A DNA stretch of 64,000 bases from Haliotis rubra. Its lineage: Eukaryota. This document shows, in pieces, positions 1 through 64,000 of this stretch. Location of the stretch: positions 1,116,001 through 1,180,000 of the forward strand of contig NW_025765814.1 in assembly GCF_003918875.1 (NCBI RefSeq), in the 5' to 3' direction. The notes below the pieces were generated by a model. That model worked only from the letters and a program-made list of their open reading frames with translations, had not been told where the DNA came from and searched no databases. The position numbers and the translations under genes are program-made. Each line of letters begins with the position of its first letter. The first letter of the stretch is position 1.

Positions 1-409
1 TCTCCAACTTCTGATTTTAACACACACAAAAAGTCTGTGATCCAAGAAATATAAAAATAATTTCCTTAAATATGTGAAAAAAGGCACTAAAAATATACAA
101 CATCTCTTGGGCATATTGAGCAAAGGGTTCACTGTTTGATACGAGAAGGATAATAATACAGACACTTTGAGCTTTGTTGGAAGAAATCATTCTAATATAA
201 CAATGATAACAATAATACATGACAGTACTATTTCATTCCACCAGAATGAATAACTTTGGCTTTCTAAGGTCCACTTAAGTGAATACTGGTAATTTATTGA
301 AAGATCACATGACATTGTAATGCTGTAACGGACATAACTGCAGGGATGTGCATTTTCTAGCACAGCAGTTCAGTGAAAGTACAAAAGTATGTTATATTCA
401 GAGAGAATA

Positions 410-3135
410 CTACTGCATTCCATCATGAGCGGTGGAGGTGCCTACATCTTGCACAAAATACTGCTCCTGTTCTGGCTCAGCATATTCATTCTCCATGGCA
501 GGTACCTCATTCTGAGGAGATGTCTGAGGTGGAGGAAATGAACTTTGACCCACAGGAAGTGTCCACAGAGGAGGTGATATGGGGCCTGCAGGGGGTTGTG
601 GGATGTTTGTGGGTGTTTCAAGACAGGCTGGTACTGGGGGAGACATTCCTGCAGGAGGATACATCATCTCGGACTGGGGCTGTGGCAAGCATGAACCAGG
701 TGGTGGTGTTGGAGCTAAGGCTTCTTGTGCTTCTGCATCACGCTTTGCTTCAACACTTTTATGGTAGTCTATCAACAGCTGAGCTTTGTCAGGACGCATT
801 TGATCCCATACAAATGCACCATGGCGCTGAAAAAATATTTGGATTGATTTTACTGAAGTTATGAACAATTACTATGCTAAAAACTATATACTGAGGAAAA
901 CAAATAAGGGAACACATAAATGATCAAGTGCTCCTATGTTTTTACCATGTTTCTTTGCAAGCTTTGTATTGCAATGTGGGTGAAAATTGGAGAAAAAACA
1001 TCCCTCAGTATATGATTTAGAGGGATTATAGTAATATGATAATTTATATGATTTATGATTTGATCATGATCAAACTGATCATGTTAAAACAATATTCTTT
1101 TCTCTAAGTTTCTGTTGCAGCAAAAAATCCACTCCTGGATGTAAGAATCTTATTTGTTTAATGCTGGGGCGATGCTTAAAACAAATTTGACTAAACAAAA
1201 AGGAAGAAGAAAATATTCTCAATACAGTAAGCAAATTTTCAACATCTATCCCTTAGCACAGTAATGATGGGTCAATATCAATTGTCAGAGAGTGAAAAGA
1301 TATTTTCATTATTTCATTATTTGCAGAACAGTTTAAACAACAAGTCTGTTCTAAATAATGAAGCTTGCCACTATGTAAATTTGGAAGATGAAATATCAAT
1401 GAAGGATGGCTTTGTTTTCCTTACCTTGGACCTGATCGGATAGTTTGGATCTGCCCGACTGTCATACTGATGCTCAAAGGAAATACCTTCCTTGTACAAT
1501 CTCTGGTCACCAGATCGAGAGCGCAGGAAGTTCACGGGAACTAATTGTTGGAAAGTGAATGACAGTAGTTGAGAAAAAACATTTGAGATGCAAGTGATAA
1601 AATCAATGAACAATTAATCAGTAACTGACATGTCCCTTATCATTAACTTGGCAATATTTTTATGTCATAATACAGTTAGCTTAGCTGACTAGCATGTTTC
1701 TATTATAAAGTTAAAGATGCCGACTGCTGATTAAGCCCCAAGGGTTTTTTTCTTTCAAACTTTGTATTTAACAACAACTTGGGTCCCTTAAAAGTTTAAT
1801 CTCAACACAGGTAAAATGACATTCATGTATATTTCATCAGTAAAAGGCCTTGCTCTGAGGTTCCAATTGTCGCTCATATTATCTTGGTAAACTAACCTGT
1901 TCCTAAAGCAGGCTCCTTATTTGGATTAGCAAGGTGTCGAGTGGAGCCAAACGAAGCTGATTCCTTTGAGAACTGAAAATCAGCTCTTTGTGTTGTGTCA
2001 CGTGTGTATTCAGGTATGTTGAGAGGGTCAGAGCTTGTCCGAGATGGCCACCAGTTATGTTGGTCTGGGTAGGTGCTCCTTGTAAATACTGTGCATACAG
2101 GTTCATTCAGCAGTCTCGCATCATGTCGCAAAAAAGCCACAGCTCATAGGTTGGGGATTATGAGCCCGGAAATCTGGAGTTGTGTAGGGTAGAACTCTTG
2201 TCTCTCTGATGGTTATGTCTGGAAGTAATTTTCTGGCTGGCCTTGGATCAGACGCATAAACAGGTTTTATGACTGCATCTTGAAACTTTGGATGGACATT
2301 TTCAGCATCAAGGCTCACAACCCTAAATGAGTCGGGACTGCAATAATAACATAACACAGATGTGGGTCAGGCTTAAAACATACTTTATCTGAAACAAAAA
2401 AATGTTTTGGTCCTGCTACTTGTTGAAAAAGAAACAGGAAGGGGGCAAAACATTTGTGTGAAAAGAACTACAGTACATTGATTTAAAATGAGTGAGTTTA
2501 GTTTTACGCTGCACTCAGCAATATTCCAGCTATTTTGCAGCGGTCTATAAATAATCGAGTCTGGACCAGACAATCCAGTGATCAACAGCATGAGCATCAA
2601 TCTGTGCAATTTGGAACCGATGACATGTGTCAACCAAGCCAGCGAGCCTGACCACCTGATCCCGTTCCTCGCCTCTTACGACAAGCATGGGTTACTGAAG
2701 GTTTATTCTAACCCAGGCCTTCCCGGGTACAGTGATTTAAAAAATAAATCAATTACAATAACAGAAAATTATCCGTTCTGATCAAAACATTTCAGTCTGA
2801 ACTGTAGGTCATGTAAACATATCTATATTTAGGCCTTAGTGCTCCGCTAACCACATTCTACTTATTGGTTTTGTGAACATTTGTTTTGTAAACAACTGTT
2901 CCTACGCTCGCTCTACCAATGGCAATGTGCATATATTGATTTATACCTGTCATTATTCATTAATGATCGATTGGTGGAAAACACCTGCATGAATGAGTGA
3001 ACTTCACTGAGATTATGAACACGGCTTTTGCATTGATTTAATATAATGTAAGCAGTCGTAAATTAAACTTAACACCTACTTGTACTTTTCGGGAACTCTC
3101 TTCTTTCGCGCTATTGGTGGCATATAAGTTGCCAT
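410..3135 (-). CDS. CIMIP6: C2orf73/CIMIP6-like ciliary microtubule inner protein, 4 coding exons, ~342 aa if one extra base at 2130-2135 is removed
   Basis: Exons 3135-3080, 2337-1897, 1540-1425, 826-410, all GT-AG. Motifs ARLLNEPV, QHNWWPS, TTQRADFQ and [26 protein letters not shown] match recalled human C2orf73 ([49 protein letters not shown]). Exon 2 is 441 nt where the phases require 440. Pro-rich C-terminal tail. Confidence 0.8.
2490..2729 (-). mobile_element. SINE-like retroposon family B (no tRNA head, structured 5' end)
   Basis: Shares CTTGTCGTAAGAGGCGA..TTGACACATGTCATC..GATTGTCTGGTCCAGAC..GCTGGAATATTGCTGAGTGC with other copies; ACTC tail. Confidence 0.85.
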
Positions 3136-3283
3136 CGTGTTATGTTTGTTTCGATGGTGTTATCATTTACAAAAAGGTGCCATACACTTTTTTCATTAGG
3201 CGGAAGCCGCCATATTGTTGTCATGTCGTCGCCCCTAGAAACGGAAGCGGAAGTGACAGCCATACTTGACAACAATAAACAAA
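3136..3283. promoter_or_regulatory. Compact bidirectional promoter between CIMIP6 and SPATA17
   Basis: Only 148 bp between the divergent ATGs (3135 and 3284). Contains YY1-like GCCGCCATATT (3206-3216), RFX X-box-like GTCGCCCCTAGAAAC (3228-3242) and tandem ETS/GABP CGGAAGCGGAAGTG (3242-3255). Confidence 0.7.
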
Positions 3284-6200
3284 ATGGCTGCGATGGTGAG
3301 GTTGATGCGACAAATTGATGGTGTTATAGAAGAATGCTATAACCGAAAAAAGTAAGTTTAATATCAATTTTGTGCGTGAAATTTGTATATTGTGAGTTAT
3401 CAACACCAGTAGGAATTTCATTATTTTCGATTTTTGTCAGGGAAGGAGGAAACAGTGATTGTTGTTGTTTCTATCTGGGCTGTATTACTGTTTTACTGTA
3501 TGTAACAACATATGCTTAAATATTAGCTACATAAAGACAAAACAGTGCAGTTCGTTCAGGCTATCAAACTGTTTCACGGGAGCCTTGCTTACTTATTTTG
3601 TGCTGTTGGTACATTCATGTTTATAGTATAATTATCTGGGAACCTTCATTGACTCTAAACTGAACTGGAACTCTAACACTGAAGCCCTATACAAATAGTG
3701 TCAACAACGTCTTCATTTCATGCCTAAACTGAGATATTTTAATGTTAACCCATCTGTGATGTCATCTTTTTATGTAGCATTTATTCAGAGTATTTTAACA
3801 TTTTCCTTCAATTGTTGGTACGGGTCTCTCTCAGTTCATCTCAAATCTAAAATAGACAAAATTGTTAACACTGCAAGTAAAATCGCTGGAGTCAGATTTG
3901 AATGTTTATCATCAATATATGAGGGGCAAATCGTGAATCAAGCTGTCAAAATTATATCTGACCATACTCACTACTTAAATTCGGAATACAACCTCCTCCC
4001 TTCAGGCCGCTGCTACAAAGTTCCAATTGTGAAAACTAAGAGAGCCCATACATCCTTTATTCCAAGTACCATATCTCTCTTAAACAAATGTGAAGATACC
4101 TAAATCAAAGAATTTATGTAAATATGTTTTGTATCTCTCTAATGTGTCAGTAGCTCTGCTGATGTAACACAAATTCCTGAAAAGGCATTAAAGTATTATT
4201 CTATTCTATTTGTGCACTTTGCCTCTCCCTGTCCAACATAATATCGATATATATACTCATATTATGGGTTTTAGGACACTTTGGTTGTTATCTTTCTATG
4301 AACGACGATTATATGATCCAACACCACACATTATGGCCTGAGCAAAAGTGCTGTCCGAAAGCCTATGATTCGATGATGATAAAATGGGATAACACACAAA
4401 TAGATTAAACAAAATAATTATCATGGTTATACCTACTTCACACCTTATGTGTTTCACATGCTTGAGAGGTGATGTTTAGCCAGTGTTAACCATCTAAATT
4501 TGTCCTATGGTAGGAAATAACATAGATGAGGAATATAACTCTATGTTACACAATGCTGGATAGATTTTGAATGTGTATATTTATGTACTGTACTCATTTT
4601 TGGACAGAAGTTCTTTCCAGAATGTTTACAAAATGTACACCAAGTGAAAGTAGGAATTTGCAGCTCTGGTTCATTTGAATATGCTATAATAGTAGTGCAA
4701 GTATGAGAATGAGCAATTTTTAGGAGCCTTAAAGTTAATAAACAACACAATGGCGCTTTTTGTCTTGGTGAGAGATTAGTGTCCTTGGTTACAAAAGTTA
4801 GTAAACAAAAGAGCGTTAAAATATGCATTAATGGGTACATCAAGGACTTATGTCTTAATGACGGTGAGAGCTTCACTTGGCAGTGTCCATAAAACCAGCT
4901 TAAGCTGCACGGAATTTAAATGTTACATGATGACTATGAATTGTTTATTCACATTCTGGAAGTGCATGTGAATCAGTTATCAAAGGCATATCAGTTCTAT
5001 GTGTAGATTTTTGTCAGGTAGACAGAAATCTACGATCATGTGTTTTCGAATCCATGTTTGCTCTGATAGTGTTTCTTGGATAGAGGCTGCCAGTGCCATA
5101 CCCATTCCTATGGTGTACAAAAATGCGAAAGATGTCTAAGTTCTGCCCAAAGTGACATTAAACCACCACCAAACTCCCCCCCTAAATATGTTCATACTTT
5201 ATGGTTGAATGTCCTCCCTAGACTATTTGTTTGCATTATGTGCGAGTGAACCACTTACAATTGACTTCCCCACTTTCTGTTATGCTCTGATGGTGAGCAT
5301 CCCCCATCCCGATTCACCTGAATTACAAATTACAGGCATGTATTGTCCTTTGCATGTTCATATACTTCACTGACGAACAGTGACTGAGTTTAGCTTTACG
5401 CCACACTCAGCAATATTCCAGCTATATGGCTGTGGTCTGTAAATAATCGAGTCTGGACCAGACAATCCTGTGATCAACAGCACGTGCATCGATCTATGCA
5501 ATTGGGGTACGATGACATGTGTCAGCGAGTCTGACCACCTGACACCTGTTGCCTCTTGCAACAACTGATGAGAAGAACTATGCTGCAACTGCTCATGACT
5601 GACTGAGTTTGGTTTTCACGCTTTTATTCCAGCAACATCATTCCACCAGAAATGCAACATCACATTGTACCCATGTGGGGATTCAACCACTCTTGAGGCT
5701 ACCTTTAACCACTAGGCTACCCCAAAACTGCTCATGGATATTAATTAGTTACTTCCTTTTACAGTGAGGCTGAAGAGAACAGAGAAGCGGAATATGTGGC
5801 AGCTGTTAAAGTTCAAGCTTGGTTTAGAGGAACACGATCACGGAGCTATCTAAGGTACCTTCTGTCAACCATGAGACATGAACATTTTCTTTAGAATCAT
5901 TTGGGTCATCAATGGTGAATTCTTTTGCACCATTTTTTTAAATTTCTTTTTACAGATTACAAACTAAAGTACAAACTATAATATCTTTAATGGTATGTGT
6001 TAAAATTAGCACTTAGTTATCAAACGTAATGGTTTTGAGAGTACTTTTATCATGTTTATGGGTCAAGCTTAAGAAATATAAACATATTTCAGTTATTGGT
6101 TGCTTTAGTTTGGTTTAACTGAAAAGGAAATAGCCTGTGAACAGAATTGTGAAGTTTAACTGAAATTCAGTGCAAGTGTCAACTGCAGTCTTGTCAATTT

Positions 6201-9200
6201 AGATTATGAAACAATCAAAGAAGTGACATTTCAATCAAATAGCAATGGATATTTGTGTGAAGCAAATAATAGATATGTTATGAATAATGTAATATGTTCC
6301 TTCACATTTGCCTAATGTTTCTTTTATAAATTGTAGTTTCCTCAACAAATGTGCCACAGCTGTACAAAAATCATGGAGGGGCTACCTTGGACGTCAGTAC
6401 TACCGGCTGCTTGTCAAGGTGATTATGCTTTGTTTGTTCATCTTCCTTAATGTCTCGGTGTGGTAGTCTAGTGGTTAAAGCATCCGCTCAGCACGCCGAA
6501 GACCCGGTTCGATTCCTCACATGGGTACATTGTGTGAAGCCCATTTCTGGTGTCTCCCGCCATGATATTGCTGGAATATTGCTAAGACCATACTCACTCA
6601 CTCCTTAATGTCTCATAAAGCTTTTCCACAATAGTCAATTATTTCAAACACTTTCAAGATTGTATTTTAATAAAGTTACGCTTTGACGAATCTTTTAAAA
6701 TGCTATGACAAACAAAGATTCAATTGCATTACGTTTTGTGTTCTCAGAACAGTGTGTTCATCATGAAGCTGAATCAGTACAATGCGATGGCCACCAAGGT
6801 AATTACTCTATACATTGTTTCTTTTTCATAAAAACTGCTTAGTGACTGTTCATAATTTTGAGTTTTAAAATACAACATCACAACTGTTTCTTCTATTGAA
6901 ATTATTCTCTTTGAAAAAATAGTCTATTACAATGTACTCATGGTGTTCCATGAGTACGCTAAATCATGGACAGTCTGCAAATTAGATTACCTATCTGGAA
7001 CCTGAGTCTAATACCACCATGTTGGGACTAGTAAGTTTAAATGATATAACAACTAAAATTGACTGAAAATGATGCTCAAAAGGCAAATGAATTTTGAAAT
7101 GGTCTGTATATGTAGCAGGGCCTGGAGTCATCCCACAGATGACATCCTTACCTTGTCAGCTTGCTGATTGGGTTAACCTCTTTGGTCATATGGACAAGGC
7201 GTCTGACTTAGCACCAGAAGGTCCGTGGTTCGAATCCCAGCACGGGACTTGGAAATTTTATGGCCGCTACATTGGCGCCAAATGGCTGAGCATGTTCATA
7301 TGAAATTTGAGCAAAATAGGGTCAGTACCCTGCTATGTGGTCCGGGACGTGCCTTCTGTTGACGGGGGAGTATGTAGCAGGGCGTAGAGTCATCCCACAG
7401 ATGACATCCTTACCTTGTCAGCTTGCTGATGGGGTTAACCTCTTTGGTCATATGGACAAGGCGTCCGACTTAGCACCAGAAGGTCCGTGGTTCGAATCCC
7501 AGCACGGGACTCGGAAATTTTATGGCCGCTACATATATATAGTGTAACTGTAATATGTTTTTTGTGTTGGTACCATGGTTACAGATTCAGAAGGTGTGGC
7601 GAGGATACTATGTCAGGAAATACATCTTTAACTACTACAGCCGTAAACGGTACCTTGAGGCATTGCAAGTGAAGAATGAGATTTTCAGGTAGGTCTCACT
7701 GCTTGATATGACATTGTATTATATAAGGGGTTATGCTGGGATCATGTTTCTAAAATACATGTTAAGCAAAGGAGCTACACAAAATGTACATAAAATACAG
7801 AATAAAAGAATCATTTTGACCAACAGGACAAAGTCACTTTTACTCTGGAAAATCAAATATTCATTCAGTACGTCACTAATGTTGAACAATAGCTGACAAC
7901 AAGCTGATATAAAAATATGTGTCTGTTGATGAGTGCAAGTCTTGTACAACATTCTTTTGTATTATATGTTATTAGAATCATGATTTTCTTCCCCTAACAG
8001 AACGGAACTGGCTGATTTCACTGAACGACAGGCTCAGATCAGACGGAAAATTGAAGAACAAGAACAACACAGACAACAAGCCCAGGCTGCCAGGAAGAAT
8101 CATTATCTTTTGAGTACCGAGGTGATCCCTGGAATCTACAATTCCCCTTTCGAGCCGTGAGTTATCTTCTTTCTTACTTACTGTTTTTCTGTGAATCATA
8201 TATCTGATGTAACTTACTGCCCAACTGAGAATTGTGTCCATTATTACTTACTGCTCATCAGGGTGTCATATCCTTTAGTACTGCCCATCAGGGTGTCATA
8301 TCCTTTATTACTTACTGCCCATCAGGGTGCCATATCCTTTATTACTTAGTGTCCATCAGGGTGCCATATCCTTTATTACTTAGTGCCCATCAGTGTGCCA
8401 TATCCTTTATTACTTAGTGCTCATCAGGGTGCCATATCCTTTATTACTTACTGCCCATCAGTGTGCCATATCCTTTATTACTTAGTGTCCATCAGGGTGT
8501 CATATCCTTTATTACTTAATGCCCATCAGGGTGTCATATCCTTTATTACTTACTGCCCATCAGGGTGTCATATCTTTTATTACTTAGTGCCCATCAGGGT
8601 GCCATATCCTTTATTACTTACTGCTCATCAGTGTGTCATATCCTTTATTACTTAGTGCCCATCAGGGTGTCATATCCTTTATTACTTACTGCCCATCAGG
8701 GTGTCATATCCTTTATTACTTACTGCCCATCAGGGTGTCATATCCTTTATTACTTACTGCCCATCAGGGTGTCATATCCTTTATTACTTACTGCCCATCA
8801 GGGTGTCATATCCTTTATTACTTAGTGCCCATCAGGGTGTCATATCCTTTATTACTTACTGCCCATCAGGGTGTCATATCCTTTATTACTTACTGCCCAT
8901 CAGGGTGTCATATCCTTTATTACTTACTGTCCATCAGGGTGTCATATCCTTTATTACTTACTGCCCATCAGGGTGTGTCATATCCTTTATTACTTAGAGA
9001 CCATCAGGGTGTCATATCCTTTATTACTTAGTGCCCATCAGGGTGTCATATCTTTATTACTTAGTGCCCATCAGGTCCATCATGTGTCATATCTTTTATT
9101 ACTTACTGCCCATCAGTGTGCCATATCCTTTATTACTTACTGCCCATCAGGGTGTCATATCCTTTATTACTTACTGCCCATCAGGGTGTCATATCCTTTA

Positions 9201-12200
9201 TTACTTACTGCCCATCAGGGTGCATATCTTTTATTACTTAGTGACCATCAGGGTGTCATATCTTTTATTACTTACTGCCCATCAGGGTGTCATATCCTTT
9301 ATTACTTAGTGCCCATCAGGGTGTCATATCCTTTATTACTTAGTGCCCATCAGGGTGTCATATCCTTTATTACTTACTGCCCATCAGGGTGTCATATCCT
9401 TTATTACTTAGCCCATCAGGGTGTCATATCCTTTATTACTTACTGCCCATCAGGGTGCCATATCCTTTATCATATCAGGGTGTCCTTTATTACTTAGTGC
9501 CCATCAGGGTGTCATATCCTTTTATTACTTACTGCCCATCAGGGTGCTATCATCCTTTTTATTACTTACTGCCCATCAGGGTGTCATATCCTTTATTACT
9601 TACTGCCCATCAAGGTGTCATATCCTTTATTACTTATCAGGGTGTCATATCTTTTATTACTTACTGCCCATCAGGGTGTCATATCCTTTATTACTTAGGG
9701 TGCCCATCAGGGCCCATCAGGAGTCATATCCTTTATTACTTACTGCCCATCAGGGTGTCATATCCTTTATTACTTACTGCCCATCAGGGTGTCATATCCT
9801 TTATTACTTACTGCCCATCAGGGTGTCATATCCTTTATTACTTACTGCCCATCAGGGTGTCATATCCTTTATTACTTACTGCCCATCAGGGTGTCATATC
9901 CTTTATTACTTACTGCCCATCAGGGTGTCATATCCTTTATTACTTACTGCCCATCAGGGTGTCATATCCTTTATTACTTACTGCCCATCAGGGTGTCATA
10001 TCCTTTATTACTTACTGCCCATCAGGGAAAAGGGTGTCATATCCTTTATTACTTACTGCCCATCAGGGTGTCATATCCTTTATTACTTACTGCCCATCAG
10101 GGTGTCATATCCTTTATTACTTAGTGCCTACTGCCCATCATCAGGGTGTCATATCCTTTATTACTTACTGCCCATCAGGGTGTCATATCCTTTATTACTT
10201 AGTGTCCATCAGGGTGTCATATCCTTTATTACCTCATGCCCATCAGGGTGTCATATCCTTTATTACTTACTGCCCATCAGGGAGTCATATCCTTTATTAC
10301 TTAGAGACCATTGGGGTGTCATATCTTTTATTACTTACTGCCCATCAGGGTGTCATATCTTTATTACTTACTTACTGCCCATCAGGGTGTCATATCCTTT
10401 ATTACTTACTGCCCATCAGGGTGTCATATCCTTTATTACTTACTGCCCATCAGGGTGTCATATCCTTTATTACTTACTGCCCATCAGGGTGTGTCATATC
10501 CTTTATTACTTATTACTGCCCATCAGGGTGTCATATCCTTTATTACTTACTGCCCATCAGGGTGTCATATCCTTTATTACTTACTGCCCATCAGGGTGTC
10601 ATATCCTTTATTACTTACTGCCCATCAGGTTGTGTCATATCCTTTATTACTTACTGCCCATCAGGGTGTCATATCAGGGTGTCTTTCCTTTATTACTTAC
10701 TGCCCATCAGGGTGTCATATCTGCCCATTATTACTTACTTACTGCCCATCAGGGTGTCATATCCTTTATTACTTACACGCCCATCAGCCCATCAGGGTGT
10801 CATATCCTTTTTATTTACTTACTGCCCATCAGGGTGTCATATCTTTTATTACTTACTGCCCATCAGGGTGTCATATCCTTTATTATTACTTCAGGGCCCA
10901 TCAGGGGTCATATATCCTTTATTACTTACTGCCCATCAGGGTGTCATATCCTTTATTACTTACTGCCCATCAGGGTGTCATATCCTTTATTACTTACTGC
11001 CCATCAGGGTGTCATATCCTTTATTACTTACTGCCCATCAGGGTGTCATATCCTTTATTACTTACTGCCCATCAGGGTGTCATATCCTTTATTACTTACT
11101 GCCCATCAGGGTGTCATATCCTTTATTACTTACTGCCCATCAGGGTGTCATATCCTTTATTACTTACTGCCCATCAGGGTGTCATATCCTTTATTACTTA
11201 CTGCCCATCAGGGTGTCATATCCTTTATTACTTACTGCCCATCAGGGTGTCATATCCTTTATTACTTACTGCCCATCAGGGTGTATCATATCCTTTATTA
11301 CTTACTGCCCATCAGGGAGTCATATCCTTTATTACTTACTGCCCATCAGGGTGTCATATCCTTTATTACTTACTGCCCATCAGGGTGTCATATCCTTTAT
11401 TACTTACTGCCCATCAGGGTGTCATATCCTTTATTACTTACTGCCCATCAGGGTGTCATATCCTTTATTACTTACTGCCCATCAGGGTGTCATATCCTTT
11501 ATTACTTACTGCCCATCAGGGTGTCATATCCTTTATTACTTACTGCCCATCAGGGTGTCATATCCTTTATTACTTACTGCCCATCAGGGTGTCATATCCT
11601 TTATTACTTACTGCCCATCAGTGCTATATCCTTTATTACTTACTGCCCATCTCAGGGAATCATCCTTTCATTATCCTTTATTACTTACTGCCCATCAGGG
11701 TGTCATATCCTTTATTACTTACTGCCCATCAGGGTGTCATATCCTTCATGGAGTCATATCCTTTATTACTTACTGCCCATCAGGGTGTCATATCCTTTAT
11801 TACTTACTGCCCATCAGGGTGTCATATCTTTTATTACTTACTGCCCATCAGGGTGTCATATCCTTTATTACTTACTGCCCATCAGGAATCATATCCTTTA
11901 TTACTCATCATATCCTTTATTACTTACTGCCCATCAGGGTGTCATATCCTTTATTACTTACTGCCCATCAGGGTCATATCCTTTATTATCCTTCATATCC
12001 TTTATTACTTACTGCCCATCAGGGTGTCAGAGTGTCATATCCTTTATCATATCCTTTATTACTTACTGCCCATCAGGGAGTCATATCCTTTATTACTTAC
12101 TGCCCACAGTGCTGTATATCCTTATTACTTACTGCCCATTTATCAGGGTGTCATATCCTTATTACTTACTGCCCATCAGGGAATCATATCCTTTACTACT

Positions 12201-14407
12201 TACTGTCCATGAGGGTGTCATATCTTTTATAACTGCCCATCAGGGAGTCATATCCTTTATTACTGCAATTAGGGAATCATATCCTTTATTACTGCAATTA
12301 GGGAATCATATCCTTTATTACTGCCCATTAGGGAATCATATCCTTTATTACTGCCTATCAGGGTGTCATATCCTCGGTGAATGCTTTGTAGATTGGGCCC
12401 CAACCTTTTCAGTGTATGTTTTTGTTGTTTTACATTTCTTAACTTCATCTGATACCATGATTCAGGTATCCATCTGAGCAGGAACTCATACTACGTAGTA
12501 TCAAACCTCTTGTCCACAAGAAGAAGAAAGAAAAGGGACACCTGTTTGATCCAGCATGGGCCAGTTATAACCTGCCGCGACCAGATACACTTCCTCCATT
12601 ACACCAGAAACCTCAAGTAAGTTGCATGGAAGCTGAATGTTTTTGAAAGAGGTTGATGCTAAATATGTTTATAATGAGGCAAAATATATTCACAATAGGT
12701 TTTCATCCTCACTGATTGTTATAGAGAGAATGTAATGTTGAAAAAGTATTACTGTGAAGCAAATTTTTGATAGTCCTTCATTCATTGTTTATTGCTAATT
12801 GAGTTCTATCCTGAGTGGTGGTATTCTTACAAGGAATTGATTTTATGTGCCACCATGTTCGTTGTTTAAGGGTCCATTCCGTGATCCTGAGGATGTACAG
12901 AAACAGCGATACAAGCCGTTCCAGCCCTCACTGAGAGTGGCCACCTCCTTCTACTCGCTGGAGGATGCTCGCAAACAGATGAAGGGCGAGGAGTGGGTCA
13001 CCCGTTTGAACGATGATGTGTGAGTGGGCTCTTCTCGATGATAAATATTCAGACTGTTCTTCATACAATTCTGAGTCATCTTTTCGACTGTAAAACATCA
13101 ATGTCACACTTTTCACATGAACATTTTTGTTGAAATGTTCTTCACATATCTTATTTCAATTTTACTAACTTTTTTGAATTTTAAGAATCTGAATATTGAA
13201 CTGTTAAGCATTATATGAGTTGCATCTGTTGATCAAAGAATCATCTTATTTGGTATTTGGCTGTTAAGATTATCAAAACTGAAATGTTAGCCATTAACCT
13301 GTTGTAAATATACTGGCTCATACTGTATTCTTTGTATTAGGTTCGTACCCTTTTCAAGACGACACACATCTTATAAACCACTGTTACACACCACCTCCAA
13401 GTTCGGCCACCTGCCGTATGGCACCAAGTTCTTCAGGGAGGAGTTCTTGGACAAACATGTCTCTAATCAGGTAAGGATCATGATTTCTCCTCTGTGGGTG
13501 GGAAACCAACAGAAGCTGACTGCCAAAGATAACTTCCTTGAAGTATCCATGCAAATCCCACTCCAAATTAAACTCCTCGGCTAAATACCCCAAAGCTTAT
13601 CAAAAGCTGTTTTAAGCAAATACTATACATGAGTCACATCACTGGTTCGTCATCAGTTTGTTTGTTTATTTGCATATTAAGCAAATACAGGATCCAGAAC
13701 TGATTTCAACAGGAGATATTATTTCAGTGAAATTTCATCATATTGCTTTTGCAGGCCAATGTGATGGCATCAAATATTCTCTCAGACACTGAAGCTCATT
13801 AGCTGTATTTTTTCACTTGAGACACTTGTTATTACTGTTTAATAACTGAAAAGGTTGAATGAATGATTTGAGAAGATAAAAATGCCTTTTGATATCAAAC
13901 ATGTCACAATTGTTGTTGAAAGTTCTGACTCTGCAATCCTTGAAGTTTTAAGCTGGACCCATGTTAATATTGTGTTTAATATCAAAAGCCAAGTTGGTGA
14001 TGTTCTCAACAATCTTTCCAAGGAAAGCTAACTGACCATTAAGTAAATATCCACTGTGGCTAAACTAGGCTGGAATATCCAAGTTATATTTTGGCTCAAC
14101 TGACAAGTCTGTGCATAGTCAAAACCATGTAATGGAATTGACAATGATTTTGTAAACAAAATGGCAACTGCCAAGCAGATTTTGATTAGTTGCAGAATGT
14201 TTTTATATCAACAGAACTGTCATAGTCAGTTAACTAACTTTTATCTGGAACATGATTCAGCATATGATTAGTTTTCCTAAGGATACTGTAGAACTGTATT
14301 TTGCTAACACTGTGACTTCCTCTCCTTTTCAGAATTTCAAGACTCTTGTACAACCGGTTCCAATCTTTGACAAGCTCAATGACACATATTCACAAGGCCA
14401 GGTATAG
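3284..14407 (+). CDS. SPATA17: Spermatogenesis-associated protein 17 (IQ-motif ciliary/flagellar protein), 10 coding exons
   Basis: Exons 3284-3351, 5765-5854, 6337-6418, 6748-6798, 7585-7688, 8001-8156, 12466-12616, 12871-13019, 13341-13470, 14333-14407. All GT-AG, phases consistent, no stops. Three IQ motifs (VQAWFRG, VQKSWRGY, IQKVWRGYYVRK) plus HYLLSTEVIPGIYNSPF, KPQGPFR and QRYKPFQPSLRVAT. AATAAA near 15098. Confidence 0.92.
3625..4210 (+). mobile_element. 5'-truncated Rex1/Babar-like LINE remnant in SPATA17 intron 1
   Basis: Decayed RT C-terminus YLGTFIDSKLNW..QQRLHF..LRYFNV..FYVAFIQSILTF..WYG..LLPSGR..SFIP, ending in a CTATT-repeat tail. Confidence 0.75.
5380..5565 (-). mobile_element. 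Retroposon family B, 5'-truncated copy
   Basis: Same body and tail as 2490-2729. Confidence 0.75.
6457..6604 (+). mobile_element. Short tRNA-derived SINE family A
   Basis: A box GTAGTCTAGTGG, B box GGTTCGATTCC, body GTGTGAAGCCCATTTCTGGTGTC, ACTC tail, target duplication CTTAATGTCTC. Confidence 0.85.
7111..7533 (+). mobile_element. Miniature non-autonomous LTR retrotransposon (TRIM) with tRNA-derived LTRs
   Basis: Two 161-bp direct repeats (7111-7271, 7373-7533; 5 mismatches) bounded by TGTAGC..GCTACA. PBS-like TGGCGCC at 7273, purine tract GACGGGGGAG before LTR2, TATA target duplication. A box TGGTCATATGG and B box GGTTCGAATCC in each LTR. Confidence 0.9.
8240..12372. repeat. 34-bp minisatellite, ~120 copies, filling SPATA17 intron 6
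   Basis: Unit CATCAGGGTGTCATATCCTTTATTACTTACTGCC, degenerate at both edges. Confidence 0.97.
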
Positions 14408-15249
14408 CACGAACACTTGTATGTGGATAAACAAACCAAATGTGATATTTACAATTATTGAAGTCATATGTAGATACAAATCAGCTTTAGAACATGAAAC
14501 CAGCCTAATGCTGTTACGAAACACATGTATGTCAGCAATTGTTTAAGGCTGTTGCAGTGTCCAGATACTATGATAAAATGTTTGAATGTGTTATCCATTC
14601 ATGTAATTGTATAAAGCATGTAAATACTCTCACATATGTAGACATGTCTGTAGTGAAGATACAGGTGTGAGACTGCACATAGTTTTTAGTGCATGTCTTC
14701 TTACCAGATTGAATATTTAGTCAGTATAAACTGATACCATTGTGATGTAAACGTTGTAATCAAACAGTATTAATATGTCTACAATGTTGCCTGGCATACT
14801 TTTGTTTGGTTAATTTCTTGTTTGTTTTGATATGTAAGCGTAATTCATAGACCTATCACAAATTGATTTTAATTAAGCCACCTGATTGCCCATCAAATTA
14901 GGCCTTAGTGTTTGTTGTTTGATATTCAAGTTAGAAGGTAGAATTTTATACAGATGTCACGATTTCACAAGGCTGGATTTTGTTGATTCTACTGATATCT
15001 GTGAAGCTGATAGATAAATGCTTGTGAATATTGTATATCATCAGTGACCATGTTCGAGTTGTTTTTGTTCATGATTCCGTCCACAAGCTATAAATGCAAT
15101 AAACTTGGGAATGAAACTTGTGTGGTGTGGTAGATACTTGTTCAGGATCACAATCATCGGTTTCGTGAAACTTCAACCTCATCTTGTGAAACATCGGGGG
15201 AGCTGTACTGAAACTTGTTCACAACTAGAGCTAGACAAGACTAGACCAC

Positions 15250-16290
15250 ATTTACAGACATGTGACCATCATATGACACAATCGAACAATTAGTCATGTG
15301 ACCATCGTATGACACAACTAGAACAATTACAGTCAGGTGACCATCATATGACACAATCAGAACAATTAGTCACGTGACCATCGTATGACACAACCAGAAC
15401 AATTAGTCATATGACCATCATATGACACACCAAAGCAATTACAATCAGGTGACCATCATTTGACACAACCAGAACAATTAGTCATGTTCATTCATAGGAT
15501 AGTTATATAACGCACATATCCGCGCAACTAGTGCATGCTCAAGGTGCTGGTATTTTTTCCCTTGATCATTGGATGTCAATCTCAGCGGCACATCTTATTA
15601 TCAATCTCAACTCCCTGGGGAGTATACAACTCTTGCTGCCACCAGGTGCGCCGAGTTATTGTAGCTATCTCATCCTAACGAGGTACCCATTCACAGCTGG
15701 GTGGACAGATACACATAGTCACAGTACTTTGTCCAAGTTCACTGCACGTTGCTGTACCCGCTACTTGGTGTTTGCACGTATTCATGTGGCCACCATCTGG
15801 TCATATACCAACAGATTCGTGGGTTCTTTTAAGTGCACAGGGTTGTGTACTGTACACTAGGGGTTGTGACAACACTGAAAGAGTCTGCACACAAAGTTGA
15901 CTCCAAGGGTTTTTTTTACACCTCACCACATGGGCCATCATATGACACACCAGAACAATTACAGGCAACCAGAAAAATTAGTCATGTTACCATCATATGA
16001 CACAACTAGAACAATTACAGTCATGTGACTATCATATGACACAACCAGAACAATTACAGTCATGTGACCATCATATGACACAACCAGAACAATTACAGTC
16101 ATGTGACCATCATATGACACAACCAGAACAATTGCAGTTCTGTGACCATCATATGACACAACCAGAACAATTACAGTCATGTGACACAACCAGAACAATT
16201 ACAGTCATGTGACCATCATATGACAACCAGAACAATTTCAGTCATGTGACCATCATATGACACTTCCACAACAATTAGACATGTGACCTT
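15250..16290. repeat. 37-39-bp minisatellite interrupted by a SINE
   Basis: Unit GTCATGTGACCATCATATGACACAACCAGAACAATTACA. Confidence 0.93.
15488..15930 (-). mobile_element. Nin/Deu-domain SINE-like element inserted in a minisatellite
   Basis: Minus strand carries CTGTCCACCCAGCTGTGAATGGGTACC (Deu/Nin-like core) and a GTGCGTTATATAA..GAATGAA 3' end. Confidence 0.6.
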
Positions 16291-16529
16291 CAGAAGAGAC
16301 AAGAAGTACTAGTGTCATGTGACCTTTATGAGACCTAACCATGCACAACATTAACGGTTTTCAGAATTCTGGTGTCATAGTGTAACAAGAATGCAAAGCT
16401 TCAGCTTAATTGGTCCAGTCCGTGATTTCCGAGAAGTTAATTTTTTGATGGCAACAAAATACAGATGACTTAGTTACTGGGGTCTTTGGTCAGCCGAATG
16501 TAACTGAGAAGCTGAATCAAACATTGTAT

Positions 16530-17532
16530 TATAGTACTGTCGGAAATAGAAAAAAACTGTATTTTCTAATTTATCTCTACAATTTATGTAGTTGATATGT
16601 GAAAGTGTGAAAGATCTGTTAAACTATGTTCGGCCTAACTACAGTCTCAGTGGTATAGAGATAGAAAACGGAGAAAAAGGACTTTACTGAGGGGAAATTA
16701 GTGCAGAAATGAGCAATGCGGTTTTTTTCTAAGTCCAAAAAGACTTATTTGGAACAGACCATGGCTTTATGCAAATTAGTGTGCGACGATATTGTATTAC
16801 AAAGGACACTTTTTAAATGCCCAATTTGAAATTAGATGTAGACGTAAAAAATAATAACTTTTATGCCGAAACTATTAAGGATGTAGTTTCACTGTCACTA
16901 TAAAAAGAAACAGATAGGAGGGGTCGCCACAAAAGCAAAACCTGGGGTCGGGCTTGGGGATAGAGATATCAGCTAAGATAAGATAATCCTTTAGGGCAAT
17001 AATACTAGGGAGGTACACGGCACGTCATAACAATTTACAAATAATGTCCAGTCCTGTCGATCTTCGGGTGGTCATGCCACCTATATACTACGATGCGTTT
17101 CTATGGTTTTCGGGTATCATACTCTCTTACATATTTCAACATAAACTTTATGAAAGAAAGACACGTAAAATGTTAATCAGTAGATGAGACATAGTCAACA
17201 CACATGAAAAAGCACAAAATATCTTTGAGATGACCCCTTGTGCCTGCAGGCAGCACGTGCATTTCATGCCAGGTGAGTCGACATACCTGGCTGAGCGACC
17301 TAATTGCCATCTATTCTGATCTATTGTTTTCAGCAGCTATTCGTATTTTTTTTGTTTTGCCCGATTTTACGAGTAAACATGCTTTTCTGGATATCGTATT
17401 ACGCATCCCACTGAATGCCCAGTTAGGCCGAAGTGGGTTATTTTCGACATATGCTATTTGCAACTGTGTCAATTTTAGGGATACAGAGTAACAGCATAAC
17501 AACAGTTTTTTTCTATTTCCGACAGTACTATA
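16530..17532. mobile_element. Non-autonomous DNA transposon (~1 kb)
   Basis: About 31-bp perfect TIRs TATAGTACTGTCGGAAATAGAAAAAAACTGT; no ORF. Confidence 0.8.
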
Positions 17533-17599
17533 GTGGTTGTGTTCTTCAGTGACATAATCACACAACACTGATTGACAAGACTTGCTATAGGCTCACCCT

Positions 17600-18240
17600 T
17601 GCCCCCAGTCCTAACTGAAAATGTAATGACTGACTTGTAAGGGAAAGCTCTACAAACTGCACCCTTCAAACCAACCTGCTGGTACTGAAAAGTATATGAT
17701 ACTTTTGTCATCCTCCAACCTAATCCATGATCCTATCCAGCTTCTCACCTATCTCAACAACCAACTTCCCTACGTCAGATTCATGATGGAACAGAAGAAC
17801 CAACCACCTTTGCCATCATATGAATAGGAGCTCCATCGATGATCTAAAATAACTTGAACTAAGTTGTCATGCGACCTACTTTTTCCAACAGAAAACCAAC
17901 CCACACAGATCAGTACATCCACTACCACTCCAGTCATTGGAAGCATCTCTACATTTAACAAGAAGAGCGAAGAAGATCTACTCCACAAATATACAGAAAA
18001 ATTGAACCGCTGAAGAACGTAGACCCGAACCACTACCCATCCCAAACAGAACTATTGCAGCTACTCTATTATCTTCCTAAATAACCTGACCTAAATCCAG
18101 GTTCAACCTCCATCAAGATCTCCATTCCCTACATGGTAAACCATTACACCAAATCAGCTGACTCCTAAAACGTCAAGCAATCATATATAACAGCTCTTCA
18201 TTTTCCAGGATCAACAACCTTACAAATCACATGTATGCAC
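17600..18240 (+). mobile_element. Decayed Penelope-like (GIY-YIG) reverse transcriptase fragment
   Basis: RKPTHTDQYIHYHSSH at 17890-17937, a characteristic PLE RT thumb motif; upstream remnants heavily frameshifted. Confidence 0.6.
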
Positions 18241-18885
18241 CTTTAATGCGTCAATTTGTTTATAAACAAAAATAATTTTTTAAGAATCACTTTGTTCTCA
18301 TTTACTATCGTTAATCTGTCTTACCATGAAATAATGTAGTCAACTAAATTATGTTTTTATACTGAAATATTGAAGGAGGAAAACGTATTTGATAATGTCG
18401 GTTCCTACTGAAATGTAACAGAAAAACACGAAGCAAATATGATATGCAATTTATTTCATAACCCATTATACACCATGATGCATTGGACGGAATGTATGTG
18501 ACAACAGTATAAAGTGTGTTTGTATTATTGTCTATATGTTGTACCATTCTGTGTTTCACAAACAGATCTGATCACAACCAAACATTCTAATCACTTGACC
18601 ATCTTCAGAATTCAATTTGTTATTGGACTGTCATTTGAAATAGTGGCCATGACTTGAAATATTGAGAGGGGAAAGCTGTAAAAGTCATCGTACAAAAGAC
18701 CAAGACAAAATTGCAATTGAAAAAGAAGTTATGAACATTAGAGGAAGGTAATCTTTACTATCAGCATCACTCCAGTCAATTTCTGACTGAACTGACTTAA
18801 TGCAAAGTCAGCAATATTTATTTCGGTCTATCACATTTTTTAGTTGATGTGCCAATCAGTGAGGAATCTTCATTTCACTGCTGAG

Positions 18886-19040
18886 ACTGACTGACTGAGT
18901 TTGGTTTTACACCACTTTTAGCAATATTCCAGCAACATCACGGCGGGGGACACCAGGAATGGGCTTCACACATTGTGGGATTCGAACCTGGGTTTCGGCG
19001 TGACGAGCCAACGCTTTAACCACTAGGCTACCCTCACTGC
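18886..19040 (-). mobile_element. tRNA-derived SINE family A
   Basis: Same consensus on the minus strand. Confidence 0.8.
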
Positions 19041-19414
19041 TGAGATGACCAGTTAGACTTGTCCAAATGGTCAGTGTACTATTTGCCAATGTCCAGCTTA
19101 ATTAACTTTTACAGAAGTATTGTAGTTCCGGGTAAATTCAGATTATGCCAAGGAAGAATTCCCCAGAACTTAAAACGGTCAACAGTGTAGGTCCATATTC
19201 CAAACATGTCTTGATATGTAGGTCTTCAGTAATCTTGTTCAATTGAAACAGAAACAGCAAGTCGTCAGTGCTCAGGGCTATTCCACATGGTGAGCATCCT
19301 CCCTCCATCTCCTTATCAGCCTGGTTCATGGTTCAGTGTTGCTTTGTTTAACAACATGGAGTCAATTCTCCAGACCCAACTGGAGACAATAATCTCAAAT
19401 ATTCACTTTAATGA

Positions 19415-22400
19415 TCAGACAACTTCGTTAATAGATTCGTGTTCTTTCATTTCTTCTTTCTCCACATCTGCGATCATCTCTGATGTGACCTCAGTAAACA
19501 GCCGATCCCAGTCCCATGGCCGGTCCTCCTACAACACAAACACAAGATTAACTACATAATAAGGGACCGTTGTCACCTCAGTAAACAGCCGATCCCAGTC
19601 CCATGGGCGGTCCTCCTACAACACAAACACAAGGTTAACTACATAATAAGGGACCGTTGTCACCTCAGTAAACAGCCGATCCTAGTCCCATGGCCGGTCC
19701 TCCTACAAACACAAACACAAGATTAACTACATAATAAGGGACCGTTCATAATTTATGGCTAAAGTGTGTGAGTGCGTGTGTGATATGATGATGATGATGA
19801 TGATAATGATGGGGGGTCACCAATTTTGTTCTTGGGAGGTCATCAATTTTGTGCACATGTACTAGAGGGGTGTCATTTACTTTGTTCATAAATTTTAGGG
19901 TGGTCAACTGTCCATGAAGAAAATCATCATCACACCCCCTAGCCATAAATTATGAGTGAGTGAGTGCGTTTAGTTTTACGCCACTTTTAGCCATATCACG
20001 GTGGGGGACACCAGAAATTGGCTTCACACATTGTACCCATGTGGGAATCGAACCCGGGTCTTCGGCGTGACGAGCGAATGCTTTAACCACTAGACTACCC
20101 CACCGCCACCCATAAATTATGAATGGTCCTTAATGTCATAATAACAGTCAATTTGCATGGCGGTTTTCCACACTGAACATAATGATCAATGTGCACAGAC
20201 AATTATTACCCCAGTCAATGAATCAGTGTGTAATCCAATGTTTCATTCTCAGCTCCCTAGGAAGTATACAGACCAATCTGCCTTAAAATATTGTTAACAA
20301 TATGCATTCACACACAGCAGGTTGGTTTGGATGCCTAACACGCTACATCTGACACTCACCTCTATCAAGTCTTGTTCTGGTGAAATAGCCTTTGTTAATA
20401 ACTTGAGATCTATGTCGTCCTGAAACACAAACGAAAAACAACACTACAATATTTCCAACAGATCATATAACATCAGTTGTATGACACAGAATTTCTATAG
20501 CATTATAAAAAAATAAGTTTAATAAACTCTACAATGTGCCTTGTTTATAGCTACAGCTGAAGTCATCAAGCATCAAGTTTTACCTTGTACACTGGATGCA
20601 AAGTTTGCTCCAGCTTTTTGTTAGATGTTTAGTGTGATTACAGCCTAAGTTTGAAACTGTTTAAATTCAAGTCATACCCCATCATGACAACAGTTCACTA
20701 TTCATAGCACAAGAAATTCGCATAATGTAGAGTATGTTGTAACATTAGTATCACATTCATAATAAGCATTTGAGTTCAAATGATCACAAAATATTTGCCG
20801 TTGTTGTCTTGTCTTTTCATTGTGTTATATTTAAGCAATTTTGTATCCACTATCAATAATCTTTGTGCAATATTTAAAAGAACATGATAATATGTTGTGT
20901 TTCCTCAAATATGACCTTGACCTTTGAAATAAATGCATCTGACTTGGTTATGTCAAAAAATGTAAACATAATTCCATGCCTCAGAAACTAGCAATGTTTC
21001 ATGAAAACCTGAATGCTGCCAGTCGTTCTAAAGATATTCTAAGGGAAAATTTACCAGTTTCCTATATACATGGTCAGCCATGTTAGCTCCATAATAAATG
21101 TCCATACCAGTGTAAGGAACGCTGCTTGTCGCAGGAGATCATTGTCCAGCTCCCTGTAAGTGGCCACGCGGTTGACAGCAACACTGTTGGAATCAGTAAC
21201 ACTCAGTGGTCAGATACTGTGCTCAGTTAGAAAGCCCATGTCCACATGGTAAAGTTGAAATACACAATTAGTATATAGTCAGTGCGATATTCTGAAAACA
21301 GTCAACTACATACATGTATATAAAAACAGATATTGTTCAGTTATCTTATTTACTGACTTTTCAGAACACAAACTAGTGAGTTCAACATAGAGTAATGATA
21401 AATAGTTACTATTTCCCTGACCATATCAGCTAAACTTGATAGATAATATTTTCTTTAGATATGTCTGTCAGCAGGTTTTGAGATCATTACTAATGCTGAT
21501 GTTTGGTTATGATGTCAGGACCATGTTCCACGTCTTAGAGAATGAAGCACGACTTTGTTAAAGTACAGGAATTAAGATCATCTCAGAGCTAAGACCACTA
21601 TGTAGAAGAGGGTATGTAGACAACTGACTTGGGAGCTACAGCCACTTTAGTGGTCATGTCCTCCTCCTGCTGGTCCTCCAGCTCCGGAATCACTGGGATG
21701 TCTGCAGCAGAGACCACACCATGTACACACATGTAACTCACAACACCAACATCACCTTCTATAAACACTACACAGCCCTGAGATGAGATAATGTTGATCA
21801 CACCATTTAACCACATTTCATCTCCATCCACATGTCCCAACACCCCACCACCCAAATACAAGCATGAAACACAGAGTCATGAAATAAAGGAATTCATCAA
21901 GCATTTCTTCACTTAATATTGACCAACACCTTTTGTGTTAAATATTAGGCAAGAAAACCAAAGGGTCCTTGCAAAACAAAACTCATATTACAAACCTAAG
22001 GGAGCCCCAGATTCAGTTACCATGACAACAATGACGACCTCTGATCCAATATAAATTCTAACAACGCATAAGTATTGAGTGTTCAGAGTGTGAAATGAGA
22101 TAGTATTTAGTGCATACCTTGATCTGAATCAGACTGTTGTTCTGGGCTCCTTGGTCGTAGTCTCTCACTGTAACACAGCAAACATGTACTGACAATATGG
22201 ACAACTAGGAGCATCAGTGGCCTCTTAGTCTCATGACACTATTCATGCATCATGGCTGAGGTATTATTGTCTTGACAGTGTTGAATGATATGTGTTACCT
22301 CAATGTAGTGAGTGAGTGAGTTTAGGTTTATGCCGCACTCAGCAATATTCCAGCTATATGGCGGCGGTCTGTAAATAATCAAGTCTTGACCAAACAATCC

Positions 22401-25400
22401 AGTGATCAACAACATGAGCATTGATCTACACAATTGGGATACAATGACATGTGTCAACCAAGTCAGCAAGCCTGACCACCCGATCCAGTTAGTCGCCTCT
22501 TACGACAAGCATGGGTTACTGAAGATCAATTCTAACCCGGACCTTCACGAGGTCGTTACCTCAATGTAAGTTAGACATACTGAAATAGTCAAAATGATCG
22601 ATACATACAATTAGCCATACCATTAACACTTCAAAACAATAGTTGCCTCTTCTTTTAACCCAGAGCTCCAGATAAGATTTAGCTCATGTTGGGTACTGTA
22701 CCCGCTGTATTTTTTTGGAGTGGGTATTATGAATGTTGAGTGGGTATTTCATTTTCCGTTACCCACTGCTTTCAAATATGTGCGTATTTCAGTCATTTTA
22801 CTCACCTAAGTATTATGTCATTGAGTAAGTTTACTAAGCAGGTATGTTCTGCCTCATGTCATACCTAATCAAAACCAACTTAAATATAATGGAAATGATT
22901 TCATAAAAAATCACTCATCCTATACTGACAGTACAACACTTGTCCTATACTAACAGTACAACTTGATAGCAATCGATGTCTTTTTCATTACGCAAGTGAT
23001 TTTTATAAATATATTCCGTACGCATTTGTTTTAAACTTTTTTCGTATCTAACATTTTAGATGCGTAATTGGTATGCAACAATTATTTTTCAATGCGTAAT
23101 TGGAAATTTTCTATGCGTATTTTACCCGGATACGCAGCTTATCTGGGCCTCTGTTAACCTTTCAGGTGATACACAGCGGAGTGAGGGAGATTGGTTTTAT
23201 GCCACTTTTAGCAATAATCCAGCAATATCACTGCAGAGGACAGATGAAATTGGCTTCACACATGGTACCCATGGATGTGAATGAAACCTGGGTCTTAAGG
23301 TGTGAAGAACAAATGCTTGAACCACGAGGTTACCCCACTGTTCCTTCACAAGCCACCCAAGGTTGTGGGGAGACAAGAAGTGATTGTTAGTCAACTGAAA
23401 CAACTGGTTAAACACACGCGGTGGCATTGAAATGTAAACAAAACTTGCGACAAATGTCCCAGAGACACAAAAACATGAAAGACGTAATCATCTTGAATCA
23501 AGAAAACAAAACATAGCGACAAAGATATCCATGATATCACTACCAAAACACTTCTAGGCAGAAATAGTACTTTCGGAAACCACAAGACATAAATGCAAAA
23601 AATGTAGCTTAGAATAAATGAACATTCATAAATAGTGGAATCTGCACACAAATATCAACATATACTTGTATCCTGAGCTATTTATCTTGTTCAGAGAAAA
23701 ACCAAAGAGCTAGAAGGAATTATGGATTATCTGTCTGAAGTGAATAAATTGTGTAAGTCCCGATCATTTTGTGAGAGACTTTCAGCATTCATTCATGAGG
23801 GACAGTTTTGACTTATTTATTGTATATGTTACTCATTGACATTTTAAAAAAGCATATTATTAGATACGAGTTCTACCATGACTCCAGTAAATACTGGATT
23901 CTGATTGGTCAATTAAAGTCATTCAGAGGTGTATAATCGTGTTATATACCTCTGATTTTCTAACACAGCATGTATTTTTTTAAAATCTTAATAATGTGGT
24001 TATGGTAGAATGGAGATAAACATACTGTGTTGGTAAATCAGAGGTATATAACGAAATTATAATAGCTCTAAATTTTTTATTATTTGTGAACCTCTCAACC
24101 TTCAAGTCAAAAGTTAGTTTAGAGCTATTATAATTTCGTTATATACCTCTGATTTACCAACACAGTATGTTTATCTCCTCTTTTTAACCCTACGGAGAAA
24201 CTTCACTGAAGGTAGTCTATAGTAGTCATGTAATCAACTTGTGACATCATGAACAACTGATGAGGTCATGTCATTGTTTCCTCAACAATGAAGCACTCTG
24301 ATGCATTATGGCTTCAACTGATCAATCAGCTAAAATGCACATGTTCAAATATCGAAAAACGATCACTCTCCCTTATGGGTAATATTGTAATAATTATAGA
24401 AGTTTATCCAGTCATGCAGCAAGGGTTTGTGTGATGATGTGGTCATGCAAATAAACTGCAAACAAGTGCAAGTGTTGGGGAGTTGAGCCAGGGAGCACTG
24501 CCACACTGGGTCAGATATCACAATTACCCAAAGAGACCACTCTGCTCAACATGGTCAAATAGAAGATCGCTGAATGCAAAAGATGGCAAATCATTAGGGC
24601 TTCACATTTTAAGGATTCCTTGCATTAATGTGGCAGCATTCAACAAAAACCCAGGCAAAGAGTAGGTATTATGCTCATCAGAACCACCATCATGGAGACC
24701 TTGCAGGTTTTCTTCCTTGAAATTGCCCACAAAATAACATAACAAAATACTTTCTTGTTTTTAAAGACAAACACAGCCTTAAACTATTGCTTATTCAAAT
24801 TAAATATATACTGAAAAAGAAATAATTACTTTGATCCTAAAAATGTCACCAATCAAACCAAAGGGAGGTAACTCTAATCTGAATGTGCCATAACATTTTC
24901 TTCATAATACAAATGACAAGTGGTAAAACCTGATTTTTCTGACAGATAATTTATGACTATTGAAACTATGGAGTGTTATGCATGCTATCAGTGTTTAAAT
25001 TCCTATTGATATCATACAATTACACAACATAAAATTCCTCGATAGGTTGATATACAATTAGACTCCCAGAACAAGCCCTAATAACCTTGACAATCTTTAC
25101 AAAAGAAATATAAAACAGCCTGGCCCATTCTCCATAACAATTTAATTATAAAAATGTCTGTGTTGATAAACAACAAAAGACACAAATGTCAGTCTTATTT
25201 CTCATAACACCTGGAAAGAACAAAGAAAACATGAAAGCATAAATGACATAACATACCATACCAAACAATGCACCATTATAATACCATGCAAAGCATGCAT
25301 GCAGCAATAGCACTGGGTGACATGTGTAAACAAGTGTGACTATATGTCTACAGCCCCTGTCCTCGGATATATAGTAATATACACCACCATTTGTATAATA

Positions 25401-28400
25401 TGTCAACTTTGTGCTGTGCGTGTCAGAAAAAGCATTGCTTCCTAATTGCAAACCCAGAATTGTCCCACATTTTATAGTTGCCAAAGAATTAAGATGTTAA
25501 AACAAGAAATATGCTTATCTTAACAAGACATTTGTATTAGGATGTCATAGTGATATTGGTGCATTATTAATGAGAATGTTTGAACACAAACTTATGATTA
25601 TCAATACTAAATTGTTTCACTGCCACAGAAACATTAACATTTATTGAGATTACAATGGAAAAGATGCCAGAAAATTAATTCAAATTTAAACACATAATGG
25701 ATGAGCCTTGTTCATATTCAGCCTTCTTTATGATTAAACTTCAGAGCTGGACCGTGTAGATAGGGGTTGTTTTTTTGCAAAATCTACACATATACAGGAA
25801 TTCTTTTTGGTTAAATCATTATTCTGATATGTCTTGAAATTGCTTGAAAATGACATATTGATACCAAACTTTCAAATGAGTGACACCCCTAGCTTTGTAT
25901 TACTGAATACATGGTATATACTCATAAGCAGATGGTGTCTTCCAACAGTGTATATCAGACATGCAAATCAAATTAACAAATGGCATTATAATATTTCTGT
26001 GCAATTGTATCATCTTTCACTGAGTGGAACATTCTGAAGCATATTATGTGCATATACTCACTCTTCAAATTGCTCAAATCCCTCTCCCAACTGCCGCGAG
26101 CTGATTGGTCACCATCACAACATTTACAGCAAGGGAAGGGTCCATTTTGGGAACGGGGGAGGAAGAAATAACATAACAACAAGCAGTCAGCATAGTCAGT
26201 ATCTAAAGTCTACACTCTCCAGGTGGAACAACGGTCAAGTGAGGCATTTTCTGATCAGATATAAATCACAAGCAGTTGTTCGGCATTTTACTGATTATGT
26301 TGAAAAAAATTACATTATTACAAATGAACCATGTTCTGATCAGATATATATCACAATCAGTTGTTCGGCATTTCAGAAATTTTGTGAATAAACTTTACAC
26401 TCATACAAATGAACCTTGTTCTTATCAGATATACATCACAATCAGTCAATGAGCATTTCAGAAATTATGTAAAAGACTGACTGAGTTTGGTTTACGCCGC
26501 TTTTAGCAATATTCCAGCAACATCACGGCGGGGGACACCAGAAATGGGCTTCACACATTGTACCCATGTGGGGAATCGAACCCAGGTTTTCGGCGTGACG
26601 AGCCAACGCTTTAACCACTAGGCTACCCCACTGCCCTTATGTAAAAGAAACACTGAATGTACATTATGTATTATGCAATGCATCTGCTGATTTGTTTTCA
26701 ATAATGATTTTTTGGAAAATATTTTTTAATGTTTCTTAATAAATAAGCATCACAAGAATTTCTGATTACATCACAGTATATTTCAAAACAGTGATTATAT
26801 TTTGAGGGTATGTGTAACCTAAACATGATACACCGTTGTGGATCACTTGACCGTTTGAGCTTTGTACCACCTTGAACATGCGTCACCATTACCGCATACA
26901 ATGCATTTAGTTTCCCGTCACAGACAACATGATTCATCACTGTAATTTCCTCACTCAACAAATATACGTCTAAACACACAATGTAAAGAAATAATAGCTA
27001 TAAATAACACCTGTATATATATATCTTCATGAAAACGTTTGTGAGTGGGCATGCACAAATGATAATTTTTGGTCGTACAAACAGCTTCTGTGAATGTTGA
27101 GGCAACTGTCCTCCTCTCTTTAAGAAAACAAAATATGTCACATAATACAGATCATGAACTCATCGAGAGTGCAGTCAAGCAAATGAGCATGCTTTGGTGT
27201 GATCTTTCATCATCATAATCAGAAGAAGACAATACTGGTGACAGTGTGGTGATGTGGTATCTGGGGCCTTGCTGTTCTCAATACAGTACCCCGGTACTCA
27301 GAGAGGCAGACATGCAAATACAATAATTTTGAAAATTATAAGACAGAATGTTACTTAAATTCTGAAGTGAAATATTTCCTGATGTTTATGAATCATGCAG
27401 ATAGTGAGGATGCAAAATTGAAATTTCACAAGTGACATAAAATATATCTTGTGACCAATTTCTGACTAGTGAGTAGAACACTCCACATCAGTGATGAAGC
27501 ATAATGTCGTGAAAATGGCATTACAATTTTAAAACATGCAAACATACACTCAGCTAGCAACGCTACAATATTCTAAATAATATGATAAAACATGTCCAAT
27601 GATAAACATGACAACCTTATCAGCTAAGGAAACTTGTTTTAGTGGTATGACCGAAAAGATTCACCAACTGAAAAATTAAGACACACATCTCTAAAATGTC
27701 TACCACATTGTTTTTGAATCAGTCTACTGAAGTAGTATAAAATCAGTGTTATTCTTTTAGCAATAATAAATATTTGTATCTGAGTTAGTACAAAAGAAGG
27801 ATGAAACAATCTAAATAAAATTAGAAAAAATAATCTATTTCAAATATATAAAAACAATTTTCCAGACTGTTGACATGATCACCATCAGACATTAAACATG
27901 TTATAAGCATTGTAAGTGTGCGTTGTATTGTACACTGTATCATGAATATGTTTCAGCTATTGCACATGCAGTCATGATAATCAAGATACCAATATGCAAA
28001 TATAAACTGTCTATGCATCACTCAGTCCAGAATGATATCAATCATAGTATTAAAAATGTCAAAGACCATCATTTCATAGCAGTTATAATATATTATTATT
28101 AAAATTATGCAAGGCAATGATCAAATATATTCGGGAATTTGATAATACTGATGAGATAATGGTAAAACTAAATGCATCAATATAACCAAAAGCCTGAATA
28201 GATTTCATAACGATGATCATAAACTTATCTTCCAAATATTTTGTTAAGCATGCTATGTAATTCCAGAATAAATTACAACATTCAAAATGTTCAAGATTTT
28301 TCAATCTCACTAAAATTTAAAAGAGAATAAGATTAAAAAATAATTGTGCAGGCTTTACAACAATGAAAGCCCATTGCAGCTATAAGTATGTTGCCATGGA

Positions 28401-31337
28401 AGCAACAAGTACTATACCGGTTTTTTCTAGGTGCCTCTTCTCCCCAGCCAGAAACAGCCTTTGAAGGACGCCCTGGGGGACCATCCTGTGAGACACAAAA
28501 CAAATCAATCTGAAAACTCTTCTATATGTGGTGGTGTGTGGTCCTGTGCACAGAGCTCAATCAATTGAAGTTAAGCAATGTTGAGTGCAGAGAGTCCTTG
28601 GATGGGTGATCGTGTTTGGTTTTTAGGACTTCAGTCCTGCCCCACAAAGAAGCACATGTGATACATGTGGTCTCATATTAAGCAAGTGAGTTTGTTCAAA
28701 ATTGCCTCTGTTCACCCAGCAGAAAATGGGTACCCGGTGGTCATGTGACTATTAACCTTCTAGGGCTTCACGGGCAGCTTGGGTTATCCGGGGTAATAAT
28801 AATCAGACTGTGACTGTGCTTTGTGCATGTTTAGGCATGGATATACATGCAATGTACAAATATGCTATTATTTATTATTATCATTACTATTTCAAATCGA
28901 CTTGCCAAATTTGACAACTGCTGAAAAATTGAGTCCTGACCAGACAAATCAGTGATAAATCCATGCCATTTGAGCGTGTTGACATACTATCAACCAGTCA
29001 GGGACCCTGATTTGCCAATAATTTGCCATAATTTGTGATTCTCAACAAGTAATCAACACCCAGTTGATAAACTTCTTGCTGTAATCATTTTCTCCATGTA
29101 GCTTGAAACTTGACAAACATTGTACTGAAATTCCTCAAATTAATTATTGTATTGGATGATTTGGTTAAAAGAGATAGTCAACAAATACCCTACCTCACAA
29201 CCCACTCGCAGGATTGTTAACAGGTTAAAGGGAAACAAAACTCCAACTTTGAAAGAACTGAAATATGCATTGGTTATTTCTTTGAAGAATACAAATTTGC
29301 TTCAACTGGACTATAGTTTCGGCAGATTTTACTTGTGTTCAGTGCTATTGTGTGTGCTGTGCAAAGTGACATCTCTCAGAGGATCGAAGAATGAGTAACC
29401 GTCTATCATAAGAAAGGATATAAAATTAGGGTGGGGCAAACTGACATGTTTTGGTTGTTGATAAATGCTTACAAGACTTAAAGTGTGATGCTATCAACGA
29501 ACCTCCTTACTTTGTACAGTAAAAAAACAACACAGTATCCCTTCAGAGATTTCAGGTAAATGAACAGGTAATAACAAACTTGCTTCATAAATTATTAAAT
29601 CTGAGATCTATTACCACTAGACATCACAATCTATCTTTCATATGGTATTTGCCATTCTGGTAGACATAGTTTTATTCACAGATATAGATAAAAAATAATA
29701 GCACTTTGGAATAATTGCTTGCTATTGCCAGATAATTTGTATCTATGGAACAGTTTTGACTGAGGCCATTCAGGCCTCAAGCGTTCCTGCTACAGCCAAT
29801 GAATGAAACCAGAATGCAAATATCATAATTACAACCAAAATAACTTATAGTTATAACTTTATAACCCCCGTTACCTTGGCTCAGGGGGATCTAATCAAAT
29901 GGGCCGAAGGACAAAGGGCGAGAAGTGCCAAGTCAAATGGGCCGATGGAAAAAGTCAAATGGGTCATGGTGAAAGTCAAATTGGCCATGAGAAAATGTCA
30001 AAAGGGCCTTATTCTTAGTCATATGGGCTGAACAAAAAAAAGTTTACAAATGTTTTTCATTTTTTATTGACATATATAGCATTAAAACCTAATATCATAA
30101 CAATATCAATAACATCCTCAGCTATGGACCTGGCAGACTTGAACAGGTCTTGTGTTGCAGCTTTTTTCACCTATAACAACAAGGTTAATTGATCTAATCA
30201 GGGATAATCAACAGCAGGGATAGGTCACTCGCTTGCTGTCTCTACCATTTGTGCTAATTAGCGTGTGCCTCGTCATGCTCCAACAACCCGTGAAGGTCTG
30301 AATGAATGAACCTTCAGTAACCAAGCTTGTCGTAAGAGGCGACTAACGGGATCGGGTGGTCTGAGGCTCGCTGGCTTGGTTGACATATGTCATGGTTCCC
30401 AATTGCGCAGATCAATGCTCATGCTGTTGATCACTGGATTGTCTGGTCCAGAATTGACCCACTCGGCTCATTTGACTACAACCCGGATCAGGGATATATC
30501 TCTCAATGCTACCATTAGGAACACTGCATTGTTGCTGATATAGCATTTGGATTACCTTGCTTGAAGGAGGTTGTGATACAGGGACATCTTCTTCTGCTCC
30601 ATCATCTTCAACAGCAGGAGCACTGCGTTGTGCTCTACGACCTTGCTTTGCACTCTGAAATAATGTATTGTTGGATTATAGGTTTTTTGTCTGGAAGTTA
30701 ATTTGCGCTATGACTGGATGTGTTGTATCAGACAGACATTGAAAATACTCGGAAGATGGCCATAGTGATGTATTGTTGGATAATATTTTTTGGTCTGAAG
30801 TTAATTCGCGCTATGGCTGGATGTGTTGTAACAGACAGACATTGAAAATACTCGGATGATGGTTTGTGTATAAGATAATGATGCTTTTGAAAGTTAATAA
30901 CATGTTTCATAGTTGCTCATGTGGTTGGCAAGAAAACAAATGATGTTCATATCCGAAAACCCATAACACCCTGATAACTTAATTGACAGCTGATACATTT
31001 CCAAATTTGCCAGCCCAGAAACGTTGCTGTGCCAACAAATACTACCTAGATTGGCTGGGTGTTTTCTTTGTCAATACAAAGGATATGGAAAGAAATCTTA
31101 TTCATCATTTATATAATGTTTGTCTGATAATCAGAGTGCTTGCTGATCATCTTTTACGGCGTCGTTTACGGGATGCGAAAGACATAAACTGATAAATCTG
31201 AGAACATGGTGTTGTCATGGCAAATTTAACCTTATGAAACTATATTATCTCTAAATGTCATAATCGTGATCTAATCATGTAAATGCATTTACCCTTGACT
31301 TAGGAGTGGGTTGGAAATCAAGATCTTCGTCGTCCAT
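19415..31337 (-). CDS. IFT43: Intraflagellar transport protein 43 (IFT-A subunit), 9 coding exons, 207 aa
   Basis: Exons 31337-31293, 30654-30556, 28485-28418, 26100-26062, 22167-22118, 21701-21629, 21183-21108, 20419-20360, 19528-19415, phases consistent. Motifs DIPVIPELEDQQEED, NRVATYRELDNDL, IDLKLLTK and WDWDRLFTEVTSE match IFT43. Confidence 0.92.
19486..19746. repeat. 87-bp triplication spanning the IFT43 last acceptor
   Basis: Acceptor AG/GAGGAC starts at 19702, 19615 and 19528 on the minus strand. Confidence 0.92.
19738..20130. mobile_element. Harbinger-like MITE with a family-A SINE (19954-20110, -) inserted in its right TIR
   Basis: TIRs GGGACCGTTCATAATTTATGG / CCATAAATTATGAATGGTCC with TAA flanks. 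The SINE is flanked by duplicated CATAAATTATGA. Confidence 0.75.
22308..22554 (-). mobile_element. Retroposon family B, full-length copy
   Basis: Flanked by target duplication GTTACCTCAATGTA; ACTC tail. Confidence 0.88.
22661..23153. mobile_element. MITE
   Basis: TIRs CAGAGCTCCAGATAAG / CTTATCTGGGCCTCTG with TTAACC on both sides. Confidence 0.65.
23870..24180. mobile_element. Foldback/palindromic non-autonomous element
   Basis: Perfect 61-bp inverted arms 24012-24072 and 24118-24178 with a 45-nt loop, plus a third partial arm copy at about 23925-23975. Confidence 0.65.
26475..26637 (-). mobile_element. tRNA-derived SINE family A
   Basis: Full consensus; target duplication TTATGTAAAAGA. Confidence 0.85.
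28528..28890 (+). mobile_element. Decayed SINE with 5S rRNA-derived promoter and Deu/Nin-like core
   Basis: GAAGTTAAGCA (28567-28577) and CTTGGATGGGTGATC (28597-28611) match 5S boxes A and C. CTCTGTTCACCCAGCAGAAAATGGGTACC at about 28706-28734; TAT-repeat tail. Confidence 0.6.
30286..30455 (+). mobile_element. Retroposon family B, 3'-truncated copy inside a MITE-like element
   Basis: Begins ACCCGTGAAGG. Lies within 29885-30490, which has AAGTCAAATGGGCC subterminal repeats and inverted ends. Confidence 0.75.
30665..30862. repeat. ~107-bp tandem duplication beside the IFT43 exon 2 acceptor
   Basis: Two copies of ATGTATTGTTGGAT..AAGTTAATT.GCGCTATG.CTGGATGTGTTGTA.CAGACAGACATTGAAAATACTCGGA.GATGG. 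Confidence 0.8.
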
Positions 31338-31856
31338 CTCGCTTGTAAACAAACTGTGTGCGTTTCCCTGGAATGCGGGAGGGTTTAATATATTGATTAC
31401 AACGTGATTCCGCAAACGTGTTACAGAAAATATATTCTACCTAAGACATTTCTAGAACACGTACTAGCATTTATAATCATATTTTAATAAGATGGGTGCT
31501 CCAAAATTTAAAATACAATGAAAAAACAAAACAAAACAGAAATATACAACGATAGATCCCTACCAAGAACTCTTTCGACATGAAGTTATGATAAAACTTA
31601 GACTAGTTCCACTAATTGTTCGCGCATAAAGCTTACTGCGTTTAGCTTTTGACTGGTTTCTGGATCCTCCGCTCAGTGGCTCGCGCTTAGATAAACTGGT
31701 TCCCAGCTCATTTGCGCGTCGTATACTTGCGCCAAGCTATATTGTGATGTGGGAGACGGGGCCCAGCTTATCATTTAGATAGACAGGAACCCAGTCGACG
31801 ATGCGACAAGAGACATGACCCCAGTTTGACCAGCTGAAAAAAAGCGAAAAAGCACG
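31338..31856. promoter_or_regulatory. Bidirectional promoter region between IFT43 and TMEM223
   Basis: About 520 bp between divergent ATGs, locally CpG-richer. X-box-like GTTTCCCTGGAATG at 31362-31375 just upstream of the IFT43 ATG. Confidence 0.55.
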
Positions 31857-33980
31857 ATGCGGTTGCTGAAACTTGTTCAAAATCAGAGCGTTGCCTCCCG
31901 ATTACGCAGTTATGCGTTGTTTTGCAGGATAGACATTAAACGACAATTTTTGTCAATATCATGTTTAGGAAATCACATCCAAAGATGTCACACGCGTCTG
32001 ATGTTCAACAGTTTACAAAAGTTCGGTGGAAAATTTGACTTTCTACCCAAGACCTTACCAAGGACGATCATATCGAGACACAAGTCGTACAAAGCAAAAC
32101 CAAAGTCCCAATTACCCTACGAAATCGATACCAATGTGTCGAAAGATGTGCTTGTGTATTCATTCAGTGGAAGTCGCTTCTACAAGTTAATCACATTGTT
32201 TGGTGCCTCTCAGTTCATATTTTGGATGTATTTGTCAATATTTTCATTCAGCAGCTTGAAAGACATTTCACAAGAAGATGAGGACAAACAGTTAGGCATT
32301 AAACGAGAAGATAGTCTGGTTTTTTAAGATACTGATGCCGATTAAAGGCTCTTACAAAACAGGACTTGGCCTCCTCTTCCTGAGCGTAGGTGTGTATTCA
32401 GATCAATTAACTACCTGCCGCTAGTGGGTTCAGATCTCAGTATTGGCCTGTTTATGGTCCTTAGTTTGTCGGTACCATAACAGTACTTGTGAGTTTATGT
32501 CAAGTATAAACTGTACCATGATTTGCTGGAAACACTGACATTCAGTGAAGCTGAAGGGGTCGTTGTCGGCACGGGTACTACAGATATGTACCCCAGGCCA
32601 TAATGAGAATACAGAAACATACCCTAGGACGATTCCATTCCCATTGTGTCGTATTCTTGACCGGAACTGTCATACTGTTGTATCAGATACATTTGATTGC
32701 GTTATGTAAGTAATGAGAATACACAGTAACGGACATTTCGGGATGCACATGGATACCACTTGGAATCAGTTGAATGGGAACAACTACATACAGTTTCGGT
32801 TTTGGGTTACGGAATATGGACTTGTCCGCCTTTTAAGGTACCGGGTATGTTTCTGTATTTTGACTTTGTTTAGGGTACATACCTGTAAACAGAAACATAC
32901 CTGGGGTACGTATCTGTAGTACCTGTGCCAACAACGACCCCTTCAGCTTCAGTGAAAGTGGATTAAGAGCTGAATACCAAATCTATTCACTTGATGTACA
33001 GTAAATTATGTTTATAATCAACACACCTATATCACACTGAAGGATATGACCATGACAAACCTTTTTGGGTGTCATGGACACTTGGTATTAGAGCAAATGC
33101 ATATATAACAACTAAAATATGTATGATATGTTGTTTTGTATCTTATATGTATGTGAATGTTCTTATTAGTCTTTATCCTGCAATGAACACTCTGATTCTA
33201 ACACCGCCTCCGTGGTGTAGTGGTTAGAGCGTCCGCCCGGAGAGCGGAAGGTCGCGGGTTCAATCCCCGACTGCGTCATACCAAAAAGACGTTAAAATAT
33301 GGTACTTGTTGGTCCCTGCCTGGCGCTCAGCATTAATGGGTACAACAAGGACTGGTCGGTTTGGAGTCAGCATAATGTGTCTGAGTGGGGTATTCATGCT
33401 TCACTGCGGCATGGTATCTCAGTGGGCTAGCACTATAAAACCAGCTTAAGTCTGGGCTAGTACAAGCAGCCGCACATACACATACACACGCATGCACATC
33501 GTCATATGGGCGAAATATTCTCAAGCATGACGTAAAACCCAATTTCACCTCACCTCACCTCTGATTCTAACACAGTGTTCCAGAAATACTGAAGTGAGCT
33601 ACAGACCCTTCTGAAGTTTTGTGTTAAAGATTAAGCATTTAATAAACTTCTGTTAATAGATAAAGTTGTTGTTTTTTTCAGGCTCAATGGTGCTGTTCAT
33701 CTGTTGGATCTACCCACAGCGTGCTGTTAACAAGCTGTGGCTGTTGAAGGGAGGTCAAGGAGTTCAGATATCCACTTACTCCTGGTTTGGTAAAACACGC
33801 TCTTTCTCAGCTCCGCTAAACCATCTTTCCTGCCTACAGTCACGAACAAGCTCTTCTTCACAGATTTCGATGAAGGTGAAACACAGATGGTTCCATTTTC
33901 TCTTGGACAAACAAGGAATCTTTCACAACACAGAGCTGTTTGATTATGCTGTTGGACTTCAGAGGAATCTAAAAAAATAA
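31857..33980 (+). CDS. TMEM223: Transmembrane protein 223 (mitochondrial inner membrane), 2 exons; apparent +1 frameshift at T6 32320-32325
   Basis: Exon 1 is 31857-32389 (533 nt, phase needs 532) and exon 2 is 33682-33980. Basic presequence-like N-terminus, KDVLVYS..RFYKLITLFGASQFIFW, and C-terminal LLKGGQGVQISTY..LSC..MKVKHRWFHFLLDKQGIFHNTELFDYAVG matching TMEM223. Confidence 0.88.
32541..32956. mobile_element. MITE in the TMEM223 intron
   Basis: About 55-bp TIRs TGAAGCTGAAGGGGTCGTTG..GTACCCCAGG and the reverse complement. Confidence 0.8.
33204..33560 (+). mobile_element. Long tRNA-derived SINE family C (Meta/MESC-like core) in the TMEM223 intron
   Basis: tRNA head GTGGTGTAGTGG..GGTTCAATCCC, core GGTACTTGTTGGTCCCTGCCTGGCGCTCAGCATTAA, CACCT tail, target duplication CTCTGATTCTAACAC. 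Confidence 0.85.
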
Positions 33981-34870
33981 TATACAAACTGTTGACTGTT
34001 AATGTATGAGGTACATGTAATAAATTTGGTGTGTGTGTGTGTACCTTTCTGTGTGTTCATTTTGATTCTGGGTACCCAAAGACCAAGTTCAGGTAAATAA
34101 AGTACTGAACATGCTGAATATGACCACAATTTACAGTAAAGTAATTTTTGTTGTGAAGTTCACATATTGTAAAGTAAGTATTAAGCATGGACTTCACTGG
34201 CTGTAAAGTAAATGTTTTTATGATGTGAACTCAGTAACTGACCTAGACTAACATTTAGTCTCTGAAATGAACATATTTTACAGAAAAAAAGTTCCTAAAT
34301 TATAATCATTAAATATAATGTAAAGGAGATGACAAGACTTTATGGATGATCAACTTCTTTATTTTGACAATGACGTTTCGCAAAATAAATAAAGTTGATC
34401 ATCCATGAACATGATAGTTTTGTCATCTCTATACCACCAACTTCTAGAATGTCACTCAAACAAATAATAAAATAGGAGTCCAGAGACTTTCTTCATTTCC
34501 TGAAACACTGGAAATCTAGACTTGCCACATAATCTAGACTTGCTTGGACTTTCTTGAATATATTTGTTTCAGGGTCTGTATGACAGACTATAACTGGCCA
34601 TACTAATTACCTTCAGAACATATTTAAGAATCATATTAAAGATTTTGCATTGGTGTCCATGCATGTTATAAGAAACACTCTTATTAGGAACTGATGTATA
34701 TAATACACAATATTTTTAAAATGTGTATAATGAACTATGGTTGTAATTAACTACATAAAATTGTGGTCCCTTTGGGTTTTGTTATAATCATAGTTGACTA
34801 TCAAATTTCAGAAATGACCACACCATACCAGTGGCCAATAAGAGGTGGGAAAAAGTGGCATGATGTCCTG

Positions 34871-35115
34871 ACCCGTGAAGATCTGGGTCTTCAGTAACCC
34901 ATGCTTGTCGTAAGAGGCGACTAGCGGGATCGAGTTGTCAGGCTCGCTGATTTGGTTGACACATGTCATCGTATCCCAATTGTGCAGATCAATGCTCATA
35001 CTGTTGATCACTGGATAGTCTGGTCCAGACACGATTATTTGCAGACCACCGCCATATAGCTGGAATATTGCTGAGTGCAGCGTAATCCTAAACTCTCTCA
35101 CTCACTCAGTCACTC
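34871..35115 (+). mobile_element. Retroposon family B, near full-length copy
   Basis: Target duplication CATGATGTCCTG; starts ACCCGTGAAGATC; ACTC tail. Confidence 0.88.
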
Positions 35116-35713
35116 ATGATGTCCTGTCAGTCAGAATGATATCCCAGTGAAGTTATGGAATAATATCCCATTTAGTATACACTTTATTAGCAGTTGTAGT
35201 CACTGGATCTTGAGTAACATGATTCAAACAAAGCAATGGTGGTCTCACAGTTTAGCTTGATCAGTGTATGGTGGTTGACCTAGATGCAAGATATATGCTC
35301 AAGGTAGTATCCCCCCCCTTTAAAATTCCTGGATCAGTCGATGTTGATGGAGCAACATGCATTAACTAGGTCACTAGAAATAAGAAAAATTGTGTCAGGG
35401 AGATACTTTGGCTTTCAGAGACAGTTGATCCTGTCATCCTGTATATGTGTTGCAACTAGGAAGTTAATTTCTGATAAGTACATTGCTGGGATAGTGCAGT
35501 GTTCAAAGGTGTTGCAATGCGCTATGCAGAGTTACAGCTCTTAGCTATGATAGGATCTGCTGATAGGGGCAATAATCGTATGATCAGTGGTCTGTTATCT
35601 CCCTTTTCACGTGGTTTCTCATGTTTGGCTATTTCACACAATATGTACACCCTGAAGTACTGAAATAGTGTTCATTGTACATTTACTCTCAAATTATCAC
35701 AGGTGGACTGTTA

Positions 35714-37006
35714 TAGTATGACCAGAAATTATAGGGAATTTTAGGAATCTGTTTACTTGGATTTCTATTCTAAACAACCTTGACCAGCTATCAAGTGCTT
35801 GGTTTCATTCAAGAGAGACAACTCCGTTAATCTTTTTTCATTAGTTTGTGAAGAGTTATCCCTCTGTTTACTTGCTAGCAGTCGACATTTTCATTGATCC
35901 TCAGTAAGGATGATTTAGAGAAGAGGAAGTTGATTTTAGAGTATTATAACAAGGACATCAGATCAGCTAAAGTGATTTCAAGTAGAACAGGCATCCCTTT
36001 GTCCACTGTGTATCGTGTTTTGAAAAAATATTGCAAATGGATATGGCATTGAGCACCATGGAGGCGCAGGTAGGCCCAGAAAATTGACTGTCAGTGACAG
36101 GAGGCGGCTTGGTATTCTTGTTTCTAAAAACAAACGAAGGAGTTTAGTAAACCTAAGGCTGGATATGATTGATAGAGGAACTGTGGCTGTCTGTAAGGAG
36201 ACAATTAGAACTGAGCTGCATGCAATGGGTGGCAGAAAAGTCGAGGAATTCCATCATCGATCATGAAACCTGAACAAAAGGAGCGAAGGTTGAACTGGTG
36301 CTTACAGCATAGAAATTGTAACTGGGACAATGTGATTTCTCAGATGAAATTTCTGTGTGGCTGTTTCCTAATATACTGAAATTCTGGATCAAACTGAAAA
36401 ACCTTTTATCAGCGCCCAAAGTACAGTCCGATATTTAACGTGTGGGGTGGCATATCTGTGTTAGGGGCAACGCCCCTCTGTGTATTTGAAGGGAATATGA
36501 ACAGTGAGCGGTACACAGATATTCTCAAGGGGACATTTACTTCCATCTGCTCACGTGTTCTATGGAAAGTTTTGGATTTTCCAGCAGGACAACGACCCAA
36601 AACATCGTTCAAAGCATTTAAAGGCCTGGTTTAGGACCCAAAATATGACATTATTAGATTGACCAAGCTATAGCCCTGACCTAAATCCAATAGAAAATGT
36701 TTGGGGACTTATGAAGGAAAGTGTCAATAAGAAAAATCTGACAAATATTGCTGAAATGAAAGAAGAGGTGGTCCGATATTGGGACAGCATGGACCACAAC
36801 TTTCTAACTTCTTTGATCAGTAGTATGCCCCGCCGCATTGAAACCTGCATTGTTGCCTATGGTGACTTGACAAAATACTAACTGTTCACCTGTCTTTGAA
36901 TCTGGAGTTATGTTCTGCTAATATTCACATTTAATACGTGAGTAATGAGTGAATTTTTTTTTGAAAAGTACAATCTTTAAATTCTCAATAATTTCTGGTT
37001 GTACTG
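35714..37006 (+). mobile_element. Decayed Tc1-family DNA transposon (DD34E transposase pseudogene ~35910-36881)
   Basis: Frameshifted motifs SDE, VWGGIS, FQQDNDPKH and SPDLNPIENVWGLMK. Imperfect TIRs TAGTATGACCAGAAATTAT / ATAATTTCTGGTTGTACTG with TA flanks. Confidence 0.85.
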
Positions 37007-37131
37007 TACCTAAAACATTCAGTGGATGACCCTAAAAACACCAACCTTTCCTGGTTAATAACGAGCTTAAATGTTTATTCTCAAAGCACGAGTCTACACT
37101 ATACTGAACACATGCATCTTTCCGAATATCT

Positions 37132-37600
37132 AGGGCCCAGTTTAACGAAGCACTCTTACCTACGACAATAAATTTGACGGTCAGTAAAATCATGGGAGTT
37201 GCGATACGTTTTACGGAAGGATCTAAGGGTAAAAACGTAATGCAAATCTTTAGGATATACTATATCATTCAGTCTCGCACGATCACTGAATGCACTGTAC
37301 CTATGAAGGTCACCTCCATTGTCTAGTGAATGCCCGGAGAATATATAATCTGCGGTTCGATCTCTAGCCGTCTAACAACAAAATACACTTAATACAAATC
37401 CGGCGAAATGTTCATATGTGGTAACGGACAAGTTAATCTCCAAAATTCTCACAAAAACCTTTTTTATTAATAATGCTAAACAAAGTGGAGTATTGACTAG
37501 CACATTTCCAAGGTGTGGACCATCTTTTATCGTTCTAGAAAATGGGAGCACCCTACAGTGATGCCCAGACCTCATGAATAGTATCGTGAATCTGGGGCTA
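37132..37600. mobile_element. Harbinger-like MITE (degenerate)
   Basis: Ends GGGCCCAGTTTAACGAAG and TATCGTGAATCTGGGGC. Confidence 0.45.
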
Positions 37601-38157
37601 CCATCTCATTTCTTTGACTGTGTCCCTGCATTAAATGTAATACCACACAAAGGCCATTATGGAACCCTCCAGAATTCAGTTGCATCTTCTAAACGTTCGC
37701 GTCGCCGTCTGTAAATTAGGAGGAGAGTTAGAATCTGCTTTTTGTAAAGAACAGAAATGACGACGGATGCCGTTGATTGCATATGTTGATTACGTCGGTA
37801 CAACAGAAAACGTACTTTCTATGACGTGGTGTCACTGGTGGACGAACTGCTTGACGACCAAAACAGGCACCATCACAAGACAGCCGACAGCTATATCTAT
37901 TGCAAGTGTACCTACCAGTACACCATTCTTCCAGATGTCACAACAAGGCCTCAGTCTAAATTTATGGAGGACATTTCGAAATTTGAAGCATCAGCGACAA
38001 AAATGATATCAGTCCTTATTTTGACTGGTATTTTTCCTTATGGACACTGGTTCTAATAGAGAGACCATAGAAATTTGACGGAAATAAGTATTTTTTAAAT
38101 ATTTTTAAAAAATTCATCTCTTAGTCTGCAACAGCCTTCTTCCTAACTATAACACAC

Positions 38158-38325
38158 GGGGCGTTGGGGTAGCCTAGTGGTTAAAGCGTTCGCTCATCGC
38201 GCCGAAGACCTGGGTTCGATTCCCCACACGGGTACAATGTGTGAAGCCCATTTCTGGCGTCCCCCGTCATGATATTGCTGAAATATATTGCTAAAAGCGG
38301 CGTAAAACCATACTCACTCATTCAC
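38158..38325 (+). mobile_element. tRNA-derived SINE family A
   Basis: GTAGCCTAGTGG A box, GGTTCGATTCC B box, ACTC tail. Confidence 0.85.
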
Positions 38326-39075
38326 TCTTCCTAACAAACAGAGCTCTACATTCAGTAAGCGAAATATAGCATCACCACTGGCGAAATACAGCAACAACAC
38401 TGGCGAAATACAGCACCAACACTGATTGACCGTCAGCTTCGAACAGTTTAGTTGTCATTTTAACTGTTGTGGCCATCTTACACTTATTACAGACTGGTGT
38501 GGAAATAAATCATGTCAATGAATATTTAAGAAAAATCCGTAGCACAAAAAGACGATGAAATGTAAGTTATAAGGAAATCGACAGACACTTTGATTTTATG
38601 GTAAAGCAGGATAAGAAAGTTATCTTTCAAAAAGATGCTTTGCATTGTCCTTAACCGGAAAATGTATAACTCAAGAGTGAAATGAATCCAAGGCTTCTTG
38701 AGATGGTGACCTAATAGTTGTAGTGTATGATGAAGTAGGCCTGGGTCCAATCTTTGAATTTGCTGGAACATTGCTAACAGCGACGTAATATACTCAATCA
38801 CTCACAGAACTAGTGTTAAATATTATACCGTACTGGATACTGCATCTATCTTACTATAACCTGCATACTTTGTATGTAACTCGGTGTAACATTATGTCGT
38901 CTGCAAAGTCAACGCCCAGTAAGGCGTGAGGTCTACCACAGAATTAAAATAGAGCAGGTGCGCGTTTTGGGATAACGACGGAGTTACCTCCCTTGAAATT
39001 CTCATGATTTGAAGATTCTGTTTGTTGAACTTGGAGACGAGTGAGTTGTTTACGAATCTCGACAAGGGAAGGACG

Positions 39076-42000
39076 ATGGGCACCAACGGAACTGTGATAC
39101 CTACCACAAACACATCTGCAGCCAAACACCGGTGGAAAATACTCGCAAGAGTGAGACAGTGTTTTATTGTTTCCAAATGCCTTTTTTTGCATAAATCCAA
39201 CACGTTTTCACTAGTAGCCACAATTTACTTATCTTGAACCGTTTACTGACTTGAGTAAAACTACTGCCAGTTGAACAGCACACAATCGCGATATTTTGCT
39301 GAATTCCAGAAATATAGGAAATAAAGGGAAAAACTATATTCCAAATGTCATTTCATATGTATAGTTCCTGCAGATGCGTGTGATATTGTTTATGCCATTT
39401 TTCCCACATGATTATTTGGTGATTAGTTTCCGGAAAACTATGTGGTAGGACATTTGCTCATTGGTACTTGGGTCAGATGGTCCACAGTTGGACCTGGGTA
39501 CCAACATGACATCCCTGACCAGTTATTATTAATGTGATCTATTGTTCAGTGACAATATTAGTATAACTCTATACTTTAATGGGAAAGATTTCCACCCGTA
39601 ACTCCTCTATTTGTAAATCATTCTATGCCTAAGAATATAGGCCTATGGTTTTTGTAAAAAGCCTAAGCCTAAACCCTAAACCCTAACCCCTCGAAATAAT
39701 CGTAATAAATAAAATACATTTCAAGTGGGGGTTATGGGTGGAACACTTACCCTTTTATGTGTTGGTTGTTTATGTGTTCAGGTATCTTTTGGAATATTGA
39801 TCAACCTCTGGTAACATCATGTGTAATTTTGTTACCTTGATCCAGGCTCTGGTTGGTGACCGATCAAGTGACCCAGATGACCGGATATTCTCAGTACGAA
39901 GGTTCCAGTGCTTCGGCCTGTTCCAGTCCAAAGTTGTTGAAGACAGGAGTTCTGATGCTGACTGGTTCACGTACACATCTCATGATTTTGAAAAACTAAA
40001 CTTAATCATCAGGTAAATTGTGTCATGTCATCACTGTTTGCCGCCCATTTCTGGTGTCCCCTGCCGTGATATTGCTGGAATATTGCTAAAAGCGGCATAA
40101 AACCACACTCACTCACTGTTTGTCGCTTGCTTCCAAAACTTGACTGTACACAGAGTAGCAGAGCACTCCAATAGTAAGAGCACAGTCAGAGCAAACTGGA
40201 CCGCATCCGTGGTGTAGTGGTTAGAGCGTCCGCCCGGAGAGCGGAAGGTCGCGGGTTCGATCCCCGATCGCCTCATACCAAAAGACATTAAAATATGTTA
40301 CTTGTTGGTCCCTGCCTGGCGCTCGGCATTAATGGGTACAAGAAGGACTGGTCGGCTCGGAGTCAGTATAATGTGTCTGAGTGGGGTATTCATGCTTCAC
40401 TGCGGCATGGTATCTCAGTGAGCTAGCACTATAAAACCAGCATAAGTCTGGGCTAGTACAATCAGCCGCACATACACATTCACACGCATGCACGTCGTCA
40501 TATGAGCGAAATATTCTCAAGCACGACGTTAAACCCAATTTCACCTCACCTCAGAGCAAACTGGGATTTGAACCCACAGTCTTAGGTGTCTGGTGTGCCT
40601 AAGGGATGTAACTCTGCATAATGTATGAATTGGCCACTTGTGCCCCAAAATTAGCTGGAATGTTGCCGAAAATTGGAATATTTTGGTATGAAATAAAATT
40701 TGTTTATCAACCCAGATTGTTTAGTATGATCATTCAGCTACAATTTTATAGTGATATTTTTAATTTTGCCTGGAGACGCAAAAGTGATTTTCATAATATG
40801 TCAATTGTATATTTAGATAGATTGACACATAGGTTTATTCATATCAAGAGTTGAGTAGTATAAATGAAAGGTTTTGTGGATTCCAATTTAATGACAAAAG
40901 ACTCTTTCTTCAGACAACTGCGAGCTGAGAGTACGGTGAAGCTAGATTCTCTTCTTGGATTTAACAACACAGGCAATATATGTAAGTTGTCATTCAGAAA
41001 GCACATAATACAGTCTCATTCTTCATTTTTGTTCACAGATATATATTACTTGGTCATTAAATACAGTAGATCAATTCAAACATTGAAAACATTTGTTAAT
41101 ATTTTATCAGCTTTTGGGGACTAATATTTTGCTAATATTTTGGAAAACCTAAATTGAACTTGAAAATAGATAGACCCAGCTAAGTCACAGGTGACAAAAT
41201 GAAAAGGTGACATTTAGTTTGGATTTTTTGTTCTGTTGATCTTAGAAAACAATTAATAAAAAATATATTACATAGGCAGATCCAGAGGGGGCTGCAGGGG
41301 TTCGCACCCCACCCCCCAATCCCCTTTGTCCGTAAAGTTTATTGAATGACCATTGAAACTCACGTGAAGTGTGCACCCCCACTTTCTCAAAAAGCTGTAT
41401 CCGCCCCTGTATTATATAACTAAATGAAACAGTGATTATTTTACTGTCTATGGTACATTTCCCCACCCAACCCCCATAACCCCTGCCTCCACACCCCAAA
41501 GGCCTTTCTTAAAGATTAGCCTCTTATTGCCAATATGTGAGTTGTAACTGTTTGTTCTTTGATAGGTATCTGGCCTTCTGAAGAAGTTATGACACATCAC
41601 TGTCTCAAGGATGTAAACTGGTTTAGGTAAGAGATATCCCCCAGGTTAGAACTCATTATGTACTACTGGCAAACGAGGATACGTTGAGCACCGACCTGAC
41701 AATTGACCTGTGTTAGCATGTATGAGTGCCGCATACTGGCGCTTGCCATTGTTAGCGAAGGGGACGCAGGTTGTCTGCGATCAAGTTTAGTGCGGCTTGC
41801 TACACCGACGTGAGAGTCTTATGAGCAAGGCGTGTGCAGCTATGCGCAGAATCAATTTCATCGTCATGCAATGCACCTGCACTAGACTACCTCTGCTCTA
41901 CATTTTCACAAACCAAATTGGTTTGCTTGTAAGCGCATTCTCTGCTTCGGTCCAACTTATCCTTGTTTGTCAGTAGGACACTTTTGATAGTGATGTTTGT

Positions 42001-45000
42001 ATCTTGCATTGATAGCCCAAACTGATTGTCATCCGATGTAAAGTATATATTTAGATAGAATTACATAACTTGTTTTTCCTATCTTATGTTGAGTATTATA
42101 TGATTATATAGACAGGTACATGATCAACATGAATTAATTAAGGAAAAATGGCTGAAATAGACAGAAAGTAAGTAGCATTTGTCTTCCTTTTGTTGAGTTG
42201 CTGAAGTTTTGCTGATGTGGCATAATTTGGTTATTCCTGTTCCAGGAATAAAAGTGTTATAGAACTCGGAGGAGGGATGACATGCCTGGCAGGTATGGCT
42301 GTAAGTAGAATCTCAGATATGGCAAACAAGTTTATGCCCGTGTTGACCTTTTTAATATTTCAACATTGCTATGTCAGTGTTTAAAACTTCATACTTCACT
42401 GACACTGAAATGCCTCAGATGTAGGAGATGAGGAGATTCATGTATACATGATACAGAGACTTATATTGACATGTGTTTAATTGCAGGTGGCTGCTTGCAC
42501 TGAAGCGTCTTGTGTTGTGCTCACGGATGGTAATGGAGACTCGGTTACAAGTGAGTTGAACTTAGTTTTGTTTGTTTCTCTGTTTGTTGTTTAACGCCGC
42601 ACTCAGCAATATTCCAGCTATATGGCATCGGTCTGTAAATAACTGAGTTTGGACCAGACACTCCAGTGATCAACAGCATGAGCATTGATCATTGTGTCAA
42701 CCAAGTCAGCGAGCCTGACCACCCAATCCTGTTAGTTGCCTTTTTATGACACGCATGGGTTGCTGAAGACCAATCCTAACCCGGATCTTCACGGGTCTCT
42801 ACTTACTGCACTACTTACTATATTTTAGATATAAATAGTCTTCTTACGTATCTTCATTTTGTTTAAAGTAGAAGTATTTGCTTGGAATGAATTCCAACTG
42901 TAATTTATTGAGAATACATATGTGCCACATCAAGATATATAATTATGTATATGGATGGTTCAGCAACTAAATATACCTCGAGGCAAAAATGTAATCATGT
43001 GTTTTGAAGCACCTAACATCAAGTACACTGTTAAGGTCTTAAGGTGGGTCCCTTTTGCTTTTGAAGAGTGCAGTGTTAAACCATTGCATTTAACATTCAA
43101 AGCCAAATGGGCAATTTATGACTGTCATGATCAATAAACTTGATAACCTGACAAGATCATAGTTGGTTTTGTTGAAGAGGTAGTCTTATATTTTTTTATA
43201 CTTTGTGCTACATTTTGAGAAAGATTTTTCTCTTATTCCTTAATCTATGAAAAGTATTAGTTCTAGTTTAAGTGTTGTCACAAGTCTTTAGTTTCATTAT
43301 TTTGCTGTGTCCCTATGGTAAGTTTATTTTCCTTTCGGTTTAGATCTAGACTTGATGATCAGTGAGAACAAGGACAGCTTTGGTACCACGACCGTGTCTT
43401 CCAGGTACTGTGGCCATTATGACAGGTTACATTCATCATTGCAGTTGTCATGGCAACTAAGTCCATCAGTAAAGCTGGCATGACAGGTTAAGTCCATTAG
43501 TGCAGCTGTCATGGCATCAGTGTCCATTAGTGCAGCTGTCATGGCAACTGGGTCCATTAGTGCAGCTGTCATGGCAACTGTGTCCATTAGTGCAGCCGTC
43601 ATGACAACTGTGTCCATTAGTGCAGCTGTCATGGCAACTGGGTCCATTGGTGCAGCTGTCATGACAACTGGGTCCATTAGTGCAGCTGTCATGACAACTG
43701 GGTCCATTAGTGCAGCTGCCATGGCAACTGGGTCCATTAGTGCAGCTGTCATGTCAACTGGGTCCATTAGTGCAGTAAGTGTGGACTTACACATTTTATG
43801 CCTACTGCATTTTTGTGTATTTCATCCTGTCTTATTGATTCTCTCACTGAAACACACTGTGGATTCAAGCTGTCTTGAAATTAACAGTTGTTGATATTAT
43901 TAGAATGAACAAGGAATGTTTGGTCTGCATTGATGTTGTGATTAGAAGACCACATTAAGAATTGTTTGGTGGTGCGTTAAGCTCAGGACAATATTGTTCG
44001 TCTTGTTTTGTTGTATCCATGGCAAACTTCTTACTTCCATAATGGTTTATCCAGGTTACTCCGCTGGGGCCCAGACGAGGCAGCTAAAGATCTGGAGGAC
44101 AGATTCGACTGTGTACTTTGTGCTGACTGGTAAGGGTGTTGATATATCAAGCCATAAAATAGGTCCATTACAAAGCAATTACTTCAGATTTGAAATTAGG
44201 CCACATCATACATTTTATGTTTGTGACCACAATCATGTCAACACCATGGCTGATTTTATCATTGGTGCCAGCTAGGTTGAAAACAGTGCCTTACTTGCCT
44301 GTGACTGGTCTAGTGGAGAGAGTATCCGCCAGGATGGTGGGTGTCAAGGGTTTAATGCCTGGCCATCTGATACGGAAGATGTTATAAGGTGGGTGTCAAG
44401 GGTGTAATCCCTGGTCATCTGATACAGAAGATGTTATAAGGTGGGTGTCAAGGGTTTAATCCCTGGTCATCTGATACAGAAGATGTTATAAGGTGGGTGT
44501 CAAGGGTTTAATCCCTGGTCATCTGATACGAAAGATGTGATAAGGTGGGTGTCAAGGGTTTAATCCCTGGCCATCTGATACGGAAGATGTTATAAGGTGG
44601 GTGTCAAGAGTTTAATCCCTGGCCATCTGATACAAAGATGTTATAAGGTGGGTGTCAAGGGTTTAATCCCTGGTCATCTGATACGGAAGATGTGATAAGG
44701 TGGGTGTCAAGGGTTTAATCCCTGGCCATCTGATAATCGAGGAAGATGTTATAAGGTGGGTGTCAAGAGTTTAATCCTGGCCATCTGATACAAAGATGTT
44801 ATAAGGTGGGTGTCAAGGGTTTAATCCTGGTCATCTGATACGGAAGATGTTATAAGGTGGGTGTCAAGGGTTTAATCCCTGGTCATCTGATCGAGGAAGA
44901 TGTTATAAGGTGGGTTGTCATAAGGGGTTTAATCCCTGGCTCTGATACAATCTGGAAAGATGTTATAAGGTGGGTGTCAAAATGTTAGATGTTATAAGGT

Positions 45001-47233
45001 GGGTGTCAAGGGTTTAATCCCTGGTCATCTGATACTGAAAAGATGTTATAAGGTGGGTGTCAAGGGTTTAATCCCTGGCCATCTGATCCCTGGTCACTGA
45101 AGAAGATGTTATAAGGTGGGTGTCAAGGGTTTAATCCCTGGTCATCTGATCTGAAAAGATGTTATAAGGTGGGTGTCAAGGGTTTAATCCCTGGTCATCT
45201 GATCATCTGGAAGATGTTATAAGGTGGGTGTCAAGGGTTTAATCCCTGGCCATCTGATACGGAAGATGTGATAAGGTGGGTGTCAAGGGTTTAATCCCTG
45301 GTCATCTGATACGGAAGATGTTATAAGGTGGGTGTCAAGGGTTTAATCCCTGGTCATCTGATACGGAAGATGTTATAAGGTGGGTGTCAAGGGTGTAATT
45401 CCTGGCCATCTGATACGGAAGATGTGATAAGGTGGGTGTCAAGGGTTTAATCCTGGTCATCTGATAAGATGGAAGATGTTATAAGGTGGGTGTCAAGGGT
45501 TTTAATCCTGGTCATCTGATACGGAAGATGTTATAAGGTGGGTGTCGAGGGTTTAATCCCTGGTCATCTGATACGGAAGATGTTATAAGGTGGGTGTCGA
45601 GGGTTTAATCCCTGGTCATCTGATACGGAAGATGTTATAAGGTGGGTGTCTAGGGTTTAATCCCTGGTCATCTGATACGGAAGATGTTATAAGGTGGGTG
45701 TCAAGGGTTTAATCCCTGGTCATCTGATAAGGAAGATGTTATAAGGTGGGTGTCAAGGGTTTAATCCCTGGCCATCTGATAGCGAAGATGTTATAAGGTG
45801 GTACTTGTTGTATCACTGCCTGGTGCTCAACATTAAGTGGAATAAACAACGCCAGGTCAGCTTTGAGTCAGTATACTACATCTGAGATGGGTATGCATGC
45901 TGCATGGTATCTCAGTAGCACCTCACTTCATCTTCTTCACATGCAAGCAGGTGAAGGGAAGAACATCTGACAAAAGGACTTTATAAAAAACAACATGCTT
46001 ACAGTACATGTTATATCTTGTGTCTTGTTTACATTTTCACTGTTACCATATTTATGTATGCTCATCTGTGAAACAATCTAGAAGTTTTATCAGATAAATT
46101 ACAAGATTCCTGATGAGAAGCTATTTATAAGCAAATTTTAGGGTGAAGTTTTGGGGCTTCTTTGCAAAACATCCAATTTCCATTCTTTTTCAGTTTTTTC
46201 TTTGACGAGGGTCGCAGTGACCTTGTTGGTCTGGTGTATTCCTTGCTCCGCCCTGGGGGTCAGGCTGTGATGTTTGCTCCTCACAGGGGACCAACGTTAC
46301 AGGCATTTGTTGATCTTGCCTCGGACAAGTTTGATATCACAGTTGCAGATAATTACGATGACAAAATCTGGCAGTTACATCAACAGGTAACCTTGTAACT
46401 ATGTGTCAAAATAATGCATAATAATCCTTGGATTTGTTATTTGTTTTAAATCTCAGATGTCGTCTTCATCAGTTATAATGTCAGTGAATATTCTATTGCA
46501 TGTTTCTACAATGTGAAAGGACATCAGTGATGTTCAGGTATGTCTATCAAAAGAATATTTTTAGTTTAAGTTTTATGTTTTATGAGAGCATTAGAGAGTG
46601 ATTAAGTGAGTTCATTATTTGCCAGTTTTAGCAATATTCAAGGGAGAACATTAATGTCTCAAGTACTGTGATAAGTGAAGAGCTGATGCAGATTGATGAT
46701 GCAAGTAAGCATGGAAATCACTTTACAATGATGCCCTGTTAATCTGTACTGATCTGTATTAACAGTTATTGTGTAAATGCTTGCCACATCATTCATGAGA
46801 TGCTCCCCTTCATGCTATGAAGTCTCGTGAGATTATTGTGAATTTCATGAGACTTGTACCTGTAATAAATAAAATAGTGACGTGTGTGTCTATTGAGCTA
46901 GTTTTGCTTGAATCTCCAAATTTAAGTTTATATATATTTTGGAGTGGATTATAATACTTTGTCCTGAAATATTGATCAGATAAACAAATTTCCCAGATTA
47001 AAGAAACATTGAAACTATGAAGTACACCTTTGTATGATACACATACTTGCAATTGTTCAGAAGCTTCAGTTCCAGACTACTTAGGTAAGATTTGCTGGTT
47101 TACAGTGCATCTTGACACAACCATAGAATGAAAGAAAGATTTGTTGCAGATGAAACTGAAAGGCCATGGAGAATACGACGAGAACCTGCACTACCCAGTG
47201 TCTGTATTACTGAAGAAGACTGGATCTTCCTGA
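39076..47233 (+). CDS. CAMKMT: Calmodulin-lysine N-methyltransferase, 10 coding exons
   Basis: Exons 39076-39150, 39846-40012, 40914-40981, 41566-41626, 42246-42300, 42487-42550, 43344-43404, 44055-44129, 46194-46386, 47150-47233, phases consistent. Motifs RWKIL, SVRRF, FNNTGNICIWPSEE, ELGGGMTCLAG, LTDGN, LRW, CADC, FAPHRG and YDENLHYP. Confidence 0.93.
40200..40552 (+). mobile_element. SINE family C copy in CAMKMT intron 2
   Basis: Highly similar to 33204-33560; target duplication CAGAGCAAACTGG. Confidence 0.85.
41272..41410. mobile_element. Short MITE of the CAGGGGCGGATCCAG type
   Basis: Ends CATAGGCAGATCCAG / CTGTATCCGCCCCTG. Confidence 0.6.
42565..42797 (-). mobile_element. Retroposon family B copy in a CAMKMT intron
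   Basis: Starts GACCCGTGAAGATCCGGGTTAG on the minus strand; AAAC tail. Confidence 0.82.
43440..43775. repeat. 30-bp minisatellite in CAMKMT intron 7
   Basis: Unit GTCCATTAGTGCAGCTGTCATGGCAACTGG, about 10-11 copies. Confidence 0.93.
44336..45800. repeat. 52-bp minisatellite (~28 copies) expanded inside a family-C SINE
   Basis: Unit GGTGGGTGTCAAGGGTTTAATCCCTGGTCATCTGATACGGAAGATGTTATAA. SINE head lies to the left (~44300) and SINE body to the right (to ~45925). Confidence 0.93.
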
Positions 47234-47925
47234 TGTTGACTGATGTGCAACCACAGACTTACCTCCCCTGTCTGAATAACTTACACTTGCCAGTATCAGT
47301 GTGGCTGGAGAAAACTGGATCATATTTCATGGTCTCATGTGCAACCACAGACTTACCTCCCCTGTCTGAATAACTTACACTTGCCAGTATCAGTGTGGCT
47401 GGAGAAAACTGGATCATATTTCATGGTCTCATGTGCAACCACAGACTTACCTCCCCTGTCTGTAGACTTACACTTACCAGTATCAGTGTGGCTGGAGAAA
47501 ACTGGATCATATTTCATGGTCTCGTGTGTAACCACATACTAACCTCCCCTGTCTGAAGACTTACACTTACCAGTATCAGTGTGGCTGGAGAAAACTGGAT
47601 CATATTTCATGGTCTCGTGTGTAACCACATACTTACCTCCCCTGTCTGAAGACTTACACTTGCCAGTATCAGCGTGGCTGGAGAAAACTGGATCATATTT
47701 CATGGTCTCGTGTGTAACCACATACTTACCTCCCCTGTCTGAAGACTTACACTTACCAGTATCAGTGTGGCTGGAGAAAACTGGATCATATTTCAAGGTC
47801 TCGTGTGTAACCACATACTTACCTCCCCAGTCATGTGACCTACAATACTTAGTATCCGTGTTGCTGGAAAAGACATCTTCTTAATACTGACTGATGTGTA
47901 CCCTCAGACTTACCTCCCCTGTCAT
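47183..47925 (+). repeat. 93-95-bp tandem repeat (8 units) derived from the CAMKMT C-terminal codons and proximal 3' UTR
   Basis: Units start at 47183, 47278, 47372, 47465, 47558, 47651, 47744 and 47837. Confidence 0.9.
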
Positions 47926-50356
47926 GTGCAGGATGTGATATCCAAGTATCTAACTGCCCTTGTCACAGCTGCCTTGTTTACTAATGCCTTCATGCCTGTA
48001 CATACAAACACCCAGGGCTTCAGGTCCTGTGAGTCATTGTCCATCCTTCCATAAGTCCATTGTGGTGCCTGGATGAAAAGACTGTTTCCTTGGAGACCAC
48101 TGAGTGATATTGTTAGTTTGTTCATGTTTTAATGTCACACTTAGTATTGTTATTCTATGTGACAACAGTCTGTAAGTAATTGTGTCTGTGCCAGATGATC
48201 CAGTGATTGACGTCATGAGCACCAGTCTTCACTATTGACAGGCTTCAACAAAATCAGCAAGCCTGACCACCTGATCCTGTTAGTCTTCTCTTACAACAAT
48301 TCATACTGCAGTCTACACTGCAAGGTTGCGTCAGCTAACCTTTGAGCGACCTATGACCGACCAATGACCGTCCAATCAAACGCGAGATGGCCAAACGGAT
48401 TTAACCAATCAGACAACGACTACTTGTTTGGGTTCGACGGGACTTACAAAACGTTTTTTGGATTTTCTCTTCCCTGGTCGCTGACACTGATCTATCAACA
48501 AACGAAAATCCGCATAAAACACAGATATTTGACCTGCAGTATATACGCTTATGGGTTTCTAATGACATGGTTACTATTTGCTTATATTTTTGCAAGATGA
48601 CATCCTTGAGTATTGACAAAAACACTATTTTAAGCGACTGTTTACTCATTGCGTGGATCACTCGGAAGCAATCGTGCGGAAAATAGCATTCGGAATCATT
48701 CGAGTTTTTTAGGTAAAGGTTCAAACGGTAATGTTAACTTTCGTGATTTGGTAAGCAGTGTTGTGATTGGTCAGTCCAAAAGAGCTGACGTGACCTTCTA
48801 CTAGGTTTTGTTAGACTCAGTATAGCAGTGTAACAAATAATACTGAGCCTAAGTTTACTTAGACTGAGTGAAACTGTCACTGCAGAGGAAGCTGCACGGG
48901 TTTGCTTTCATGTGCAATAATACGTCTTGTAGCATCATCCATTATCATGGGAGATGAATAGTGAAATGCTACTCTTGTTCAATGAAAATGTGAATGAGGA
49001 TTGACATGTTTACGGGTGTACATGAACACAGCACCATCTGAAGTAAACATAAGTTCTACAGAAGGCTGTAGGAGAGAAATGTCATCTCATATTCTGAACT
49101 GTACAGTCACACCTCATAAGTAAAGTGATTTGTCAGTGGATGAATCATCTACCTCAGATACAGGGTGTTTGGTTGTGTGTAAATTGACTCTGTATGTTGT
49201 GTGAAGCGTGATGTTCTGATGAGAGGATGGTTGCATATGTCATTCCCTGTATTTTACCCACAATGCAAATGTGATAATGTGTTAACGTTCCCATATTTGT
49301 ACATATGTATTTTAGCGAGTCTTGATGCTGATTGGCCGGTTGAAGCCATCATTCACCACAGTTCTTCGCTTTTGAGAAGTCATCAGTTGCCCTTGATCTC
49401 ACAAATTCATTATATGACATCAACTGAACAAAAGACTCTCTTCAAATTTATCCATACAACTCTATAGTGTCCACATTCCATGCCTATTTCTTCATTTTCT
49501 TGCCTGAAAGGTCAGTGGGTAATGAAGAGAATAACCTCAGAGTTATAACCTCACTGACTAAATACTGTCCCTCTCCATTTATTCACCTCGGACAGATAAT
49601 TCAATGTTTCCTTGAACTCTCTGGTCTACCTGTACCCTGTCCAGATGGACACTTCAACCAGTGAACCCATGACCCTCTCTCCAACTGTCTTTTGTGATGA
49701 AGAAATAAACTGCCTGTGATTCTGTGGTATTTGATTGGTTCACCAAGTTATTTTTTGTTCATGTTTCCAGAATTATTGTTGGGACAAACCTTACCGACTT
49801 ACCGATAGTTTAGTGAAGTGAGAAATATGGATGTACATTATTAATTAGTGGAGTCATTTTCATAAACCATGTAAGCTAAACGTAAGAATGTTTAAAATTA
49901 CTCTCAAGCACGGGTCAGATAACTCCTGGAGTACATGCAAAATATGGCTGAAATAAAAGATATATGAAACGAAACACGTCTGTAATTTTTCACTTCGCTA
50001 GTTTTATCTTTACCAGTACCATCCAATGGCCATTTCTGGTGTTCCCCGCCATGATATTGCTGGAATATTGCTAAAAGCAGCGAAATCTAAACTCACTCAC
50101 TCACTCACCATCCGATGCCAAGTGTACTCTTAAGTGAACCCAGTACTATTTTAGGCTGTCTGTGCTATTGTGTACATCGGGTCAGGGCACAAGGAACCTT
50201 GGTGTTGGGGTGAAATTATCTGAGTTGACTCCCTTTGTTGCCAGGATCTGCTAGAGTGGTTATCCAGCGTTGATTGCGAACTAAGAACTAATATCGGTCA
50301 ACTCCCCTCCAGGTGTAGTTAAAATAACATGCTCTGTCTAGTGGATAGTATGCTTA

Positions 50357-50526
50357 GGGGGCGGTGGGGTAGTCTAGTGGTTAAAGCGTTGGTTCGTCAC
50401 GCTGAAGACCCGTGTTCGAATCCCCACATGGGTACAATGAGTGAAGCCCATTTCTGGTGTCCCCCGCCGTGATATTGCTGGAATATTGCTAAAAGCGGCG
50501 TAAAACCAAACTCAGTCAGTCAATCA
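50357..50526 (+). mobile_element. tRNA-derived SINE family A
   Basis: A and B boxes plus body. Further partial or degenerate copies at about 5598-5722, 23180-23340, 40024-40095 and 50030-50106. Confidence 0.85.
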
Positions 50527-50547
50527 GTATGCCTGGAGAGAGTGTAT

Positions 50548-50772
50548 GTTGGTTTGGTTTGTTGTTTAACGCTGCACTCAGCAATATTTTAGCTCTATGG
50601 CGGCGGTCTTACAATCTACTGGTCAGACAATCCGTGATCAACAGCATGAGCATCTATCTACGTAACTGGGATACGATGACATGTGTCAACCAAGTCAGCG
50701 AGCCTGACCACCCTGTCCCGTTAGTCGCCTCTCACGACAAGCATGGGTTACTGAAGACCAATTCTAACCCAG
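50548..50772 (-). mobile_element. Retroposon family B copy
   Basis: Same body; near-identical flanks TGGAGAG(A/T)GTGTA. Confidence 0.8.
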
Positions 50773-51864
50773 TTGGAGAGTGTGTAGGGGGTTAATCTTC
50801 AGTGTCAAACCTACAGACTTTAAAAGCTGGTGTACATTTTCTTAATTGCCTGGTCCGTGGTATTATTGTAACAGAACAAGTCCGCCTGATGTGCCTGTGA
50901 GGGATGGTATCCCTGAAAAGCAGCATTTGCCCGAGTAAGGCTGGTACTCGCGCATGCGAAAATAGATATTTATTACCTGAAGGACATACGTAGCAATAGA
51001 AAGTGTGAATAAATATTCAAAACTCCTTACAAAACCATACCTGTTTCAGCTCATGATGATCACAGGAACAGTGAGTGAAACATGTCTTTCAGCAAACCAT
51101 GGCACAAAGTCAACTGTTTGGGTACATAAACTTCAGTGTATGCACAGCAATATGTGATCACAATATTGCCCCCGTGACTCGTTCCAGTTTTACTCCCACC
51201 TGACCTGATGTAAAGTTCCGGGTGAGCTACACAGCTGCACAACCTTGCTTGTCAGCGAGGGCGAACAAAAAGTAGGAAACTGGGTCAAGAACAATCACAT
51301 TTTATTCTTTCTCTGATATCGAATGTCAACACAAGACCTCTCTACATCCACTTAACATCAAACTACTTATTGCAGAGATTCAATAAATATCAGTGTGTAC
51401 ATAATTATGTTGAACGCTTAACCCATTACCGTAAACAATCGGTCAGATATCGGAAATGCCTTGGAATCAGTTGTCCTCTACAGACATGAAGCCTGACAGT
51501 ACGGCGCATTGATGGTAACTGCTTATGCTGGGTACTGTCCCCCAAAGTCTTGCAGCTCATGCGTTCGGCAACATAGTACATAGAACTAAACTGTCGGCAA
51601 AAGCAAGTATACAAGGTGTATGATGGTGGCCAAACAATGAAACTAAACCAGAAATGGTTATTCAGCGGTGATGTATTTCCTTAAGTGTACCATATTTGTT
51701 TTTACCTTATTTTTGCAGTGTTTCAGTGACTGTCTTCAGTACTACGATTTTGATAACGGAACTCCTGTTAATATGATCTCATACAACATACATGGCCGAT
51801 GCCGTTCAGCGCCACTGGAATGAAATTCTTTAACAACGCACTGTTAGTACATACTATCTCATAT

Positions 51865-52292
51865 TAGTGTTGGGAATTGGTTGAAATGTCACAATTGATG
51901 ATTGCTTCATTACCAACGAACAATCATCGAAAAAAATTGGTTAGCGTCATTTTTCAGATTTTCCTACCAAGGTTGTTATTGCAGATATGTATAACATGAT
52001 GCAACTTGCTACTTTAAAGTGCTGAGTAATATATCATGAACATAAACTTTCTGGAGTCTTCAAGAAATATTCAGTCATGACTTTTCAGAAAGTGAAGTGA
52101 GTTTTCTAAGAATTTAACAAGTTTTCAGGCCCTGACCACTTCGAAAATATGTTCCATCGTCAAGTGTTTCAAACACTAAAACAGCAGTTCCAAAATCGTT
52201 TGTGTTCGATTATGAGAAAATGTGATCGATTGCTTGGTCGTTTGGTCACTTCGACCAATCTTCGATTATTTCCATTAATCGGAACACCACTA
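51865..52292. mobile_element. hAT-like MITE
   Basis: Ends TAGTG..CACTA flanked by the 8-bp duplication TCTCATAT. Confidence 0.7.
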
Positions 52293-52831
52293 TCTCATAT
52301 GAGTTAATATTGTACATAAACGCATGGTGTTAAGTTCAAATTGGTAAAGAGGCTTCTGGGTATTCTTGGCTAAACTGGTTGGTAAGGATAATCACACATT
52401 GTTCCATTCATTATCACGACGGTAGGTATTTAGAGGTATGTAGGTATGGTTCCCGAATCCAGGAACAGCGTGTGGCCACGTGATTTAGCAAAATCACCAA
52501 ACTGTATGTAGACACACATTGCACATACCATTGGTCCCGAAATCAGGAACTTAACGTGGACACATGTTGCCCATGTCATAGGTCACGAAATTAGGAATTG
52601 TATTGGACACTTGTTGCACATTTAACTCCAAACGTATGTGGACACAAGATACACGCTTAGGTCTCGAAACTAGGATCAGTATATGAACGCACGTTGCACT
52701 TAAAGGTATTAAGCTTGCACACGTTAGTCCCGAAGTCAAGAACGGTAAGTGGACTACAAGACACAGAATTACAAGAGTCCCGAAATCAAGGAAAGGATAT
52801 GGGCAAATGTTCTGCGTCCTGAAACAGACCC

Positions 52832-54334
52832 TTAGCATGAAGGGATGTAGATTTCAGGTCTTTTGTCAGAGGCCACGAGAGTCTGCATGGATTCCGAGTG
52901 CTCCCGGTTGAGGCCTGGAGGAACCATCTGGAAGCAGGTGGATTGAAGTTGAAGCCGTCTCTGTCTCGACTCCACGTCCCGTAGCAACATGGACATCGAC
53001 TTGCCGTCGACTGTCATGCCACTGCTGGACACGTCGATGTAACCCATCTGGGAGTTGCACGCTTCAGGTTCTGTGGAGAAGAAACTGTTCTGTCTGGTCT
53101 GTGGTCTTGTACTGGGAGTCTTCCGGTCAGGGACGCGGGGTGGGTCATCATCCATTGGATGGAGAATGGCAGTCACCCTCTGGAGGAGGGCTCTTGTCGT
53201 TCGGTCAGATAAAGGCGTTTTCTTTGTCATAAAGGTCTGGAATGTCTTCAGGATGAGTTCGTCGTATATTGGAGAAAGCATGTCGATTTTAGGAAGTTTG
53301 AGAGGGTTGGTCGCGCGTCTTGGCTTTGATGACGTTGTGTCAAGGACCATGTTGGGTTCTAGTTTACTTCTTGTTGGTTCTTTGAGTTGCTCTTGCTGCT
53401 TGGTCGCAGATCCTATAAAGTCTTCGGCACTCTGATCTACCCTTGGAAGCTGGATGTTGCAACCTTTGGCTCCAGAAACATTCTTTGAAAAATGGACTTT
53501 CTTAGAAGAACAACTATCGGGCGAATCTGATCTATTTGTATTACATTTGAGATCTGGAAGTTCAATGTCATAGGCTGAGAAGTGTGGTTTCCCATGGCAC
53601 CCTTGAGACCTATTGAAGCCCTCCGAATCAACCCCAGATGCTTGAGATTTCTCATCATCGTCCAAGAGATTATCACCGTTAACAAACACCGTTTCTTGAG
53701 ATCTAACATCTGATCTCTCAGATAATGAATTGAAAGGAGTAGTGGGTTGCCTCGAAGGCCAAGGACTGATTGACTGAATGGCGTTTGTCTTCATTTGCTC
53801 AACTTTAAGCCCTACCTGCGACCCTAGGGCTTTCACCTGCTTGACGTTAGCGTCGTGCTGACGTTTCTTCTCCCTCCGTCTTGTAAGAAACTGATGACGA
53901 CTTTTCGCCGCATAAGCCTTACGCGATTCTCTCTGACACCTATCAGGATAGTTTTCAGGGAGGCAAGGCATTTTGTCCGCTTTGACGACAAAATAGACAA
54001 CCGGCAGCTGGTACAACGTCTTACTCTTAGACCCAGTGAAGCTAACATGGTGATTGCTGCTTGTTGCTCGAGACTTTTGAAAATTGAAGCTGGCCTTTGA
54101 CGATTCTAATCTTCCACGAGCGGATTTCAGTTTGGATTTGTATGTTTCGTCATCGAGGATAATGGATGGCTTTTCCGCTGAGGCGCCTTCAGAAGGCTGT
54201 GCGCGTCCTTGTCCACAAGTTGTAGGGATATCTGGTTGTCTGTTCGCTTCCATTCCACTTATCACAGGATTTGGTTCGGCTGTCTTGGAGGTGGCCATGC
54301 CATCTTTGCATTGTTCTAAACAAACCGTGTCCAT
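52832..54334 (-). CDS. Uncharacterised ~500-aa hydrophilic protein encoded in one large exon
   Basis: Open frame 54385-52832, non-repetitive and GC-richer than its flanks. Likely acceptor ttgtgtacttgcag ends at 54372; first ATG at 54334. S/K/R/Q/P-rich, no domain recognised. Confidence 0.65.
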   Translation of the reverse strand: MDTVCLEQCKDGMATSKTAEPNPVISGMEANRQPDIPTTCGQGRAQPSEGASAEKPSIILDDETYKSKLKSARGRLESSKASFNFQKSRATSSNHHVSFTGSKSKTLYQLPVVYFVVKADKMPCLPENYPDRCQRESRKAYAAKSRHQFLTRRREKKRQHDANVKQVKALGSQVGLKVEQMKTNAIQSISPWPSRQPTTPFNSLSERSDVRSQETVFVNGDNLLDDDEKSQASGVDSEGFNRSQGCHGKPHFSAYDIELPDLKCNTNRSDSPDSCSSKKVHFSKNVSGAKGCNIQLPRVDQSAEDFIGSATKQQEQLKEPTRSKLEPNMVLDTTSSKPRRATNPLKLPKIDMLSPIYDELILKTFQTFMTKKTPLSDRTTRALLQRVTAILHPMDDDPPRVPDRKTPSTRPQTRQNSFFSTEPEACNSQMGYIDVSSSGMTVDGKSMSMLLRDVESRQRRLQLQSTCFQMVPPGLNREHSESMQTLVASDKRPEIYIPSC

Positions 54335-56775
54335 ATTGTATCCAGTAGAAATCCAGAACAGACCATAATATCTGCAAGTACACAAAATGGCGTATCTAAA
54401 GGGGCATTGTCATTGGCAAATCCAGGCAATAATATTTTTTTATATAGAAATGTAGCTTCTCTGTTTTCATAGTCAAAAGCTACGTAATAAAATGTCAATT
54501 TATTTACTTATTTTATCATATTTTATGCTGCATGAATTCGCTGAGTTTAAATTAATGTAGAATCACATACCTTAGCCTTGTGGTATATAGACTGCCGGGC
54601 AACAAGTTGACAAGAACATACAAGTGTTATCAATCGTTTCTAGGCTTAAACAGTCGCCGGAATAGTGCAAATCGAAGGTCCAAAACATGAATTGACTGAT
54701 ACCCATACGAAATACATCATTATCGAACATCCATTTCCTGTTAGGTTCAGTTTAAACCATGATCCAATATGAATGTAATCTTTGTTGTCACGACGGTTTA
54801 ATATATTGTGTTACTTCTGAAAATTTGCCAAATGTGAAGCCCTACCTAGATTTCAGTATAACATCTTAAATATACCATATACGTGTTGAATAGACAGATT
54901 GATTATTATGATGAAAGCTTGCTCTAACAACAACATCGACCATGACCCATTTGTTTTTTATGTGTTTTTATAGCGCGTTGTTAGTTACTGTAACGATCTG
55001 GACAAAAGTGACAGTATATATGACACATTAGACAGGCGTTCGTATTTTTCACTGTCCTAGTTTTTTGTTCACCCATTAATTTAACCATGCTAGCAACCAC
55101 GAAGATAGAATGTAAACACACACCCTGTCTTCTGGTGTTTTGTCGTGAGGCTTGTTTACGTGTTAAACAATCGCCTAGTGATGTTCGAGTCTCGCCAGAC
55201 GTCCTTCGTGTCAAACGTCCATGTTTTAAGATTGATCATAAGATATCAGATATCACCTTCTATCAATCTCCGAGTCAGACGTATGTCCTGGATATCCACA
55301 CGGTAGATACATGATATCCTTCCAGGAATCCCATGTCAGTATTTATGGATTATCTGCCCGGAGTGAAATTAATGGTGCAGTTAAGAAAACATACTGGTTT
55401 CTGTTACTGAAATTGAATCTCTCTGAATGTTTGTTTATTTACCTCGCTGATCACGTGGCTGTAGATATACTCCATGTGTTTATTGGAAATCGTGTGCTGA
55501 CTAATATGTTTTCATGAGTTATGCTGACAATTTCGTGATATATGTTTAACTGTACGCTCAGTACCGGAGCGTGACTTACATATATTGATTTTCGTTTGAA
55601 AGTATTTTGTCAAATCCGATCTTCATTTACTGCAAATATATTCATGATGAAGATCGAGATGTGTTAACCAAATACACACACTCATTCTAAACTCATTTAA
55701 ACTCTCCCATTGCTCAATACGCAAAGGTTCAATGCTCTTATACTGAGAATGAGTATAGCGTGCCCTGACTCGCAGGAAGGACCATTCCTTGAGAGAATTG
55801 GATCTCCGGTACAAATACCATTTAGGAATAAATATTTTGCAATCCAGTCCCTTGTTAACGTGTAAGCTACGACAAACAAGATTATTTTTGCATAATATTT
55901 GCTTGTATCAATAAAGTAAATTCATTTCGAAGTCAAATCAGTAAAAACTAAAAATGTAATTTATGTATTTGTATGTTGTTATTCAACATAATATATCGCA
56001 TGTCACACAGATGCTGCCAAAAGGGTTGCATGGAAGGCTTGTGGCTTTTACTGGAATGTACTGATTCTGACACTAAAACACATTGTGAAGAGATCCGTGT
56101 ATACAATACCTTAAAAAGAGATAATATATGACCTGTACATACCTAGCACCCTTCCAGCTGTTGTCTTGCCCCCATAGACACCTGTACGAGCAGCTGATAC
56201 TCTGACTAGTGCTAGCCTGTCCTTGCAGTCACGAGAAACCTATGTCGATTACAGGTGAAGCGTTACCAGTCTCTTAATCCCGCTAAGCCAGCATTGTTTC
56301 ACAGGAGCGCTAGCCCATGCTATGAGTATGTTACACCCTAAGATCTTCCACTAGATTTCACCTTTACAATAATCAAAGCGTTTACCTGCGTTCTGGAGCT
56401 ACTCCCCACTTTGCCGTGTTCACATGAGCGACGTAACGTTTCCACCGACTTTGTTGCAAGTCTGCAAGCTTACACCTCTCAACGCTTAGCTACCGACTGT
56501 ACGGGACAAGCCAATTAAAGGGTTAGCAGTAAAACCGTGTCCTAAAATCTCGTCTCTACTGAAATTCAAGGTCAACGGGAAATTTGAACTTTTCTCTTTG
56601 TAGGGAGGGTTTGAATGCGTCATAGAGTTTGTACATGTTCGTGATTTATTGAGAGTGAGTGTATTAATACGCATACAGATAAGGCGCATACACGATGATT
56701 TATGAAATACTGCTTTAAACTGAAAGCTATATACTTACTGTGATTGGTGTGGAAACGAAATATAATAGTTTCAAA

Positions 56776-57490
56776 GTGCTTGTCAAACCATATAGGTAAT
56801 GTGCTTGTTATATCATATATGTAAGGTGCTTGTCAAACCATATATGTAATTTGATTGTCATATCATATATGTAGAGTGCTTGTCAAACTATATAGGTAAT
56901 GTGCTTGTCATATCATATATGTAATGTGCGTGTCATACCATATATGTAATGTGCTTGTCATACCATATATGCAATGTGCTTGTCATATCATATATGTAAG
57001 AGTGCTTGTCAAACCATTTATGTAAGGTGCTTTTCATACGTTATATGTAATGTGCTCCCATACTATATATGTAATGTGCTTGTCATATCATATATGTAAT
57101 GTGCTTGTCATACCATATATGTAATATGTTTGTCATACCATGTATGTAATGTGCGTGTCATACCATATATGTAATAGTGCTTGTCATACCATATATGTAA
57201 TATGTTTGTCATACCATATATGCAATGTGCTTGTCATATCATATATGTAATGCGCTTAATCATACCATATATGCAATGTGCTTGTCATATCATATATGTA
57301 AGATGCTTGTCATATCATATATGTAATGGGCTTGTCATATCATATATGTAATCTGCTTGTCACACAATATATGTAATGTGCTTGTCATATCATATATGTA
57401 ATGTGCTCCCCATACCATATATGTAATGTGCTTGTCATATCATATATGTAATGTGCTTGTCACACCATATATGTAATGTGCTTGTCATGT
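56776..57490. repeat. 25-bp minisatellite (~28 copies)
   Basis: Unit GTGCTTGTCATATCATATATGTAAT. Confidence 0.93.
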
Positions 57491-57524
57491 ACCCTTACTT
57501 GTTTCTACGATATAGCAAAATATA

Positions 57525-59523
57525 TACTAGCCACATAAAGAAAATGTGCATTGTCAAGATATTATCCCAGTTGATAAATTACGATAACAATGTCAAAGGT
57601 ACATATAAACTTTAATGGAGGGATCATGAGACCATAACAAATCAGGAGAATTTCAATTGAAAAGTCAATCACAATGACATCACGAGTCCACAAGCGGGAC
57701 AGGGGTCAAACGACCATGTCACAAGCTCAATAACAGGTATGTCCACCATCGGCATTGAGAACAGCAGTGCATCGACGACGCATAGAGCCTATCAAACGTG
57801 CAAGGAAGGCTTGTGGGATGTCACGCCAGATTCTCTCAAGTTCTGTTGCAAAGGTCAAGGATGTTATCTGGCGGATGAGGAAGACGGCGTAGACGTCGAT
57901 CCATCTCGTCCCAAACATGCTCTATCGGGGAGAGATCCGGTGAATTTGCAGGCCAAGACAGTAAGTCAACGTTGTGGTGTTGCAAAGAAATCCATAGCAA
58001 CCCTTGCCGTATGAGGGCGGGCATTGTCCTGTTGGAATGTTAACCCAGGGCCATGACGTTGTAGAAAGGAATTGCCACAGGTCGAAGAATTTGATCCCTG
58101 TAGCCCACAGCAGTTAAGTTGCCCTGAACAATCACCAAAGGAGTTCTTTGGCGTGCTGTTATTCCACCCCAAATCATCACGGAACCACCACCAAAGCGAT
58201 TCCTCTCCAAGACACGGGCCTGTGCATAACGTTCTCTCGCGCGTCTATAGGCACGTTGACGTCCATCACTATGGGAAATGTTAAACCTGGACTCATCTGT
58301 AAAAACAACATTTCTCCACCAAAACAAAGGGTCTGCGGACATGATTTCGGCACGACATTCGGCGAGGCTTGTCGATGACGTTGTGTCAGGATAGGCCGTA
58401 TGGCGGGACGTCGTGGTCTGATCCCGTGATGACGTAAACGTTGTCGAACTATGTTGGGATGGATACGGCGAAGTCCTGGGATGGTTCGGCAGTCATCACT
58501 ACAGTCTGAAACCTGTGGCGAAGATGGGTCACCCTTATCCATCTGTCCTGTCTTGGCGTTGTTACACGTGGACGTCAGAACGTGGCCGATCGATGACGTC
58601 ATTTGTCTTCTGGTAGCGTCTCACCAGTGCAGAAATGGTGTTCCAGTGGCGGTGGAAATGTGCAGCCACTTGTCGTTGAGACATTCCCCACGGACCATCC
58701 CAATGGCCTAATGACGTTGTGCAGACGCGAGCCTTGGCATGCTATGCGTTTCAATAGCCGTTTATTATAGAGAATACTACACGAGGTCTCATTACATACG
58801 AATTATACGAAACGAGTGTCCTTCCTGTGGTATCTGACCGAGGCGAAGCGAGGTCAGATATATAGGAAGATCACGAAGTTCGTATAATAATATAATAATG
58901 AGACGAGAGTGTATTATTTATTACCCACGTCTTACATGCATTTAAATTGACAAAAAGCGTATTTTTGTTATGTTTTGGTTTCAAACCGAAACCGGTTTCA
59001 TAAAGAGGTTGAGGAAGAGTTTTGTACTGTAGTACAATATTTGCATGACGTCACACTAATGACGTCACTGCCATGGTAACCGACGTCACGATGCATGTCA
59101 GTTGTCATCGCCTCGTACAGCCTCCTACAGTAAACTACTCCGTTGCACCTCGTTTCTTGGTTTCCAGTTGCTTCATTCGGCTAACATCACTGGTGGAAAC
59201 ATTGCGTTTATGTTTTTCGACAGATATAATGTCTCAGTTCGACTCACAATTAAACAGCGACACGGCAACGTTCGCAATGTTTACATTCCCACAATGCATT
59301 TAAGTTGTAGAATGAATGAATTCACGTGTTTGTTATGAATGAAAAAATAGTTACGTCAGAATGTGACCTAATTGAGAGGTCATCGGTTATCCAATCAAAT
59401 CGTTAGAATCTCAGGTCAAGTCGTTACGACACAGGTCAACGCGATACGACACACGTGTGACGTACGAGATTAGTATGCAACTACCCATACGTTGACCACG
59501 TGGGTAATAAATTGTGCCTAGTA
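57525..59523 (-). mobile_element. Decayed Tc1-family transposon (transposase pseudogene 58740-57727) with a palindromic element nested in its 5' end
   Basis: MPRL..AIGM start; VFTDESRF, GGGSVMIWGGI, FQQDNARPH and WPANSPDLSPIEHVWD spread across frames. Short TIR remnants TACTAGCCACA / TGTGCCTAGTA. Confidence 0.85.
58765..59512. mobile_element. Palindromic non-autonomous element (Crypton-like by inference)
   Basis: About 150-nt imperfect hairpin centred on CCGAGGCGAAGCGAGG; inverted repeat ATTTATTACCCACGT (58916-58930) / ACGTGGGTAATAAAT (59498-59512). Confidence 0.6.
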
Positions 59524-59879
59524 TATACACGATCAAATGCGCTGACTGGTAAAACGAACTTTTTTTTCGGTCCCGCCAACTTGTATAGTTTAGTCGGTTA
59601 AATGTGTATATCAGAACTACGGTTATAATAGCTTACTGTATAACTAATTTATCAGTTATAACCGTAGCTTGGAGTTGGTTATAACCGTAGCTTACTGTAT
59701 AAGCACGCTAATTTAGTTGGTTATAACCGTAGTTCGGTCTACGCATTTTCACTGAAATATACAGGAAGTGTCCGGGAAAATCAGTTCGTTGTATCCACCA
59801 GTTTGTTATGAGCTTGTTCGTTGCAATACTCGTTCTCCTTCCCTCCCGTTCACTCACTCTCTTTCCCTACCTCTCTCTG

Positions 59880-60320
59880 CACGTGAAGATCCGGGTAAGA
59901 ATTGATCTTCAGTAACCCAGGGGCGGATGCAGCTTTTGAGTGTGTGTGTGTGGGGTGTGCACTACGCGCGAAAACTATGTGTGTGGGTGCACACTTCATT
60001 TTCGACCGAGTTTCAATGGTCATTGAACAAACTTTCAGGGTAAAAGGTGGTGGTGTGTGTGTGTGTGTGTGCGTGCGTGCGTGCGTGTGCGCACACCCTG
60101 CACAACACACCCTTCTGGGTCCGCCTATGTAACCCATGTTTGTCGTAAGAGGCGACTGACGGACTTTACTGGGTTGACACATGTCATTGTATCCCAATTG
60201 CGTACATCGATGCTCATGCTGTTGATCACTAGATTGTCTGGTTCATAATCGGTTATTTACAGACCGCCGCCATATAACTGGAATTATTGCTGAGTGCGGC
60301 GTAAAACAAAACTCACCCAC
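59880..60320 (+). mobile_element. Retroposon family B copy split by a CAGGGGCGGA-type MITE (59918-60129)
   Basis: SINE sequence CAGTAACC/TAACCCATG is interrupted by an element with ends CAGGGGCGGATGCAG..CTGGGTCCGCCTATG and internal GT microsatellites. Confidence 0.8.
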
Positions 60321-60364
60321 ACCCCTTCTCCCTTTGAGAGTGTGATAATATAATATGTGGTGTA

Positions 60365-61262
60365 CGAGGGTCGGTCAAAAGTAGTCGTCCTAACTATATT
60401 CTCGATGTCAATGTTTGAAAAGCTTCCATTTTAGTTTGTAGGAATCATTAGCAAAGCCGTATAAAAAAATTCACATATGTGGGTAATGTGATTAACGAGA
60501 TATTAGTCATCACAACACATTGGGGTATAATATTTCTAGAAAAAATGCAGAAAATGAAAAACGATCCGTCATTTAGTACCTCTTGGATAATGGTATGCCC
60601 TCAGATAATGTCATATAAAATATGTTAGTATAGTATTGGATGACTTCCCGTCATAATCAAGAGTCAAAGCTTTGGATTGCTTGATTCATATTTAGTCGGG
60701 GGCTGTTTCTTTTAAGGACGCCCCCTTTTAGTCTTTCAAAAACATTGTGTCCAGATATTCAAGCTGGCCCTGTTTACAATATACTGAGAGTTGACACTTG
60801 TGTGACCATTCAGTATTTACTTTGAACCTTTAGCATCATGTGTGAAAAAGTGAAAACATTAGAATAAGTTATGTCCTTATGATTTCGTCGTCTGAAAGGG
60901 GTGGGCAGTGTCTCCAAAACAAGCTGTTTAAGTAAACATGAAGGGAAATCACTTTAACAAGCGATTGTACTTTCAATTTTTTTATGCACTTTAATATCTA
61001 CGTTTGATTCTAGCGGACGTCTACCTATCTCAAACACTGCATATTTTGTTACCTGAAGTTTGTGGTGCATTTATTGCAGATTTTGCGCTTTTGGGAGGTA
61101 CCAAGATAAAATTTCAAACAAAATGGGGATCGTAAAGGCTGGAACGTAGCAAAACCAATTTGCTTGAGGTTGACAGATAATATGTAGAAAAATAAAACAT
61201 AAAAACAGCTGCATTTGTATCATTTTACTAGGTCCAGGCCGACTACTTTTGACTGTCCCTCG
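60365..61262. mobile_element. Decayed mariner-type element
   Basis: TIRs CGAGGGTCGGTCAAAAGTAGTCG / CGACTACTTTTGACTGTCCCTCG with TA flanks. Confidence 0.8.
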
Positions 61263-62361
61263 TATAAATATTCACCTAATCATTGGGTCAGGTAGTGGCA
61301 TTGAAACGTACAAAGGATATAATAGTTATCAACACGAAAATGTCATATTGTCAGCCTGACACTGATGTCCATTCAGGGGATATTTTCGATAGATCTCATT
61401 TCCTCATATCACCACCAATACCGTGATGAAACCGAAAATATAATTCTCAGAATGTTAAAAAGATTATATTATACATGGGTACTGACGTCCACGCACCTTA
61501 CAATTCCTGCAGTTTGATGTCCGCTTGTCGACGGTTGTGTGTGTCCACGTAATCAGGACGTTTTATCTGATGGATGAAAGCACGGAATTCTCCGGGGCAT
61601 AACTGCTATACTTAATTAGCCCTGACAGGAAAACACACACAGGCTAGCTGAGATTCAGTCAGGCTTGGCGCTGTTTCAGTCATAACCGATCATGATCTAT
61701 GGCAGAGCACGCAAGGGAACTTTACATCAATGTTAGGCGATGAAGATTGTGATTGTAATGCTTCGTTATGAGATCCGTGTATTTTCACTTTATTGGGTAT
61801 ATACAATACCTATATATCAATTATTCAGGTAATCACCGGACTTTACCGTAAAAAGATTTTATATCATTATGGCACCTGCTTTTAACAAGCTGCCACTGAC
61901 GTGTGCTAATTAGTGTAGCAACTGTCTGGAATAAACAGTTAACGGACCCTTGGTGGCAGATGTAGAGAGTCACACGTACTGTGGTTTAATATTGGTATAA
62001 ATCATTTCTAATAACGGTAACTATTGACGCCAGACCTTTTCTTTGGACTGTCTCTGAAGGACGAGTAGTGGAGGTTGTTTGTCTCTGCAGATAAGTGGGC
62101 GACGATCATCAATAGCATGAACTGGGCTACATCAGTCTACAAGGAAACGGTGGCGACCATTTACTCATATATCTAACTGAAAGATGTGACGATATGAAGC
62201 CTCTGTTGAATATTACAGGTAGATTATCAGGTTTCTCTTTTCTCACTGCATGGAGGGACTGTTGAATATATGAGGATATCATCGGACTCTTTGATCTAAC
62301 TGCACGAAACACACCGTTTAATATTACCGACAGATAATGAGGCTGTGATCTGACTGCATCA

Positions 62362-63210
62362 AGACACTATTGAATAGTGCCTGGAGATTATATGATTCTG
62401 TGGATAGACTGGATGAATACACTATTGAATAGTGCCTGGAGATTATCTGATTCTGTGGATAGACTGGATGAATACACTATTGAATAGTGCCTGGAGATTA
62501 TCTGATTCTGTGGATAGACTGGATGAAGACACTATTGAATAGTGCCTGGAGATTATCTGATTTTGTGGATAGACTTGATTATTAAATAGTGCCTGGAGAT
62601 TATCTGATTCTGTGGATAGACTTGATGAAGACACTGTTGAATAGTGCCTGGAAATTATCTGATTCTCTGGATAGACTGGATGAAGACACTGCAAATAGTG
62701 CCTGGAAATTATCTGATTTGTGGATAGACTGGATGAAGACACTATTGAATAGTGCCTGGAGATTATCTGATTCTCTGATAGATTGATCTGATGTGGATAG
62801 TGCCTGGATGATTATCTGATTCTATTGAATAGTGCCTGGAGATTATCTGATTTTGTGGATAGACTGGATGAAGACACTATTGAATAGTGCCTGGAGATTA
62901 TCTGATTCTGTGGATAGACTGGATGAATACACTATTGAATAGTGCCTGGAGATTATCTGATTCTGTGGATAGACTGGATGAAGACACTATTGAATAGTGC
63001 CTGGAGATTATCTGATTTTGTGGATAGACTGGATGAAGACACTATTGAATAGTGCCTGGAGATTATCTGATTCTGTGGATAGACTGCATGAAGACACTAT
63101 TAAATAGTGCCTGGAGATTATCTGATTCTGTGGATAGACTGCATGAAGACACTATTGAATAGTGCCTGGATATTATCTGATTCTGTGGATAGACTGCATG
63201 AAGACACTGT
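62362..63210. repeat. 55-bp minisatellite (~15 copies) inside an older degenerate array
   Basis: Unit GACACTATTGAATAGTGCCTGGAGATTATCTGATTCTGTGGATAGACTGGATGAA. Confidence 0.93.
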
Positions 63211-64000
63211 AGGTTATGAGACTCTATAATCTGACCGCAAAACGAAAACTGTTGAAGGATATCGCCTGCAGATAATCAGACAATTGCATGACTGCTCGAA
63301 GACACCGGTTGATTATTACCTGCAGAATGTTAGACTGTATCGTTTGATTACACGAAGACACCTCTAAGTAGACCGATATATGTGAAAAACGTTACAATTT
63401 TACAAAACAATAGTTGTTTTCGAACTGCAAAGGGTTAATCGCCCTATGTCTCATGTGCCACTGTTTATGTTGTCCGTCTACGCGTCTACAGGCCTCGTAC
63501 AGTAATTAGGACCACGCATTTAAGTCCAGATATTTTTTCTCTCTCTAAAATGTCATCTTTGATGTTACTGAAACAAACACTGACAGTCGTAAAGAACGTT
63601 GTCTGTGTCGTCCTCCACGGTCGGCCTAGCGCACAAAAACTGCCGACCAGAAATAGGTGATGCGTGGGTACATTGGTGAAAATATATGGTCAACACGTAC
63701 ATATTCTGGAACAATCCACACTGCTCTTTGATGCCAAGAACGCTGATATAGAGGGGTAGTGTAGTGCGTACTGGGTATAACACCGGGTGGTTTGAAACAG
63801 CAGCATCTGAAGCGCAATACCTTACACGTGTTTTGTTTGTATCTGATATGCAACTTTGCGAGGCGGAACCAATGAAATGGTCGTCATGATATACCAGAGT
63901 GAGAGTTGACCACCTACTTACAGAACATACAAGATAACACTGCTCACAGTGAAGTCATGAGGATGTATGAAGTGGTTCCCTTGGCATGTGAGTATGGCTT

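What the first reader, a model, noticed from the sequence alone, without database searches (positions are those of the whole stretch)
7111..7533. Complete 423-bp LTR retroelement whose LTRs are built around a tRNA gene (SINE-LTR hybrid)
Seen: two 161-bp LTRs (TGTAGC...GCTACA, 5 mismatches) and a TATA target duplication. The 101-bp interior holds only a PBS-like TGGCGCCAAA and a polypurine tract. Each LTR contains a tRNA-like block: A box TGGTCATATGG 7183-7193, tRNA-Arg-like AAGGCGTCTGACTT, B box GGTTCGAATCC 7227-7237 and a T4 at 7256-7259. Known: plant Cassandra TRIMs carry 5S promoters in their LTRs. I recall tRNA-bearing equivalents named Ajax being reported from molluscs, so the class may be known though this family may not be. 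Inference: Pol III transcription with mobilisation in trans by a Gypsy-like partner (4-bp TSD, tRNA-Lys-like PBS). The T4 just before the PBS raises the question of how a full-length RNA is made. The element ends 51 bp upstream of a SPATA17 acceptor.
Basis: partly seen in the sequence, partly recalled or inferred. Interest (0 to 1): 0.78.

Follow-up and report, generated by a model that had tools for sequence, protein, structure and literature searches.

The report
Abalone Helenus-type miniature LTR retrotransposon
This is a real but dead copy of a small, non-coding LTR retrotransposon whose repeats carry a tRNA-Arg-derived Pol III promoter; the type was described in 2024 as "Helenus", but I found no report of it in a snail-class mollusc (here most likely the blacklip abalone).

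Summary
Window 7111-7271 and 7373-7533 are 161-bp direct repeats (156/161 identical) with TG..CA ends. They enclose a 101-bp non-coding interior and are flanked by TATA/TATA.

It is one copy of a mobile family:
- At least 43 full-length copies exist in this genome, and 24 of 29 loci read have distinct perfect 4-bp target duplications.
- There are hundreds of solo LTRs, also with 4-bp duplications, plus three-LTR arrays and one nested insertion.
- A contig from a differently labelled organism joins 7108 to 7536, skipping 427 bp (423 + 4). That is a precise empty site.

Family features:
- The PBS is an 18-nt perfect complement of the host tRNA-Lys(CTT) 3' end. The window copy has lost part of it.
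- The LTR block derives from tRNA-Arg(TCG): 37/45 identical to the host gene, no acceptor stem, below Rfam's tRNA threshold. It is a promoter relic, not a tRNA gene.

The class is known: Helenus (Kojima 2024). The paper lists molluscan Helenus only from pteriomorph bivalves. The host here matches Haliotis rubra by assembly size, so this looks like a new family in a new host class.

A Ty3/Gypsy family with the same PBS, near-identical LTR termini and 4-bp duplications is a candidate helper. Pol III transcription is untested. Other readers in this scan noted the same TRIM type elsewhere in this genome.

The parts
7107..7110 (.). Left copy of the 4-bp target-site duplication (TATA)
   Evidence: The empty-site contig in run X4 skips exactly 423+4 bp (table 8).
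7111..7271 (+). 5' LTR, 161 bp, TGTAGC...GCTACA
   Evidence: 156/161 identical to the 3' LTR. Family copies.
7111..7159 (+). First 49 nt of the LTR (inferred U3). Elsewhere in the genome the same 49 nt form a head-to-tail minisatellite.
   Evidence: One search shows 'goes back 49' joints (7159 to 7111) in all four runs.
7183..7240 (+). tRNA-Arg(TCG)-derived block with no acceptor stem, holding the Pol III A and B boxes
   Evidence: Rfam tRNA 15.4 bits here and 18.6 bits in a typical copy, model positions 8-63. A typical copy is 37/45 identical to host tRNA-Arg(TCG).
7183..7193 (+). A box TGGTCATATGG (family majority TGGTCATGTGG, 53/60 LTRs)
7227..7237 (+). B box GGTTCGAATCC, a perfect match to the consensus (50/60 LTRs)
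7256..7259 (+). The only T4 run in the LTR; inferred leaky Pol III terminator and R/U5 border
   Evidence: A single T4 at this position in 55/60 LTRs. T4 occurs in only 1/31 interiors. Its function is inferred.
7272..7372 (+). Non-coding interior, 101 bp (family mode 106 bp)
7273..7286 (+). Decayed primer-binding site. The family has an 18-nt tRNA-Lys(CTT) complement; this copy has lost 4-5 nt and has substitutions.
   Evidence: Other copies carry extra letters at 7281-7283 (table 4).
7361..7372 (+). Polypurine tract end GACGGGGGAGTA, abutting the 3' LTR
   Evidence: The same GGGGGAGTA end occurs 12 times in the published Helenus sequence file.
7373..7533 (+). 3' LTR, 161 bp. A box 7445-7455, B box 7489-7499, T4 7518-7521.
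7534..7537 (.). Right copy of the target-site duplication (TATA)
7585..7689 (+). Neighbouring host exon-like stretch (IQ-like motif), 51 nt downstream of the element. It is context, not part of the element.
   Evidence: No Pfam hit. SPATA17 identity not tested.

Best explanation
Window 7111-7533 is one insertion of a Helenus-type TRIM, a non-autonomous miniature LTR retrotransposon. Each LTR contains a tRNA-Arg(TCG)-derived Pol III promoter module.

Shown:
- It belongs to a family of about 150 full-length elements and several hundred solo LTRs.
- The family inserts with 4-bp target duplications.
- It carries an 18-nt PBS for host tRNA-Lys(CTT) and a short G-rich PPT.
- This particular insertion is absent, with a precise empty site, from another sequenced abalone sample.
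- This copy has a damaged PBS, so it is most likely immobile.

Inferred mechanism:
- TFIIIC binds the A and B boxes and Pol III starts about 10-18 nt upstream of the A box (around 7165-7172).
- A fraction of polymerases read through the weak T4 in the 5' LTR, cross the PBS, interior and PPT, and stop at the same T4 in the 3' LTR.
- This gives U3 of about 55-60 nt, R of about 90 nt and U5 of 12 nt.
- A Ty3/Gypsy element supplies Gag, RT and integrase in trans. tRNA-Lys primes minus-strand synthesis, and the integrase recognises the TGTAGCAGG...GCTACA ends.

The confidence given is for the classification as a mobile Helenus-type TRIM; the Pol III read-through mechanism on its own I would put at about 0.6.
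For: Mobility and structure:
- At least 43 full-length copies at 87-92% identity.
- 24 of 29 loci have distinct perfect 4-bp duplications.
- 9 solo LTRs were read: 6 have perfect 4-bp duplications and 2 more match at 3 of 4.
- Three-LTR arrays with outer duplications, and one insertion nested inside another copy.
- Within-copy LTR identity averages 96.9% and reaches 100%, against 94.7% between copies.
- Empty site: run X4, contig record 9, joins 7108 to 7536.

Counts of 24-mers with up to 2 mismatches:
- LTR 5' end 1340, inflated by a 49-bp satellite.
- LTR 3' part 561.
- LTR/PBS junction 134.
- PPT/LTR junction 159.

PBS: it matches host tRNA-Lys(CTT), whose genes ARAGORN calls in ~300-bp-spaced arrays.

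tRNA origin. The 19-mer spanning the A box occurs with a changed base three positions upstream at only 26 sites, which read like mutated LTR copies, so I found no separate SINE with this head.

Class definition: Kojima 2024, PMC10886601.

Candidate helper at L063:
- gag(PNMA-like)-PR-RT-RNaseH-IN domain order.
- 565-bp LTRs, 99.3% identical.
- Target duplications TACC, and ATTA in a second copy.
- LTR ends TGTCGCAGG...GCGACA.
- 21 nt at the PBS identical to the TRIM.
Against: - No RNA evidence. No run holding this stretch is on record as RNA.
- Within this young family the A and B boxes are no better conserved than the rest of the LTR: 0.985-0.988 against 0.982 for the upstream part. There is therefore no selection signal for promoter function from these data.
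- The A box departs from the TRGCY pattern at one position (TGGTC).
- The absence of other T4 runs in about 260 nt is close to what base composition predicts (my estimate, not a test).
- The link to the Gypsy helper rests on short shared motifs only.
Confidence: 0.8

Rival explanations
1. It is an ordinary Pol II-transcribed TRIM (or one mobilised from host read-through RNA). The tRNA-like block is then only the fossil of a SINE or tRNA insertion into an ancestral LTR and has no promoter role.
For: - Conservation along the LTR is uniform.
- A T4 lies between the supposed start site and the PBS.
- The D and T stems are degenerate, the tRNA score is below threshold, and one A-box position is off consensus.
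- No RNA data.
Against: - The B box is a perfect consensus and the A-B spacing is tRNA-like.
- In 55/60 LTRs the only T4 lies just after the tRNA block, and interiors almost never contain T4.
- The same layout recurs in dozens of independently diverged Helenus families, with box A and box B motifs conserved (Kojima 2024).
- The whole element is within Pol III length limits.
Confidence: 0.17
2. It is a local tandem duplication of a tRNA-derived SINE, not an LTR element.
For: None beyond the bare repeat-spacer-repeat layout.
Against: - Dozens of dispersed copies share the same LTR-PBS-PPT-LTR order, each with its own 4-bp duplication.
- The junction motifs recur 134 and 159 times.
- The empty site removes the whole 423-bp unit plus one duplication copy.
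- There is no A-rich or LINE-type tail.
Confidence: 0.01
3. The 161-bp unit is itself the main mobile element, inserting on its own, and the two-LTR forms are secondary composites.
For: Single 161-bp units outnumber interiors several-fold (against 30, 31).
Against: - Solo units have the same TG..CA ends and 4-bp duplications expected from LTR-LTR recombination.
- A 161-bp unit has no PBS or PPT with which to replicate.
- Kojima reports similar LTR-to-interior ratios for Helenus-2C_CGi, 1124 to 402.
Confidence: 0.02

Closest known systems
Helenus (TRIMp3), Kojima 2024, Biology 13:119 (PMC10886601); nearest-looking published families are Helenus-1_PiIm, Helenus-1_CGi and Helenus-2_CVi
   Same: - TRIM of about 420 bp, with 120-190-bp LTRs holding a tRNA-like block with A and B boxes.
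- tRNA-Lys PBS after a 1-nt spacer.
- PPT ending GGGGGAGTA.
- 4-bp target duplications, solo LTRs and tandem arrays.
- Gypsy-type PBS partners.
- The motif GGGTTAACC just 5' of the A box occurs three times in the published file, including Helenus-1_CGi and Helenus-2_CVi.
   Different: - No published sequence contains any of nine 11-17-nt motifs specific to this family. FASTA line breaks could hide a few.
- The tRNA source is Arg(TCG).
- The PBS match is the full 18 nt.
- The host appears to be a gastropod, whereas the paper lists molluscan Helenus only from Pteriomorphia bivalves and never uses the word gastropod.
Ajax (Kojima 2024)
   Same: A TRIM with a small-RNA-derived Pol III promoter in its LTRs.
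   Different: Ajax carries a 5S rRNA fragment, makes 5-bp duplications, uses a tRNA-Leu PBS and is known only from two nemerteans. Rfam reported no 5S match here.
Cassandra (plant TRIM; Kalendar et al. 2008, as summarised in PMC10886601)
   Same: The Pol III promoter and terminator both lie inside each LTR. Transcription is described as starting in the 5' LTR and ending in the 3' LTR, which is the precedent for the T4 read-through model.
   Different: 5S-derived, found in plants, 565-860 bp, and experimentally shown to be transcribed.
Mollusc tRNA-Arg-headed SINEs (MESC superfamily; Matetovici et al. 2016, PMC4758252)
   Same: tRNA-Arg-derived Pol III head. The family is reported from Haliotis and bivalves, so it is a plausible donor type for the LTR module.
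   Different: Those are LINE-dependent SINEs with tails and core domains. Here the module sits inside an LTR, and I found no separate family with this exact head outside the LTR.

Membership tests
Helenus (TRIMp3) | Short non-autonomous element: two LTRs around a short non-coding interior | tested here: met
   161 + 101 + 161 bp, with no ORF possible. The family mode is 161 + 106 + 161.
Helenus (TRIMp3) | tRNA-derived sequence with box A and box B inside the LTR | tested here: met
   Rfam tRNA model positions 8-63 at 15.4-18.6 bits, below threshold. 37/45 identical to host tRNA-Arg(TCG). The B box is perfect. The A box is TGGTC..TGG, one position off TRGCY.
Helenus (TRIMp3) | PBS complementary to a tRNA, just after the 5' LTR | tested here: met
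   The family PBS is an 18/18 complement of host tRNA-Lys(CTT) plus CCA. In the window copy itself it is decayed.
Helenus (TRIMp3) | Polypurine tract before the 3' LTR | tested here: met
   Interior ends in GACGGGGGAGTA (the last 12 of 24 nt compared) in 17/31 interiors, the rest being close variants. The junction 24-mer has 159 genomic matches.
Helenus (TRIMp3) | 4-bp target-site duplication (animal Helenus) | tested here: met
   24/29 full-length loci and 6/9 solo LTRs have perfect duplications. The empty site skips 427 bp.
Helenus (TRIMp3) | Transcription from the internal Pol III promoter | not testable with these tools
   No RNA run holds the stretch. Kojima states that this is unvalidated for Helenus as a whole.
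Helenus (TRIMp3) | Sequence kinship to a published Helenus family | tested here: inconclusive
   Only short motifs are shared: GGGTTAACC, ATCAGAAGGT, GGGGGAGTA and TTGGCGCCCAAC. A proper alignment was not run, because the published sequences cannot be passed to the tools by reference.
Ajax | 5S rRNA-derived promoter in the LTR and 5-bp duplications | tested here: not met
   No 5S match in the Rfam scan. Duplications are 4 bp.
tRNA-derived SINE (SINE2) | Single tRNA-headed unit with a LINE-type tail and variable-length duplications | tested here: not met
   TG..CA ends, PBS, PPT, fixed 4-bp duplications and no tail.
Functional tRNA-Arg gene | Cloverleaf with acceptor stem, called by tRNA finders | tested here: not met
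   ARAGORN finds none in the window or in 16 family loci, although it calls the true host tRNA-Arg and tRNA-Lys genes.

The most novel reading that the evidence does not exclude
This is the first Helenus/TRIMp3 family recorded from Gastropoda (Haliotis), and it shares its pre-A-box leader, PBS type and PPT end with oyster and pearl-oyster families. Molluscan Helenus, and its partnership with a tRNA-Lys-primed Gypsy clade, would then predate the bivalve-gastropod split or have crossed between the classes, rather than arising within Pteriomorphia as proposed. In addition, the single conserved T4 would mark the R/U5 border. The element would then make two Pol III products: an abundant tRNA-like RNA of about 90 nt, and a rare read-through genomic RNA.
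Probability: 0.4. Interest if true: 0.5.

Novelty: new member of a known kind. Interest (0 to 1): 0.35.

Why it matters
- It extends a recently defined class of Pol III-promoted LTR elements (TRIMp3) to a second mollusc class. This bears on the proposed pteriomorph origin of molluscan Helenus.
- It supplies a concrete pairing of TRIM, candidate Gypsy helper and primer tRNA, together with a testable U3/R/U5 map.
- Practically, several hundred tRNA-Arg-like blocks in abalone genomes are LTR relics, not tRNA genes.
- Insertions such as this one are present or absent between abalone samples, so they could serve as markers. This one lies 51 nt upstream of a splice acceptor.

Tried and rejected
- ARAGORN on the window and on 16 family loci found no tRNA, so the block is not a tRNA gene.
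- Exact-motif look-ups in Kojima's sequence file found no close published relative. Line wrapping limits this check.
- I looked for distinct sub-families among low-identity hits (L037, L048, L038). They are only decayed or deleted copies of the same family, so no between-family test of box conservation was possible.
- I looked for a free SINE with the same head. Only 26 sites turned up, and they read like mutated LTR copies.
- The RNA fold of the tRNA block plus tail is not a cloverleaf (z = -2.3), which is uninformative.
- Sequencing runs: organism names are coded and no holder is on record as RNA, so expression could not be tested.
- The long ORFs at 8871-12477 are an artefact of a 34-bp satellite.
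- Pfam on the 35-aa exon found nothing. SPATA17 identity was left untested, because a 35-aa query cannot reach full-length proteins in the word search.
- No consensus of the element or of the Gypsy candidate was built. Only counts of short motif variants are reported.
Full report
**1. Observation**

Window 7111-7271 and 7373-7533 are 161-bp direct repeats with 5 mismatches and no gaps. Both start with TGTAGC and end with GCTACA. They are flanked by TATA at 7107-7110 and 7534-7537, and they enclose a 101-bp interior.

Rfam's tRNA model aligns 7183-7240 to model positions 8-63, at 15.4 bits (E 4.7; gathering score 29). ARAGORN calls nothing. An AG at 7583-7584 precedes a 35-codon open stretch with an IQ-like motif. 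I did not test its SPATA17 identity.

**2. A mobile family, not a local duplication**

The window's own genome (1.378 Gb, 2855 contigs) holds at least 43 full-length matches at 87-92% identity, out of about 1390 first-look candidates.

I read 29 distinct loci:
- 24 have a perfect 4-bp target duplication, with a different sequence at most sites.
- 1 matches at 3 of 4 positions.
- 2 run on into a further interior, so they are arrays.
- 2 have no duplication.

Three loci are LTR-interior-LTR-interior-LTR arrays, and the two I read have outer duplications. One copy sits inside the LTR of another, with duplication CTTA.

The two LTRs of a copy are more alike than LTRs of different copies: mean 96.9%, up to 100%, against 94.7%. 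This is expected if both LTRs are identical at insertion.

Counts of 24-mers with up to 2 mismatches:

| Motif | Matches |
|---|---|
| LTR 5' end | 1340 |
| LTR 3' part | 561 |
| LTR/PBS junction | 134 |
| PPT/LTR junction | 159 |

The first figure is inflated by a 49-bp satellite made of LTR nt 1-49. That leaves roughly 150 interiors and several hundred solo LTRs. I took 20 unpaired LTR-start hits in list order: 11 were full-length solo LTRs and two more (L044, L050) were complete LTRs adjoining part of an interior. Of 9 solo LTRs read for flanks, 6 had perfect 4-bp duplications and 2 more matched at 3 of 4. A further solo LTR has duplication AACA.

**3. Direct evidence that this copy is an insertion**

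I laid the contigs of four public runs, carrying four coded organism labels, on window 6900-7800. Run X4 (organism B) has one 1210-nt contig whose positions 405-669 match window 7800-7536 and whose positions 670-880 match 7108-6900 (table 8). The contig therefore skips 7109-7535, which is 427 bp: the 423-bp element plus one TATA. That is the exact empty site predicted for a 4-bp duplication.

In run X1 (organism A, the best holder) two haplotype-like contigs both stop at 7110, as assembly graphs do at a repeat edge. All four runs contain thousands of contigs of the family, so the family is shared among these organisms.

**4. Anatomy of the family**

*PBS.* In 14 of 31 interiors the first 24 nt read T + TGGCGCCCAACGTGGGGC + TGAGC, and most others differ by one or two letters. 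The 18-mer is the exact complement of the 3' end (plus CCA) of host tRNA genes that end in GGTTCGAGCCCCACGTTGGGCG. There are 103 such sites, mostly in ~300-bp-spaced arrays, and ARAGORN calls five of them tRNA-Lys(CTT).

The window copy reads TGGCGCCAAATGGC. It has lost 4-5 nt and changed others, and its interior is 101 bp rather than 106. It is most likely unable to prime.

*PPT.* The interior ends in GACGGGGGAGTA in 17 of 31 copies, with close variants in the rest.

*tRNA-like block.* The most frequent anticodon-arm variants carry CTTCGGATC or CTTCTGATC. The A box is TGGTCATGTGG in 53/60 LTRs and the B box GGTTCGAATCC in 50/60. Against a host tRNA-Arg(TCG) gene (L065:1484-1558) a typical LTR is 37/45 identical from the D loop to the T loop. 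A typical copy scores 18.6 bits on Rfam tRNA, again over positions 8-63 only. ARAGORN calls no tRNA in 16 family loci. The block is therefore a tRNA-Arg-derived promoter module, not a tRNA gene.

*T4.* Exactly one T4 run, at LTR position about 146, is present in 55/60 LTRs. Only 1/31 interiors contains T4.

*Limits.* Conservation is uniform along the LTR: A box 0.988, B box 0.985, upstream 0.982. The lower value between the boxes (0.939) falls on a stretch with three CpGs. These data therefore give no selection signal for the boxes.

**5. Host**

Other agents' notes in this scan call the genome Haliotis rubra. I checked this against the assembly paper, which gives 1,378,265,264 bp in 2,854 scaffolds (PMC6774278). 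G000 has 1,378,282,171 bp in 2855 contigs. The difference is one contig of 16,907 bp, which is about the size of a mitochondrial genome (that size is from my own knowledge). I take the host to be the blacklip abalone, a vetigastropod. This is strong but indirect evidence.

**6. What is known**

Kojima (2024, PMC10886601) defined two groups:
[quoted passage not shown] The likely helpers are Gypsy elements.
- Ajax: the 5S-bearing counterpart, found in two nemerteans, with 5-bp duplications.

Molluscan Helenus (51 families) is listed only from five orders of pteriomorph bivalves, and an origin in that subclass is proposed. The paper never uses the word gastropod. In the held library only four papers contain Helenus, retrotransposon and tRNA together, and none of the three distinct works listed concerns gastropods. 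Two further searches on TRIMs in gastropods and on Haliotis SINEs gave nothing closer. Repbase and Dfam could not be consulted.

Nine motifs of 11-17 nt specific to this family are absent from the published sequence file. Shorter shared motifs are:
- GGGTTAACC just 5' of the A box, three occurrences, including Helenus-1_CGi and Helenus-2_CVi.
- ATCAGAAGGT in Helenus-1_PiIm.
- The PPT end GGGGGAGTA, 12 occurrences.
- The T + TGGCGCCCAAC start of the interior.

By eye, about 14 of 23 bivalve LTRs in the part of the file that I read also have a T4-T5 run between the B box and the LTR end. This was not computed.

tRNA-Arg-headed SINEs are known from Haliotis and bivalves (PMC4758252). That fits the proposed origin by insertion of a SINE into an LTR. 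In this genome, however, the 19-mer spanning the A box occurs with a changed base three positions upstream at only 26 sites, and these read like mutated LTR copies.

**7. Candidate helper (observation only)**

I searched for the PBS plus three following letters, excluding the TRIM's own LTR end. This found six sites, three of which belong to one other element family.

At L063 (C103:235838-243093) that element has:
- 565-bp LTRs, 99.3% identical.
- Target duplication TACC.
- LTR ends TGTCGCAGG...CCTGCGACA, against the TRIM's TGTAGCAGG...GCCGCTACA.
- AAA + the same 18-nt PBS + TGA.
- A PPT ending AGAGGGGGAGGG.
- ORF pieces with PNMA-like gag, aspartic protease, RT, RNase H and integrase in the Ty3/Gypsy order.

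A second copy (L064) has duplication ATTA. In both copies the coding region is split into several ORFs. I did not look for or rank intact copies.

The shared termini, PBS and duplication length make this Gypsy family, or a close relative, a reasonable helper. This is inference from short motifs.

**8. Mechanism**

My best reading:
- Pol III starts about 10-18 nt upstream of the A box.
- It sometimes reads through the T4 in the 5' LTR and terminates at the T4 in the 3' LTR.
- This gives U3 of about 55-60 nt, R of about 90 nt and U5 of 12 nt.
- tRNA-Lys then primes reverse transcription and the Gypsy integrase inserts the product.

All of it is inferred, because no RNA evidence was obtainable. 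The main rival is Pol II or read-through transcription with the tRNA block as a passenger. I cannot exclude that rival.

**9. Verdict**

The element is real and well formed but inactive. It belongs to a class described in 2024. I found no published close relative and no report of the class from gastropods, so it is a new member of a known kind and of moderate interest.

Noticed in passing
L069:1213-2480 (G000:C392:124712-125979); L042:551-1014 (C58); unit = window 7111-7159: The first 49 nt of the LTR form head-to-tail minisatellite arrays, about 25 units at C392 and 10 at C58. 'Goes back 49' joints occur in contigs of all four runs laid. Summed depth over this part of the LTR is far higher than over the tRNA part, so the satellite is probably much more abundant than the element.
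   Followed up: partly
window 8237-12374: A 34-bp satellite of about 100 units. It explains the long overlapping ORFs at 8871-12477 and their spurious Fib_alpha hits.
   Followed up: yes
G000:C2098:1021659-1048395 and C692:22607-28031; G000:C2196:153-34450: Long tandem arrays of tRNA genes with a period of about 300 bp: tRNA-Lys(CTT), 103 sites in all, and tRNA-Arg(TCG), about 90 sites in one array.
   Followed up: partly
L063:439-7694 (G000:C103:235838-243093); L064 (C2744): A Ty3/Gypsy element with 565-bp LTRs 99.3% identical, 4-bp duplications and a tRNA-Lys PBS. It is the candidate helper of the TRIM. The coding region is split into several ORFs in both copies seen.
   Followed up: partly
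L009 (C2746:185718-186414), L030 (C1002:1325863-1326568), C2192:365828-366527; L002 (C2471): Three-LTR tandem forms of the TRIM; the two read (L009, L030) are flanked by one 4-bp duplication. One copy is nested inside another copy's LTR.
   Followed up: partly
window 7534-7584: The insertion lies in the sense orientation 51 nt upstream of a splice acceptor. It is absent from another abalone sample, so a splicing effect is possible.
   Followed up: no
window 22465-22554: Another first-reader note on this window (s1-344912, a headless retroposon with a pseudoknot). I did not examine it.
   Followed up: no
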